This document shows positions 1 to 64,000 of a stretch of 64,000 bases of DNA, in pieces. The position numbers were made by a program, and so were the translations under genes. Within the stretch, counting starts at the first letter, position 1; each line of letters begins with the position of its first letter. The stretch is from Cyanobacteriota bacterium. GTDB taxonomy: Bacteria; Cyanobacteriota; Cyanobacteriia; Cyanobacteriales; Nostocaceae. The stretch spans positions 64,001 through 128,000 of the forward strand of contig JBJOKS010000010.1 in assembly GCA_046045965.1 (NCBI GenBank), given 5' to 3'. The notes below the pieces were generated by a model. That model did not search any database. It saw only the letters and a program-made list of their open reading frames with translations, and was not told the DNA's origin.

Positions 1-470
1 ACTCTTTGAGAACTATCACCATAGCGGACTGAGGTGGTGGTGATGCGGGGATCAACACTTTTTAATAATTCAGTGTAGCGATCGCACAGTTCTTTTTTTT
101 GTTTCAGTGACACTGTACGGGGATCAATCCCTGTGAGGGGTAAATTACATATAGCTTGGATAGGATCAATAGGTGCGAGGATGGTTTCTTCATCTCCCAC
201 TATTCTAGCTGCGGCGATCGCTTCTTCTATTCTTTCTTCGATAGTGGCTAACTGGTTGAAACTACTTAAACCCCAGCCACCTTTATAACAAGCACGAACA
301 TGGCCACCGATAGAAATACCTTCGCTGAGGGTTTCTACTTTGTCACCACGCAATAAAATATCTGTTCCTTCTGCTTCTTCTAAGCGAATCATGAGATAAT
401 CGACGCGGGAAGAATAGCGAGTGATTAAATCAGAGAGTAAATTTTGGATGTCAGCAAGGAGTTTAGGCAT
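1..470 (-). CDS. TldD/PmbA family protein, N-terminal part (runs off window start)
   Basis: Manual translation from ATG at 470: MPKLLADIQNLLSDLITRYSSRVDYLMIRLEEAEGTDILLRGDKVETLSEGISIGGHVRACYKGGWG..., a typical TldD N-terminus; absent from the ORF track because it is truncated. Confidence 0.8.
   Translation of the reverse strand, partial: MPKLLADIQNLLSDLITRYSSRVDYLMIRLEEAEGTDILLRGDKVETLSEGISIGGHVRACYKGGWGLSSFNQLATIEERIEEAIAAARIVGDEETILAPIDPIQAICNLPLTGIDPRTVSLKQKKELCDRYTELLKSVDPRITTTSVRYGDSSQR
214..221. repeat. HIP1 octamer GCGATCGC (one example of many across the window)
   Basis: Also at 78-85 and repeatedly in core genes; cyanobacterial hallmark. Confidence 0.9.
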
Positions 471-636
471 TCTGGTTAGTGATGATTATAAAATATACTT
501 AGTTCCTAACTATTTATTCCAATTTTACTATTAATGGCACAATATATGGGAATATAATAATTAAACGCAGATGAACGCAGATGAACGCAGATGATTTACA
601 GTTTTGTAATCAAGTTTGTATCATGTATTTTGTTCA

Positions 637-1050
637 TCAAAAAACATATTTTTCAGCTACTTTCCAATAACGGGAAAATCTCTTTAAATCAATAAATCCA
701 TCATAATCAAAAAACGGTTCAACTGCAAATATCTCTAATTTCAATTTCTTTTCAATCTGATCACAAATATCATCAAATGTGGGACTGGGACTATCAGTAG
801 TCACAACTAATTTAGCATCATGTTCTTGAGCAAATTTAATAATTTCCTCTGCGACATTTCCTCGACGAATTTCTACAGGTAATTCTAGTAAACATTCGTA
901 TATAAAAGTTATACGTTTTAAACTTAATTGCCATGCTTCGATTAAAGCATCATCCCAAACCCAAATTGCTGGAGTGTTGGGATATTCTTGTAAAGCTGGG
1001 TTTTGGGGACTTAAACAATCTCCATTAATCCAAATAATTGGTTTAGTCAT
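637..1050 (-). CDS. Small stand-alone photolyase N-terminal (alpha/beta)-like domain protein
   Basis: IIWINGDCLSP..PAIWVWD..KRITFIYECLLEL..RFSRYWK resembles the photolyase N-domain; likely start MTKP at 1050. Confidence 0.7.
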   Translation of the reverse strand: MTKPIIWINGDCLSPQNPALQEYPNTPAIWVWDDALIEAWQLSLKRITFIYECLLELPVEIRRGNVAEEIIKFAQEHDAKLVVTTDSPSPTFDDICDQIEKKLKLEIFAVEPFFDYDGFIDLKRFSRYWKVAEKYVF

Positions 1051-1052
1051 AT

Positions 1053-2396
1053 TCATATACATCTTAACAAAGCTTCCTTAAATTCTACCGCAGTTGGAAA
1101 ATAAATTTGCGGTTTTTCTGTTAAAGCTAAATCTATCACATCAGCTAACTTTTCAGGAATACTATGATCCCGTTGACGAATCGGGATAGGATGATTATTT
1201 AAAATACTACTCCAAGGATCACCATCAAAATCACGAGGAAATTTTCCTGTTAACATATTATATAAACAAGCTGCACTTGCCCAAACATCAACTTCCGGTA
1301 AAGAATGTTTAAAATCTAATACTTGTTGACGGGGCATAAATACAGGAGTTCCCATTTTTGTACCTGTGAAAGTTTGTCCACTTAAACCAGCTAAATCAAA
1401 AGCTTTAGCTAAACCATAATCTCCGATTTTTACCACCATTTTACCATTAATTTTAGTAATAAAAATATTATTGGGTTTTAAATCTCGATGGACTAAACCT
1501 TTACCTTTTCCTAATCTCCCATCTGCTAATCTCACATAGGGAACTTCGACGTTATGGGCATAATCTAAACCATCGAGAACTTGGAGAATAATATCAACTG
1601 CTATATTAATCGGTAAACTTCCCCCTAATTTTTCCATTAAATCCCAAACATCTCCACCTTCGCAATATTCCATTGCAAAGAAAAAGGTATTTCCTGCAAA
1701 GTCATAATCTAAACATTGGATGACGTTGAGATGTTGTAAACATTTACTATTTTCTATTTCCCTTAAAAACATTTTCACACCCTGCTCTGTAGCTGCAACT
1801 GCGGGTAACATGATTTTCAAAGCTACGAGTTTTTGAGTTTTTTGATGTTGGGCTAAAAATACTTCTCCACAACCACCTTGACCTAATGATTTAATAATTT
1901 GATAATTAGAAATTACTTTGAGATTTTGATTACCTGTGTTTGCTAGGTTGAGGATGTTTTTGATAATATCTAAAAAATTAGGTTTTTGATTTTCTGGGGG
2001 TTGGGGAAGATTGGGAGTTTGTTGTTTTTCAACTTCTGCTTCTACAGCAACATTAAAAATAATATGACCGATTTGCACCTGATCACGATTACCTAAATTA
2101 TATTCAGGAAGGAGATTTTTGGCAGCTTGTTCAGGAGTATCACCCGCTTTTCTTTGACCGATTTTTTTACCATTAACATAAGTTCTGTTTAAACTGCCTA
2201 AATCTCTAATTCTAATTTCTGGGGGGTTGATATCGAATAAGCAGTGATAACGGGAAACTTTCATATCAATATTATCGGCAATTTGTAAATTGCAATCATC
2301 ATTTCTACCGATAATACAAGTGCTGCGGTTATCAAATATATATTGTTTTCCTGATAGTTTCCCTGTGGTAATGGTGAGGGTGACGGTAGGTGGCAT
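1053..2396 (-). CDS. FHA-domain Ser/Thr protein kinase
   Basis: FHA motifs (IIGR, VSRYH, GSLNRTYVNG) and kinase motifs LGQGGCGEV, VALK, HRDLKPNN, DYGLAK; probable start MPPT at 2396. Confidence 0.9.
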   Translation of the reverse strand: MPPTVTLTITTGKLSGKQYIFDNRSTCIIGRNDDCNLQIADNIDMKVSRYHCLFDINPPEIRIRDLGSLNRTYVNGKKIGQRKAGDTPEQAAKNLLPEYNLGNRDQVQIGHIIFNVAVEAEVEKQQTPNLPQPPENQKPNFLDIIKNILNLANTGNQNLKVISNYQIIKSLGQGGCGEVFLAQHQKTQKLVALKIMLPAVAATEQGVKMFLREIENSKCLQHLNVIQCLDYDFAGNTFFFAMEYCEGGDVWDLMEKLGGSLPINIAVDIILQVLDGLDYAHNVEVPYVRLADGRLGKGKGLVHRDLKPNNIFITKINGKMVVKIGDYGLAKAFDLAGLSGQTFTGTKMGTPVFMPRQQVLDFKHSLPEVDVWASAACLYNMLTGKFPRDFDGDPWSSILNNHPIPIRQRDHSIPEKLADVIDLALTEKPQIYFPTAVEFKEALLRCI

Positions 2397-2442
2397 TTTG
2401 GGAATTGTTGATTTTTTTAGGTTTTGGTAAATATTATACTCT

Positions 2443-2530
2443 GTAGGTTGGGTTAAGTGACAACGCAACCCAACAATCTAAATGATCACATTTGCATCAT
2501 GTTGGGTTTCCTTTCGTCAACCCAACCTAC
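2443..2530. repeat. REP-like inverted pair (GTAGGTTGGGTT...AACCCAACCTAC)
   Basis: Two palindromic units in inverted orientation; related copies at ~21814-21845 and, degenerate, at ~2908-2935. Confidence 0.75.
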
Positions 2531-2627
2531 AAAAAAGTTTTTGTTGCAATAAAGGGGGGTCTATTCTCATTATTATTGAGAATGGTGTCAATAATTTAAC
2601 GATTTTTGGTGATTTCAGCTTGGGGGG

Positions 2628-2656
2628 TTGACAGTGTTCTGAGTTTTTGCTACTCT
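2628..2656 (+). promoter_or_regulatory. Sigma70-type promoter TTGACA-17nt-TACTCT
   Basis: Consensus -35, 17-nt spacer, near-consensus -10; downstream leader homologous to that of the 5760-5788 promoter. Confidence 0.6.
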
Positions 2657-2734
2657 AATGTTATATCTAGAAATCTGTCCGCGCCATATATAACAGGTTT
2701 TGAATTGTCTGAGTTGGGATGAATAGGATTTTTT

Positions 2735-2876
2735 TGTCTGAATCAGGATGTTATTGATAAATTGGTAGTGGTGATTTTCAAGAGTTAAGTTTCGCGCAGA
2801 GACGCTAAGGAGCAAAGACGCAAAGAGAAAAATTTGTCTGAATCAGGATGTCTAGGATTTAAGGATTTACAGGATG
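2735..2876 (+). repeat. ATCCTG-family dispersed repeat copies (TGTCTGAATCAGGATG..CAGGATTTAAGGATTTACAGGATG), plus a CGCAAAG-family repeat
   Basis: Partial copy 2735-2750, full copy 2835-2876; TTTCGCGCAGAGACGCTAAGGAGCAAAG at ~2790-2825. Confidence 0.8.
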
Positions 2877-2975
2877 GGATTTAATGATTTATGGTGGAAG
2901 TATGTAAATTGGGTTGAACGAAGTAAAACTCAAATTTTACCAGGTTTTAAAGTGTTGTGTCCTAATTCAGAGAAG

Positions 2976-3422
2976 TTAGAGTAAAAAATCACTCAAAACT
3001 AAAATCGTTAATTCTGTAACTCGTTTCAACTGAATATCATTAGTTAAGAAAATATCACATTGAGAAAATATAGCTACGGAAATTTGTAAAGAATCTAATA
3101 AAGCTAAATTATATCTAGCTCTTAATTGGGATGCTTGTTTAGCAATTAATTCATCAATTTGTATAAATTCAACATTGACACCAGAAACAATCAAATCAAT
3201 AAAATCCTGTTGTAATTCTGTTAGTCCTAAACGATAGGGATAAACTAGACACTCAGATAATGTGATAGGAGAAGTAACCGCACTTAGTAAACCTGAATCT
3301 ATACCGTGAAAAACATAGTTGACTAAAGACTGATATTGAGGATGATTCTCTACATAATAAATTACTGGTGCTGTATCCAAAAATAATTTTTTACCCTGAA
3401 TTAAATAATCTTCAATGTTCAT
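2976..3422 (-). CDS. PIN-domain (VapC-like) toxin
   Basis: FLDTAPVIY, TLSECL, LLDSLQ, FLTND acidic PIN motifs; overlaps the upstream small gene. Confidence 0.9.
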   Translation of the reverse strand: MNIEDYLIQGKKLFLDTAPVIYYVENHPQYQSLVNYVFHGIDSGLLSAVTSPITLSECLVYPYRLGLTELQQDFIDLIVSGVNVEFIQIDELIAKQASQLRARYNLALLDSLQISVAIFSQCDIFLTNDIQLKRVTELTILVLSDFLL

Positions 3423-3690
3423 AGATATTTCTGAGATTTAATTCCCTATTTTTACTTTCCTCGTTTCTATTTCTGGAAACCCAATTTTGAGCATCTTCAC
3501 TAACTAAAGGATAAGGTGCTTTACCTCTGATTTCTTGCCATTTTCGAGGTTGTTTTTGTTCTATATCATTTGGTTGTGATTGCAGGGATAATGAATCAAT
3601 AAAAATTAACACTTGTTCTTGTTGTGCAGGTGTTAAATTGTCTAGTTTTTCTAAGATAGTTTTTTTATTTTCCAGTGCTGTAGTCATCAT
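3412..3690 (-). CDS. Putative antitoxin (DUF2281-like) of the PIN toxin
   Basis: Small protein (LDNLTPAQQEQVLIFIDSL ... DAQNWV) overlapping the toxin start; GAGGA RBS upstream of ATG 3690. Confidence 0.75.
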   Translation of the reverse strand: MMTTALENKKTILEKLDNLTPAQQEQVLIFIDSLSLQSQPNDIEQKQPRKWQEIRGKAPYPLVSEDAQNWVSRNRNEESKNRELNLRNIYEH

Positions 3691-3760
3691 GAAAATCCTC
3701 ATTATCTGTAAAATACGATCTTCTTTAATTATATGGCTATCGGCTTTTATTTGTAAAGAT

Positions 3761-3999
3761 TTCTAGGATTTGAGGATGTACAGGATGTTATTGAATGATT
3801 ATTTTTTGGAAGTTGGGGATTTTTTTTGTCTGAATCAGGATGTCCAGGATTTGAGGATGTACAGGATGTTATTGGATGATTGTTTTTTGGAAGTTGGGGA
3901 TTTTTCAGGATGTTATTGAATGATTGTTTTTGAATTATTTAAAACATCTAAAAATTACCATCCTGTAAATCCTTTAATCCTGGTTATCCTGATTCTGAC
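3761..3999. repeat. Tandemly duplicated ATCCTG-family repeats closed by an inverted copy
   Basis: CAGGATGTTATTG(A/G)ATGATT(A/G)TTTTT occurs three times in 3781-3931; inverted full copy at ~3959-3999. Confidence 0.8.
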
Positions 4000-4033
4000 T
4001 TAATAATTTTCTGTAACCCTTAAATGTTACAGT

Positions 4034-5530
4034 TTACAAGTCTCGACGCGAGACAAGAGACCAGTACATCTTCGCCACAACAAGAAAGACATCCCGACTC
4101 AAAACCCCAACAACCAGCGGAACAGGGAGGTGGCCTTCTGGTGCTTTTATATCAAAAGTAATATTTTTGTAGTACAACCTTTCTCCTCCTTTTCTCCATC
4201 CTACCTTGTCCCCAAACTTCTGCCAGATGTCTGAGTTATATTCTCTAGTTCCACCCAAACCCTGATAAATTCGTTTCTGAACAGAAAAACCAAACTTACC
4301 ATCACTATATTTTACCCATAACTGGTCAATGGTGCGGAGGTCTGCACAGGGAAAATTATCAATGTGTTTAGAATATAACCAACCTTCCTCTTCTCTTTTC
4401 GCAACTGCTAACATTACTCTTCTAGTTTCTTCATCTGCTTCTTTCCATTTTCCTGCTTTGAGGTAGTTTTGCAGTTTTCTATAGTCCATTCCCACATCTG
4501 ATTTTAATTCTATCTCTTGGTTTTCTTCATTGATAACTTCCACATCATCTTCATAGAATTCTTCTTCTAAATAACTAATATCATCATCTTCATTAAGGCT
4601 ATCGAAGGATGATGAACCAAAAGCAGATTTAAATGCATCTAAATCAAAATTATCATCATAATCTTCCTTTTCTTGGTTATTGGTTGTAAGTAAACCCAAC
4701 AACTCCCGAAACTCCCGTACAGTTTGCGGACGGTTTTGGGGTTCTAACTCCATACCTTTGAGAATAGCAGCATTTACCTTATCGCTAATATTCTGATTAT
4801 ATTTTTGCGGTGGTTGTAAAATCACATCATCTTCAGCGCGATAATTAGCAGGAATGGGAACTCTCAGAGTTAACAAAGTGTACAACGTCGCAGCTAAAGC
4901 ATAAACATCAGTATAATAACCAAAATCTCCCCGTCGTTCATACTGTTCTATGGGTGCATAACCTTCCGTTTTACTCGCAGTCATGCTTTTAATTTTTCCC
5001 GGTTGAAACTCTCGCGCTAACCCAAAATCAATTAATACCGCTTCCTTGGTTTTCTGTCGTAGTAAAATATTATTGGGTTTCACATCCCGGTGTAAAAGTC
5101 CTCGTTCATGAACCACTTCTAACGCTTGTCCGATTTGGTCAATGTAACTCAATGCTTCCGTTTCTGACAAGTACCCATTTTCCGCTGTATATTCTTCTGT
5201 ATATTTTTCTAAATCATCCCCTTCTATATATTCCATGACTATAGCGTGCAGTTTATATTTATCAATATCTTCCTCAAAGTTCGTGTAAACCTTGACTATG
5301 TGGGGATGTTCACATTTAGCTAATGATTTTGCTTCTGCTTTAAACCTATTTTGTCTTTCTTCAAAGTCTGGTTTTTCTCGTTGTTCGCGGTTGAGAGTTT
5401 TAATAACTACGAGTCTATCAAGTCCTGTATCTTCTGCAAGATAGGTTTCACCAAAGCCACCCCCACCGATGACTTTTTTAATGATATACTGTCCGTTCTG
5501 TAGACTGGTGTTAGGTGTCCAAACTTGCAT
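4034..5530 (-). CDS. Ser/Thr protein kinase with acidic linker and C-terminal GUN4-like domain
   Basis: Kinase IGGGGFGETY, HRDVKPNN, DFGLARE; GUN4 motifs DYRKLQNYLKAGKWKEADEET, FPCADLRTIDQLWVKYSDGKFGFSVQK, APEGHLP. Confidence 0.92.
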   Translation of the reverse strand: MQVWTPNTSLQNGQYIIKKVIGGGGFGETYLAEDTGLDRLVVIKTLNREQREKPDFEERQNRFKAEAKSLAKCEHPHIVKVYTNFEEDIDKYKLHAIVMEYIEGDDLEKYTEEYTAENGYLSETEALSYIDQIGQALEVVHERGLLHRDVKPNNILLRQKTKEAVLIDFGLAREFQPGKIKSMTASKTEGYAPIEQYERRGDFGYYTDVYALAATLYTLLTLRVPIPANYRAEDDVILQPPQKYNQNISDKVNAAILKGMELEPQNRPQTVREFRELLGLLTTNNQEKEDYDDNFDLDAFKSAFGSSSFDSLNEDDDISYLEEEFYEDDVEVINEENQEIELKSDVGMDYRKLQNYLKAGKWKEADEETRRVMLAVAKREEEGWLYSKHIDNFPCADLRTIDQLWVKYSDGKFGFSVQKRIYQGLGGTREYNSDIWQKFGDKVGWRKGGERLYYKNITFDIKAPEGHLPVPLVVGVLSRDVFLVVAKMYWSLVSRRDL

Positions 5531-5544
5531 AATGTCTAAATCAA

Positions 5545-5609
5545 AGATCCCCGACTTCTATGATAATTGATTTTATACAGGATAGGTGAAAAAAAGAAGT
5601 CGGGGATCT
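5545..5609. repeat. Palindromic element with 15-bp perfect inverted repeat AGATCCCCGACTTCT
   Basis: Arms 5545-5559 and 5595-5609; related arm at 43907-43919. Confidence 0.75.
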
Positions 5610-5612
5610 GAA

Positions 5613-5880
5613 TGTCTGAATCAGGATAACCAGGATTATAGGATTTTCAGGATGTGATTGATAATTGGTGGTGGGGATTTTTTGATGTGGGTGAAAATAA
5701 CGATGTTGGAAGTTTAAAACCCTATATATATGCGCCCACAGATTCCCACTCATAACATAAGTGTAAAATATTATTTTCGCCTTGTCAAGTCTTAACATAA
5801 CAAAAATATGAAAATACAAAACTTCAGATGGCAACTTACCATCCTGTAAATCCTAAAATCCTGGACATCCTGATTCAAAC
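5613..5880. repeat. Inverted pair of ATCCTG-family repeats (REPIN/MITE-like) enclosing a promoter
   Basis: Forward copy ~5613-5654, inverted copy ~5839-5880. Confidence 0.75.
5760..5788 (-). promoter_or_regulatory. Sigma70-type promoter TTGACA-17nt-TACACT facing the kinase-GUN4 gene
   Basis: Minus strand: TTGACA (5788-5783), 17 nt, TACACT (5765-5760). Confidence 0.65.
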
Positions 5881-5890
5881 AAATTAAATT

Positions 5891-6730
5891 CTACCTTCCT
5901 TTTTTCCCCTTTTGCCAACTTTGACTATTAGGTTTTTTACTAAACTCACCGTTCGGAAAAAGTCGCGCTTCTAACTCCTCATAACTCCCCTCAAAATCAC
6001 ACTTACCATAAAGCGGACATTGACAACAATAAACCCCTTTTGTGTAACGTTCTAAATTTTCCCGATTGAAAAAATAAGGTTTATGACTAAAGGTACTCGC
6101 TACCCATTGCCATGACATATTATTACTTGCAGGATCGCCATCTAACAAATGTTGTAAAAACCATTTTGCGCCGGCTTGCCATTGAATACGTCGCCAATGG
6201 ATAATATAAGCCGCTAACCACATTCTAATATGGTTATGTAAATAGCCATTTTCTCGTAATTCCTGACTAAAACTATCAATACAAACCAGTCCGGTTTTAC
6301 CTTCCGTAATATCTGACGGTAAATTTTTTGCATAGTCTGCTATTTTATAACCGGTTTTGTATTCTTCTTGATTTTCCCAAATACCTTTTCCTAATTTAAT
6401 ATATAGCCTTTGCCAATAATCACGCCATCCTAATTCATTAATTAATTTACTCGCATCCTCTGGATTTTTCACCCGCTCTAAAATATCATCTTTAATTTCT
6501 CGTAAACTTAAAACGCCATGACGAATATAAGGTGATAACCTAGTAACAGCACCAGTTAAAGAATTGCGTGTTTTTGCGTAGGCAAGAGGATCGACATTTT
6601 TCAGCTTTGCTTTTGCTGCTTTCCTTCCTCCTACAGTTTCGCTGATGTGATCATCTCGTTCTGCGGCCTGGGGAAATTGTTCGCGCAGGTAAGCTATTAA
6701 CTCATCTCTGTTAGTGAAATCACGTAACAT
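5891..6730 (-). CDS. Photolyase/cryptochrome FAD-binding-domain-only protein
   Basis: VTRLSPYIRHG, ELGWRDYW, GYLHNHIRMWLA, LLDGDPASNNMSWQW; lacks the N-terminal alpha/beta domain. Confidence 0.88.
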   Translation of the reverse strand: MLRDFTNRDELIAYLREQFPQAAERDDHISETVGGRKAAKAKLKNVDPLAYAKTRNSLTGAVTRLSPYIRHGVLSLREIKDDILERVKNPEDASKLINELGWRDYWQRLYIKLGKGIWENQEEYKTGYKIADYAKNLPSDITEGKTGLVCIDSFSQELRENGYLHNHIRMWLAAYIIHWRRIQWQAGAKWFLQHLLDGDPASNNMSWQWVASTFSHKPYFFNRENLERYTKGVYCCQCPLYGKCDFEGSYEELEARLFPNGEFSKKPNSQSWQKGKKGR

Positions 6731-6835
6731 AGTTTTCTGGGTTTAGACTTAAATGTAATCAAAATTAGAATTAGTGGCAGTTTTAATATAACTGTATTAT
6801 CCTCTACATTATATCAAGTTTTACCTCCAAAAACC

Positions 6836-8755
6836 ATGACAAAACACCCATCTTTGCAAGAACAACAAGGTTACTATCGTTATGATCCTAACAACTTGGA
6901 TCAAAAAGGATATGCAAGGTTATTTCCTTACACTGGGGAAGATGGCGTTATCCGTTATATTTTAGCGAAATTAGGAGAAAATTTAGTAGAACAGGGTAAA
7001 CTTTCCCAACCTTGGACTTTATTACTGAGTCAGTTAGATCAAAAAGTTGCAGAATTAGAGGAAAATTGGTTAAGTATCTCAACTTTATTGGTTGACTGCA
7101 AAATTTTTCAATCAGGATGGTTTAATTTTGATTTACCTCCCAATGAACAATTTAATAGTAGTTATATCCAAGAAAGAAAAAAGTTAATTCAAACAATTTC
7201 CTCAGCTAAAAAAGCTGTTGGAAATGTAGATAAAAATTTACCTCTTCTAACAATAAATGCAGAACAAAGAAAGTTATTTTACCAAGCATTAAAAAATGCA
7301 AATGTTAAAACTCCTGTTATGAGTATCATTCATGAACGGGATGGAGGTTTAAGCGATAGAGAATTTGTCCGTCAAAGGGTAGCAGGTGCTAACCCCACAG
7401 TTATCCGCCGAGTACAAACAAATGATCAAGGTTTGATTCAAGCTTTAGCTACTCAACCTTACAAATTAGCTAATAACGGTGCTGTTGATTTAATCAAATC
7501 TGCCAGTGAAAACCGCTTGTTTATTGCTGACTATCCCATTTTTAAAGATTTGAAAATTACAGACTTACAAACTGGTAAATATGTGGGTAGTCCAATAGCT
7601 TTATTTCATAATACAGAAAAAGGTTTAGAACCTGTACTAATTCAAGTAGAAAAAGGTAGAGTTGTAACTCCAGGAATTACAGGAGAACCAGCAGATAATT
7701 GGATGAAAGCAAAATTATATTTTCAAACTGCGGATGCTACTCATCATGAACTAATTGCCCATTTAGCTTATACTCATTTAGCAATGGAATCCTTATCTAT
7801 TGCTACTTCTAGACAGTTACCAAGTAATCACCCAGTTTATCAATTATTATCTCCCCATTTTAAATTTTTAATTGCTATTAATAACCGGGGAAATAGTATA
7901 TTGTTGTCAGAAGGAGCAGGAATTGATAACTTAATGGCTCCCACTTTGGCAACTTCTTCTAAATTGATGAATAAAGCCTATCGAGAAAAGTCTTTTTGGT
8001 ATTATTCTTTGTTAAATGATATTGAAGTGCGAGGAATAGAACCAAAATTATTACCAGACTTTCCCTATCGGGATGATGCTTTGTTATTGTGGGAGGCGAT
8101 CGCTAAATACACAACTCGTTATTTACAACGCTATTACCCAGACGACAAAGCAGTACAACAAGACATCTATTTACAAAATTGGGCGGAAGAACTAGGCGCA
8201 CCTTTAAACACCCGTCCCAAGTCAGACTTTCCCCAAGCACCCGCATGGTTTCCCAAAGAACTGGTAGCAGCATCAGGAATAGAACCCCAAGAAATACCTT
8301 CCTATCCTCGCGTACCAGGGTTTACAAAAATTGGTAGTTTGCAACAATTAATAGACATTGCAACTATCGTTATTTTTACCTGTGGACCCCAACACGCGGC
8401 TGTTAATTTTAGTCAATACGATTATTTTGGCTATGTTCCTAACGCACCCTTAGCAAATTATAGTCGTCCTGGTACACCAGCTAGTTTAGAGGAAATTTTA
8501 CCACCTCCAGAAAGAGATTTAGAGCAAATGCAATTAACTTTTGCATTGAATGGAATTAGATGGAGTAAATTAGGAAGTTCTGATTTTATTCAATTTGCAG
8601 ATAAAATTGATAAACAAATCTTAGCGCAATTTCAAAATGATTTGTTGGAAATTGAACGCAAAATTAAAGATCGAAATCAGCAGCGTTTAACAAATAGCGG
8701 TGTTGAATATCCTTATCTTTTACCCTCTCGCATTCCCAACAGTATTAATATTTGA
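6836..8755 (+). CDS. Lipoxygenase
   Basis: QRVAGANP, HHELIAHLAYTH, QHAAVNFSQ, FPYRDD, C-terminal PNSINI metal-ligand motifs. Confidence 0.93.
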   Translation: MTKHPSLQEQQGYYRYDPNNLDQKGYARLFPYTGEDGVIRYILAKLGENLVEQGKLSQPWTLLLSQLDQKVAELEENWLSISTLLVDCKIFQSGWFNFDLPPNEQFNSSYIQERKKLIQTISSAKKAVGNVDKNLPLLTINAEQRKLFYQALKNANVKTPVMSIIHERDGGLSDREFVRQRVAGANPTVIRRVQTNDQGLIQALATQPYKLANNGAVDLIKSASENRLFIADYPIFKDLKITDLQTGKYVGSPIALFHNTEKGLEPVLIQVEKGRVVTPGITGEPADNWMKAKLYFQTADATHHELIAHLAYTHLAMESLSIATSRQLPSNHPVYQLLSPHFKFLIAINNRGNSILLSEGAGIDNLMAPTLATSSKLMNKAYREKSFWYYSLLNDIEVRGIEPKLLPDFPYRDDALLLWEAIAKYTTRYLQRYYPDDKAVQQDIYLQNWAEELGAPLNTRPKSDFPQAPAWFPKELVAASGIEPQEIPSYPRVPGFTKIGSLQQLIDIATIVIFTCGPQHAAVNFSQYDYFGYVPNAPLANYSRPGTPASLEEILPPPERDLEQMQLTFALNGIRWSKLGSSDFIQFADKIDKQILAQFQNDLLEIERKIKDRNQQRLTNSGVEYPYLLPSRIPNSINI

Positions 8756-8778
8756 GGAGAAAAGATTTATAATTAACT

Positions 8779-8855
8779 GCAGATGGACGCAGATGAACAC
8801 AGATAACTTAATAAGTTATGATCTTACTATCTGCGTTTATCCGCGTTTATCTGCG
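8779..8855. repeat. CGCAGATGAA-type short repeats in inverted arrangement
   Basis: GCAGATGGACGCAGATGAACACAGAT ... ATCTGCGTTTATCCGCGTTTATCTGCG; tandem copies also at ~566-592. Confidence 0.65.
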
Positions 8856-8886
8856 TTGGAAATTATTTATTTTTCATCATTCCCTC

Positions 8887-9363
8887 ATGACTAACATACC
8901 CCAAACAGGACAACCAGCACCCGACTTTTCCACCCCAGACCAAAACGACAAACTTGTTAAAATATCTGAATTAAATCAGTGGATAGTCCTTTATTTCTAC
9001 CCCAAAGACGACACCCCTGGATGTACCACAGAAGCCAAAGATTTCACCGATTTATCATCACAATTTACCGATTTAGGTGCTAAAATCATTGGTGTTAGTC
9101 CAGATTCTAGTAAATCTCATTGCAAATTTATCGCCAAACACAACCTATCAATTACCCTATTAAGTGACCCCGAACATCAATTAATAGAAGCCTATGGTGC
9201 GTGGCGTTTAAAAAAGTTTATGGGTAAAGAATATATGGGAGTTGCACGTTCAACTTTCTTGATTTCACCTGATAAAATTATCGCCCATTCTTGGCCAAAT
9301 GTCAAAACAAAAGGTCATGCTCTAGCAGTATTAACAAAATTGCAAGAACTAGCCGCTAAATAA
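8887..9363 (+). CDS. bcp: Peroxiredoxin Q / BCP
   Basis: LYFYPKDDTPGCTTEA; start at MTNIP. Confidence 0.92.
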   Translation: MTNIPQTGQPAPDFSTPDQNDKLVKISELNQWIVLYFYPKDDTPGCTTEAKDFTDLSSQFTDLGAKIIGVSPDSSKSHCKFIAKHNLSITLLSDPEHQLIEAYGAWRLKKFMGKEYMGVARSTFLISPDKIIAHSWPNVKTKGHALAVLTKLQELAAK

Positions 9364-9543
9364 ACAGTTCGTAGTGAGAGATTTATCGCTCTCACCATGC
9401 TTTTATTAATTTATTTATAGTCATCTTATCGTTTATTTTCAAACTGTTAATTAATTTTAATTTTGTCTGATTAGGTAATGTTAATAAAATAACATAATCA
9501 TTGAGACATTATATAATAGAAATAGCATCTCTATGGTATAAAT

Positions 9544-10170
9544 ATGATACAATTTATCCAAGCACAAAATGTAAGTATTGCCTATTTAGAAGAAAGATTT
9601 GGTATACAACGAGTCAATAATGAAAAATTCTTTACTGAATGGTGGGGAAACTTGCCAGAAATTACAGATTTAGAAAAGCAATATCTAGACAGAATCAGGG
9701 AGCATTTCCTCAGATTGATTAAGCGTCCACCAATCTTAGAAAATGCTGTAAAAATGGTAGTGTTATCTCCTCTACTAGATTTAGCAGGATTTTATGAAGA
9801 CCCATTTTTATTTGCTACTGAAGAATCTATAGAACTAGCTATAGAAGATGAAGGAGAAATTATTAGAGGTAGAATTGATGCGTTAGTAATTCAAGAACAA
9901 TTTTGGTTACTGATAATTGAATCTAAAAGAGCTAGTTTTTCCTTGTTAGAAGCCATACCTCAAGCACTTACTTATATGCTTGCTAGTCCTCATCCAGAAA
10001 AGCCCATATTTGGATGTGTTACAAGTGGAGAAGATTTTCAATTTATCAAACTCATCAAGCAAGACACACCTACTTATGATTTGTCTGATAAATTTACTTT
10101 ATCTAAACGGGAAAACGAACTATATCAAGTTCTGAAAATCCTCAAAAAAATAGGTCAAATATTGAGTTAA
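9544..10170 (+). CDS. Stand-alone HSDR_N-like PD-(D/E)xK nuclease (type I restriction R N-terminal-like)
   Basis: GRIDALV..LIIESKR..QALTYM..TSGEDFQF; no methylase nearby. Confidence 0.7.
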   Translation: MIQFIQAQNVSIAYLEERFGIQRVNNEKFFTEWWGNLPEITDLEKQYLDRIREHFLRLIKRPPILENAVKMVVLSPLLDLAGFYEDPFLFATEESIELAIEDEGEIIRGRIDALVIQEQFWLLIIESKRASFSLLEAIPQALTYMLASPHPEKPIFGCVTSGEDFQFIKLIKQDTPTYDLSDKFTLSKRENELYQVLKILKKIGQILS

Positions 10171-10185
10171 TTGTTGAGTTAAATT

Positions 10186-11355
10186 ATGTCTAATCGTCCC
10201 ATCTACCTCGATTGTCACGCTACCACACCCATAGATGAACGGGTACTAAATGCCATGATTCCTTACTTTACCGAAAAGTTTGGTAATGCAGCTAGTATAA
10301 GTCATGTTTACGGTTGGGAATCAGAAGCAGCAGTTAAACAAACCAGGGAAATTTTAGCAACTTCTATTAACGCTAACCCGGAAGAAATTGTCTTTACCAG
10401 TGGTGCAACAGAAGCTAATAATTTAGCCATCAAAGGTGTAGCAGAAGCGTATTTTTCCAAAGGTCAACATATTGTTACAGTCGCCACCGAACACAAAGCA
10501 GTTTTAGACCCTTGTGAATATTTAAAAAGCATGGGTTTTGAAATTACCATTCTCCCAGTGCAAAAAGATGGATTAATTGATTTAGGACAATTAGAAAATT
10601 CTTTGCGTCATGATACAATTTTAGTATCAATCATGGCTGCCAATAATGAAATTGGTGTTTTACAACCATTAGCAGAAATCGGTCAAATTTGCCGGAAAAA
10701 AGAAATTATCTTGCATACAGATGCGGCTCAATCTATTGGTAAAATACCCTTAGATGTGCAAGCATTAAACATTGATTTAATGTCTTTAACTGCCCATAAA
10801 GTATACGGTCCCAAAGGTATTGGTGCTTTATATGTTCGCAGACGTAATCCCAAAGTGAAACTTGCTGCACAACAGCATGGTGGTGGTCATGAAAGAGGTA
10901 TGCGTTCAGGGACTTTATATACACCGCAAATAGTTGGTTTTGGTAAAGCGGTGGAAATTGCTTTAACAGAACAAGAAACAGAAAATCAACGGTTAATAGA
11001 ACTGAGAGAAAGACTGTGGAAACAGTTATCAAATTTGGAGGGAATTTATATTAATGGACATCCCCAAAAACGATTAGCAGGAAACTTAAATATTAGTGTG
11101 GAAGGTGTGGATGGTGCTGCACTTTCTTTAGGTTTACAACCAATAGTAGCAGTATCTTCTGGTTCTGCTTGTTCTTCCAATAATGTTGCACCTTCCTATG
11201 TACTTACAGCTTTAGGACATCCTGAAAAATTAGCTTATGCTTCTGTACGGTTTGGAATTGGGAGATTTAATACTATTGAAGAAATAGACCAAGTTGCAGA
11301 ACATTTCATTACTACTGTAAAAAGTTTAAGAAAATTATCAGTAGTCAGTTGTTAG
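10186..11355 (+). CDS. iscS: Cysteine desulfurase (IscS/NifS group I)
   Basis: YLDCHATTP, TSGATE, HKVYGPKG, SSGSACS. Confidence 0.92.
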   Translation: MSNRPIYLDCHATTPIDERVLNAMIPYFTEKFGNAASISHVYGWESEAAVKQTREILATSINANPEEIVFTSGATEANNLAIKGVAEAYFSKGQHIVTVATEHKAVLDPCEYLKSMGFEITILPVQKDGLIDLGQLENSLRHDTILVSIMAANNEIGVLQPLAEIGQICRKKEIILHTDAAQSIGKIPLDVQALNIDLMSLTAHKVYGPKGIGALYVRRRNPKVKLAAQQHGGGHERGMRSGTLYTPQIVGFGKAVEIALTEQETENQRLIELRERLWKQLSNLEGIYINGHPQKRLAGNLNISVEGVDGAALSLGLQPIVAVSSGSACSSNNVAPSYVLTALGHPEKLAYASVRFGIGRFNTIEEIDQVAEHFITTVKSLRKLSVVSC

Positions 11356-11411
11356 TAAATCTATAAACCCTACCCTTTACCTTATTTACCCCTTTCCCAG
11401 TCTCCAACTAC

Positions 11412-11518
11412 CTCGTTCCCAGTCTCCGACTGGGAATGCTTTTATAGAGTCTCTGACTCCACTTTTAAAGAAGTCAGAGTCTTCCAGAATTCATTCCGAT
11501 ACAGAGTATAGGAACGAG
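11412..11518. mobile_element. Short palindromic MITE-like element
   Basis: Terminal IR CTCGTTCC/GGAACGAG and internal hairpin TTCCCAGTCTCCGACTGGGAA, between convergent genes. Confidence 0.6.
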
Positions 11519-11551
11519 AAATTCAAAATCTAAAATCTCAAATCCCATGAC

Positions 11552-12598
11552 TCAATAAGGATCAGAATCAAATCTTCCCCGCTTCACACTTCTGAGATAA
11601 TAACCTTTGGACGGGATTTTATTTAAATCAAATGTTTCACCTCTAGGAACTCGCCAAATTTTATAGTCATAATACGTGAGAGGTTTACCAGGTTCACAAA
11701 CTTCTGGAGGATGATCTCCCACTACAAAATAAGCAGCACCCCTCCCCATCACCTTAGCAATACCGTTTTTATCCACAAGTAAAGATGTTTCTTCACTAAT
11801 AGCTATTCCTAACGCTGTTGCAGATACACCATCTTGAATTTGACGCGCAATAAAAACCATAATTCTCCCCATTCTTTTGCGTTCATCAAAATGGGTATCA
11901 ATAATCGTTCTTCGCAAATACTTCCACTGGAAAAAGTTATAGGTAAAGGTAATATTTCGATATGGGTCATCAAGTGCTTCTTTAGTTTCAATACTATCTT
12001 CACAAGCGCAAGAATCATAAACATATTCACTTTGAATCATTGCACCTGCACTTGTACCACCAATAGCCCCACCTTTATCATAAACTGATTTGATGGCAGC
12101 TTCTAACTTCGTGTTTTTCCAGTTGCGAATATATTCACATTGATCACCACCTGCAAAGAAAATGACACCCGCATTTCTGACTTTATCAAAAATCTCCGTT
12201 CTGTTCGCTTCCTGTCTGTTTCTGATGATCAACGTTTCTACATAATTCACCCCTTTCATATTATAAATTAGCTGATTATAATCATCGTTACCAGCAGCAC
12301 GAATGACAACAACATTAACTTTTCTGTCAGAGTTAGCACCTCCCCTAACTTGATTAATCATCCATTGAATTGCATCATCAACATCAGGACCACCCCCACC
12401 CAAATTATGTACAGGTCCAGCTAAGATGGGTATTTTATAATTGGGTTTCGGTAAGGTCGGACTAACATCGCTGTTGATTTTCTCAAAGTAGCGGTTTCGG
12501 TTTGCTGTAAAGTGGGATATGAGGAAGGTTCCCATCTTCAACAACATAGTTTTTGCTTTTCTCAAGCACTTGGCTATATTTGGGAATGCCTTGGTCAT
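11552..12598 (-). CDS. Cyanophycinase-like peptidase (family S51)
   Basis: FFAGGDQ, GGTSAGA nucleophile, IDTHF..RMGR; start uncertain. Confidence 0.85.
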   Translation of the reverse strand: MTKAFPNIAKCLRKAKTMLLKMGTFLISHFTANRNRYFEKINSDVSPTLPKPNYKIPILAGPVHNLGGGGPDVDDAIQWMINQVRGGANSDRKVNVVVIRAAGNDDYNQLIYNMKGVNYVETLIIRNRQEANRTEIFDKVRNAGVIFFAGGDQCEYIRNWKNTKLEAAIKSVYDKGGAIGGTSAGAMIQSEYVYDSCACEDSIETKEALDDPYRNITFTYNFFQWKYLRRTIIDTHFDERKRMGRIMVFIARQIQDGVSATALGIAISEETSLLVDKNGIAKVMGRGAAYFVVGDHPPEVCEPGKPLTYYDYKIWRVPRGETFDLNKIPSKGYYLRSVKRGRFDSDPY

Positions 12599-12763
12599 AC
12601 TCAGAAATGTGAAGCAAACAGCTATCATTGCTAACTCTCGCATTCCCAAGGGGTAAATTCCCAGCGTACAGCCTTTGTACTGTTTGTTAACGCCAAAAAA
12701 CGCAGAGTAATTAATTATTCTCTTCACTACTCTGCGAAAACCTCAGTTTTACTTGGTGTTGAA

Positions 12764-13951
12764 TTACCAATCAATTTGCGATCGCTCTTTTACCACTCTC
12801 TCATATACCGCTTCTGTTTTTTGCGCTAATTTTGTCCACCGAAACCGCCGTTCTAAATCTTGATATGCGTTATCTATCAACCATTGTCGATAACCGGGAT
12901 TTTTCAAAACTTCTAAAATTCCCCATGCTAAAGAATCAGAATTATTTACTTTAGTCACAATTCCTGTTTTCGTATGTTGTACTACTTCAGGAAAACCACA
13001 AGTATCTGAAACCACAACAGGAACTTTAGAAGCAAAACTTTCTAAAGCCACAATACCAAAAGGTTCATAAAGACTAGGAAAAACTGCACAGTCAGCCAGG
13101 GTTTGAAATTTATCCAGGTATTCATCAGATAGAAAACCAGTAAAATAGCATTTATTCCAAATTCCTAAATCCCAAGCTTGCTGTTTCAGATGGTCAGTAT
13201 TACCACCACCAATTATTACAAATTTAACGTAACCTCCCATTTCCCAAAGCACCTTGGGAGCAGCATTCAGCAATACAGGTACACCTTTTTCATACGTCAT
13301 CCTTCCCAAGTAATAAACAATTTTTTCATGATCTGCGGCAAATTGGCGACGAAAATCCTCCGCATGAAAATCTCGGTGATGCTGCTTTTTTTCTGGACGA
13401 ATACCGTTAAAAATCACGTCGATTTTATCATCAGGACTATGTAAAGTTGTCGCTACTTCTGAGCGCATATATTCAGTACAAACAATGATGCGCCAAGCGT
13501 TATAAGCTAGTAACTTTTCTTTGCCATAAATGTAGTTTTGGGTGTCATTGTGAATACCGTTATAGCGCCCGTGTTCTGTGGCATGAATGGTAGCAATTAG
13601 GGGGATTTTAAAAGTATGCTTGAGAGCGATCGCTGCATCACCAACTAACCAATCATGTGCATGAATAATATCAAAGGGTCCCTCCTCCAAAATCAACTTC
13701 CCACCGTGATCTCCCATACTCTCATTTAAATTCACTACCCAATGAAAAAAATCATGACTATGGGCTACTGGTACTCGATGAACATGAATACCTTCAACTA
13801 CTTCATACAATGATGCTTGTTTTACTTCTGGTGTAATTAAATGGATATCATGTCCTAATTTGACAAGTTCAGGGTATAATTCTGCTACATGACGGGCAAT
13901 TCCTCCTACTATTCTCGGTGGAAATTCCCAACTTAGTACCAGTATCTTCAT
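12764..13951 (-). CDS. Glycosyltransferase family 4
   Basis: WEFPPRIVGG, HAHDW, PSLYEPFGIVALE. Confidence 0.92.
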   Translation of the reverse strand: MKILVLSWEFPPRIVGGIARHVAELYPELVKLGHDIHLITPEVKQASLYEVVEGIHVHRVPVAHSHDFFHWVVNLNESMGDHGGKLILEEGPFDIIHAHDWLVGDAAIALKHTFKIPLIATIHATEHGRYNGIHNDTQNYIYGKEKLLAYNAWRIIVCTEYMRSEVATTLHSPDDKIDVIFNGIRPEKKQHHRDFHAEDFRRQFAADHEKIVYYLGRMTYEKGVPVLLNAAPKVLWEMGGYVKFVIIGGGNTDHLKQQAWDLGIWNKCYFTGFLSDEYLDKFQTLADCAVFPSLYEPFGIVALESFASKVPVVVSDTCGFPEVVQHTKTGIVTKVNNSDSLAWGILEVLKNPGYRQWLIDNAYQDLERRFRWTKLAQKTEAVYERVVKERSQIDW

Positions 13952-14327
13952 TGATTCGACTCCCCGATGATTTACAAAAATTTAAAAAACTAGAAAAAAC
14001 TACATTTATCTCAAAATACGAAGTGTGACAATTACTGCGAGTATTCCTAGTAAAATTTTTATTTTTTTTAATAACTACTTTTTTGATAAAGCTTATCATA
14101 TTGATTTGCAATTTATGCCACATAAAAAACCCGATTTCATCAAAAAACCAGGTTGATCAAGCTTTTAAATTTGCAAACATCTAGGGAACAGGGAACAGGG
14201 AACAGGGAACAGAAAAGAGGAAAGGGAGGAGGGAACAGGGAACAGGGAACAGTGAATATTTATCTTTCTTCTACCTCCTGCCTTCTACCTCCTGCCTCCT
14301 GCCTTCTGCCTCCTGTCACCTTCCACA

Positions 14328-16139
14328 CTAATTTTGATCTAACCGCAACACAGCCATAAAAGCTTCCTGTGGTACATCCACCGTACCTACAGCTTTCATC
14401 CGCTTTTTACCCTTGGCTTGCTTCTGCAAAAGTTTCTTCTTCCGGCTGATGTCCCCACCGTAGCACTTAGCAAGTACATCTTTCCGCATAGCCGGGATAT
14501 GTTCACTGGCAATAACTTTACTACCAATAGCTGCCTGAATGGGAACTTTAAATTGATGACGTGGTATAAGTTCTTTGAGCTTTTCAGCCATTGCTCTGCC
14601 AACATTGTAGGCTTTATCTCTATGCACAATCATCGCTAAAGAATCTACCGGATCACCATTAATCATGATATCCAACTTCACCAAATGATTCTCACGGTAG
14701 CCAATCATATGATATTCCATACTGGCATAACCACGCGATCGCGATTTCATTTGGTCAAAAAAGTCTGTCACAACTTCTGCCAAAGGTAACTCATAAGTCA
14801 GTGTCGTCCGTCCTTGGGTGAGATATTTCATATCTTTGAAAATACCCCGGCGGTTTTGTGACAACTCCATCAAAGTACCAACATAGGTTTCTGGAGTAAT
14901 CATTTCTACTTTGACATAGGGTTCCTCTATTCTTTCTCGTTCATTGGGAGCAGGTAAGCGGCTAGGATTATCAATGTACACCTCCTCACCCTTAACGGTG
15001 ATCACCTTATAAACCACAGATGGGGCTGTGATAATTAAATCTAGGTTATACTCACGCTCCAAGCGTTCTTGGACAATTTCCATGTGCAGCAAACCCAAGA
15101 ACCCGCACCGGAAACCAAAACCCATCGCGCTAGAAGTTTCCGGTTCGTAATGCAGAGCTGCATCATTGAGTTCGAGTTTTTCTAAAGCTTCCCGCAAATC
15201 TTCAAATTGATCCGCATCAATGGGGAACATCCCACAAAAAACCATTGGGTTGGCTTCTGTGTAACCCGGTAAAGCTTCTGTAGCTTTGGCTTTAGCTAAA
15301 GTGATAGTGTCTCCTACCCGTGCGTCAGCTACAGCCCTAATAGATGCGGCTAAATAGCCCACTTCCCCAGCGTGTAGTTCTTCAACTTGCTTTTGGTTGG
15401 GAGAAAGAACCCCTAACTCGTCAATATCATATTCTTTACCAGATGCCATCAAATGGATGCGATCGCCCTTCCTCACACTACCATCCATCACCCGAAAGTA
15501 AACAATTACGCCCCGGTAACTATCATAGTAACTATCAAAAATCAATGCCCGTAAACTTTCATTGACTGTGTTAGCAGCTGGGGGTACTCGCTCAACAATT
15601 GCTTCTAAAATTTCAGGAACACCAATTCCCTCTTTAGCAGAAGCTAAAATTGCCCCACTACAATCTAAACCAATAATTTCTTCAATTTCACCAATTACCC
15701 TGTCAGGTTCTGCTCCTGGCAAGTCGATTTTATTCAAAACTGGGATAATTTCGAGATTATGCTCCAGCGCCAAATAGACATTGGCCAAAGTTTGTGCTTC
15801 TACACCTTGGGAAGCATCCACTACCAACAAAGCACCTTCACAAGCAGCTAGAGAACGCGACACTTCATAGGAAAAGTCCACGTGTCCAGGAGTATCAATG
15901 AGGTTAAGAACGTACTGCTGACCATCCTTGGCAGTATAGTTCATCCGGGCAGCTTGCAGCTTAATTGTAATGCCGCGCTCCCGTTCCAGATCCATATTAT
16001 CGAGAAACTGCTCCTTCATCTGTCGATTTTCTACAGTCCCAGTGGTTTGTAGGAGCCGATCAGCGAGAGTAGATTTCCCGTGGTCAATGTGAGCAATAAT
16101 ACAAAAGTTGCGAATGCGAACTGCGGGAACGTCAGTCAT
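14328..16139 (-). CDS. lepA: Elongation factor 4
   Basis: [26 protein letters not shown]. Confidence 0.98.
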
Positions 16140-16478
16140 ATACTATCTTTGCTTAAAGCAAACCAAAAGTTAAATCTATTTACTTCATGTATTTTAATGC
16201 TTTATTGGGTAATGGGAACAGGGAACAGGGAACAGGAGGCAGGAGGCAGAAGGCAGGAGGCAGGAGGCAGGAGGCAGAAGGCAGGAAGTCATATATTATT
16301 CTCCCCATCTCCCCATCTCCCCATCTCCCCATCTCCCCATTTCCCCTGCCTCCCCTGCTTCTTCCCCAGTCCCCAGATAGGTGAATTCTTTTTCAGGATA
16401 TGATGACACTGTATATTAAAACTGCCACTTAAAAACTGTCCATCTGAGTTTGGTAATTTTTTGGGAAACTATAAACCT

Positions 16479-16715
16479 ATGAATATGCAAGATAAACCTA
16501 CCGATGCGGAAAAAATACACGCTGACAAGATAGAAATAGCGGTTCGCCTAGACTCTGAGTTAATAGCCCAAATTCAGCACCTGACTAATGACCCCAGTAA
16601 GGTGATAGAAGTCGCTATCCGCCAATGGTTGCGCGGCGATGTGCCGAGAGATGATGAACTAACTCGTACACCAATACGCACACCTATTCCCCCCAGAGGA
16701 GAATGGAATGACTAA
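16479..16715 (+). CDS. Small hypothetical protein, possible ribbon-helix-helix fold
   Basis: IEIAVRLDSELIAQI...SKVIEVAIRQWL. Confidence 0.6.
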   Translation: MNMQDKPTDAEKIHADKIEIAVRLDSELIAQIQHLTNDPSKVIEVAIRQWLRGDVPRDDELTRTPIRTPIPPRGEWND

Positions 16716-16719
16716 GATG

Positions 16720-17039
16720 AGCAGGGGAAGCAGGGGGAGCAGGGGGAGATGGGGAGATGGGGAGATGGGGAGATGGGGAGAATAATATATTACTTCCTGC
16801 CTTCTGCCTCCTGCCTTCTGCCTTCTGCCTTCTGCCTTCTGCCTCCTGCCTTCTGCCTCCTGCCTTCTGCCTCCTGCCTTCTGCCTCCTGCCTTCTGCCT
16901 CCTGCCTTCTGCCTCCTGCCTCCTGCCTCCTGCCTCCTGCCTTCTGCTTCCTGCCTTCTGCTTCCTGCCTCCTGCCTCCTGCCTTCTGCTTCCTGCCTCC
17001 TGCCTCCTGCCTCCTGCCTCCTGCCTCCTGCCTCCTGCT
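16720..17039. repeat. Compound STRR; about 34 heptamers CTGCCT(C/T)/CTGCTTC at ~16798-17038
   Basis: Tandem heptamers preceded by GGGGAGAT octamers; similar tracts at 14182-14315, 16214-16375, 32281-32395, 39775-39883. Confidence 0.95.
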
Positions 17040-17190
17040 AATGATAAAAAATGTAAACTTTAATGCTCTAGATTCCAGAAAAGTCAAAAATACACAATCG
17101 AAAGTGTGAAAGCTGTAAAACTTTATGCCAAAATTTAAGCAGCTTTAGTACAACCACGGTGGAAAGCAATTTGTCTATCCAACTCGATTA

Positions 17191-18975
17191 ATGACTATTA
17201 CTGCGAATACCCAATTGCCAAATTTATTTTCTCAGAACCTGGAATCTATTAACCGCAGTACAGATGGCTTGTTACCAACTCTCTGCTCTGAGTTGGTATA
17301 TACCCAAGATGGAAACGGTCGCTATTTGACATTTGATTGGCAGTATAGCGAACTCCTGGATTTGGGGACTGAGACAATAGTTGATGCGCTGAATGAAAAA
17401 GAAGCTTTTACTCCGGTAGATAAAGTAGCCTATTTGGAACGTTTACACCGAATTCTCACAACTTTAGTCCCCGAGAGAGTTCAGTGCTGGTTTAAATGCA
17501 GTCAGCATTTATTAGAGTTGGAGTTGACAATTACTCCGATTATGCCGAGATTAGGTCAAGCCGCGACCACAGTTTTGGTGATGGGTCGGTTGTTACCATC
17601 TCAAGTCAATGGCAAAGAAGTGAATGAGGCAGCAAAAAATCCTTCACAACTTGAGTTAGCTTTGCATTCCCGTAGCGTGCCGCAAGTATCGCTACGATAC
17701 CAAAAACTATTAAACAAAATCACCAGAAATATCCGGCGGACTCTAGACTTAGACATTATTTGGCAGCAAACAGTTGACAGTTTAGGAAAAATTCTCACAC
17801 TAGAGCGTTGTATTATCTGTCCTTATCAGCCAGGATTGGCAAAAGTTCAGGTAATTGCAGAATATCACCAACAAGAATTGGAACCACTGCTAGGCTCAGA
17901 AATAGAGATATCCTCTGAACCTGCCTTTGCTCAGGCTTTGGAAACTCTGGAACCGATGGTTATAGAGTTGCCTATCCAAAAAAATCAAGAGCCGCAAAAA
18001 TTATTGTTGGTTGCTACTAGCTATAAAGACCAAGCAAATGGTTTAGTTGCCTTGAGCTTAAGTAATGAATATCAATTATTGTCAGAAACGGAACTAGAAT
18101 TAACTAAAGAGTTAGCAGATCAGTTGGGAACAGCGATCGCTCATGCTACCTTATACAAAGAACTAGAAGACGCACGACAAAAAGCTGAAGAAGCCTCCCG
18201 CCTCAAAAGCGAATTTCTCGCCAACGTATCTCACGAAATTCGTACTCCTCTAAACGGTATGATTGGCTTCTTAAAGCTGATTCTAGAAGGGATGGCAGAT
18301 GATCCCGAAGAACAACATCAATTTGTCACTGAAGCTCATCAATTATCAATCCATCTGCTCAATATACTTAATGACATCTTAGATATTGCCAAAATCGAAG
18401 CTGGTAAAATGGAACTAGACTGCTCACCTGTCAAACTCAATGAGCTATTTAGTGATGTAGAGAACTTTACCCGCGCCCAAGCGGAAATGAGAAACCTCAG
18501 CCTACAGATGCAAATGCCTGTCACCTCCGATGAAATTATCGTCCAAGGTAATTACCAACGGTTGTTACAAGTTATGCTCAATTTGGTTGGCAATGCCATT
18601 AAATTCACCCATGAAGGTGGAGTTACCATCAGCGCCGATTTAGTTCTGAAAAAAAGCAAAGGCAAGTCTAGTAAACCACAAGCACCGGGCATGGTAAAAG
18701 TGCGAGTCGCAGATACTGGTATTGGTGTTTCCTTAGACAAACAAGATAAACTTTTTCAATTATTCTCTCAGGTGGATGGTTCCCGTACTCGTCATTACGG
18801 TGGCACCGGTTTAGGATTAACCATATCCCAAAAACTCATAGAAGCAATGGGTGGTGAGGTCCATTTCTACAGTTTAGGCGAAGGACTTGGTTCAACAGTC
18901 ACCTTCACTGTCCCACTGTATCAACAACCGGTGCTGTGTTCCCCTAGCGAGTGTGAGATAGAATCTCAAAATTGA
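17191..18975 (+). CDS. GAF-domain sensor histidine kinase
   Basis: GAF (IRRTLDLDIIWQQTV), H-box FLANVSHEIRTPLN, NAIKFT, DTGIG, GTGLGL. Confidence 0.92.
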   Translation: MTITANTQLPNLFSQNLESINRSTDGLLPTLCSELVYTQDGNGRYLTFDWQYSELLDLGTETIVDALNEKEAFTPVDKVAYLERLHRILTTLVPERVQCWFKCSQHLLELELTITPIMPRLGQAATTVLVMGRLLPSQVNGKEVNEAAKNPSQLELALHSRSVPQVSLRYQKLLNKITRNIRRTLDLDIIWQQTVDSLGKILTLERCIICPYQPGLAKVQVIAEYHQQELEPLLGSEIEISSEPAFAQALETLEPMVIELPIQKNQEPQKLLLVATSYKDQANGLVALSLSNEYQLLSETELELTKELADQLGTAIAHATLYKELEDARQKAEEASRLKSEFLANVSHEIRTPLNGMIGFLKLILEGMADDPEEQHQFVTEAHQLSIHLLNILNDILDIAKIEAGKMELDCSPVKLNELFSDVENFTRAQAEMRNLSLQMQMPVTSDEIIVQGNYQRLLQVMLNLVGNAIKFTHEGGVTISADLVLKKSKGKSSKPQAPGMVKVRVADTGIGVSLDKQDKLFQLFSQVDGSRTRHYGGTGLGLTISQKLIEAMGGEVHFYSLGEGLGSTVTFTVPLYQQPVLCSPSECEIESQN

Positions 18976-19161
18976 TTAAAAGGGAATAGGGAATAGGGAA
19001 TAGGGAACAGGGAACAGTTAAAGAATTTTCTCCCCATCTCCCCATCTCCCCATCTCCCCTGCCTCCCCTATCCTCCCTGCTTCCTGTTATATTTTGGGAA
19101 ATGGGTAAGCATCCTCAATTCCCATTTTCAAAGCCATCCTTAACTAAGCAGGTCTAAAACT

Positions 19162-19401
19162 ATGGCAACTATGGAACTGACAACTGAAAACGTTGAAACT
19201 GTATTAGATGAAATGCGCCCTTATCTAATGTCTGATGGGGGTAATGTGGAACTTGTAGAACTTGATGGACCTATTGTGAAATTGCGTTTACAAGGTGCTT
19301 GTGGTTCTTGTCCCAGTTCACAAATGACTTTGAGAATGGGTATTGAACGCCGTCTCAAGGAAATGATCCCCGAAATTGCTGAAATTGAACAAGTAGTTTA
19401 G
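19162..19401 (+). CDS. nfuA: NifU/Nfu Fe-S carrier protein
   Basis: [20 protein letters not shown]. Confidence 0.9.
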
Positions 19402-19574
19402 GGACCTGGGGACTGGGGACTGGGAACTGGGGACTGGGAACTGGGGACTGGGGACTAGGGACTGGGGAAGTATTTTTCCCAACCACCAATTACCCATTAC
19501 CAATTACCCATTACCAATTACTATCATTCATAATTCAAGATTATTAGCAAATCCCGAATAACTTATCACTCCTC

Positions 19575-21809
19575 ATGTCTCACCCCCTGTACGTCGCTTT
19601 TATCTGGCATCAACATCAGCCGTTATACAAGTCTCCTGGTAGTGGTATTTCTACCTCTGCTAGTCAGCAGTATCGCCTACCTTGGGTACGGTTACATGGT
19701 ACTAAAGATTATCTGGATTTAATATTACTATTAGAAAAGTATCCTAAATTGCACCAAACGGTGAATTTAGTACCGTCTTTGATTTTGCAACTGGAAGATT
19801 ATATTGCGGGGACTGCTTTTGATCCCTATCTGACAGCAAGTTTGACACCGGTTGAAAAATTAACCACAGAACAGAAAGAATTTATTGTTCAACATTTTTT
19901 TGATGCTAATCACCATACTTTAATTGATCCCCATCCTCGTTATGGCGAGTTGTATCATCAAAGACAGGAACAGGGACAAGCTTGGTGTTTAGCAAATTGG
20001 CAAGCGGTAGATTATAGTGATTTACTAGCTTGGCATAATTTGGCTTGGATTGATCCTCTGTTTTGGGATGACCCGGAAATTGCAACTTGGTTAAAACAGG
20101 GACGTGATTTTACTTTAAGCGATCGCCAACGTATCTATTCTAAACAAAAGCAAATCCTCAGCCGCATTATTCCCCAACACCGGAAAATGCAGGAAACAGG
20201 ACAGCTAGAAGTCACGACAACTCCCTACACTCACCCGATTTTACCCTTGTTAGCTGATACCAATTCTGGGCGGGTAGCAGTGCCAAATATGACGTTGCCT
20301 AACTCTCGTTTTCAGTGGGCGGAAGATATTCCTCGGCATTTACATAAAGCTTGGGATTTATATAAAGACCGCTTTGGGCAAGAACCCAAGGGTTTATGGC
20401 CTTCGGAACAGTCAGTTAGTCCAGAAATACTACCGTATATTATTAAACAAGGATTCAAGTGGATTTGCTCAGATGAAGCCGTCTTAGGTTGGACGCTAAA
20501 ACACTTTTTCCATCGAGATGGGGCGGGAAATGTCCAGCAACCTGAATTGCTTTATCGTCCTTATCGGTTGCAAACTCCAGCCGGCGATGTATCCATAGTG
20601 TTCCGGGATCATAGATTATCTGATTTGATTGGTTTTACCTACAGTTCCATGCAGCCAAAACAGGCTACAGCGGACTTAGTGGGACATTTGCAAGCGATCG
20701 CCAAAAAGCAAAGAGAAAACCCCAGTGAACAACCTTGGTTAGTTACCATTGCTTTAGATGGAGAAAATTGCTGGGAATTTTATCCCCAAGACGGTAAACC
20801 CTTCCTAGAAACCTTGTATCAAAATTTGAGTAATCAAGAAAATATCAAACTTGTTACCGTCTCCGAATTTCTAGAAAAATACCCTGTTACAGCTACTATA
20901 AATGGTGAACAATTACATAGCGGTTCTTGGGTAGATGGTAGTTTTACTACTTGGATCGGCGATCCTGTAAAAAACCGCGCTTGGGACTATTTAACCCACG
21001 CTAGACAAACCTTAGCCAAACATCCCGAAGCAACAGAAGAAAATAACCCTGCTGCATGGGAAGCATTATATGCTGCTGAAGGTTCTGATTGGTTTTGGTG
21101 GTTTGGTGAAGGACATTCTTCAAACCAAGATGCCATATTTGATCAACTATTTAGAGAACATCTCTATGGCATTTATAAAGCCTTAAATGAACCCATACCA
21201 GCCTATTTGACTCAACCTTTAGAAGTCCATGAAGCAAAGGCAGATCATCGACCAGAAAGTTTTATTCATCCGATTATTGATGGTAAAGGAGATGAACAAG
21301 ACTGGGATAAAGCTGGACGGATAGAAGTTGGTGGTGCTAGAGGAACAATGCACAATAGCAGCTTAGTTCAGCGGCTTTGGTATGGAGTAGATCACCTGAA
21401 TTTTTATTTGCGGGTAGATTTTAAAAGTGGTGTTGTACCAGGAAAAGAACTACCCCCAGAGTTAAATTTACTTTGGTATTATCCAGATAGAACAATGGTG
21501 AATAGTCCTGTACCTTTAGCAGAAGTTCCAGACATATCACCAGTTAATTATTTGTTCCATCATCATCTAGAAATTAATTTACTCACACAATCAGTTCAAT
21601 TTCGAGAAGCAGGAAATAACTATCAATGGCATCCTCGTGTTAGTCGCTCCCAAGTTGCTTTAAACTCTTGTTTAGAAGTAGCAGTACCTTGGGCAGATTT
21701 GCAAGTTCCTCCAGATTATCCTTTGCGGTTAATTGTGGTTTTAGCTGATGATGGTTGTTTTCACAGTTATTTACCAGAAAATTCTTTGATTCCCATTGAA
21801 GTTCCTTAA
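19575..21809 (+). CDS. Glycoside hydrolase family 57
   Basis: WHQHQP, HPILPLL, WPSEQ, LDGENCWE, AEGSDWFWW. Confidence 0.93.
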   Translation: MSHPLYVAFIWHQHQPLYKSPGSGISTSASQQYRLPWVRLHGTKDYLDLILLLEKYPKLHQTVNLVPSLILQLEDYIAGTAFDPYLTASLTPVEKLTTEQKEFIVQHFFDANHHTLIDPHPRYGELYHQRQEQGQAWCLANWQAVDYSDLLAWHNLAWIDPLFWDDPEIATWLKQGRDFTLSDRQRIYSKQKQILSRIIPQHRKMQETGQLEVTTTPYTHPILPLLADTNSGRVAVPNMTLPNSRFQWAEDIPRHLHKAWDLYKDRFGQEPKGLWPSEQSVSPEILPYIIKQGFKWICSDEAVLGWTLKHFFHRDGAGNVQQPELLYRPYRLQTPAGDVSIVFRDHRLSDLIGFTYSSMQPKQATADLVGHLQAIAKKQRENPSEQPWLVTIALDGENCWEFYPQDGKPFLETLYQNLSNQENIKLVTVSEFLEKYPVTATINGEQLHSGSWVDGSFTTWIGDPVKNRAWDYLTHARQTLAKHPEATEENNPAAWEALYAAEGSDWFWWFGEGHSSNQDAIFDQLFREHLYGIYKALNEPIPAYLTQPLEVHEAKADHRPESFIHPIIDGKGDEQDWDKAGRIEVGGARGTMHNSSLVQRLWYGVDHLNFYLRVDFKSGVVPGKELPPELNLLWYYPDRTMVNSPVPLAEVPDISPVNYLFHHHLEINLLTQSVQFREAGNNYQWHPRVSRSQVALNSCLEVAVPWADLQVPPDYPLRLIVVLADDGCFHSYLPENSLIPIEVP

Positions 21810-21935
21810 TTATGTAGGTTGGGTTGACGCAAGGAAACCCAACATTTTATTTATTGGTGAGTATCCAGGGTTGTTATTTCGCGCAAAGTCGCAAAGTGGC
21901 AAAGACGCAAAGGAAGAATAGTTAAAATTTAATTT

Positions 21936-22158
21936 TGTCAGAATCAGGATGTCCATGATTAAAGGATTTTCAGGATTGAATATTGATTTTTATGTTGTGA
22001 TTTTTTAAAATTATGAACATCTGATACAATTTTAATTGTGTTAAGATGATTCTTTCCACAAGCAATTGATCATCTATTCTCAAATTACTAAACTAAACCA
22101 TTAATTATCAAATAACGTCCTGTAAATCCTCAAATCCTGTAAATCCTGATTCAGACAA
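21936..22158. repeat. Inverted pair of ATCCTG-family repeats
   Basis: TGTCAGAATCAGGATGTCC..CAGGAT forward and TCCTGTAAATCC..TGATTCAGACA inverted, between convergent GH57 and asnS. Confidence 0.75.
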
Positions 22159-22198
22159 ACAAAAGGGTTTAGCACCGCCAAACCCCTATAACTAACTA

Positions 22199-23590
22199 TT
22201 AAAACTCTGCGCTTTGTGGTGTACGGGGGAAAGGAATTACATCCCGAATATTCCCCATTCCTGTCATAAATTGCACCAATCTTTCAAACCCCAAACCGAA
22301 ACCAGCATGGGGAACTGTACCATAGCGACGCAAATCTAAATACCACCACAAATCTTCAGGTTTCATACCCTGTGCTAAAACCCGTTTTTCTAACACATCA
22401 AGTCTTTCTTCCCGTTGTGAACCACCAATGATTTCGCCTATTTTTGGTGCAAGAATATCCATTGCGCGAACGGTTTTTTCATCGTCACTCAACCGCATAT
22501 AAAAGGCTTTGATTTGCGCGGGATAATCTGTAACAATGACGGGCTTTTTAAACAGTTGTTCTGCTAAATAACGTTCATGTTCTGATTGCAAATCTGCACC
22601 CCAATTTACAGGATATTCAAATTTAACATCAGCTTTTTCTAAAAGTTTAACTGCATCAGTGTAAGTTAAACGTTCAAATTGATTATTAATAATGTTGTCT
22701 GCGGTTTCTAAGACGGTTTTATCAATACGTTCATTGAAAAATTCCATGTCTTCTGGACAGGTTTCTAATACATATTTAAAGATATATTTCAGAAACTCTT
22801 CTGCTAAATCCATATCACCTTCTAAGTCACAAAAAGCCATTTCTGGTTCAACCATCCAAAATTCGGCTAAGTGACGAGAAGTGTTAGAATTTTCGGCGCG
22901 GAATGTAGGACCAAAGGTGTAAACGTTACTAAAGGCCATCGCCATTATTTCGGCTTCTAGTTGTCCACTTACTGTTAAATATGTGGGTTTTCCAAAGAAG
23001 TCTTGAGTATAATCAATTTCTTTGTTTTCAGTTCTGGGAACATCTTTTAAATTCAAGCTGGTGACATTAAATAATTCCCCCGCACCTTCACAGTCACTGG
23101 CGGTTAAAATGGGAGTATGTACCCACAAAAAACCACGTTCTTGAAAAAACTTGTGAATAGCAGTCGCACAAGCATTTCTGACGCGGAAAACTGCACCAAA
23201 TGAGTTAGTTCTACCACGTAAATGGGCAATGGTTCTTAGAAACTCAAAGGAATGACGTTTCTTTTGCAGAGGATAGGTTTCGGGATCAGCGTCTCCGTAT
23301 ACTTTTACTATATCTGCTTTTAATTCTATTCTTTGTCCTTTTCCTTGAGAAGCTACTAACACTCCTGATACTTCTACGGAAGCACCAGTATTTATCTGTT
23401 TTAATATTCCTTCGTAGTTTGGTAAATCTTGATTAATAACTACTTGCAAGTTACCTAATGATGAACCATCATTAACTTCTAAAAATGCAAATCCTTTTAA
23501 TTCGCGTTTTGTTCTTACCCAACCTTGCACTACTAAGGTTTCTTCAGGTTGACCACTTCTTAATATTTCTGCAATTCGATGTTTAATCAT
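22199..23590 (-). CDS. asnS: Asparagine--tRNA ligase
   Basis: [40 protein letters not shown]. Confidence 0.97.
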
Positions 23591-23775
23591 TTTATACAAT
23601 TTGGATTTTTTTCACTATATATAACACTAATTTAAACCAGAGACTGGGGACTGGGGACTCTTAAGAAAGCAGGGGAAGCAGGGGAAGCAGGGGAAGAATA
23701 TATTTATCTTTCGCCTGTTCCCTGTTCCCTGTTCCCTGTTCCCTTCTTTCCCAATTACCAATGACCAATTACCAA

Positions 23776-24120
23776 TTAACCAACCGAAGATTTTAACAGC
23801 CAACCTATAATAACGCCTAAACCACCAAAGCGGACGGCTTGCCAAAAAGGTCTATTGAGACTTTTCCAAGAAAATAACTGGCTTTCTAAGTTAATTTCTA
23901 GCACTTCCAACTCTTTTTCAAGGCGTTTTAACTCGGCTTTGATTTCTGGGTTCTGATTTTTATTTTCTTTGAGATTTTTAATTTCTTGTTGCCATTGTGC
24001 CTTTTGCTGTTGATCCTGTTGCACTTGGGCGTATCTTTCTTTCAAGAGTCGGAGTGCAGTTTCTAGTTCTTCTAGTTCCTGTTCAAACTCTGGTTGTTGG
24101 TTTTCCTCTAAATTAGTCAT
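23776..24120 (-). CDS. Coiled-coil hypothetical protein with C-terminal hydrophobic segment
   Basis: Q/E-rich heptads, FWQAVRFGGLGVIIGW. Confidence 0.7.
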   Translation of the reverse strand: MTNLEENQQPEFEQELEELETALRLLKERYAQVQQDQQQKAQWQQEIKNLKENKNQNPEIKAELKRLEKELEVLEINLESQLFSWKSLNRPFWQAVRFGGLGVIIGWLLKSSVG

Positions 24121-24186
24121 TGGTGATTGGTCATTGGCTATGATAATTACATCATAACTTTTACTATTAACTTAGCACTTAGTCGT

Positions 24187-24447
24187 ATGTCTCAAATCGG
24201 TCAACTAAATGATGTTACTACTCTGGAACTTGCCCAAGCTTTGATGGAAAGACTAAGTATTTCTCCTAATGATTGGCATCGTCTTAAGTCTAACCGTAAT
24301 TCTCGCGCTAGTGAACAGGTGGCGGCTGCGATGGTGTTTCTTCTCAAAAATCAGCCCCAAGAGGCACAAGCTAGGTTAGAACAGGCTGTAGGCTGGTTAG
24401 ATAAGTCAATTTCTGCCCCTCCCTGTCCAACTCATGGTAAAAATTGA
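24187..24447 (+). CDS. Small conserved hypothetical protein
   Basis: LSISPNDWHRLKSNR...PPCPTHG; start MSQI. Confidence 0.7.
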   Translation: MSQIGQLNDVTTLELAQALMERLSISPNDWHRLKSNRNSRASEQVAAAMVFLLKNQPQEAQARLEQAVGWLDKSISAPPCPTHGKN

Positions 24448-24567
24448 GGTACTGGGGAGATGGGGAGATGGAGAGAATAATATAATAATATTACTTCTTG
24501 CCTCCTGACTCCTGACTCCTGGCTCCTGACTCCTGGCTCCTGACTCCTGACTCCTCTCTTCTGCCTT

Positions 24568-25017
24568 CTATCGTCTTAAAGATAACAAACGCCGGGTTTC
24601 TATTTGCTTACAAAGCCTTAATTCTGTGCCTTTGCGGTTCCACTCTACTTGATCAAAAATTTGATGCAGTAGAGACATCCCGCGACCGTTTTCTGATTCA
24701 TCTGGTGGTAAATAGTCGGTGGGATCAGTGTCAGCATGACAACAGGGTGTAAAACCATTACCTTGATCTGAGATGATCCACCAATATTGATTATCTATTA
24801 AGGAAAAACGAACTACTACTAATTTGCCAGGATCAAGATTATTGCCGTGTTTAGCTGCGTTGACTAGGGCTTCTTGAAGTCCTAACCGCAGTTCGGCTTG
24901 TAATTTTGTGGGAATATCTGCCAATAGTAAATCTAATATTGGACATAGATATAGAGTTGAGGCAAAACTAATTGTACCCCAAGAACGCCCAAGTGGACGA
25001 AGAGAAATGGTAATCAC
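24568..25017 (-). CDS. pmgA: Anti-sigma-factor-like kinase PmgA
   Basis: FASTLYLCPILDLLL, LQEALVNAAKHGN, SENGRG. Confidence 0.8.
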   Translation of the reverse strand: MITISLRPLGRSWGTISFASTLYLCPILDLLLADIPTKLQAELRLGLQEALVNAAKHGNNLDPGKLVVVRFSLIDNQYWWIISDQGNGFTPCCHADTDPTDYLPPDESENGRGMSLLHQIFDQVEWNRKGTELRLCKQIETRRLLSLRR

Positions 25018-25446
25018 AAGAGAAACCCCGTAGCTTTTAGTTAGCTAGACATCAGTTTGGTGTTTATGCACCCTGATTAAAATTAAGGTGGTCATGCTGC
25101 CTTCAAACTTGCGTCTGTAAAACTAAATTTATGAAAATGCTAGGGTGCATTGACTCTAAATATGAGTGAGAATTGCTTGGTTAAAATCTGGCTGTAATTG
25201 TTTTGCTAATGCATTTAACAAATTCTCAGTTGTTATTTATTACTTTGAGTGAGTAGATAAATATCCAACTTCGTTGCCGCTTCATAATTTACACAATTTA
25301 GTTCACCTTTTTAGATCAGAGTCGATGCAACTTTAATGGTTTTAAAAAAAGAAATTTCTATTTTTAGGTAATTTTATTTTAGCATTATTAGTATGCAATA
25401 GACTACAAATTTTCCCTTTGAGTTTTTGTCAGAAATTCATTAGCAT

Positions 25447-26820
25447 CTAATCCCAAGGCGATCGCACGAGAAAAGCTGCTGTTTCCACGTGAGCGGTTTG
25501 AGGGAAAAAGTCGGCTGGCTGTACTCTTGTAAGATTGTATAATCCATGTTCACAAAGTATTTTCAGATCACGCGCTAAGGTGGCTACTTTACAACTGACG
25601 TAAACAATCCGCGAAGGTTTCAGGTTCAGCAAAGATTTGATCACATTAGCTTCACATCCTTTCCGTGGCGGATCAAGTAACACAACATCTGGTATAATTC
25701 CCAAATTTGGCAGAACTTTTTCCACTGCTCCTACTTGAAATGTAACATTATCAATTCCATTTAGTTGAGCGTTTAAAATAGCCTGTTCTACTGCTGTTGA
25801 TTGCACTTCCAAGCCGATAACTTGGCGTGCTTGTTTTGCTAGGGGTAAGGTTAAAGTACCAATACCACAATAGGCATCAACTAAAACTTCATGACCTTGC
25901 AAATTTAGTTCTGACTGAATTACTTGTAAAAGTGCTTCAGCCGTTTCGGTGTACACCTGAAAAAAGGTATCCGGGCGGACTTGAAATTCTAATCCGGCGA
26001 ATTTTTCTCGCAGGTAAGGAATTCCAGCAATGCAAGTTGTTTCTTTACCAAATATAGCATTTGTGCGATCGCTATTGCGATTGAGTGAAACTCCTACTAG
26101 CTGAGGATAACGCTGCAACCATTCCTGTGCTTGGGTTTCAATTCCTGGCAAATTCCCATTTTTGACTACCAAAGTTAGTAGCATTTCCCCTGTTCGCCGA
26201 CCAATGCGTAAACCCAGATGGCGAATTTCTCCTTGATGGCGTTTTTCGTCATAAATTGACCAGCCTCGTTTTTGGATATCCTGCTTTACTTCAGCCAAGA
26301 GAGGATTTAAGCGTTGGTCTTGAACTGGACATTGATTTAAGTTAATTAGTTGATGACTACCTTTTTGGTAGTAACCAGCTTGAACCTGACCTGTAGCTGA
26401 GATACCAATAGGATAGGTGGCTTTGTTGCGATAATTTAAAGATGAATCAGCTACCAATACCGGATCTACAGATGGGTTTACAAAACCGCCAATTCTTTCT
26501 AAAGCTTGAATTACTTGATTTTGCTTGGCTGTGAGTTGGTAATTATAATTTATATGCTGCCACTGGCAACCACCACATTTATCAGCGACAATGCAACTGG
26601 GACGGATACGTTGTGGAGATGGTTGGAGGATTTTTTGGAGGGTAGCATGGGCATATTTTGGCTTAACGTGTACCAGTCTGACCAGAGTGCGATCGCCCAC
26701 TACGGTATCTGGCACAAACACCACACGCTGATCAAAGCGTCCTACACCATCGCCAGTGTCGCTTAAATCAGAAATTTCAACTTCTATTACTTCACCCTGT
26801 CGCCAAACTGTATTAGTCAT
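25447..26820 (-). CDS. rlmD: 23S rRNA (uracil-5)-methyltransferase
   Basis: TRAM domain, CGGCQWQH, DAYCGIG, LDPPRKG, DFFPQTAHVE. Confidence 0.93.
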   Translation of the reverse strand: MTNTVWRQGEVIEVEISDLSDTGDGVGRFDQRVVFVPDTVVGDRTLVRLVHVKPKYAHATLQKILQPSPQRIRPSCIVADKCGGCQWQHINYNYQLTAKQNQVIQALERIGGFVNPSVDPVLVADSSLNYRNKATYPIGISATGQVQAGYYQKGSHQLINLNQCPVQDQRLNPLLAEVKQDIQKRGWSIYDEKRHQGEIRHLGLRIGRRTGEMLLTLVVKNGNLPGIETQAQEWLQRYPQLVGVSLNRNSDRTNAIFGKETTCIAGIPYLREKFAGLEFQVRPDTFFQVYTETAEALLQVIQSELNLQGHEVLVDAYCGIGTLTLPLAKQARQVIGLEVQSTAVEQAILNAQLNGIDNVTFQVGAVEKVLPNLGIIPDVVLLDPPRKGCEANVIKSLLNLKPSRIVYVSCKVATLARDLKILCEHGLYNLTRVQPADFFPQTAHVETAAFLVRSPWD

Positions 26821-27048
26821 TAGTTATTAGTCATTAGTCATTAGTCATTAGTTCAGTGGGAATAGGGAACTCTTAACAGGGAATAGTTAAAAAATATTAT
26901 TAACAAATATTAATTTTTAACAATCCCCAATCCCAATCACCAGTCCCCAATCCCCAATCCCCAATCCCTATCTTGCCATACCCTTCACTTCTGTACCGCG
27001 AACTGGTTAAACTAACAAATAATATTATTTCGTTTGATTGCCATAATC

Positions 27049-27534
27049 ATGACTGTAATTAGCCAAGTTATTCTCCAAGCGGACGACGAACTGCGTTACC
27101 CTAGCAGTGGCGAACTCAAAAGTATCAAAGAATTTTTGCAAACCGGCGCACAGCGGACTAGAATCGCTGCTACCCTCTCCGAAAACGAAAAAAAGATAGT
27201 TCAGGAAGCCACCAAAAAACTTTGGCAAAAGCGCCCTGATTTTATCGCTCCTGGTGGTAATGCTTACGGGGAAAAGCAACGTGCTTTATGTATCCGTGAC
27301 TTTGGATGGTACTTACGCCTGATTACCTATGGTGTACTTGCTGGTGACAAAGAACCTATTGAAAAAATTGGTTTGATTGGTGTGCGAGAAATGTACAACT
27401 CTCTAGGTGTTCCTGTTCCTGGAATGGTGGAAGCTATCAGTTCTCTCAAACAAGCATCCTTGGACTTACTCGGTGCTGAAGATGCAGCAGCAGCAGCGCC
27501 TTACTTTGATTACATCATTCAAGCGATGTCTTAA
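27049..27534 (+). CDS. apcD: Allophycocyanin B alpha subunit
   Basis: [36 protein letters not shown]. Confidence 0.95.
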
Positions 27535-28012
27535 TATTAAGGTTGTAGCGAAACATTAGCGATAGCCGCAACGGCTGACGCTTCGCGTAACGCTACCCAT
27601 CAAAATTCATCATTGAGATGATCACCCTTTCCCCACACTTGTTAGTGGCTATGGCAACATATTTGTCAAGTTATTATAAAGTTGTGGGGATATCTTATGT
27701 GTATCTACTGATTGATGATCACCAATGAAAAGAAACCGACAGGAGGCTGTCGGCCATTAGTTGTGTTCCCTATTAATGACTCGGCTAGAGTTCAGTTATA
27801 GATGATTATGCCAACATGGTCACTATCAGAAGAGGATCTTAATCATGGATAATGGTGATTATAATCATAATCATTCGTGATTTAAATCACTGAAGTATTC
27901 ACTTAAAAATGTATTCTCTTGCTCAGTGGATGGAGAGAGAAAAATACACCAGAAACCGTAAATTAGATAAAAAAGCCAGCTTTTTTGTAAACAGCAACCA
28001 ATTTTTTATCAG

Positions 28013-28648
28013 ATGTCTCTTAACTTAGCCAAAGTAATATCAGCAACAGTATTATTAAGTGTAATCACTGCTTGTACTACACCACCACAAAACCAATTTT
28101 CCCCAGAAAATAAACCCCTTGTAGATAGTAATAAATCTGCCAAAAATAGACCACCTAATAAAACAGCGACAATTTCTGTTGAAGGAGAAAAAACTAACAT
28201 TAACTTAAAACTTTACCAGGAAAAAAATTTATTCAGTACCTACTTTCCTGAAGAAGATTTTTTGGTGGAAACTGCAACTTCAGATCAACCAAAGAGAGTA
28301 AAGTTTATTGCTAATTTTGGTGGTATCAAAAATGAAGATGCTTATATCCAAATTACCTTTACTGATAACTTCCAAAATATTGCAGAAGTCAAAAACTTTA
28401 TTACTAGTAAAGAGGGTATAATTGCAGCTAATAAATGGAAAATTGTCAGTCGTAGCAACACTTTAACCTATCCTTGGGCAAAAGAAAAGATTGCTTTTAG
28501 TAAAGGTGAAGATATTGTAGGTGATATTTACATTGGAGAACAAAATGCTAAAGTCTTTTATGTCATTACCCATTTTCCTTTAGAATATGGAGATGGTTTT
28601 TCACCAATAGAAGATTTGGTTTTAAGTAATCTGGAAATAGATAAGTAA
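28013..28648 (+). CDS. Hypothetical lipoprotein
   Basis: Signal peptide with lipobox ITAC. Confidence 0.7.
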   Translation: MSLNLAKVISATVLLSVITACTTPPQNQFSPENKPLVDSNKSAKNRPPNKTATISVEGEKTNINLKLYQEKNLFSTYFPEEDFLVETATSDQPKRVKFIANFGGIKNEDAYIQITFTDNFQNIAEVKNFITSKEGIIAANKWKIVSRSNTLTYPWAKEKIAFSKGEDIVGDIYIGEQNAKVFYVITHFPLEYGDGFSPIEDLVLSNLEIDK

Positions 28649-28700
28649 AGCCAAGACAAATTTTAAATTTTTCAGCTACAATACAGAAAATATCAAACCT

Positions 28701-29504
28701 GTGAAAACAGATACCATATTCTATCAACTGTTTCAAACATTACCTAGTATCCTTTTTGAACTACTTGGTAAACCAGCCACGGAAGCGGAAGTATATAAAT
28801 TTACATCTGTAGAAATTAAGGAACTAGCATTTCGCTTTGATGGTTTATTTGTACCTGATTCAGAAATACCTGAACAGCCAATTTACTTCGTAGAAGTTCA
28901 ATTTCAACCGAAAGCGGACTTTTACTGGCGGTTTTTTACCGAAATCTTTGTTTATCTGAATCAGTATCAACCAAAGAATGATTTTCACGCAGTAGCGATT
29001 TTTGCTAAACGTAGTTTAGATCCTGGTGTACCAATGCAGTATCGGGGTTTGCTAATGAGTCAGCAAATCACGTTTATTTATTTGGATGAGTTAGAGGTAA
29101 TAACCGATAATTCAATAGGACTGGGAATGGTACAGTTAGTTGTGGAAAAAGAGGAAACTGCTATTGATCATACCAGGCAGTTAATCCAAAAATCTCGACA
29201 ACAATTAACTGATGCCAGTAAAAGACAAAAGGTTTTAGAATTGTTAGAGACGATCTTGGTTTACAAGTTAACTAATTTAAGTCGTCAGGAGATTGAAGCA
29301 ATGTTTACTCTAGATGAATTAAAGCAAACACGGTATTTTCGAGAAGTTGCTGAGGAAGAAAGAACAAAAGGTAAGTTAGAAACAGTACCGCTGTTATTGC
29401 AGTTAGGTTTGACTGTGGAACAAATAGCCGCAAATTTAGGTGTGGATATTGAAGCGGTGAGGAAAGTTGCGGAAGAATCTGTTGATGAAAATCTTTCGGA
29501 GTAG
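28701..29504 (+). CDS. Rpn family recombination-promoting nuclease / DUF2887
   Basis: KTDTIFYQLF, FRFDGLF, FVEVQFQ; C-terminal HTH-like GLTVEQIA. Confidence 0.85.
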   Translation: MKTDTIFYQLFQTLPSILFELLGKPATEAEVYKFTSVEIKELAFRFDGLFVPDSEIPEQPIYFVEVQFQPKADFYWRFFTEIFVYLNQYQPKNDFHAVAIFAKRSLDPGVPMQYRGLLMSQQITFIYLDELEVITDNSIGLGMVQLVVEKEETAIDHTRQLIQKSRQQLTDASKRQKVLELLETILVYKLTNLSRQEIEAMFTLDELKQTRYFREVAEEERTKGKLETVPLLLQLGLTVEQIAANLGVDIEAVRKVAEESVDENLSE

Positions 29505-29787
29505 TTAGAATAAATGGAAAGTGATTAGTTTGACTGATCACTTTTTTTCAAAATTTTCAAAAGTTGATTAGAGAATTTCATACCTATAAAACATTAGTAT
29601 GTAAAACTAGCTTCTTGCATATTTTATCAGCGAGCTACATAGTTAATTCTACATGAGACTAGGTTACTGCACCCCCAGATACCCTACTTCTAACATCAAT
29701 TAAAATTTAAATTTATTGCCCAGATTAAAAAAAGAAGTCCAGTATCTCAGATAGAATATTCCTCTGTCCCCTTGGTGCATAACTGCC

Positions 29788-32178
29788 ATGACCACCGCAC
29801 AAAGTCCCTTTTCTCCCCAAGAAATAGCCTCAGAAGGCATAAAACCCGAAGAATATACCGAAATTGTCCGCCGCTTAGGCCGTCATCCCAACAAAGCCGA
29901 ATTAGGTATGTTTGGGGTGATGTGGTCAGAACATTGCTGTTATAAAAATTCCCGTCCTTTACTCAAACAGTTTCCCACCACAGGACCCCGCATCCTCGTT
30001 GGACCCGGTGAAAATGCAGGTGTTGTGGATATCGGCGACGGACTACAATTAGCGTTTAAAATAGAATCCCACAACCACCCCTCAGCCGTTGAACCCTTCC
30101 AAGGTGCTGCTACAGGTGTGGGAGGTATATTAAGAGATATATTCACAATGGGGGCGCGTCCCATTGCTTTATTAAATTCTTTGCGCTTTGGTGATTTAGA
30201 TGATCCGAAAACCCAAAGATTATTTACAGGCGTTGTAGCGGGAATCTCCCATTATGGTAATTGCGTCGGTGTTCCCACTGTAGGCGGTGAAGTCTATTTT
30301 AACCCTGCTTATTCGGGGAATCCCTTAGTCAACGTCATGGCACTGGGATTAATGGAAACACCAGAAATCGTCAAATCTGGCGCTTCTGGTATTGGTAATC
30401 CTGTGTTATATGTCGGTTCTACCACCGGACGGGATGGCATGGGAGGCGCGAGTTTTGCCAGTGCAGAATTAACAGATGAGTCAATGGATAACCGTCCTGC
30501 GGTGCAAGTGGGAGATCCATTTTTAGAAAAGTCCTTAATTGAAGCTTGTTTAGAGGCATTTAAAACCGGGGCTGTAGTTGCGGCGCAAGATATGGGTGCT
30601 GCTGGTATAACTTGTTCTACTTCAGAAATGGCTGCTAAAGGCGGCGTAGGTGTTGAATTTGACCTAGATAAAATTCCTGCCCGTGAGTTAGGAATGATAC
30701 CCTATGAATACCTGCTTTCGGAATCTCAAGAAAGAATGTTGTTTGTTGCCCATAAGGGACGAGAACAGGAATTAATTGATATTTTCCACCGTTGGGGACT
30801 GCAAGCGGTGGTTGCGGGTACGGTTATTGAAGAAACCATTGTCAGAATTTTGTTTAAAGGGGAAATTGCCGCAGAAATACCCGCTGATGCTTTGGCAGAA
30901 AATACACCTTTGTATGAACGGGAACTATTAGCAGAACCTCCTGAATATGCCCAAATAGCTTGGCAATGGACATCTGATAGTTTACCTCCCTGTAATGCTA
31001 CGGGTATTGAAATCGGTGGTAAGTTGCAAATCTGGCAGGATATTTTATTAACTTTGCTAGGTACACCTACCATTGCTTCTAAAAGCTGGGTTTATCGCCA
31101 ATATGACCATCAAGTGCAGAATAACACCGTATTATTACCCGGTGGTGCCGATGCTGCTGTTGTGCGTTTACGTCCTTTAAATTCTTACCCAGTCACCAGT
31201 TACCAGTCACCAGTCACCAGTCACCGAAGCGGTGTTGCGGCTACTGTAGATTGTAATTCTCGTTATGTTTATCTTGATCCCTATGAAGGGGCTAAGGCTG
31301 TGGTAGCTGAAGCTGCCCGGAATCTAAGCTGTGTGGGCGCACAACCCTTGGCTGTGACGGATAACCTCAATTTTGGTAGTCCAGAAAAACCGATTGGTTA
31401 TTGGCAGTTAGCGTCCGCTTGTCGGGGTTTGAGTGAAGGGTGCAAGGAATTATCAACCCCTGTTACGGGTGGAAATGTTTCTTTGTATAATGAAACTTTT
31501 GATGATCAGGGAAATCCTCAGCCAATTTATCCGACTCCTGTTGTGGGAATGGTTGGTTTAATTGAAGATTTGGATAAAATTTGTGGTCAAGGTTGGAAAA
31601 ATGCAGGTGATGTAATTTACCTATTAGGCGTAGCAGTTCAATCCAAAATCGAAAATCCAAAATCTAAAATTGAATTGGGTGCGTCTGAATATTTGGCAAC
31701 GATTCATAATACTGTTGCTGGAAGACCACCAAGGGTTGATTTTGAATTAGAACGTACTGTACAACAGGTTTGTCGTGAGGGTATTCGTTCTGGTTGGGTG
31801 TGTTCTGCCCATGATACTGCTGAAGGTGGTTTAACGGTGGCTTTGGCAGAATGTTGTTTAAGTGGCAACTTGGGAGCAGAAGTTAATTTAGGAATCTCCG
31901 CAGATCATGATACACGCTTTGATGAAGTGTTGTTTGGTGAAGGTGGAGCGAGAATTTTGGTTTCTGTAAGTGAGGAAAATCAGGAAAAATGGGAATCCTA
32001 TTTACAGGAGCATCTAGGAGAAAATTGGCAAAGGTTAGGTGTAGTTGCTAACTTGGAAACAGGTTTAATGGTTTGTACCACTGATAATCAAGAAATCATT
32101 AAAGTTAGCATTGCCGACATGAGCAACGTCTATGATCAGGCGATCGCTCAACGTCTCGCTCTCTATGCCAATACATGA
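29788..32178 (+). CDS. purL: FGAM synthase subunit PurL
   Basis: [21 protein letters not shown]. Confidence 0.97.
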
Positions 32179-32422
32179 ACAGGATGAAAGTCAAGAATCT
32201 AACATGAAAATTTACAATTCATCCTCCATCCTTGACCAATTTGCGGTACTGTTTTAATGGATGGTTAAAGATTTGTTAAGAGGCAGGAGGCAGAAGGCAG
32301 GAGGCAGAAGGCAGGAGGCAGAAGGCAGAAAGTAATATATTATTCTCCCCATCTCCCCTGCTCCCCACCTCCCCACCTCCCCAGTCCCCAGTTACGACAC
32401 CCCACCAGGAGCAAAAACCAGC

Positions 32423-33901
32423 ATGATTCCCCAGCATTCCGTCACTTCTGATCAATCTATCAACATGATTGAAAATCGCGCTGACAAGCCAGAAGAAGCT
32501 TGTGGTGTTTTTGGTATCTATGCACCAGAACAAGATGTAGCAAAAATGGCATACTTTGGATTATATGCCCTGCAACATCGGGGTCAAGAATCTGCTGGTA
32601 TTGCTACCTTTGAGGGAACGCACGTACACCAGCATAAAGATATGGGCTTGGTGTCTCAAGTATTCAGTGAAGCTATTTTAGAAGATTTACCTGGTAATAT
32701 TGCGGTTGGTCACACTCGTTATTCTACTACTGGTTCTAGTCGCAAAGCTAACGCTCAACCAGCAGTTGTGGAAACTCGTTTAGGTCATTTGGCACTTGCA
32801 CATAATGGTAATTTAGTCAATACCATCCAATTGCGGGAAGAATTACTAAAGACTAATGTTCACCTAGTCACAAGTACAGATTCAGAAATGATTGCCTATG
32901 CGATCGCAGAAGAAGTCAATGCTGGTGCAGACTGGTTAGAAGGTGCGATTCGTGCTTTTCACCGCTGTCAAGGTGCATTTAGTTTAGTGATAGGCACACC
33001 TGATGGTATCATGGGAGCGCGTGACCCTAACGGCATTCGTCCCTTGGTCATCGGCACTTTAGACAGTGATCCAGTTCGTTATGTACTCGCTTCTGAAACC
33101 TGCGGTTTAGATATTATCGGTGCTGAATATCTGCGGGATGTGGAACCAGGTGAGTTAGTTTGGATTACTGAAAAAGGTTTAAAATCAATTGCTTGGAATC
33201 AAAAGTATCAGCGCAAATTGTGTATCTTTGAAATGATCTACTTTGCTCGTCCTGATAGTTTGATGCACAATGAAACATTATATAGCTATCGGATGCGATT
33301 AGGACGGAGATTGGCAGAAGAATCACCCATAGAAGCAGATTTAGTATTTGGTGTACCTGATTCTGGCATACCTGCGGCCATTGGTTTTTCCCAAGCATCA
33401 GGTATAGCTTATGGTGAAGGCTTGATTAAAAATCGCTACGTCGGTAGAACTTTTATTCAACCTACCCAAAGTATGCGAGAAACGGGAATTAAAATGAAAT
33501 TGAACCCCCTGAAAGATGTATTATATGGGAAGCGGGTGGTAATAATTGATGATTCCATCGTCCGGGGAACTACTAGCAGAAAACTGGTAAAAGCATTACG
33601 TGATGCGGGTGCTGCGGAAGTACACATGAGAATTTCTTCACCTCCTGTCACCCATCCTTGTTTTTATGGTATTGATACAGATACCCAAGATCAACTAATT
33701 GCTGCTACTAAGTCAGTTGAACAGATAGCGAAGCAATTGGAAGTTGATACTCTTGCTTATTTGAGTTGGGAAGGAATGCTGGAAACAACCAGAGAAGATA
33801 CTAATAGTTTCTGTTCTGCTTGTTTTACTGGTGATTATCCTGTAGCTATTCCTGAACAAGTAAAGCGTTCTAAATTGATGTTGGAAAAAGCTGTAGTTTA
33901 G
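32423..33901 (+). CDS. purF: Amidophosphoribosyltransferase
   Basis: EACGVFG, LQHRGQE, IDDSIVRGTT. Confidence 0.97.
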   Translation: MIPQHSVTSDQSINMIENRADKPEEACGVFGIYAPEQDVAKMAYFGLYALQHRGQESAGIATFEGTHVHQHKDMGLVSQVFSEAILEDLPGNIAVGHTRYSTTGSSRKANAQPAVVETRLGHLALAHNGNLVNTIQLREELLKTNVHLVTSTDSEMIAYAIAEEVNAGADWLEGAIRAFHRCQGAFSLVIGTPDGIMGARDPNGIRPLVIGTLDSDPVRYVLASETCGLDIIGAEYLRDVEPGELVWITEKGLKSIAWNQKYQRKLCIFEMIYFARPDSLMHNETLYSYRMRLGRRLAEESPIEADLVFGVPDSGIPAAIGFSQASGIAYGEGLIKNRYVGRTFIQPTQSMRETGIKMKLNPLKDVLYGKRVVIIDDSIVRGTTSRKLVKALRDAGAAEVHMRISSPPVTHPCFYGIDTDTQDQLIAATKSVEQIAKQLEVDTLAYLSWEGMLETTREDTNSFCSACFTGDYPVAIPEQVKRSKLMLEKAVV

Positions 33902-34100
33902 ATAATTGTATCATCTTGTGGGGTGGGCATCTTGCCCGCCTTAATCTTGTATTGTCAGAATCAGAATTTATTCAGCATATTTCAGGATGATAATGGCAGA
34001 ATTTCAGGAAATATCAGAGTTTATGCTGTATGTATAAGAAATATTTTCGATTATCCTAGCTATAGAGGGTTTTCGAGCAATTTCAGGGGAAATACCAAAA

Positions 34101-34637
34101 ATGAATGTTTTTAATAAAATAGGTATTGCTGCAATATCGGGAATGATGTTTTTAACAGTTCCATCCGTAGCTACAGCTAATGATCCCGGTGGTTGTTTTA
34201 TGGTGACATCATCCGGTAAAACTGTCAGTTTGGGATCTCTCTGCGGAATAACACCACCACCATCAACTCCCAAGGTTTTTAGAGTACCTATTAAGCGTCG
34301 TCTTGGTAAGACTCCAGTGATAGATGTGAATTTTAACGGTAGTCAAGCTTTTGAAATGGTGCTTGATACTGGTGCTTCTGGTATTTTAATTACTCAAGAA
34401 GCGGCTACAGCACTGAAACTCAAACCTTCGGGAATAATAAAAGCTAGTATTGCTGATGGTAGCATAGTAGAATTTAAAACTAGCAATGTCCTGACCATTA
34501 CTGTTGGCGGTGCAGTTCTGAATAATGCTAAAGTTGCGATCGCTCCCAAAGCGAATATTGGTTTGCTAGGCCACGATTTTTTTGAGAAATATGATATTAA
34601 AATCCTAGAAAAGCAAGTTGAATTTTACCCGCGTTAA
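34101..34637 (+). CDS. Secreted retropepsin-like aspartic protease
   Basis: Signal peptide, LDTGAS, GLLGHDFF. Confidence 0.88.
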   Translation: MNVFNKIGIAAISGMMFLTVPSVATANDPGGCFMVTSSGKTVSLGSLCGITPPPSTPKVFRVPIKRRLGKTPVIDVNFNGSQAFEMVLDTGASGILITQEAATALKLKPSGIIKASIADGSIVEFKTSNVLTITVGGAVLNNAKVAIAPKANIGLLGHDFFEKYDIKILEKQVEFYPR

Positions 34638-34711
34638 TACAGTTTACATCTGGATAAAAATATTTACACCCTGGCTATTTAAACCAGGAGTATAAAAATT
34701 TATATACCCAA

Positions 34712-35398
34712 TTACAAACGTTGTAGCAAATTTAAGCCATGAGTGTCAGTTCCACAGGTGTTAAGTAAACCATATTCTGCCGCTAACATTTGCACTTCTT
34801 CTGTTTCCACTGCACAGGGTTTCCAAGGGTTAGGATTTTTATAAGCGTAGAAAGCCTCAACCCCATCAATACCATATTCAGCTGCTTTGGGAATTAAATC
34901 AAAGTGCGATCGCCGATAACGTGCTGGATGAGCAAGTACAGCTAGTCCCCCAGCGTCATGAATAGCTGCAATGACGTTAGCAGCTTGATAATCTTTACCC
35001 GTAGTTACTTTTCTTTGTAGATAAACTTTGATACTGGAGTTTTCTATTTCAAAACCATAAGCCAAAATATGAACTTCTACATCCAATAAGTTGGCATTAA
35101 TTTCTACACCACTCCATAAGTGAGGAATACTGGTATCAGGATTACTCCATCTCCAGTCTTCCAACCAAGCGCGTGCTGCTTGATAACCACCAATACTATG
35201 ATGGTCAGTAATTGCCAGCCCTTTTAAACCAATAGCGATCGCCTGTTCCATGAGTATATTCGGCTGCAACTTCCCATCCGAGTATACCGTGTGCATATGA
35301 AAGTTGAAAAACCTGGGACAGCTTTGAGCATCAATGCTTTGGAATACCTGTTTTAAAAGTTCTGTGGAAGCAGTAGTCCGGGCAAAATTTACAACCAT
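34712..35398 (-). CDS. PHP-domain protein
   Basis: HMHTVYSDG, AITDHH, LAHP, GTDTH. Confidence 0.9.
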   Translation of the reverse strand: MVVNFARTTASTELLKQVFQSIDAQSCPRFFNFHMHTVYSDGKLQPNILMEQAIAIGLKGLAITDHHSIGGYQAARAWLEDWRWSNPDTSIPHLWSGVEINANLLDVEVHILAYGFEIENSSIKVYLQRKVTTGKDYQAANVIAAIHDAGGLAVLAHPARYRRSHFDLIPKAAEYGIDGVEAFYAYKNPNPWKPCAVETEEVQMLAAEYGLLNTCGTDTHGLNLLQRL

Positions 35399-35724
35399 AA
35401 CCCCCTCTGAACAATAATATGCGATTCTGAATAAACCTACACGCCACACTTAGAAATGAAAAATTGGCCGCTACCTTCTCAGCTACAGTAATGATTTTTT
35501 TGAGATTTGTTAAAACTACGTTAGCAAATCTCAATGCTCATGGTCATGAGTATTTTTGATTACTTCTATAAAGAAAGTCTAAATTTTTGCCTAATTTTTT
35601 ATAAATACTGATATCATTTTAGCTTCAAATTTGCCAAAAAGTTGGGCTTGAGCAGAATTATTGCTTCTACCCAGCCTAAAACCATGCCCAACATAGGCTG
35701 TAATGTTTACTTTTGACTAAAGCT

Positions 35725-36753
35725 CTAAGTAATAAGACCTAATAATTCACCACTTCCTGTCACAACTTCACCAATTGCATAAGCGGGAATATTCTGTGAT
35801 TGAAAATGATTAATCGCTTGTTCCGCCTGATGAGGTGGTAATATGATCACAAATCCAACACCCATATTAAAAGTATTATACATAGCTTCAGCACCGACAG
35901 AACCTGCTTGAGCTAACCATTGAAACACAGGAGGAATATTCCAACTACCAGGATGAATTTTAATAGCTTGACCTGTTCCCAGACATCGGGGTAAATTTTC
36001 TGGTAAACCCCCACCGGTAATATGTGCCATACCGTGAACTTCTAAACCGGTTTTTAGGGCAGCTAACACAGATTTAACATAAATGCGGGTAGGAGTGAGA
36101 AAAGCTGTACCAATAGTTTCCCCATTTAATAATTCTGGGGTGTCATCCCAAGAAAAACCGCCATCACTAACAATTTTTCTCACCAAACTCACACCATTAC
36201 TGTGAATACCTGCACTAGCTAAACCTATAGCTACATCCCCCACTTGCACCTGAGAACCATCCAACATCCGGCTTTTTTCAACTATTCCCACACAAAAACC
36301 GGCTAAGTCATATTCACCGACTTGGTAAAAACCAGGCATTTCGGCGGTTTCTCCGCCCAATAAAGCCGCACCAGCTAGTTTACAACCTGTAGCTATTCCT
36401 GTCACTACCTGAGTTAACTGCTCTTTATCCAGCTTACCCGTAGCTACATAATCGAGAAAAAACAGCGGTTCTGCTCCCGATGTTAGCACATCATTAACAC
36501 ACATCGCCACTAAATCAATACCTACAGTGTCATGGCGGTTGAGAATTTGAGCAATTTTTAGCTTTGTACCCACACCATCTGTACCAGATACCAAAACGGG
36601 TTCTTGATAACCTGTAGGCAGTTGAAAACAGCCCCCAAAGCCACCTAAACCACCCAATACTTCTGATCTGAAGGTACTATGAACCAAATTGCGAATTTGG
36701 TCTACAAAAGCTCTACCTGCTTCAACATCAACACCTGCATCCCGATAATCCAT
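35725..36753 (-). CDS. purM: AIR synthase
   Basis: [24 protein letters not shown]. Confidence 0.97.
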
Positions 36754-36924
36754 GACTCTATTACACCGTTATCATTCTTTTTTCAACCCCGTTTATTATA
36801 GGGTAATTGGTAATTGGTAATTGGTAATTGGTAATTGGGAAACATACAAATAACTTCCCCCTGCTCCCTGCTCCCTGCTAGAAAGCTCCCCTGCTTCTTC
36901 CCCAGTCACCAGTCACCAGTCACC

Positions 36925-37131
36925 TTAAAAAACCTGATCTTCTATTCCCTGCCACCATTCTCCTAAATTCATTAAATCTTGGTGAATATCTGCTAATTCT
37001 TCCTCGTAAGCTTCCGGTGACATTGTATCTCGTCGTTCTTGTAGTTTTTTCAGGCGCAGTTGTCCCAATAACCAAGGTTTAGAAATACTATCTGTAGCTT
37101 CTAGATATTGTGCTAATTCCTGACTATCCAT
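36925..37131 (-). CDS. Small conserved hypothetical protein
   Basis: 68 aa, KPWLL..LRLKKLQE..LGEWW. Confidence 0.65.
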   Translation of the reverse strand: MDSQELAQYLEATDSISKPWLLGQLRLKKLQERRDTMSPEAYEEELADIHQDLMNLGEWWQGIEDQVF

Positions 37132-37249
37132 AAAATTTAAAGTTATTTTATATTTTATTATAAATCAAAACTTACGAATTACGAATAGAGGCAGAAGCTC
37201 TCGAATTTAAATTTTGAATTTCGACTTGATTGATTCCCTGTTCCCTGTT

Positions 37250-38713
37250 TTACGAATTAACTTGTAATTCATAAATAGCGATTGGTTCATCTTTACCTTT
37301 AACTTTAACAGATTTATCTATCAGGTTCAATTTAAATAGTTCGGGATTAGATAAACTTTTAACTACAGATTCTGTAACTAAAATACCACAATTATATTGT
37401 TTTGTTAATCCCTCAATGCGGGAAGCAACATTGACTGCATCACCAATAACTGTAGAATCCATGCGGGAAGTAAAACCCACAGTACCCATAACTACTGTAC
37501 CACGATGAATGCCAATACCAACAGAAATTATTGGTAGCCCTTTTTGAGAACGATCATAATTAAACAGTTCTAAAACCTGCTGCATTAAAATTGCTGCTTT
37601 TAAAGCTGAGTCTGTAGCTTCATCGTCAAACAGCGCCATAATAGCATCGCCTATATATTTATCAATAAAACCACCATATTCATCTATAGCTTTTCCCATG
37701 CAAGCTAAATAGTCATTTAAAAATAAAAAAATTTCTATCGGTGTCATTGCTTCTGACATGGAAGTATAACCGCGAATGTCACAGAATAAAATTGTCATTT
37801 TCCGGGTTGAAGCCATACCTACTTCAATGTTTTCTATTCCGTCAGGAGCGATGACAGAAACAAATTTATCGGGAACAAATTTTTCAAATGATGCTAATGT
37901 TTTTTGCAATTTACTAAATGATATTTGTAATGCTGCGGACATTTCGTTGACAGAAGTTGCTAATGCGCCAATTTCATCTGCACGATGATGAATATCTGCA
38001 CGATGTTGTAAATCTCCATCGGCAATTTTCGCCACACTCATTTGTAAACGCTGCACGGGAACACTTAATTGGCGTGCTAAAATATATGCACAAATCCAAC
38101 CAAAAGTTAATCCTATAGAACCTACTATTAAAGCTTGATTCACTGCATTATTAACTGCAATATTGACTTTGTTTAATGATATGCCGATTCTTAATTTACC
38201 GAGTTTTTTATCAGATAGAGTGCGAATATCTGAAGCTACTTCTAGTATCGGTTCTCCCCGCTTTCCCCGCAATTTGTTCGCAAAATAAATATCACGGAGG
38301 AGAAATGTTTCGGCTATTTGAGTAGGTTGTTTGGTTTTGAGGACATTGTTTGTTATATCTAAGGGTACAATATCAGGAATATAATTGTTTTGAAATTCAC
38401 TAGGAGAAGCGGCAACTATTTGATGATCTTCAGATGAATCTGATATCATCACATAGACAATTTCTTTGTTTTCTCGCATTAATAAATCTAAATTTAACCG
38501 AATTTGACTCCAATTCTCTTCGGAAAATTCGTTAGAATAAGTATAACTTAAAATATTAGATATGATTTTTGCATCATTGAGTTTTTCTTGACGGTAAAGA
38601 GTGCTTTCACTTTTTGCCCAAACGGTAACTATAGCAGCAACTAAACCCAGAATTAGTAAGGTGGTAGAAGTCAAAATTTGGGTGCGAATAGAACGAAAAG
38701 TTAATATTTTCAT
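37250..38713 (-). CDS. Membrane class III adenylate cyclase (TM-extracytoplasmic sensor-TM-HAMP-cyclase)
   Basis: ILFCDIRGYT, DKYIGDAIM, DSTVIGDAVNVASRIEG (Lys/Asp adenine-specificity residues); HAMP RADEIGALA. Confidence 0.9.
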   Translation of the reverse strand: MKILTFRSIRTQILTSTTLLILGLVAAIVTVWAKSESTLYRQEKLNDAKIISNILSYTYSNEFSEENWSQIRLNLDLLMRENKEIVYVMISDSSEDHQIVAASPSEFQNNYIPDIVPLDITNNVLKTKQPTQIAETFLLRDIYFANKLRGKRGEPILEVASDIRTLSDKKLGKLRIGISLNKVNIAVNNAVNQALIVGSIGLTFGWICAYILARQLSVPVQRLQMSVAKIADGDLQHRADIHHRADEIGALATSVNEMSAALQISFSKLQKTLASFEKFVPDKFVSVIAPDGIENIEVGMASTRKMTILFCDIRGYTSMSEAMTPIEIFLFLNDYLACMGKAIDEYGGFIDKYIGDAIMALFDDEATDSALKAAILMQQVLELFNYDRSQKGLPIISVGIGIHRGTVVMGTVGFTSRMDSTVIGDAVNVASRIEGLTKQYNCGILVTESVVKSLSNPELFKLNLIDKSVKVKGKDEPIAIYELQVNS

Positions 38714-39735
38714 GGTTGTGGAATTAACTCTTCTACAAAAGTCACCCATCGTTGATTTTTGGTTTTACTGGAACAATTATCACCAAAGGCCAATGTGACA
38801 GGACCCCCCATTTTTGCCGTAATTCTTTGTTTTTCTTCTCCCCATCTAGTAGCTAAAATGATATCACAATTAAGTATATCTTCTGTTGGTAGTTCTATCG
38901 GTTGATCGTTTTTCCGATAAGCTGGTGGTTTACCACGCACGATGACAGAATTATTAGAGTTTAAGTTGACACCTGCTAAAGAGAGAACATCACGCAGTCT
39001 CACACCCTGTAAGTTCACTTTACCACTCGGCCACCACACCCGATAACCAACATTTTGCGTCAGGGTAACTTGGGGTAATTTGTCTAAATCAGCTAAATTA
39101 AGTTCACGATCGCCTATTGTCACGTTGGCTTTTTCTGTGCCAAATATGACATGAGTTACATAAAATGCCCACATTCCCTCATTATACTTGCTTCTAATTT
39201 CTGGATGCTGAGTGTAGGGAAAGACTAAATAAAGCGGTCCTCCTTCATTGCGTAGAATTGGTTTACCATCTTTGGCAACTGCTAAAATAATTGGGTACTT
39301 GAGTAAATCTTCTACTTTGATAGTTACTTGATAAGCGTCATAACAAACAAAGGTAATTTCCGTGACACCGCTTTGAATAGCAAATTTTTCTAATAGTGAA
39401 TTTATGTTTATTCCCGTAAATTTAAATACTTTATTGGGGGTGACAATGTTATTAGCATCAACAGTGTTGATATTTACTGTAGCTAATTCCTGTAACTGTT
39501 TCCAAGTTAATGTTTCGGTTTTCCCTGTTGCTGTCTGACCTTGTATAACTAAATTCCATTCAGCTTGCTGGTTGTTTTTGGCTTTTTGTGCCACAATTTC
39601 AGCATTGCGATCGCTTGCTTCTTTACGCAATAATTCCAATTCATTATCTGTCGGTCTTTTTGTACAACCTCCCAAGCAGACCATAGCTATACCCAAAGAT
39701 ACTAAAGCTAAGTTTTTCCAGACTTTCAATATCAC
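38710..39735 (-). CDS. Lipoprotein with two SUOX/oxidoreductase-molybdopterin-like (PruR-like) domains
   Basis: Lipobox LGGC; repeats FTGI..LL..DAY..IILA..DG..GGPLYLVFP and LQGV.LRDVL..IILA..GGPVTLAF; GTG start inferred; ATGA overlap with the cyclase. Confidence 0.75.
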   Translation of the reverse strand: MILKVWKNLALVSLGIAMVCLGGCTKRPTDNELELLRKEASDRNAEIVAQKAKNNQQAEWNLVIQGQTATGKTETLTWKQLQELATVNINTVDANNIVTPNKVFKFTGININSLLEKFAIQSGVTEITFVCYDAYQVTIKVEDLLKYPIILAVAKDGKPILRNEGGPLYLVFPYTQHPEIRSKYNEGMWAFYVTHVIFGTEKANVTIGDRELNLADLDKLPQVTLTQNVGYRVWWPSGKVNLQGVRLRDVLSLAGVNLNSNNSVIVRGKPPAYRKNDQPIELPTEDILNCDIILATRWGEEKQRITAKMGGPVTLAFGDNCSSKTKNQRWVTFVEELIPQP

Positions 39736-39848
39736 CACATTCCAAACTATTATTTGAGACGGTTTACACAAATTGGGACTGGTGACTGGTGACTGGTGAC
39801 TGGTGACTGGGGAGAATAAGATATTACTTCTTGCCTCCTGCCTTCTGC

Positions 39849-39885
<37 letters not shown>

Positions 39886-39913
39886 AATAACATCTAATTT
39901 ACTAGCAACTTTT

Positions 39914-42898
39914 ATGGTATTACAAGTACAAAATAACACTTACGAAGCGAAAACTCAGGAAATTGCTAAACAGGTTCTTGCTGCTACTCAAGAAAGTCGT
40001 TCTTTTTTGGCTTCTTTACGTGACCAAATGCGCTGGGATGATAAGTTACTCGCTTGGGCTATGAGTAATCCTGGGTTAAGAGTACAGTTATTCCGGTTTA
40101 TAGATACTTTACCCGCTTTACACAGTAAATCAGAAATTGCCTCCCATTTGCAAGCATATTTGGGTGATGAGTCAGTAGAATTACCCGCAGCTTTAAAGGG
40201 TTTGCTGAATTTTGCTAACCCTGATTCTATGCCAGGACAGGTAGCCGCGACAACTGTGGAAACTGCTGTGCAAACTTTAGCACATAAATATATTTCTGGG
40301 GAGAATATTCAACAAGTAATCAAAACGGTGGAAAAGCTTAGAAAAGAAAAGATGGCTTTCACTATTGATTTACTTGGGGAAGCGGTAATTACGGAGATGG
40401 AAGCACAATCTTATTTAGAAAGATACATAGAATTGATGCAGCAGTTAGTGGAAGCATCAAAAAAATGGTCGCATATTCCCGCTATTGATGAAGCTGATGG
40501 GGAAATGATCCCTAAAGTTCAGGTTTCTGTAAAATTAACTGCGTTTTATTCCCAGTTTGATCCGTTAAATGCTGATGGTAGTGAACAACGGGTGAGCGAT
40601 CGCATTAAAATTTTATTACGTCGTGCTAAGGAATTGGGTGCAGCAGTCCATTTTGATATGGAACAGTACGCCTATAAGGATATCACTTTCACGATTCTCA
40701 AAAAGCTGTTAATGGAAGAGGAGTTCCGTCAACGTACAGATATCGGGATCACTATCCAAGCATATCTGCGTGACAGTGAACAAGATGCAAAAGATATCAT
40801 TGCGTGGTTAAAACAGCGCGGTTATCCTCTTACTATCCGTTTGGTTAAAGGTGCGTATTGGGATCAGGAAACTATTAAAGCTGAACAAAAACACTGGAAA
40901 CAACCAGTTTTTAATGATAAAGTGGCAACAGATGCCAATTTTGAGGCAATAACTCAGCTTTTGTTAGAAAATCACGAGTATGTTTATTCTGCCATAGGTA
41001 GTCATAATGTGCGATCCCAATCTCGTGCGATCGCCATAGCAGAAAGTCTCAATGTTCCCCGTCGTCGCTTTGAAATGCAAGTGCTTTACGGCATGGGTGA
41101 TAAAATAGCCAAAGCCTTGGTAGATAAGGGTTATCGAGTACGGGTTTATTGTCCCTACGGTGACTTGTTACCAGGAATGGCTTATTTAATTCGTCGTTTG
41201 CTGGAAAATACCGCAAATAGTTCGTTTTTACGGCAAAATCTGGAAAATAAGCCTGTTGATGAGTTGTTAGCTGCTCCAATTATAGATATGTTTCGCGCAA
41301 AGGCGCAAAGGAGCAAAGAAGAGAAGGAAGGGTTTGTTGGTGCTGCTGATACGGATTATGCTGAGGAGGAGAAAAGAAGGGTTTCTCAAGCTGCTTTCCA
41401 AAATGTGCGTCAGCAGTTGGGTAAGATTTATTTACCTTTGATTAATGGTGAGTTTGTAAATACGACGACGGTTATTGATTCTCTTAATCCTTCTAATTTT
41501 AGTGAGGTGGTTGGTAAGGTTGGACTTATCAGCGTTGAACAAGCTGAGGAAGCAATGAAAGCTGCTAAAGCTGCTTTTCCTGGTTGGAAGAAGACTCCAG
41601 TTAAGCAACGTGCTGATATTCTGCGGAAAGCTGCTGATTTGATGGAATTAAGACGCGCTGAGTTATCTGCGTGGATTGTTTTGGAGGTTGGTAAACCTGT
41701 TAAGGAAGCTGATGCGGAAGTTTCGGAAGCGATTGATTTTTGTCGTTATTACGCTGATGAGATGGAACGTCTGGATAAAGGTGTAATTTATGACGTTGCT
41801 GGAGAAACTAATCGTTATATTTACCAACCTAAAGGAATTGCGGTTGTAATTTCTCCTTGGAATTTTCCTTTGGCTATAGCTTGCGGGATGACTGTTGCTG
41901 CTTTGGTTTCAGGAAATTGTACTTTGCTCAAACCTGCGGAAACATCTTCTGTGATTACTTCTAAGTTGACGGAAATTTTGATGGAAGCGGGAATACCCAA
42001 AGGTGTTTTTCAATACGTTCCTGGTAAGGGTTCTCAAGTTGGCGCGTATTTGGTGAATCATCCTGATACTCATGTGATTGCTTTTACTGGTTCGCAGGAA
42101 GTGGGATGTCGAATTTACGCAGAAGCAGCAATTTTAAAACCTGGTCAAAAGCATCTGAAGAAAGTAATTGCGGAGATGGGTGGGAAGAATGCAATTATTG
42201 TTGATGAAAGTGCTGATTTAGACCAGGCTGTAGTGGGAGTTGTGCAGTCTGCTTTTGGTTACAGTGGTCAAAAATGTTCTGCTTGTTCACGGGTAATTGT
42301 TCTGCAACCTATTTATGATGCTTTTGTGGAAAGGTTGGTGGAAGCTACTAAGTCTTTAAACATTGGTGAAGCGGAGTTACCCAGTACCCAAGTTGGTCCT
42401 GTGATTGATGGAAATGCACGCGATCGCATTTTAGAATATATTGAGATTGGAAAAAAAGAAGCTAATTTAGCTTTGGAGTTATCTGCATCAACTCAAGGTT
42501 ATTTTATCGGACCTGTGATTTTTTCTGAAGTTCCCCCCGATGGAGTAATTGCACAGCAGGAAATATTTGGTCCTGTTTTATCGGTGATTCGTGCTAAGGA
42601 TTTTACGGAAGCTTTGAAAATTGCCAACTCCACAAATTACGCTTTAACAGGTGGTATTTATTCTCGTACACCTTCCCACATTGAACAAGCACAGGCAGAA
42701 TTTGAAGTTGGTAATTTGTATATTAACCGGAATATTACCGGGGCAATTGTGGCACGTCAACCTTTTGGCGGTTTTAAACTTTCTGGTGTGGGTTCAAAAG
42801 CAGGTGGACCTGATTATTTATTGCAGTTTTTAGAACCAAGGAGTATTACAGAGAACATTCAACGTCAGGGTTTTGCACCGATAGAAGGTAATGAGTAA
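39914..42898 (+). CDS. putA: Bifunctional proline dehydrogenase / P5C dehydrogenase
   Basis: RLVKGAYWD, RRLLEN, ISPWNFP, EMGGKN, GQKCSAC. Confidence 0.95.
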   Translation: MVLQVQNNTYEAKTQEIAKQVLAATQESRSFLASLRDQMRWDDKLLAWAMSNPGLRVQLFRFIDTLPALHSKSEIASHLQAYLGDESVELPAALKGLLNFANPDSMPGQVAATTVETAVQTLAHKYISGENIQQVIKTVEKLRKEKMAFTIDLLGEAVITEMEAQSYLERYIELMQQLVEASKKWSHIPAIDEADGEMIPKVQVSVKLTAFYSQFDPLNADGSEQRVSDRIKILLRRAKELGAAVHFDMEQYAYKDITFTILKKLLMEEEFRQRTDIGITIQAYLRDSEQDAKDIIAWLKQRGYPLTIRLVKGAYWDQETIKAEQKHWKQPVFNDKVATDANFEAITQLLLENHEYVYSAIGSHNVRSQSRAIAIAESLNVPRRRFEMQVLYGMGDKIAKALVDKGYRVRVYCPYGDLLPGMAYLIRRLLENTANSSFLRQNLENKPVDELLAAPIIDMFRAKAQRSKEEKEGFVGAADTDYAEEEKRRVSQAAFQNVRQQLGKIYLPLINGEFVNTTTVIDSLNPSNFSEVVGKVGLISVEQAEEAMKAAKAAFPGWKKTPVKQRADILRKAADLMELRRAELSAWIVLEVGKPVKEADAEVSEAIDFCRYYADEMERLDKGVIYDVAGETNRYIYQPKGIAVVISPWNFPLAIACGMTVAALVSGNCTLLKPAETSSVITSKLTEILMEAGIPKGVFQYVPGKGSQVGAYLVNHPDTHVIAFTGSQEVGCRIYAEAAILKPGQKHLKKVIAEMGGKNAIIVDESADLDQAVVGVVQSAFGYSGQKCSACSRVIVLQPIYDAFVERLVEATKSLNIGEAELPSTQVGPVIDGNARDRILEYIEIGKKEANLALELSASTQGYFIGPVIFSEVPPDGVIAQQEIFGPVLSVIRAKDFTEALKIANSTNYALTGGIYSRTPSHIEQAQAEFEVGNLYINRNITGAIVARQPFGGFKLSGVGSKAGGPDYLLQFLEPRSITENIQRQGFAPIEGNE

Positions 42899-43028
42899 TT
42901 AATTTGTAGGGGTAATTCATGAATTACCCCATTTTGAAATAACGAACCGCAGAGGACGCAGAGAACGCAGAGAAAATACACAGAAAAAATAAGGTTTAAG
43001 AGATATTTTTTGTGAGTGTTTAATATCT

Positions 43029-43072
43029 ACATCCTGTAAATCCTTAAATCCTGGATATCCTGATTCTGACAA
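43029..43072 (+). repeat. 44-bp direct repeat, left copy (ATCCTG family)
   Basis: ACATCCTGTAAATCCTTAAATCCTGGATATCCTGATTCTGACAA, identical to 43818-43861. Confidence 0.95.
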
Positions 43073-43121
43073 ATGGTAATATTTTGATGTTATAATAATA
43101 TATTAGGGTGTCTATATATTT

Positions 43122-43331
43122 ATGGGGAAGAAGGGTGATCTTAAACAAGTTGATGCAATTGCTAGAGAATTTCGGATGTCAGACGAATTAAGATATGATT
43201 TTGGTGAATTTATAGAGGAAGAAAAAAGAAATGGTTATGGTGGAACTTTAAATGAAAGAGGTGACTTTACATATCAGGAACTTAGACAAAAAGCTAAAGA
43301 ATTTTTAGAGGGTATTAATTATGAGTCCTAA
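43122..43331 (+). CDS. Small protein resembling an orphan polymorphic-toxin C-terminal tip
   Basis: QVDAIAREF..RYDFGEFIEEEK..GDFTYQELRQKAKEF; resemblance is from memory of Rhs-type tips. Confidence 0.5.
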   Translation: MGKKGDLKQVDAIAREFRMSDELRYDFGEFIEEEKRNGYGGTLNERGDFTYQELRQKAKEFLEGINYES

Positions 43332-43812
43332 AACATCTCTTACTAATTCAATACTAACTCTCAATCAAATTATTCAACCCATTATTGGCGAAACTTGTCA
43401 TCAAGTTAGATTTAGTTATGGTGATGAATTACGGTTACATTTTGGTGAAATGAAACCTTATCATCATCCTAAATTAAAACATTTACGCAAAGGAAGCTGG
43501 CAACTTAGCACCAGAGCAACCCCTTGGTATGTAATGCAAAATGATCATTTTGTACCACTATACACTACATATCGTGCTAAAATATTTTTAGAGCATTTAG
43601 AAAACAAAAAACTAACTAATTTTGTCATTGATCCTAATAAGAATTTTCAACTAACCTTATCCTTTGAAGAGAGTTACGAACTGGTTTTAGAACCAGATTT
43701 AGAAGATGATTCTGGGCTTGCATATTGGGAATTATTAATGCCAAATGAGCAAATTTTAATAGTTGGACCTGGAGTGTTTTGGGAATGTAAATCAATTCAT
43801 GAACGTGATTAG
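43321..43812 (+). CDS. Hypothetical protein, immunity-protein-like
   Basis: Overlaps the upstream gene by 11 bp; IIGETC..LRLHFG..GSWQL..PW..LTLSFE..WELLMP pattern. Confidence 0.55.
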   Translation: MSPKTSLTNSILTLNQIIQPIIGETCHQVRFSYGDELRLHFGEMKPYHHPKLKHLRKGSWQLSTRATPWYVMQNDHFVPLYTTYRAKIFLEHLENKKLTNFVIDPNKNFQLTLSFEESYELVLEPDLEDDSGLAYWELLMPNEQILIVGPGVFWECKSIHERD

Positions 43813-43817
43813 TCTAG

Positions 43818-43861
43818 ACATCCTGTAAATCCTTAAATCCTGGATATCCTGATTCTGACAA
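43818..43861 (+). repeat. 44-bp direct repeat, right copy
   Basis: Identical to 43029-43072. Confidence 0.95.
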
Positions 43862-43946
43862 CCACCAATAATTATAATTAAAATTATATTTTCTAAATGT
43901 TAATATATCCCCGACTTCTTCAAAAAAGCCGGAGAGCTAAACCTAA

Positions 43947-44258
43947 TTATCTCTTAGGACACTGGGGTAAACTTTTCTCAGCATAATTACAATCAAAGTA
44001 AATTAATGCTTCTCTACTGGATCTAAAGTTTACACTTCGCAAATAACTGTCTTTTTGCGGATCTGCATCTTTATTCCAAATCTTTAAGTAGTAATCAGTA
44101 CCATCATCACTAGACCATAACTCATAGCGGTACTCACCACCATAACCTTCACTCCTTAAGTAGTCAGCTAGTGCAGCATTATTAGCAGTCATAAGGGTAA
44201 TTACGGTTAAGATAGGCAATAAAACCACTTTCAATATTTTAACTGTCTTCATAGACAC
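43947..44258 (-). CDS. Small secreted hypothetical protein
   Basis: Signal peptide (ALA), C-terminal Cys pair. Confidence 0.7.
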   Translation of the reverse strand: MSMKTVKILKVVLLPILTVITLMTANNAALADYLRSEGYGGEYRYELWSSDDGTDYYLKIWNKDADPQKDSYLRSVNFRSSREALIYFDCNYAEKSLPQCPKR

Positions 44259-44521
44259 ACCTATTATCTCTTACAGTTCAATCATAATGTAACTGCGTAC
44301 CAGTGTCGAGATAAAAACCAGTAAAATTTACCTAAACTTTATAAAAATGTATAAAACTGTGCGCCTTTGTATTTGAGCGCAAAACAAAAACGCTAACATC
44401 CTCAAGATAGATATCTTCTCTCTTAAATTATGCAAAAATAAGAATAAAAACAGATGTTAAAAAAAATGACCCCATTTTCTATTCTTAACTACTGAACTCC
44501 TATCCCCAGGAGGTATAACTT

Positions 44522-45454
44522 ATGATAGATAAAGATATAAGAATTGTTTCTTTACTTCCTAGTGCTACCGAAATAGCTGCTACACTTGGTTTACAGGATG
44601 CTATTGTTGGGCGATCGCATGAATGTGACTATCCCCCAGAAATATCCCATATTCCTGTTTGTACCCAAGCACGTTTAAATTGTGAACAGCCTAGCAATAT
44701 CATTAATGATGAAGTGAACAAGATATTGCAATCTGCTCTGAGTATTTACAAAATTAAAGTTGATATTTTAGAGAAATTGCAACCTACGCACATCCTCACT
44801 CAAGATCAATGTGATGTCTGTGCAGTCAGCTTACCAGAAGTGGAGAAAGCTGTTACTCAACTTACCCACAGTTCACCGCAGATTATCTCTTTACAGCCTA
44901 ACACACTGCGGGATGTGTGGGGTGATATTGAACGAGTTGGTCAAACCTTTGGGGTAGACTCAGTAAAAATCATTGAAAATTTAGAAGCCAGAGTTAAAAT
45001 TTGTAACCGGAAAATCCAAGGACTTTCTGTTACAGAAATGCCTACAGTTGCTTGTATCGAGTGGACTGATCCGGTGATCACGGCTGCAAATTGGATACCT
45101 GAATTAGTGAACTTAGCTGGTGGACAGACGTTATTTAGTGTTAGTGGTAAACCTTCTGCTCACATCAACTGGGAAACCTTGGTTGCTACTAACCCCGATG
45201 TCATAATTTTTATGCCGTGCGGTTTTAATTTACAACGGACTCAGCAAGAAGCGAAACTATTAACTCAGCATTCAGAGTGGGAAAAACTACACGCTGTCAA
45301 AGCTGGGAGAGTATTCATTACTGATGGTAATGCCTATTTTAACCGACCCGGACCGCGTTTAGTTGACTCTGTGGAAATTTTAGCAGAAATTCTGCATCCA
45401 GAAATATTTGATTATGGTTATCAAGGTACTGGATGGCAAACTTTACACAACTAA
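44522..45454 (+). CDS. Cobalamin/Fe-siderophore-type substrate-binding protein (BtuF-like)
   Basis: RIVSLLPSATEI, SHECDYP, FNRPGPRL; no signal peptide. Confidence 0.85.
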   Translation: MIDKDIRIVSLLPSATEIAATLGLQDAIVGRSHECDYPPEISHIPVCTQARLNCEQPSNIINDEVNKILQSALSIYKIKVDILEKLQPTHILTQDQCDVCAVSLPEVEKAVTQLTHSSPQIISLQPNTLRDVWGDIERVGQTFGVDSVKIIENLEARVKICNRKIQGLSVTEMPTVACIEWTDPVITAANWIPELVNLAGGQTLFSVSGKPSAHINWETLVATNPDVIIFMPCGFNLQRTQQEAKLLTQHSEWEKLHAVKAGRVFITDGNAYFNRPGPRLVDSVEILAEILHPEIFDYGYQGTGWQTLHN

Positions 45455-45606
45455 GATTAGCTGAAGCAACCGCCAAACACAGCCAGTCTGTAATACTTCC
45501 AAGGTACTGCCACAGTTGTCAAACCAATGGTCGAAAACATAGAAGTTAATGGAGTTCTCAAATGGGTGCGTTAAGGTATTTAACTATTTAACGCACCCCA
45601 AAACAA

Positions 45607-47883
45607 TTACCCCTGTAATTCCTCAATTTGACCAACTCTGCGAATGTTCAGAATATCACTCATTTTTTTAATCTGCACAAATAAGTGTTCTAATTGAGAG
45701 CGATCGCGGATATCAATTCCCAAGTCCATCAACGCTGGTTGTCCCAAAGCCGTTTTTACATTAGCATGACGGACATTTATGCCTTGGTCACTCAACCGTG
45801 ATAAAATATCTTTTAAGATTCCCACTCTATCAAGTGTTTCAATTTGAATCTCGATGGGGTAAGTATGAGGACGACCATGATGTTCTATTCCCGTATTCCA
45901 TCTGACGGGTACTAGACGTTCACACTCCACATTCTCCACATTATGACATCCTTGGCGATGGATAGATATACCCCTGCCTCTCGTTACCACACCAATAATA
46001 GCTTCACCAGGAATCGGCGTACAACACCCAGCTACATGATAAACCAACCCTTCCACACCAATAATAGGTGAATCACTAGCACGAGAAGTAGTTGATGATA
46101 TTTCCCTTGCGGTTTTTGATGTTGATTCCTTGGGTATAAATGGGATTACATCAGCCACAGGTTGTTGTGCTTTCACCACTTCGCGCCAGCGATTTAACAC
46201 TAAGTTTAAGGTAATTTCCCCGTAACCTAAACCTGCCAGTAAATCTTCCACACTGTGATAATTGCACTTTTCGGCTACAGTCTGCATTGCATCTGATTTC
46301 AGCAAGTTATCAAAACCGGTTTTACCAAGTTCCTTCTCTAATAAATCTCGTCCCCGCGCCACATTTTCTTCCCGACGCGATCGCTTGTACCATTGTTTAA
46401 TTCTATACTTTGCTGCCGAAGTTCGGGCAAAATTCAACCAATCCAAACTAGGATGGCTATTTTTTTGCGTAATAATATCCACAATATCACCATTGTGTAA
46501 CCGCGTTGATAATGGCACTATCCGCCCATTTACCCGCGCCCCCGCACAATGATTTCCCACCTCTGTATGAATTCGATAAGCAAAATCTATACTCGTAGAT
46601 CCGGGACTTAACGGTACAACATCCCCCTTAGGGGTGAAGACATAAACATCATCTTCAAATAGATTGTCTTTAACACTATCTAAATATTCCTGCGCGTCTT
46701 TTAAATCACTCTGCCAATCCAATAATTGCCGCAACCAAGTAAACTTTTCATCTGAACCTGTAGGTTGACTAAAAGTAGAACCGCCGGTTTCTTTATACTT
46801 CCAATGTGCAGCAATCCCGTACTCAGCAATATGATGCATTTCCATTGTCCGAATTTGCACTTCCAAAGGGCGACCAGTCAAACCAATTACCCCAGTATGC
46901 AAGGACTGGTAACGATTGGGTTTGGGCAAACCGATGTAATCTTTAAATCTGCCGGGAATGGGACGAAAAGCATCATGAACCACCGCCAAAGCCCGATAAC
47001 ATTCCTCATTAGTCTGCACAATTATTCGCAGTGCAGCCAAATCATAAATTTCATGAAATTCCTTTTGCTGACGCTGCATTTTTTGATAAATGCTATAAAG
47101 ATGTTTGGGACGACCGCTAATTTCCAAACATTTAATACCCGCCTGTTCCATTCGTTCCCGCAATACTTCCTTAGCTTTAGTCAATTTTTCTTCCCGTGCT
47201 GTCCGTTTTTCCGAAACGTGCTGCTGCATTTCCCGGTAAGCATCAGGTTCCAAATATTTAAATGCCAAATCCTCCAATTCCCATTTAATATGCCATATAC
47301 CCAAGCGATTAGCCAAAGGTGCAAAGATATCTCGTGTTTCCTGGGCGCTACGGCGACGGCTGGCTTCTGACATATACTGCAAGGTTCGCATATTATGCAA
47401 ACGGTCTGCCAACTTCACCACAATTACCCGAATATCCTGCGCCATTGCCAAAAACATCCGCCGGAAATTTTCCGCTTGGCTTTCAGTTTTGCTGGTGAAA
47501 TTAATTTTAGACAGCTTGGTGACACCTTCCACCAATTGCCTGACTTCTGCTCCAAAATGCTCTTCTATTTCTTCACTTGTAACTTCTGTATCTTCAACTA
47601 CATCATGAAGAAATCCAGCTGCTATCATAGCAGCACTGCCTCCCAAATCTCGCAGCAAGCCGGCTACAGCTACTGGATGGGCAATATAAGCTTCTCCAGA
47701 TTTGCGATACTGTCCTTGATGCAGTTGGTAGGCAAATTTAAAGGCATTACAAATCAAATTAACATCGTTGTGCGTTCGGTCATCTTCCGCCGTGTTGCCT
47801 TTGACTGATGTTTCTCGTAAACATTTCTTAAGCCATTCCGGAAGACTGACATCAACTGAGGAATCAACAAGTAAGCTGCTCAT
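45607..47883 (-). CDS. relA: (p)ppGpp synthetase/hydrolase RelA/SpoT
   Basis: LHDVVEDT, KLADRLHNMRT, YQSLHT, TGS and ACT domains. Confidence 0.96.
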   Translation of the reverse strand: MSSLLVDSSVDVSLPEWLKKCLRETSVKGNTAEDDRTHNDVNLICNAFKFAYQLHQGQYRKSGEAYIAHPVAVAGLLRDLGGSAAMIAAGFLHDVVEDTEVTSEEIEEHFGAEVRQLVEGVTKLSKINFTSKTESQAENFRRMFLAMAQDIRVIVVKLADRLHNMRTLQYMSEASRRRSAQETRDIFAPLANRLGIWHIKWELEDLAFKYLEPDAYREMQQHVSEKRTAREEKLTKAKEVLRERMEQAGIKCLEISGRPKHLYSIYQKMQRQQKEFHEIYDLAALRIIVQTNEECYRALAVVHDAFRPIPGRFKDYIGLPKPNRYQSLHTGVIGLTGRPLEVQIRTMEMHHIAEYGIAAHWKYKETGGSTFSQPTGSDEKFTWLRQLLDWQSDLKDAQEYLDSVKDNLFEDDVYVFTPKGDVVPLSPGSTSIDFAYRIHTEVGNHCAGARVNGRIVPLSTRLHNGDIVDIITQKNSHPSLDWLNFARTSAAKYRIKQWYKRSRREENVARGRDLLEKELGKTGFDNLLKSDAMQTVAEKCNYHSVEDLLAGLGYGEITLNLVLNRWREVVKAQQPVADVIPFIPKESTSKTAREISSTTSRASDSPIIGVEGLVYHVAGCCTPIPGEAIIGVVTRGRGISIHRQGCHNVENVECERLVPVRWNTGIEHHGRPHTYPIEIQIETLDRVGILKDILSRLSDQGINVRHANVKTALGQPALMDLGIDIRDRSQLEHLFVQIKKMSDILNIRRVGQIEELQG

Positions 47884-48458
47884 ACAAGAGAGATGATAAG
47901 TTTTTGGTGGATAAGTCAGATATAGACGAAAATGACAGCATCGTCAAAATCAGAAGATGCTGCCCTACAGATGAGTAGGAAAAATAATTTGAATATGAGT
48001 TTCTAATTACCTGTGATCATAATCCATTGCGGGGATAGAGGCACGTAAGGACTGAAAATACCTTACTGGCAAACAAAACCTCAAAGTCGGATCTAAGGCT
48101 TGCGGTTTGATTAATGTACCACAATTATATATTGTCGCTGATAATGGCAGATATTAAACATGACCACATACTTTACAATAGTCAACAGGACTTTTAGAGT
48201 AGCTCAGTTCAAGCTGGAAAAATGTGTACACTATTACCTGTTGTCGATAATTCTACCTTTGTACCCACTGCTAAAGCTTGACTGGTCATGATACGGGCAT
48301 GGATCTCTTTCCCAGAAGGGGTTTTTCAACAATATTGATCTTCTCTTCCTAAAAAGCGGCGGGTAGTAATAACGACAGTTGCATCTGTAGATGGATTTAA
48401 AATTAAATCTTCTTGGCGATCAAAACCTTAACCGAAAACTATCTTCACTAAAATTTAG

Positions 48459-48812
48459 ATGTCTCTAAATCTTGAAAAATATCAGGAATTCGCCACATTA
48501 CTAGAGCAATTATGCTCTGATGTCACTAATACTCAACTAGATGCTCCCAGTTTACGACAGCGTTTAACTGAGTTGCAGCAATGGTTTGTGCAGCAAATTG
48601 TATCTTTAACTGATTTAGACTCGCGGCAACAGTCCTATCAAACGGAAATGAGTAAGCAACTGCGTTTATTAGAAATAGATGTGATGTTTCTTCAAGGTGC
48701 AAGACAGTCAGCAACAGCACAGGCAAGAATAAAAATGATTGAAGAACGGTTTAAAAATTTAATTAGATATTGTCAGGCTATTTTGCAAGCAGATGAGAAT
48801 GGAGAAAAATAA
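48459..48812 (+). CDS. patD: Heterocyst frequency control protein PatD
   Basis: QSYQTEMSKQLRLLEIDVMFLQGAR; divergent from relA. Confidence 0.75.
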   Translation: MSLNLEKYQEFATLLEQLCSDVTNTQLDAPSLRQRLTELQQWFVQQIVSLTDLDSRQQSYQTEMSKQLRLLEIDVMFLQGARQSATAQARIKMIEERFKNLIRYCQAILQADENGEK

Positions 48813-48906
48813 ATGAAAAATAAATACTGCTGCTTTTTTTAGCATATTTTATGGTAGGTTGGTTGCAACTACAGGGCAACCTAACCTAAGTAAGCAAAGA
48901 ATTTAT

Positions 48907-50142
48907 ATGTTTACTAGAATACGAAATCTGTTAAGTGGATTTTTTAAGAACTCCAAAACAATCAACAACGAACCACTCAATAAAGTGAGTTTGATTGTGA
49001 TTATTTTAGTCGATATTTTTATTTTAATCAACGTTTTTACAGGTTTAGAGGATATTAGTAGATGGTATCTTAGCCCCTACCAAGCTTATCCATGTTATTC
49101 AGAATGGGATAATTATAATCGAGCAACTGCTAAAGATAAAGATTATGAAATCATCAGAAATTCAATAGCATACAATAATAATCAACCCAAGTTTAGAGAA
49201 ACATATCAACAGAAAGAAGTCGGACATTTGGGTAAGGTTTCGGAAATATGTCTGAGCTATGGCGAATCCAAAGATACCCTAAATAATGGAAAAAATCAGA
49301 AAAATATCACAGCTATAAATCAGACACAAGATAAAATTAATAAACTAGAACAAGCAAATACAACTATTCGTAATCAATATGATTCCACACTCTTAGATAA
49401 AATTGCCGGACAATCTTCGGGAAATTCCATTAATCAAGTTAGGGCTGAAAAAGCTAAACAAGAATTAGATAAAAATAACCAGCAAATTTCCCAACTAAAA
49501 CAGGAAATTAACAATCTCAAAAATCAGCTTCTGAATCAACCAGAAAGTCTTAATTTTATATCTTTTCTTCAAGATAACAGTAAATTTGCCACACTTGAAA
49601 AAGGCTATAAAAGTGCCTCATTCTGGTATCCTAGTATTCAGTTTACTTTTCAATCAATCTTTCTCCTACCTCTAATTCTCATTGCTTTATTTGTCCATAG
49701 AGTAAGCCAAAGTAGAGGATATGGACTCATAGCCTTAATTAGCTGGCATTTGCTGGTCATATTTTTAATTCCGCTGATTCTCAAAATATTACAATTTCTG
49801 CAAGTTGGCGTAATATTTCAATTCTTATTTGATCTTGTTAGCACCCTATTTGGTGGGTTGCTGTTCTTAATTAGTTATGTTTATATCTTGTTAATTCCTC
49901 TGCTGGGTTTTGGAATTATCAAGTTTTTTCAAACCGTTGTTTTTAATACCAAATTTCAAGCTGCGAAAAGAGTTCAAAAATCACAATGTATCAACTGTGC
50001 AAAAACCATTAAATCCCATGATGCCCATTGTCCACATTGCGGTTATTATCAATATGTAGAATGCCACAACTGCCATAATTTAACTTACAAAAAGTTGCCT
50101 TATTGTTATCATTGTGGAACTGAGCAAAATTATACGGAGTGA
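48907..50142 (+). CDS. Membrane protein with coiled-coil loop and C-terminal zinc ribbons
   Basis: TM segments; CINC..CPHC..CHNC..CYHC. Confidence 0.8.
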   Translation: MFTRIRNLLSGFFKNSKTINNEPLNKVSLIVIILVDIFILINVFTGLEDISRWYLSPYQAYPCYSEWDNYNRATAKDKDYEIIRNSIAYNNNQPKFRETYQQKEVGHLGKVSEICLSYGESKDTLNNGKNQKNITAINQTQDKINKLEQANTTIRNQYDSTLLDKIAGQSSGNSINQVRAEKAKQELDKNNQQISQLKQEINNLKNQLLNQPESLNFISFLQDNSKFATLEKGYKSASFWYPSIQFTFQSIFLLPLILIALFVHRVSQSRGYGLIALISWHLLVIFLIPLILKILQFLQVGVIFQFLFDLVSTLFGGLLFLISYVYILLIPLLGFGIIKFFQTVVFNTKFQAAKRVQKSQCINCAKTIKSHDAHCPHCGYYQYVECHNCHNLTYKKLPYCYHCGTEQNYTE

Positions 50143-50272
50143 ACCCTACAAAATATTTTAACTACAATCAAAAGCATAATTATGAACATCTAACACCTAC
50201 TTTTGCTAATCTGCTAGACTATCCTAAATTTACGTTTTATATAAACAGGCAGCGCACAGCCGATAATTAACT

Positions 50273-51919
50273 ATGAGTGAAACCTTATTTAGTATTGAAA
50301 ATCTCCGTGTAGCTTATCCCCAACGTAGCGGGGAAGAAGAAAACTGGGCAGTTGATGATGTATCTTTTGCACTGCAACCAGGTGAAAAAATGGGGTTGGT
50401 AGGTGAGTCCGGTTGTGGTAAATCCACTATTGGACGGGCAATAATGCGTTTGTTACCTGCCTCTAGTCGCGTTGAAGGCAAAGTAAATTTTCTAGGAGAG
50501 TCGGTATTAGATTTAACGCCTATGCAAATGCGGAAATTTCGCGGTGAAGTTGTAGCTTTGGTTTTTCAAGATCCAATGACGCGATTAGACCCATTAATGA
50601 CCATTGGTAATCATTGTTTAGAAACCCTAGCAGCGCATTCACCGGAATTATCGAAACAGCAAGCGAAGGAAAAAGCTTTAGCAACTTTAGCAAAGGTGAA
50701 AATTCCTGCAAGTCGTTGGAGTCAGTACCCCCATGAGTTTAGCGGTGGTATGCGTCAACGGGTGGCGATCGCTCTTGCTTTATTGCTGAATCCTAAATTA
50801 ATTGTCGCTGATGAACCCACAACTAGTTTAGATGTTACCGTTTCTGCCCAAATTTTACAAGAATTAACGCGATTGTGTGCAGAGGAAAATATGGGATTAT
50901 TATTGATTTCCCATGATTTAGCAATGGTAGCGGAATATTGCGATCGCATTGGCGTAATGTATCAAGGTAAAATGGTGGAAATGGGGAAAACGGAAACTGT
51001 ATTTAAACAACCTCAACACCAATACACCCAATCTTTACTAAAAGCAGCTTTACATATTCAACAAGAAGAGGGAACAGGGAACGGGGAACAGGAAACAGTA
51101 ATTAGAGAAAATCCAATTTTAAAAGTTACAGAACTCAAGCAACATTATACCATAGAACCGAATTTTATTGAACGTTTATTTAAAGGTGAAAGTCAAACAA
51201 TTAAAGCCGTAGATGGCATTAATTTAGAATTATATCCAGGGGAAATATTAGGATTAGTGGGAGAGTCTGGTTGTGGCAAAAGTACACTTTCTCGAACCAT
51301 TTTACAATTAATTCGTCCTACATCTGGGAAAGTTGAATTTTTAGGACAAGAATTAACTAATTTATCCCGTCAAGAAATCCGTTCTTGTCGGCGACAAATA
51401 CAAATGGTATTTCAAGATCCTCACGCTTGTTTAAATCCAGCCATGACCGTGGGACAAAGTATAGCTGATCCTTTATTAATTCACAATTTAGCTAATGCTG
51501 AAAAAGCCAAAGAACAGGTTTTATGGATGTTAGAAAAAGTAGGTTTAACACCAGCAGAACTTTATTATCAGCGTTATCCCTCAGATTTATCAGGAGGACA
51601 ACAACAACGGGTAGCAATAGCACGAGCTTTCATTACTCGACCTAAATTAGTAATATGTGATGAACCAGTGAGTATGTTAGATGCAAGTGTACAAACACAA
51701 GTTTTAGATTTAATGTTGCAATTAAAAGAGGAATTTGAATTAACATATTTATTCATTACCCATGATTTATGGTTAGCGAGATTTTTGTGCGATCGCATCG
51801 CCGTCATGAATGGTGGTAAAATCGTCGAAATAGGAAATACAAAAGAAATATTCGCTCATCCCCAACACCCGTACACACAAACCCTTCTAGCAGCTGCACC
51901 TTTACTAGCAAGAGTATAA
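50273..51919 (+). CDS. Fused double-domain peptide ABC transporter ATPase
   Basis: Two GESGCGKST Walker A motifs; FSGGM and LSGGQ signatures. Confidence 0.93.
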   Translation: MSETLFSIENLRVAYPQRSGEEENWAVDDVSFALQPGEKMGLVGESGCGKSTIGRAIMRLLPASSRVEGKVNFLGESVLDLTPMQMRKFRGEVVALVFQDPMTRLDPLMTIGNHCLETLAAHSPELSKQQAKEKALATLAKVKIPASRWSQYPHEFSGGMRQRVAIALALLLNPKLIVADEPTTSLDVTVSAQILQELTRLCAEENMGLLLISHDLAMVAEYCDRIGVMYQGKMVEMGKTETVFKQPQHQYTQSLLKAALHIQQEEGTGNGEQETVIRENPILKVTELKQHYTIEPNFIERLFKGESQTIKAVDGINLELYPGEILGLVGESGCGKSTLSRTILQLIRPTSGKVEFLGQELTNLSRQEIRSCRRQIQMVFQDPHACLNPAMTVGQSIADPLLIHNLANAEKAKEQVLWMLEKVGLTPAELYYQRYPSDLSGGQQQRVAIARAFITRPKLVICDEPVSMLDASVQTQVLDLMLQLKEEFELTYLFITHDLWLARFLCDRIAVMNGGKIVEIGNTKEIFAHPQHPYTQTLLAAAPLLARV

Positions 51920-51924
51920 TATTA

Positions 51925-52045
51925 TTAGTCATTAGTCATTAGTCATTAGTCATGGGTAAAATTCTCATCCATTACCCATTACCCATTACCCATTACCCAT
52001 TACCCATTACCCATTACCCATTACCCATTACCCATTACCCATTAC
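51925..52045. repeat. STRR tracts (TTAGTCA)n and (CCATTAC)x11
   Basis: Tandem heptamers; CCATTAC 51969-52045. Confidence 0.9.
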
Positions 52046-52056
52046 CACATTAAATA

Positions 52057-52776
52057 ATGTCTAAAAACCAGCCATCAAACCCTTACAAAAACAATATTTA
52101 TCCTGCCGACAAATGGCAAGAAAGAATAGCACAAGTAGCTTATCGCTTCAATAAAGAATATCAAAAAGAAGCCTTTGAAGTCCCAAACGAAGTCCAAGAA
52201 ATGCCAATATATCAAGAATGGAAAAATGGCATTTTAGCTTATAAAATTGCTTCTCCATTCTGGGAAATTGCCCAACCTCAAAAAAATCAACACTGTTTAG
52301 ACATTGGTTGTGGTGTTAGCTTTTTAATCTATCCTTGGCGAGATTGGCAAGCATTTTTTTACGGTCAAGAAATTAGTAATATTGCCAGAGATACCCTAAA
52401 TTCACGTGGTTCACAATTAAACTCAAAACTCTTTAAAGGTGTAGAATTAGGAGCAGCACATCATTTAAACTATGCTTCAGAACAGTTTGATTTAGTTATA
52501 GCTACAGGATTTAGTTGTTATTTTCCTTTAGAATATTGGCAATCTGTTTTATCAGAAGTTAAAAGAGTATTAAAACCAGGTGGACATTTTGTATTTGATA
52601 TTCTTAATTCAGAACAACCATTAGCGGAAGATTGGGCAGTTTTAGAAACTTATTTAGGTGCAGAAGTGTTTCTAGAAACAGTATCTGATTGGGAAAAAAC
52701 AATTAAAGATACAGGTGCTAAAGTAGTAAAACGGCAATCAGGAGAATTATTTGAATTATACAAAGTTCGGTTTTGA
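52057..52776 (+). CDS. Class I SAM-dependent methyltransferase
   Basis: LDIGCG, FDLV, RVLKPGG. Confidence 0.9.
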   Translation: MSKNQPSNPYKNNIYPADKWQERIAQVAYRFNKEYQKEAFEVPNEVQEMPIYQEWKNGILAYKIASPFWEIAQPQKNQHCLDIGCGVSFLIYPWRDWQAFFYGQEISNIARDTLNSRGSQLNSKLFKGVELGAAHHLNYASEQFDLVIATGFSCYFPLEYWQSVLSEVKRVLKPGGHFVFDILNSEQPLAEDWAVLETYLGAEVFLETVSDWEKTIKDTGAKVVKRQSGELFELYKVRF

Positions 52777-52798
52777 TGAAATATTCAATAGATAGATA

Positions 52799-53392
52799 TT
52801 ATTGCAATAAATCCACCTCCTGCCAAACAGAAGAACCTTCAGCACACATAAGTTTATCACCTTGTAAAAAAGGTTCTTCTAATTTCACAGATCCCATTTT
52901 ATTAGCTTGACAAGCTATATTTTGAAACTTGCCATCAGGGGTAGAAAAAATAGCTAATATATAACTTTTATAAGGTATCTTCTTCATTGGTGGCGGATAA
53001 CAAGGATTAAACAAACCAATCGTTATTGCATACAAAAATTCTAAAATACTAGGTTTTCTCCTGATGAAATACAATTCAGAAACCCCCTCTTTCAAAATAC
53101 CATGTAGAAACACTGAATTTTGTGTTGTATGCAGAGAATAATTGTAAACTTTCGATTCCTTGATGTTATGAATAAAAGCTAATTCTGCCAATGATGCAGT
53201 AAATTTTTCAGTCTCTATATATTTTGCCCTCTCTTCTGGAATAAATCGCTGATTGATCATCCTAATTTTTAATCCAGATTTACTGACAAGAGCAAGAGTA
53301 CAAGCTAGTGATGGCTGAATTGATAGAGTTATGGTTAGTAGTGATAAAATACTGCTAGTGACCAAAAAATGAGTAAGTAATTTGATTTTCAT
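52799..53392 (-). CDS. Secreted protein with pilin G/H-like C-terminal region
   Basis: Signal peptide; YNYS..KSYI..IACQAN..CAEGS. Confidence 0.55.
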   Translation of the reverse strand: MKIKLLTHFLVTSSILSLLTITLSIQPSLACTLALVSKSGLKIRMINQRFIPEERAKYIETEKFTASLAELAFIHNIKESKVYNYSLHTTQNSVFLHGILKEGVSELYFIRRKPSILEFLYAITIGLFNPCYPPPMKKIPYKSYILAIFSTPDGKFQNIACQANKMGSVKLEEPFLQGDKLMCAEGSSVWQEVDLLQ

Positions 53393-53399
53393 AGTTGCT

Positions 53400-53510
53400 A
53401 TAGCAATCCTAAATAAGATATGAACACCTCTTTTTCTCTACCTCTGCGCTCTCTGCGTCTGGAGCGGTTCGTTTTAAAAACGCCGTTCATAAATCAAATA
53501 GAATTGCTAT
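53400..53510. repeat. Palindromic element (ATAGCAAT..ATTGCTAT) carrying CTCTGCG repeats
   Basis: Terminal inverted match; interior related to the reverse complement of 42940-42971. Confidence 0.55.
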
Positions 53511-53635
53511 ATATAGGTAAACTGTCTGATGATGAATCAATAAATCTTGATTAAAAATGCTCATAAATTTTGCGGTGACAGTGTATGATTTGTGAAGATT
53601 GTACCGATAATTTTAATTTTGCCCAAAAAACCGCA

Positions 53636-54133
53636 ATGATCATCCGCCATGCTAAAGAAGCAGACTTACCCACAATTGTAGAAATTTATAACGCTGCCAT
53701 ACCTACCCGCATGGCCACAGCCGATTTAGAACCTGTGTCAGTGGAAAGTCGCATGGCTTGGTTTCAGGGACGAGTACCCTCACAACGTCCCCTCTGGGTA
53801 GTAGAAATAGATAGTATAATTGCCGGATGGTTGAGTTTTCAATCCTTTTATGGTAGACCTGCTTACCATTCCACCGCCGAAATTAGTATTTACATTTCCC
53901 CAAACTTTCAAAAATGTGGTTTGGGAAAACAACTTTTAGAAAAAGCAATTAGTGAAAGTCCGAGTTTAGGTTTAAAAACTTTAGTCAGCTTTATTTTTGC
54001 CCATAATCAGCCCAGTTTAAAACTCTTTGAAAAATTTGGTTTTCAAAATTGGGGATATTTGCCCAAAATCGCCGATTTAGCTGGTGTCGAACGAGATTTA
54101 ATTATTATGGGTTTGCGTGTTGGTGAAAAGTAA
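53636..54133 (+). CDS. GNAT N-acetyltransferase (phosphinothricin acetyltransferase-like)
   Basis: IVEIYN, GRPAY, GLGKQLL, NQPSLKLFEKFGF. Confidence 0.9.
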   Translation: MIIRHAKEADLPTIVEIYNAAIPTRMATADLEPVSVESRMAWFQGRVPSQRPLWVVEIDSIIAGWLSFQSFYGRPAYHSTAEISIYISPNFQKCGLGKQLLEKAISESPSLGLKTLVSFIFAHNQPSLKLFEKFGFQNWGYLPKIADLAGVERDLIIMGLRVGEK

Positions 54134-54286
54134 AATAGGTTACTGGTGATTGGTGATTGGTGATTGGTGATTGGTGATTGGTGATTGGGGACAGGAGGAG
54201 AATATTAATTTTTGCCTATTCCCTATTCCCTGTTCCCTGTTCCCTGTTCCCTATTCCCTGTTCCCTGTTCCCTGTTCCCTAAATAA

Positions 54287-54718
54287 TTAACGAGATGTGA
54301 AACTTTCAAAACGATATTCAGTACCAACCTTTAGCTTATTAGCATTGTGCTGAGGAGACATCAGCAGCGAAGAGTTGTAAGGATTCGGCAAATCAGGGGT
54401 GCGAAGATATGGATCATTCTGTGCTTGTTGGAAGAGAACATCGTGATAAAGAGTGTTAACCAACTCACCATCTTTAGCAATTTCATTATCAGGGAAAGTT
54501 GTACCAAACGTAGCCCCAGGACCAAAGAAAGCATCTATCTGACGCTTTAAACTGCTATTTTCGTAATAAGTACGATCATAGCGAAAATAAGCTCTATCGA
54601 AAACATTGTTGGTTGATTCGTAACCTGCTGTTTCCGTCTGAGCAACTGCAACAACAGGAAAGGTAGTAGTAGCAAGTAGCACTATTAAACCACCCAAGCC
54701 TTGCAAATTTATACTCAT
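54287..54718 (-). CDS. Secreted hypothetical protein
   Basis: Signal peptide AVA; LRTPDLPNPYNSSL. Confidence 0.75.
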   Translation of the reverse strand: MSINLQGLGGLIVLLATTTFPVVAVAQTETAGYESTNNVFDRAYFRYDRTYYENSSLKRQIDAFFGPGATFGTTFPDNEIAKDGELVNTLYHDVLFQQAQNDPYLRTPDLPNPYNSSLLMSPQHNANKLKVGTEYRFESFTSR

Positions 54719-54819
54719 GTTTACAACTCCTCAATTTTTTTGCGGATCTTAATTTATGCTTAATTTGAGAACTATCATCAGTTCAACCTTTGGTGTAGCA
54801 CAATTTTTAACGGTTTGTA

Positions 54820-55434
54820 ATGTCGTATTCTACTGAAACATCTAACCAATCACATATTTGGGCAACTACTACTGATTTAACCACCCTGCGTCAGAAGTTA
54901 CTAGATTTATTTTGCCAACTTGCTTATCAAGAAGGTGATTTTGTTCTCTCCTCTGGACAACGTAGTTCTTACTATATTAATGGTAAACAGGTAACACTCA
55001 ACCCCCAAGGAGCTTTGGCTATAGCTAGGCTGATATTACATATTTTACCAGTAGATACACAGGCAGTCGCCGGTTTAACCCTGGGCGCTGATCCCATTGT
55101 TTCTGCCGTCAGTGTAGTTTCTGTCTATGAAAATCGACCCATACCCGCGTTGATTATTCGCAAAGAAGCTAAAGGTCATGGCACAATGGCTTATATTGAA
55201 GGTCCAACCTTACCCGCAGGTGCAAAAGTCGTGGTACTTGAAGATGTGGTGACAACGGGGCAATCTGCACTGAAAGCTGTTGAGCGTTTGCAAGCAGCAG
55301 GTTATACCGTTGATAGAGTAATTTCTCTGATAGACAGACTTCAAGGAGGAGCAGAATTATATCAATCTGCTGGTTTGCAGTTTGATACGCTCTTTTCCAT
55401 TCGGGATTTACAAGAACGCTATCAGCAAATATAG
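54820..55434 (+). CDS. pyrE: Orotate phosphoribosyltransferase
   Basis: FVLSSGQRSSYY, RKEAKGHG, VLEDVVTTG. Confidence 0.96.
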   Translation: MSYSTETSNQSHIWATTTDLTTLRQKLLDLFCQLAYQEGDFVLSSGQRSSYYINGKQVTLNPQGALAIARLILHILPVDTQAVAGLTLGADPIVSAVSVVSVYENRPIPALIIRKEAKGHGTMAYIEGPTLPAGAKVVVLEDVVTTGQSALKAVERLQAAGYTVDRVISLIDRLQGGAELYQSAGLQFDTLFSIRDLQERYQQI

Positions 55435-55508
55435 GGGACTGGGGACTGGGGACTGGGGACTGGGGAGACAAATTAAAAATCAAAAGTCAAAATTAACAAG
55501 GTTAAATT

Positions 55509-56225
55509 ATGTCTCAAAATACTATTAACTACACAATTCATAAAGCCAATTCACGGGGTCGTAGTCAAATTGACTGGCTTGATAGTTATCATACGTTTTC
55601 CTTCAGTCATTTTTATGATCCCAACCGCATGGGATTTCGTTCTCTCAGAGTAATTAATGATGATCGTATTGCTCCTGGTGCTGGTTTCCCTACCCACGGA
55701 CATGGAGATATGGAAATTCTCACCTATGTTTTATCAGGTGCAGTAGAACATAAAGATAGTTTGGGAACTGGTTCGGTAATTCGTCCAGGTGAAGCACAAA
55801 TTATGAGTGCTGGAACAGGAATCATGCACAGCGAATTTAATCACTCGCAAACTGAAGAATTACACTTACTGCAAATATGGATGTTACCAGATAAGCAAGG
55901 ATTAAAGCCAAGATATGAACAGAAAACTTTTCCTGTGTCAGAAAAAAAGGGAAAACTACGCTTAATTGCGGCTAAAGATGGACGTGATGGTGCTGTAACT
56001 ATTCATCAAGATATTGATTTATACACCTCTATTTTAGAAAAGGGTGATGTTGTCAATTATCATGTCCCGCATCATCGTTATGCGTGGTTACAAATAGCCA
56101 AAGGTGAAGCAACTTTAAACGGTCAAGAGCTCAGAGCAGGTGATGGAGTGCAAATTACTGGAGAAGAGAAACTAGAAATTAGTACAAACCTCAGCGCAGA
56201 AATCTTGCTTTTCGACTTGGCTTAA
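55509..56225 (+). CDS. Pirin family protein
   Basis: GFPTHGH, MSAGTGIMHSE, LLQIW. Confidence 0.93.
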   Translation: MSQNTINYTIHKANSRGRSQIDWLDSYHTFSFSHFYDPNRMGFRSLRVINDDRIAPGAGFPTHGHGDMEILTYVLSGAVEHKDSLGTGSVIRPGEAQIMSAGTGIMHSEFNHSQTEELHLLQIWMLPDKQGLKPRYEQKTFPVSEKKGKLRLIAAKDGRDGAVTIHQDIDLYTSILEKGDVVNYHVPHHRYAWLQIAKGEATLNGQELRAGDGVQITGEEKLEISTNLSAEILLFDLA

Positions 56226-56315
56226 TCAGAAACTTAGGTGCTTTGACTACATCTTTAAAACTCTGCTTTGAGAATTCTTAAGAATACCCGCAGCTTTAGG
56301 TAGGTGAGAAGTTAA

Positions 56316-56358
56316 CCCAGTACCGAAGATTGATGAACGGACTGGGGCTTTTTTTTTC
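56316..56358 (+). terminator. Likely intrinsic terminator between convergent genes
   Basis: CCCAGT(A)CCG...CGGACTGGG stem followed by a T10 run. Confidence 0.55.
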
Positions 56359-56363
56359 TCACA

Positions 56364-56807
56364 TTAATGTTGATTTTCTAAACAATATTTGACAATCAAA
56401 AGACAATTTCTATTATCAGAATCACGTTCATAAACAACATGATCTGCCACGCGCCGAATCAGAAACCATCCATACCCATGATCTTGTAGAGTACCTGGCT
56501 TTGGTTCAGGTATCTGATCAGGATTAAAAGGTTTACCATAGTCCCAAATTCTGATCTCCAGCCTGTCTACCCATAAACTCAATTCAATTTCTATATTTGT
56601 GTCTGGTGGTAAAGCTCGATGAGCATGACGAACTGCGTTAGTAAAACCTTCTGCTAATGCTAAATTGAGGCGATAGAGTTGACTTTCTGACCAGCCTCCT
56701 TGAGCTAAATATTGCAGAGAGAATTTTTCAAACCATTGTTGTACCTGGTTTTGGAGCTTAAGATCGCTCTTCACCGTCAGATGGTCTTGCTGCACTGTAG
56801 TAAGCAT
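56364..56807 (-). CDS. RsbW-like anti-sigma factor / ATP-binding protein
   Basis: LAEGFTNAVRHA, IWDYG, GYGWFLI. Confidence 0.88.
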   Translation of the reverse strand: MLTTVQQDHLTVKSDLKLQNQVQQWFEKFSLQYLAQGGWSESQLYRLNLALAEGFTNAVRHAHRALPPDTNIEIELSLWVDRLEIRIWDYGKPFNPDQIPEPKPGTLQDHGYGWFLIRRVADHVVYERDSDNRNCLLIVKYCLENQH

Positions 56808-57093
56808 TGACCGTGACTTGAATATTAAGTAAGTAAAAAATGTGACTTTTTTTGGTGTTTTTAGATTTTGGAATAGTTTTTATTTTACATCCAAAACTTA
56901 AAATTATAAAAAAAATCCAGATTATGAAAATTGACACCTGTTGTTTTTCAAAAGCATATTACCCAGAAGTATAAGCAGCTATTAGCCTGTATAATCCTTG
57001 CGGTCAGTCCAGAGACTCATAACTTCAGTATATGCTCTTGAAACTCACAGGTGTCACAACACTTTGTGGAAAGTAAAACTAGTAGAAACTAAT

Positions 57094-57576
57094 TTAGAAA
57101 AGTCCCAAAGTCAGAGATTTGTCTAAGGGTAATGCAGCACCAATACCTAACCAGATGGTGACTAAGGTACCAAACAAAAATACTGTTGTCGCCACTGGAC
57201 GGCGGAAAGGGTTTTGAAACTTATTAATGTTCTCAATGAAGGGAACAAGAATTAGTCCCAAAGGTACGGAAGCCATTGCTAATACTCCTAACAGTTTGTT
57301 AGGAAGTGAGCGGAGAATTTGGAAAACGGGAAATAGATACCACTCTGGCAAAATTTCCAAAGGTGTTGCAAAAGGATTAGCTGGTTCACCAGTCATTGCG
57401 GGATCGAGTACAGCTAGAGCCACAATACAAGCAAACGAACCCATAATTACAATGGGAAACACATACAGCAAATCATTAGGCCAAGCTGGTTCACCATAGT
57501 AGTTGTGACCCATGCCTTTGGCGAGTTTAGCTCTTAAGATAGGATCGCTCAGATCCGGTTTTTTTTGCGTGGACAT
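57094..57576 (-). CDS. petD: Cytochrome b6-f subunit IV
   Basis: [17 protein letters not shown]. Confidence 0.98.
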
Positions 57577-57832
57577 TTTTAGATGTGTTCTCCTGCTTAA
57601 GTTTAGTTAAAGCATTCGTGAAAGCTATCAGCTATTTCTTGTAAGCCACAAATTTAGTATGACACTGGATTCAGCTTTGCTAGTTGAATTGTTCATAGCT
57701 TTTACAGCTTACAAATTCAGAGAATAGTGCTTGTTTTTAACTTATACGCTATTTGCCATAAGTTTAAAACAAACAACTTACATCTGGAAACTGTTTTTAC
57801 CTATTCACTGAATCGCTACTGATAACTTTCGA

Positions 57833-58480
57833 TTACAAGGGTCCAGAAATACCTTGTTTGCGGATCATCAAGAAGTGGAAGAGCATGAATACCGCAATTA
57901 ACCAAGGTAGTACGAAGGTGTGGGCGCTGTAGTAGCGAGTTAGTGTAGCTTGACCAACACTAGAACCACCGCGTAGTAAGTCAGAAATAAGAACACCAAC
58001 TACGGGAATTGCTTCTGGTACACCACTAACGATTTTCACAGCCCAGTAACCAACTTGGTCCCAGGGTAGGGAGTAGCCAGTAACACCAAAGGAAACTGTG
58101 ATTACAGCGAGGATAACACCACTTACCCAGGTCAATTCGCGGGGCTTTTTGAAACCACCGGTGAGATAAACCCGGAAGACGTGCAGAATCATCATTAACA
58201 CCATCATGCTGGCAGACCAACGGTGAATGGAGCGAATTAGCCAACCGAAGTTGACTTCATTCATGATGTACTGTACCGAAGAATAAGCTTCAGCAACTGT
58301 AGGCTTGTAGTAGAATGTCATCGCAAATCCCGTTGCAAACTGGATCAGGAAGCAAACTAGGGTAATTCCACCCAAGCAGTAAAAGATATTGACGTGGGGA
58401 GGGACGTACTTACTGGTTACATCTTCGGCGATCGCTTCAAGTTCTAAGCGTTCCTCAAACCAGTCATAAACGTTGGCCAT
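57833..58480 (-). CDS. petB: Cytochrome b6
   Basis: [23 protein letters not shown]. Confidence 0.98.
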
Positions 58481-58830
58481 ACAATCTCAAGTTCCTAAAA
58501 ATTGTTTGCGGTTGATAAATCTCCCAATACACATTTTGGGATTTTCACAAAGAGTAGCTTTGTTGCAGAATTGTTAAGATCTTTAGAAACTTAACACTCT
58601 GTAAATATCGAATATATTGCGATCTCTTTGCAAGCCAACGCTGAAAATGTTGGTTCCAAAGTAGATTTTATCGTTTTTGGGGAGGGATATGCACAGCAGT
58701 CGTTGATTAACAAATTGATGAGAGCAATGCACCTCTTCTATAAAAAAAGTAACATAATCGAGAGATATATTTCATCAAAAACGTCGCAACTGGACATTGA
58801 TAGGTAATTTGGGTGAAGATACAAGGGAAG

Positions 58831-60072
58831 ATGGGCTTCATGAACAAACAGGTTTTTCGGTTCGGATTTTCGTTACTTTTGGCTTGTGGCTTGGTTTTTG
58901 GCTCCCTCATCCCACCAGCAACTGCTTTAACTCAACAGCAAAAGCTAGTTGCTGAGGTTTGGCGCATTGTTAATCGCTCTTATCTGGATGAAACATTTAA
59001 TCATCAAAACTGGGCAGATGTGCGACAAAAAACACTAAAAAATCCTCTGGGAAATGACCAAGCAGCATACAAAGCAATTCAGAGTATGCTCAAAAGCCTT
59101 GATGACCCTTTTACCCGGTTTCTAGACCCAGAGCAGTACCGCAGTTTGCAGGTTAATACTTCTGGCGAATTGACAGGTGTGGGTTTACAAATTGCCCTCA
59201 ATTCCCAAACGGGGATATTAGAGGTGATTACACCTATAGAAGGGTCGCCAGCCGAAAAAGCAGGGCTAAAACCTCGCGATCGCATCCTGAAAATTGAAGG
59301 TTTATCAGCAGAAAACCTCACTCTGGATGAGGCTGCGGCGCGAATGCGTGGACCTATAGGTACTGTTGTTACTCTCTTAATTGGCAGAGATGGAGAAACC
59401 GACAAAGAAATTATCTTAGTGCGCGATCGCATTGAACTTAATCCTGTAGTAGCTGACTTGCGTTTATCCCCCCAAGGAAAACCCATTGGCTATCTACGCC
59501 TCACTCAATTTAACGCTAATGCCGCAATGGAGTTAGCACACGCTATTAATACTCTAGAAGAAAAAGGCGCATCTGCCTATATTCTCGATTTGCGAAATAA
59601 TCCAGGAGGGTTATTACAAGCAGGAATTGAAGTGGCTCGTCAATGGTTAGATTCTGGCACAATCGTCTACACTGTCAATCGTCAAGGCATTCAAGGCAAT
59701 TTTGAAGCCTCTGGTGCCTCCATCACACAAGATCCTTTGGTGATTTTGGTCAATCAAGGAACTGCTAGTGCGAGTGAAATTCTGGCTGGTGCGCTGCAAG
59801 ATAATGGACGCGCCCAGTTAGTAGGTGAAACTACCTTTGGTAAAGGACTAATTCAATCTCTATTTGAATTATCCGATGGTTCCGGTTTAGCAGTGACCAT
59901 TGCTAAATATGAAACTCCCAACCACCGAGATATTCACAAACTAGGTATTAAGCCAGACATAGTAATTACCCAAGAACCAATCACACGCGATCAAATTGGC
60001 ACAGCAACCGATGGTCAATATCAAGCCGCTGTGGAATTGTTGAGCAAAAATTCTGTAGTAGCGGGTTCGTAA
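58831..60072 (+). CDS. ctpA: Carboxyl-terminal processing protease
   Basis: PDZ domain, DLRNNPGG, TASASE, GKG; divergent from petB. Confidence 0.92.
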   Translation: MGFMNKQVFRFGFSLLLACGLVFGSLIPPATALTQQQKLVAEVWRIVNRSYLDETFNHQNWADVRQKTLKNPLGNDQAAYKAIQSMLKSLDDPFTRFLDPEQYRSLQVNTSGELTGVGLQIALNSQTGILEVITPIEGSPAEKAGLKPRDRILKIEGLSAENLTLDEAAARMRGPIGTVVTLLIGRDGETDKEIILVRDRIELNPVVADLRLSPQGKPIGYLRLTQFNANAAMELAHAINTLEEKGASAYILDLRNNPGGLLQAGIEVARQWLDSGTIVYTVNRQGIQGNFEASGASITQDPLVILVNQGTASASEILAGALQDNGRAQLVGETTFGKGLIQSLFELSDGSGLAVTIAKYETPNHRDIHKLGIKPDIVITQEPITRDQIGTATDGQYQAAVELLSKNSVVAGS

Positions 60073-60113
60073 GGAGGCAGGGGACGCAGGGGACGCAGGG
60101 GAGCAGGGAGAAG

Positions 60114-60890
60114 TTATTTGTATTTTTCCCAATCACTAGTCCCCAGTCCCCAGTCCCCAGTCCCCAATGCTTTGTCAATGATGCGTTTGCCTCGGAGGAA
60201 GCCGATATTAGCGCCGGGGCAAATGTATTGTAGGGTTTCTGGTGAAAAGCGATCGCGCAATACCTGAACACTTTTAAGTTGTCTAGGCCAGTGAAAAGTT
60301 TTCGGTGTGCGTAATGGCACAGGTTCACCTTGCAGGTTGGGGACTAAATGCCGTCCCGAAAATAATACTCCCCCAAATTCACGATAGTATAGACATGAAG
60401 AGCCAGGAGAATGGCCTGGTGTCCAGATAATTTGTGTGGTGTCATCAAGAGTCAATTCTTGACCAAAGGTAGTGACAGTTAAACCAGGTAACAAATAAGC
60501 TTCTTGCTCTTGAATGATAATCTCACAATCAAGGGCTTGTTGGATTTCTGCGGCTTTGCCAATAGCACCGCGATGAGTAATAAAAAACCAACGCACACCA
60601 CCGTGTGTAAGGTTATTCTCACCCAATGATTGCCCCAAATCTTGATTTATTTGTTCCAAAGCTGGGCAATCAATGAGAATATTACCTTCATTTCTTACAA
60701 TAAGATAAGAAGTCCCTCCTAATGTATCCCGATTTGGTGGAAAGGCAATAATTTTATTGATTCCCAAGCTGGTAGATACTAATCCTGTTGCTGTCGAAGT
60801 GGAAAGGATCTCTCCTACTGGCATATCTCCAGAAAGTATAGTTTGTGGCGGCTTAATTGTATGACTTGGTTGTTGAGATAAGGGAAACAT
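60114..60890 (-). CDS. MBL-fold metallo-hydrolase-like protein
   Basis: AFPPNRDTLGGTSY, THR, TPGHSPGS. Confidence 0.85.
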   Translation of the reverse strand: MFPLSQQPSHTIKPPQTILSGDMPVGEILSTSTATGLVSTSLGINKIIAFPPNRDTLGGTSYLIVRNEGNILIDCPALEQINQDLGQSLGENNLTHGGVRWFFITHRGAIGKAAEIQQALDCEIIIQEQEAYLLPGLTVTTFGQELTLDDTTQIIWTPGHSPGSSCLYYREFGGVLFSGRHLVPNLQGEPVPLRTPKTFHWPRQLKSVQVLRDRFSPETLQYICPGANIGFLRGKRIIDKALGTGDWGLGTSDWEKYK

Positions 60891-61030
60891 AAATTAAATA
60901 ACCGATAAATAAACGAATAAATAGAGTTTTTACTTAAGTCCTATATTTAATAATCTACTGATTTATCAAACATTCTGACTCCTGACTCCTGACTCCTGAA
61001 CTCGTGAACTCCTTAAACTCCTGAAATAAC

Positions 61031-62512
61031 ATGACATTTTGGTTTCTACTTGTACTGGGATTAGCTACTTATCTGATAGTGCAGCGCAGCGTTGCTCATA
61101 TCACCCGCACCCCAGTTTGGTTGTTATGGCTGGTATTAATGACACCAGCATTTATCTTGACCGGTTGGACGCTAATCTATGGTGCAGAACAATCACCCCC
61201 ACCAGGGTTGATTATTTGGCCTTTGGTTATCAGTCTTCTGTTATACTGGATATTATTTCTGTCGGGGTATCGAGTTCCAGAAAATACTCAGACTCCAACC
61301 CTAGCGACAGGATCACAATCAGCAAATAATCCTACCGCAGAACCATTACCAGTGCGTCCTATTGAACCAGCAGAAGAAACTAATCTGCGAAATTGTTTCC
61401 CTTGGTCTGTATACTATATTCAAAACATTGAGTATAGACCCCAAGCGGTGGTTTGTCGTGGTCAGTTACGAACCACAGCTAATCAAGCTTATCAGCAAAT
61501 TAAAACCAATATTGAAGGGCAATTTGGCGATCGCTTTCTGTTAATCTTCCAAGAAGGTATGGATGGTAAACCCTTCTTTGTCCTTGTTCCCAATACTCAA
61601 GCTGCTAGACAAAATACAAAAAACCGCAATTTAGAAAATTTCACTCAAGCAGCAACAGCACTGGGATTGTTGTTAATGACTTTAATCACCACTACCTTAA
61701 TAGGTTCGCAAATTGCGGGAATAGAACCCACGAAACTCAAAGCTGACTTCTCGCTCATTTTCAATGGTTTACCCTATGCTTTAGGGTTAATTACAATTTT
61801 GGGTATCCATGAACTTGGTCACTATTTTACAGCACGATTCCATAAAATTCGCTCAACCTTGCCTTATTTTATCCCTGTACCTTTTTTCCTGGGAACTTTT
61901 GGTGCATTTATTCAAATGCGTAGTCCAATTCCCAACCGCAAAGCTTTATTTGATGTTAGTATAGCCGGACCAATTGCCGGTTTCATTGCCACTTTACCCT
62001 TACTTTTTTGGGGTTTAGCTCATTCGGAAGTAGTACCATTAAGTGACAAAACAGGACTGTTAAACCCCAATGCTCTTAATCCCAAATATTCTATTTTATT
62101 AGCGTTAATCTCGAAATTAGCTTTGGGAAGTGAACTAACAGCAAAATCTGCTTTAGATTTACATCCTATTGCAGTCGCTGGATTTTTAGGTCTAATTGTG
62201 ACAGCATTAAATTTAATGCCCGTAGGACAATTAGATGGGGGTCATATTGTCCATGCTATGTTTGGACAACGCACCGCAGTTGTGATTGGCCAAATTGCTA
62301 GGTTGTTGTTACTCATACTTTCTTTTGTGCGGCAGGAATTTTTATTGTGGGCAATTCTATTATTATTTATTCCCTTAATTGATGAACCTGCGCTTAACGA
62401 TGTTACCGAACTAGACAACAAACGCGATGTTTTAGGGTTACTGGCAATAGCTTTATTATTGTTAATTGTACTGCCACTTCCTGAATTTTTAGCTCGTGTA
62501 TTGCAGATTTAA
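61031..62512 (+). CDS. Site-2 protease (M50)
   Basis: HELGH, NLMPVGQLDGGH. Confidence 0.93.
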   Translation: MTFWFLLVLGLATYLIVQRSVAHITRTPVWLLWLVLMTPAFILTGWTLIYGAEQSPPPGLIIWPLVISLLLYWILFLSGYRVPENTQTPTLATGSQSANNPTAEPLPVRPIEPAEETNLRNCFPWSVYYIQNIEYRPQAVVCRGQLRTTANQAYQQIKTNIEGQFGDRFLLIFQEGMDGKPFFVLVPNTQAARQNTKNRNLENFTQAATALGLLLMTLITTTLIGSQIAGIEPTKLKADFSLIFNGLPYALGLITILGIHELGHYFTARFHKIRSTLPYFIPVPFFLGTFGAFIQMRSPIPNRKALFDVSIAGPIAGFIATLPLLFWGLAHSEVVPLSDKTGLLNPNALNPKYSILLALISKLALGSELTAKSALDLHPIAVAGFLGLIVTALNLMPVGQLDGGHIVHAMFGQRTAVVIGQIARLLLLILSFVRQEFLLWAILLLFIPLIDEPALNDVTELDNKRDVLGLLAIALLLLIVLPLPEFLARVLQI

Positions 62513-62597
62513 AATGTGACAGGTGACAGAAAATAGCTTCATGCTTAGAGCAAGAGATAAATTTTCTGAATGCAAATTTTAGGAGGATAAAATCTCA

Positions 62598-63119
62598 ATG
62601 ACACAGGAATTAATAGACCTCAGAAATAGTATTTTAGAGAAGCGTTATGCTGATGCTTTAGCTATTGTAGATGAGTTAGAGGGGATGAGTAAAAAGGCAA
62701 TTTTAAGACAAATTAAGTCTTTTTTAAAGGTTTTATTAATCCATTTAATTAAGAATCAAATTGAGAAGCAGTTAACAAATTCTTGGGCTACTTCTATTAG
62801 GAATGCCATCAGAGAAGTCCAAGAAATCAATATTAAGGAAAATAAAAAATCTTACTACATCAATCAAGATGAATGGAATAATTTGATAGAAGAGGAAGTA
62901 ATTGAGGATGCTATTGCTGATGCTAGTGAGGAAGTAATGAATGGTAAATATTCACGATCACAACTATCATTAATTGTAGATAAAGATGAAATTTTAAATA
63001 TAGCAAATAGTTTTCTATTTTTAACTTATGTTCATAAACCAAAAGAATTACCAGCAATGATGGATGATTATTTAGCTCGATTAGCTGGTGGTAAAGATTG
63101 GATAAATAGGAAAAGTTAA
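62598..63119 (+). CDS. DUF29 family protein
   Basis: DELEGMSK..LLIHLIK..SWATSIRN; AGGAGG RBS. Confidence 0.75.
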   Translation: MTQELIDLRNSILEKRYADALAIVDELEGMSKKAILRQIKSFLKVLLIHLIKNQIEKQLTNSWATSIRNAIREVQEINIKENKKSYYINQDEWNNLIEEEVIEDAIADASEEVMNGKYSRSQLSLIVDKDEILNIANSFLFLTYVHKPKELPAMMDDYLARLAGGKDWINRKS

Positions 63120-63237
63120 GGAATGGATATCGCCAAAAACTCGGTATCCCTAAATCCTTCTTCTCTATTCGTAATCCCGCAACAAATGGGTAAGGGTTTA
63201 GCAATGCTAAACCCCTACTGTGTCAATCAAAAACGTG

Positions 63238-63813
63238 TTAACCTGCGGGTGCATTAACTTGATTAGCTGCTTCCATAGCTTTTGTAGATGCAGCAGTGCT
63301 ACCCATACGAATCTCAGAAGTGAAAGAAGCCATACTAAAGCCACCAAACCGCTTGAGTACACTTACCCGCATCCGTAAATTGGGACTAGCAAACCATAGT
63401 CTTTCCTCAGACCACATAGTTTCATACTCAGTAATCAGAGTTAAAGCACCATCATCACCAATTTTGTAGGTTCCTGCTACGGGTGCTTTTTCTGCATAAC
63501 CCATTTCTCGCAGTAACTTACCTTCACCGGGTTTATCTGCATCAGGTACGGTAACTAAAACGGTAGAACCTTCGTGTTTTTCCTCATCCCATTCCATTGT
63601 CCCCTTCCAGGTAACTCTCGCACCACAGGAAGCTGTACTAGGATGAACTTCATACTGTTCACACAGTTTGATCACTTCTGGATGATCTGCGGCCAGCGAC
63701 TCAATCACAATGTCTGATTTACCATCTTCTGCTTGCTTAAAGGCCAAATGGTGACTTGTCCGATGAGAAAACCATTTCCCAGCACTTAACTCAAAAAATT
63801 CTTCAATATTCAT
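63238..63813 (-). CDS. cpcS: Phycobiliprotein lyase CpcS/CpeS family
   Basis: [30 protein letters not shown]. Confidence 0.88.
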
Positions 63814-64000
63814 GAATCAAACTATCCTGGTGCAAAATACAAAGCAAGTAAGGAGTCAGGAGTCAGGAGTCAGGAGTCAGAATGTTTAAGAAATTTGTTG
63901 GTTATCAAATAGGCATTTTGGGGGTAAGCCTGAAAAAGCTGACTGCTGACGACTGATAGCTGAATGCTTACCACTTATATTATTAATTAAGTTACACAGC

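Follow-up and report, generated by a model that had tools for sequence, protein, structure and literature searches.

What wrote the end of a kinase-GUN4 gene that looks so unlike the remainder of that gene? The stretch that we analyzed, referred to as the window throughout, comprises 64,000 nt; the features of the locus are collected in Table 1. An earlier note on this DNA had pointed to a tail depleted in adenine, and the count bears this out: the 63 nt of the core (4123–4061) hold 6 A, 8 C, 24 G and 25 T, and none of the 30 codons across 4135–4046 ends in A, compared with 35% of codons gene-wide. The gene itself contains 35% A, the core being its most A-poor part, and binomial tests against the gene's own composition give P ∼4e-6 and 3e-6, values that are uncorrected for the picking of an extreme stretch. 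The two protein endings that had been read from the conserved block behind the core, SRRDL-stop in frame and LASRLVNCNI-stop in a second frame, are both present, and a third usable ending that had been overlooked, SRVETCKL-stop, can be added. Real proteins carry them: among 140 distinct terminal tails, 44, 43 and 36 have these three endings and 17 have others. The hairpin described just past the stop is a perfect inverted repeat in the window, but it does not appear to be conserved as a hairpin: in 44 relatives 72% of the cells are paired and the central pair is kept in 11 of the 44. Covariation beyond shuffles was found in neither hairpin of the cassette segment, RNAalifold predicts no pairs there, and Rfam returned 3 sub-threshold matches in 4 loci.

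Table 1. Features of the kinase-GUN4 locus; positions are those of the window
Feature	Position	Strand	Remark
Ser/Thr kinase-GUN4 gene, 498 aa	4034–5530	−	
Protein kinase domain, aa 15–269	4724–5488	−	Pfam PF00069
GUN4 domain, aa 344–470	4121–4501	−	Pfam PF05419; matches solved Gun4 chains 1z3x and 1y6i
5′ anchor: GHLP codons, final conserved stretch ahead of the core	4124–4135	−	paralog joints stop at 4125
Variable core, 63 nt, 78% G+T	4061–4123	−	
Conserved 3′ block, protein end and stop in three frames	4020–4060	−	stops at 4034–4036 (SRRDL), 4027–4029 (SRVETCKL) and 4020–4022 (LASRLVNCNI)
7-bp inverted repeat CTGTAAC-8 nt-GTTACAG (the hairpin of the earlier note)	4011–4032	.	imperfect dyad in relatives
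Start of the fixed-length segment (62 nt kept); TACCTGGCAC motif and HUH gene missing here	3999–4060	−	L138 among the evidence
Abundant intergenic repeat copy	3959–3998	−	starts at the point where the segment breaks off

The tail is probably, at a rough probability of 0.62, the product of a targeted cassette for diversification that works independently of a reverse transcriptase (RT) and is driven by an HUH nuclease, a reading whose support is comparative throughout. The surroundings of the gene hold several further features. The abundant inverted intergenic repeat lies at 3820–3998, 5610–5650 and 5840–5880; it has 114 strict matches genome-wide, 6 of them in the window, and behind several GUN4 cassettes its start falls at one and the same point. 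On the minus strand we find a gene for a PIN-domain protein together with its small partner upstream, likely a toxin-antitoxin pair (2976–3702), and an FHA-kinase gene (1053–2468); on the plus strand lies an ORF of 639 aa (6836–8755), which may encode a lipoxygenase.

The genome that carries the window (G000) contains 14 GUN4 domain matches. About 10 of these copies have the GHLP anchor and the 3′ block in common and carry unrelated cores; they are the paralogs with conserved flanks and divergent cores for which a genome check had been proposed. On contig C86 three tandem GUN4 domains have endings in different frames. With an exact pattern of the 3′ block, at least 80 loci were collected from GTDB genomes; 60 cores could be parsed from them, of which 58 were used after two with duplicated anchors had been dropped, and a wider parse of all collected loci gave 100 distinct cores. 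When 301 genomes from the phylum were sampled, a degenerate pattern of the block matched in 63 and the reversed control in none. The 100 cores have a median length of 63 nt (range 25–195 nt) and consist of 19% A, 12% C, 37% G and 31% T. Their composition is equal at all three codon positions, and the upstream domain shows the usual periodicity. G+T exceeds 60% in 75 of the 100, the mirror A/C-rich make-up occurs in 6, and the three endings are used in proportions of 43/34/23. The coding frame of the cores is kept clear of stops: they number 10 in 2244 codons there, compared with 121 and 115 in the two alternative frames. Comparison of the 58 cores gave 1653 pairs, of which 24 reach a score of at least 30 (8 in shuffles), and the likeness consists only of low-complexity sequence. 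Copies of the own flank of 12 nt or more were seen in 9 of 100 cores in sense and in 1 in antisense orientation, and internal repeats of 10 nt or more in 14 of 100, compared with 2.7% of shuffles.

How these cores change becomes visible between close relatives. The closest kinase relatives of the window protein (79–87% alike) have tails unrelated to it, as has the copy from the same genus (L087), and members of one 90% protein cluster either share their tail or have an entirely different one. Of the two clusters that hold caspase-GUN4 proteins faced by an HUH gene, one has 14 tails that fall into 12 core families and the other 15 tails in 13 families (15 members sampled in each, out of 162 and 89). 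For ten other clusters, taken irrespective of HUH context, the ratios of core families to tails are 5/15, 4/15, 1/15, 8/13, 4/15, 1/15, 2/7, 2/13, 3/13 and 3/10; HUH adjacency was established for only four members of the first two clusters. Two cores are common to caspase and kinase clusters, so exchange between paralogs explains part of the turnover; the finding also fits an export of finished modules. Judged by sequence comparison, the GUN4 loop DNA is swapped wholesale for unrelated G/T-rich DNA. The proposal that GUN4 tails form a hypervariable module in ligand-binding position, with variation in length and frame, is supported.

Several simple sources of such cores were tried. Phase variation of a simple sequence repeat was rejected as the variants are unrelated sequences and not length alleles of one tract. 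A deamination-type origin (A>G, C>T) fitted 12 stretches taken from 6 cores no better than shuffles, and for a copied genomic source the longest repeats of 10 G000 cores (13–18 nt) equaled those of shuffles (13–18 nt). Against phages the window core gave chance matches only (E 2–8), no viral contig contained the 3′ block, and the 6 plasmid records with the block carry GUN4 or kinase genes only. Cassettes were also seen apart from their usual context: contig C9 of G000 bears an orphan cassette of anchor, core and 3′ block with no remaining GUN4 domain (159338–159504), the block occurs without a preceding GUN4 domain at L019, L031, L062, L077 and L035, and at L035, where the contig begins, a G/T core is directly preceded by a piece of an HUH gene.

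A ligand-binding domain whose gene varies at its 3′ end, as here, is also the arrangement of a DGR, and the earlier note had read the tail as a remote target of such an element, its core being copied from an adenine-rich template by a DGR RT. The composition of the cores resembles the DGR substitution spectrum, in which mismatches at template adenines (n = 229) yield 49% T, 36% G and 14% C. Likewise, all 23 Avd-positive genomes (over cut-off) in a sample reaching from the own genome to the same class also carry the 3′ block, an overlap that may reflect a common lifestyle and large genomes. However, an HMM of 13 DGR RTs found no DGR RT in G000; its best match (E 0.11) was the single RT of the genome, which is retron-like. 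The HMM was used here, as phmmer with a retron query misses the DGR RTs of control loci. Searches of G000 for Avd (PF22296, NF033474) gave 0 matches, and in a genome scan and by blastn the best non-self match was A-rich low-complexity sequence, the same as with shuffles, so that the template-like copy near an RT that the earlier note had suggested looking for was not found; completeness of G000 is 92.2%, which leaves some room for the DGR reading. In other genomes 12 of 20 Avd loci, used as a positive control, yielded TR/VR pairs, those listed being gap-free, A-specific and of CLec type, and the same 20 loci contained 0 GUN4 domains, 3′ blocks or HUH genes. The cassette cores, by contrast, range from 25 to 195 nt and are unalignable, share neither a non-A skeleton nor a codon periodicity, are free in length and frame, and differ among relatives by whole replacement. 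Together with the 40 of 63 block-bearing genomes that lack Avd over cut-off, this largely refutes the classical DGR mechanism, which we regard as very improbable. Beside these searches we noted an RT of retron-like type at L001:1297–2430; the 335-aa gene behind it matches no Pfam model.

The surroundings of the cassette point to a different enzyme. Among 501 ORFs near the 80 block loci collected (flanks of 2.5 kb, some shorter, two loci overlapping) the commonest neighbor is a facing HUH gene of RAYT type, found whole or as a remnant in 44 of the 80 and whole in 12. Starting from the HUH genes instead, GUN4 is faced at 42 of the 49 metagenome loci with 1 kb of room (80 loci taken) and at 19 of 29 such genome loci (30 loci including that of G000), a few of the rows being duplicates; the two sets together give 61 of 78 HUH loci with GUN4 opposite. 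On the other side of the HUH gene GUN4 was found in 0 of 50 metagenome and 0 of 28 genome loci. The distance from the start of the 3′ block to just beyond TACCTGGCAC is 129–130 nt in 48 of 57 loci, and the middle of this segment is poorly conserved. At the level of genomes, an HUH match at E ≤ 1e-40 is present in 23 of the 63 block-bearing genomes and missing in 40.

An RT acting in trans could be combined with this enzyme: the HUH protein would nick, and an RT (DGR RT-Avd, retron or Abi-like) would write the A/C-rich strand. The core composition near the DGR spectrum, the overlap of block and Avd at the genome level and the retron-type RT of G000 could be accommodated in this way. Avd over cut-off is, however, missing in 14 of the 23 genomes with both block and HUH gene, no RT-motif ORF and no recurring polymerase gene was found among the ORFs near the block loci, and the Avd overlap may merely mirror large genomes rich in conflict systems. 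We consider such a hybrid rather improbable.

The HUH gene of G000 lies on contig C1 (172562–173314) and faces a caspase-GUN4 gene behind an EACC1-like gene. It matches Pfam Y1_Tnp above cut-off and NF047646 with 72 bits, below the cut-off of 80 of that model; its HUH and catalytic Tyr motifs NHVH, WE and YIHANP fit the patterns NHVH, W[EQ] and Y[IV]HxNP of RAYT subclass 2.1 in Table 1 of PMC6006769. A sequence profile search of the HUH enzyme against the PDB gave 0 matches, and Foldseek on the predicted model (pLDDT 71) returned TnpA_REP 4ER8 as best match (E 4.7e-6). A Pfam HTH tail was not found. A clamp-like motif GQxxLPW is present in 58 of 60 enzymes that face GUN4, in 11 of 11 that face an unnamed family described below and in 0 of 3 that face cyanobactin precursors; PMC6006769 quotes QL[SD]LF as the consensus of the clamp motif. 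Near the end of the HUH gene (C1:172562–172620; L112, L193) we observed a deletion of ∼31 nt, which places the block at −129 instead of −160. Through this deletion the enzyme, the sole member of its clade in G000, has lost its conserved last helix and has kept its catalytic motifs, so it may be crippled. In related non-GUN4 genes at L137 and L156, the HUH end motif falls right within the 3′ portion, as it would after a one-ended insertion or an adjacent deletion.

The ‘master’ copy of this genome, the one faced by an HUH gene, is thus located on C1, and ∼10 remote copies lie elsewhere. The window tail looks like a remote, frozen copy of the HUH-linked cassette. In accordance with the earlier note, no machinery is found in cis: the window copy lacks an HUH gene, an RT and a template, TACCTGGCAC is absent within 1 kb, and 62 nt of the segment are kept. 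Positions 4020–4164 show a single letter throughout in contigs of four runs from three studies, two of which (X1 and X2) represent one sample, possibly the source sample of the window; contigs lose rare variants, and the stability concerns the main type only. The absence of an HUH gene and the identical core in samples of three studies lead us to the frozen-copy reading. Contig joints running from 4058/4059 to 4125 stem from paralogs with other cores. The proposed check of orthologs and reads thus had two outcomes, with unrelated tails in the closest kinase relatives and no local hypervariability in the population contigs. Writing of the core in trans, as the earlier note supposed, would be conceivable but finds no support in the invariant core of this locus.

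Could the cores arise with no dedicated generator at all? A tolerant loop might drift by slippage on G/T runs and by gene conversion among 10 or more paralogs, the HUH gene being a passenger once inserted behind GUN4. Near-identical HUH loci are informative here. Six loci (L158, L159, L164, L165, L166 and L198) have six different cores, and the HUH genes of five of them show 97–100% nucleotide identity; L185 and L188 combine an identical HUH gene with different cores. Between near-identical HUH loci the GUN4 DNA upstream of the core is only 87–96% alike, which indicates that paralog exchange acts too. These patchy differences, the cores shared by different gene families, the stability of cores in many clusters and in the window population, and the decay of many HUH copies speak for drift and conversion. 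Such a process leaves unexplained the aperiodic, mutually unrelated cores with their three-frame end as well as the fixed segment of 129–130 nt. The linkage is moreover held across HUH proteins that are only 65–90% alike, and related HUH genes face three unrelated families of variable cassettes. Exchange recycles cores and does not make 25 families among 29 sampled proteins. Drift with conversion as the sole source is therefore unlikely in our judgment.

The other targets were examined at further HUH loci. Ten earlier loci without GUN4 face cyanobactin precursors (4), a Nif11 precursor (1), an unnamed family (2) or nothing clear (3), and 32 additional loci face GUN4 (11), the unnamed family (11), cyanobactin precursors (3), a Nif11 precursor (1) or no clear target (6); target families could be assigned for 7 of 9 ORFs submitted. 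The unnamed family (330 aa; L216, L217, L223–L231, L244, L247) has a conserved RDVRVHD end followed by a free, often Cys-rich tail and matches no Pfam or NCBIfam model; in one genome (G288) 9 of 9 HUH copies face it. Cyanobactin precursors are faced at L206, L209, L211, L213, L235, L252 and L253, and Nif11-type precursors at L215 and L243, which are distant relatives. The segments of non-GUN4 targets are only mildly rich in G/T (56% and 60%), and the strong G/T bias is thus a trait of GUN4. In an HUH tree, calculated by a quick method from 80 of 105 rows (22 short loci, 3 duplicates and the Nif11-facing enzymes left out; root not tested), the cyanobactin-facing enzymes fall among those that face GUN4.

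The position of the core within the GUN4 fold suggests what its exchange could bring about. The profile of the cassette GUN4 matches solved Gun4 chains up to GHLP, and a canonical Gun4 copy on contig C8 of G000 continues past this point with LSNQLRGVRVM-ASLLSHPAW. In canonical Gun4, according to PMC1084334, Pro208 and Leu210 extend into the binding palm, Arg214 is essential to porphyrin binding and Arg217, Val218 and Ala219 tune it. Mapped by spacing from GHLP, the core would occupy the end of the alpha6/alpha7 loop including Arg214 and Arg217, and the SLLSRRDL frame would represent the ancestral end. An AlphaFold model of the window GUN4 domain is poor (mean pLDDT 54, residues 99–158 below 50) and uninformative on the tail. 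PMC7159879 and PMC8195603 count GUN4 among the effector domains of conflict systems in cyanobacteria; their relevant passages mention no variability. A change of core would likely alter the ligand of the GUN4 pocket in conflict and signaling proteins.

We propose the following course for an HUH-driven cassette. At a ‘master’ locus, as seen in the loci above, the GUN4 gene faces a RAYT-type HUH gene across the fixed-length segment ending in TACCTGGCAC, and, as comparison shows, the stretch from the GHLP codons to the 3′ block is occasionally swapped whole for new G/T-rich DNA of free length. The enzyme may be held at the TACCTGGCAC motif, possibly at the replication fork via its clamp-type motif, and would nick single-stranded DNA close to the block. 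A sloppy polymerase would then extend the free end largely without a template, slipping on the anchors, before the ends are rejoined. The 3′ block provides a closing helix and a stop whatever the frame, and because it closes the protein in any frame, random core lengths are tolerated; cores with in-frame stops are purged by selection, as the stop counts show. Finished GUN4 modules could be shuffled onto kinases, caspases, TIR and NACHT-type proteins and would mostly be fixed there. The window tail would be such a remote copy, with a truncated segment, no HUH gene in cis and a stable core, the master of the genome being that on C1. More tentatively, and with somewhat less than even odds, a domesticated HUH nuclease could prime untemplated synthesis a set distance away from its own end and so build random GUN4 loops resembling antibody junctions with a three-frame closing segment, its sister clades acting on the precursor cores of cyanobactin and Nif11 type.

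To our knowledge, few targeted diversification mechanisms exist in bacteria. If the HUH reading is true, the cassette represents an undescribed way to vary a sensor protein, and if an HUH enzyme rewrites a sensor loop with untemplated DNA, DGRs are joined by another way in which multicellular cyanobacteria reach an antibody-like diversity of receptors. The hypervariability of prochlorosin and cyanobactin precursor cores, an old question, becomes testable. The cassette offers a compact assay with one enzyme, two anchors, a fixed segment and a three-frame read-out, and G000 allows an internal comparison between one HUH-faced and ∼10 remote copies. We found no description of the GUN4 cassette in the literature on GUN4 variability and DGRs, on RAYT/HUH enzymes in cyanobacteria and on cyanobactins with transposases, which comprised mostly open-access papers; Supplementary Figure 1 on relatives in a preprint on procA (Laurenceau et al., see below) may bear on novelty.

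Among known systems, canonical Gun4, the Mg-chelatase cofactor, shares the domain up to GHLP, and its ASLLSHPAW end (C8 copy) corresponds to the SLLSRRDL frame of the cassette; judged by spacing and the residues given in PMC1084334, Leu210, Arg214, Arg217, Val218 and Ala219 are replaced by the core in the cassette. Cyanobacterial DGRs with remote CLec targets, as presented in PMC7517822, are similar in their 3′ variable segment, their modular ligand-binding domain fused to kinases, caspases and TIR, their many dispersed paralogs and their G/T-biased products. The cassette differs from them by having no RT, Avd or template, by varying in length and frame, and by its GUN4 fold; in the relevant part of PMC7517822 GUN4-like is named only as an N-terminal domain grafted to CLec. 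With RAYT/TnpA_REP subclass 2.1 (PMC6006769) the enzyme shares the NHVH, WE and YIHANP motifs, a size of ∼250 aa and, as predicted, probably the 4ER8 fold, whereas the text on this subclass assigns it no REP or target gene and does not mention GUN4; the missing Pfam HTH tail and the GQxxLPW motif set the GUN4-facing copies apart as well.

Among published cases the procA-tnpA_REP pair comes closest; in it, the same type of enzyme faces procA at a conserved distance and a diversifying recombination has been proposed (Laurenceau et al., bioRxiv 10.1101/2020.03.09.984088). Its authors called the association unique to marine picocyanobacteria and saw no strong evidence either way on causation; PMC10783134, where it refers to the pair, merely cites this preprint. 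Both systems have an enzyme of RAYT group 1/subclass 2.1 type in head-on orientation at a conserved intergenic distance, C-terminal enzyme fragments beside targets, and a diversity confined to one short coding segment with length change. The facing RAYT-type gene is found at C1 and at the 61 HUH loci noted above and not at the window locus; the conserved distance recurs, and the target is GUN4 instead of Nif11-type, the latter occurring only at L215 and L243. The pairs differ in that a lanthipeptide core is the target there and a GUN4 sensor domain here, that small indels accumulate there whereas a wholesale G/T-rich replacement is seen here, and that only the cassette has a conserved three-frame end after its variable part. 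The GUN4 cassette is thus a variant of a proposed, still unproven kind of diversification.
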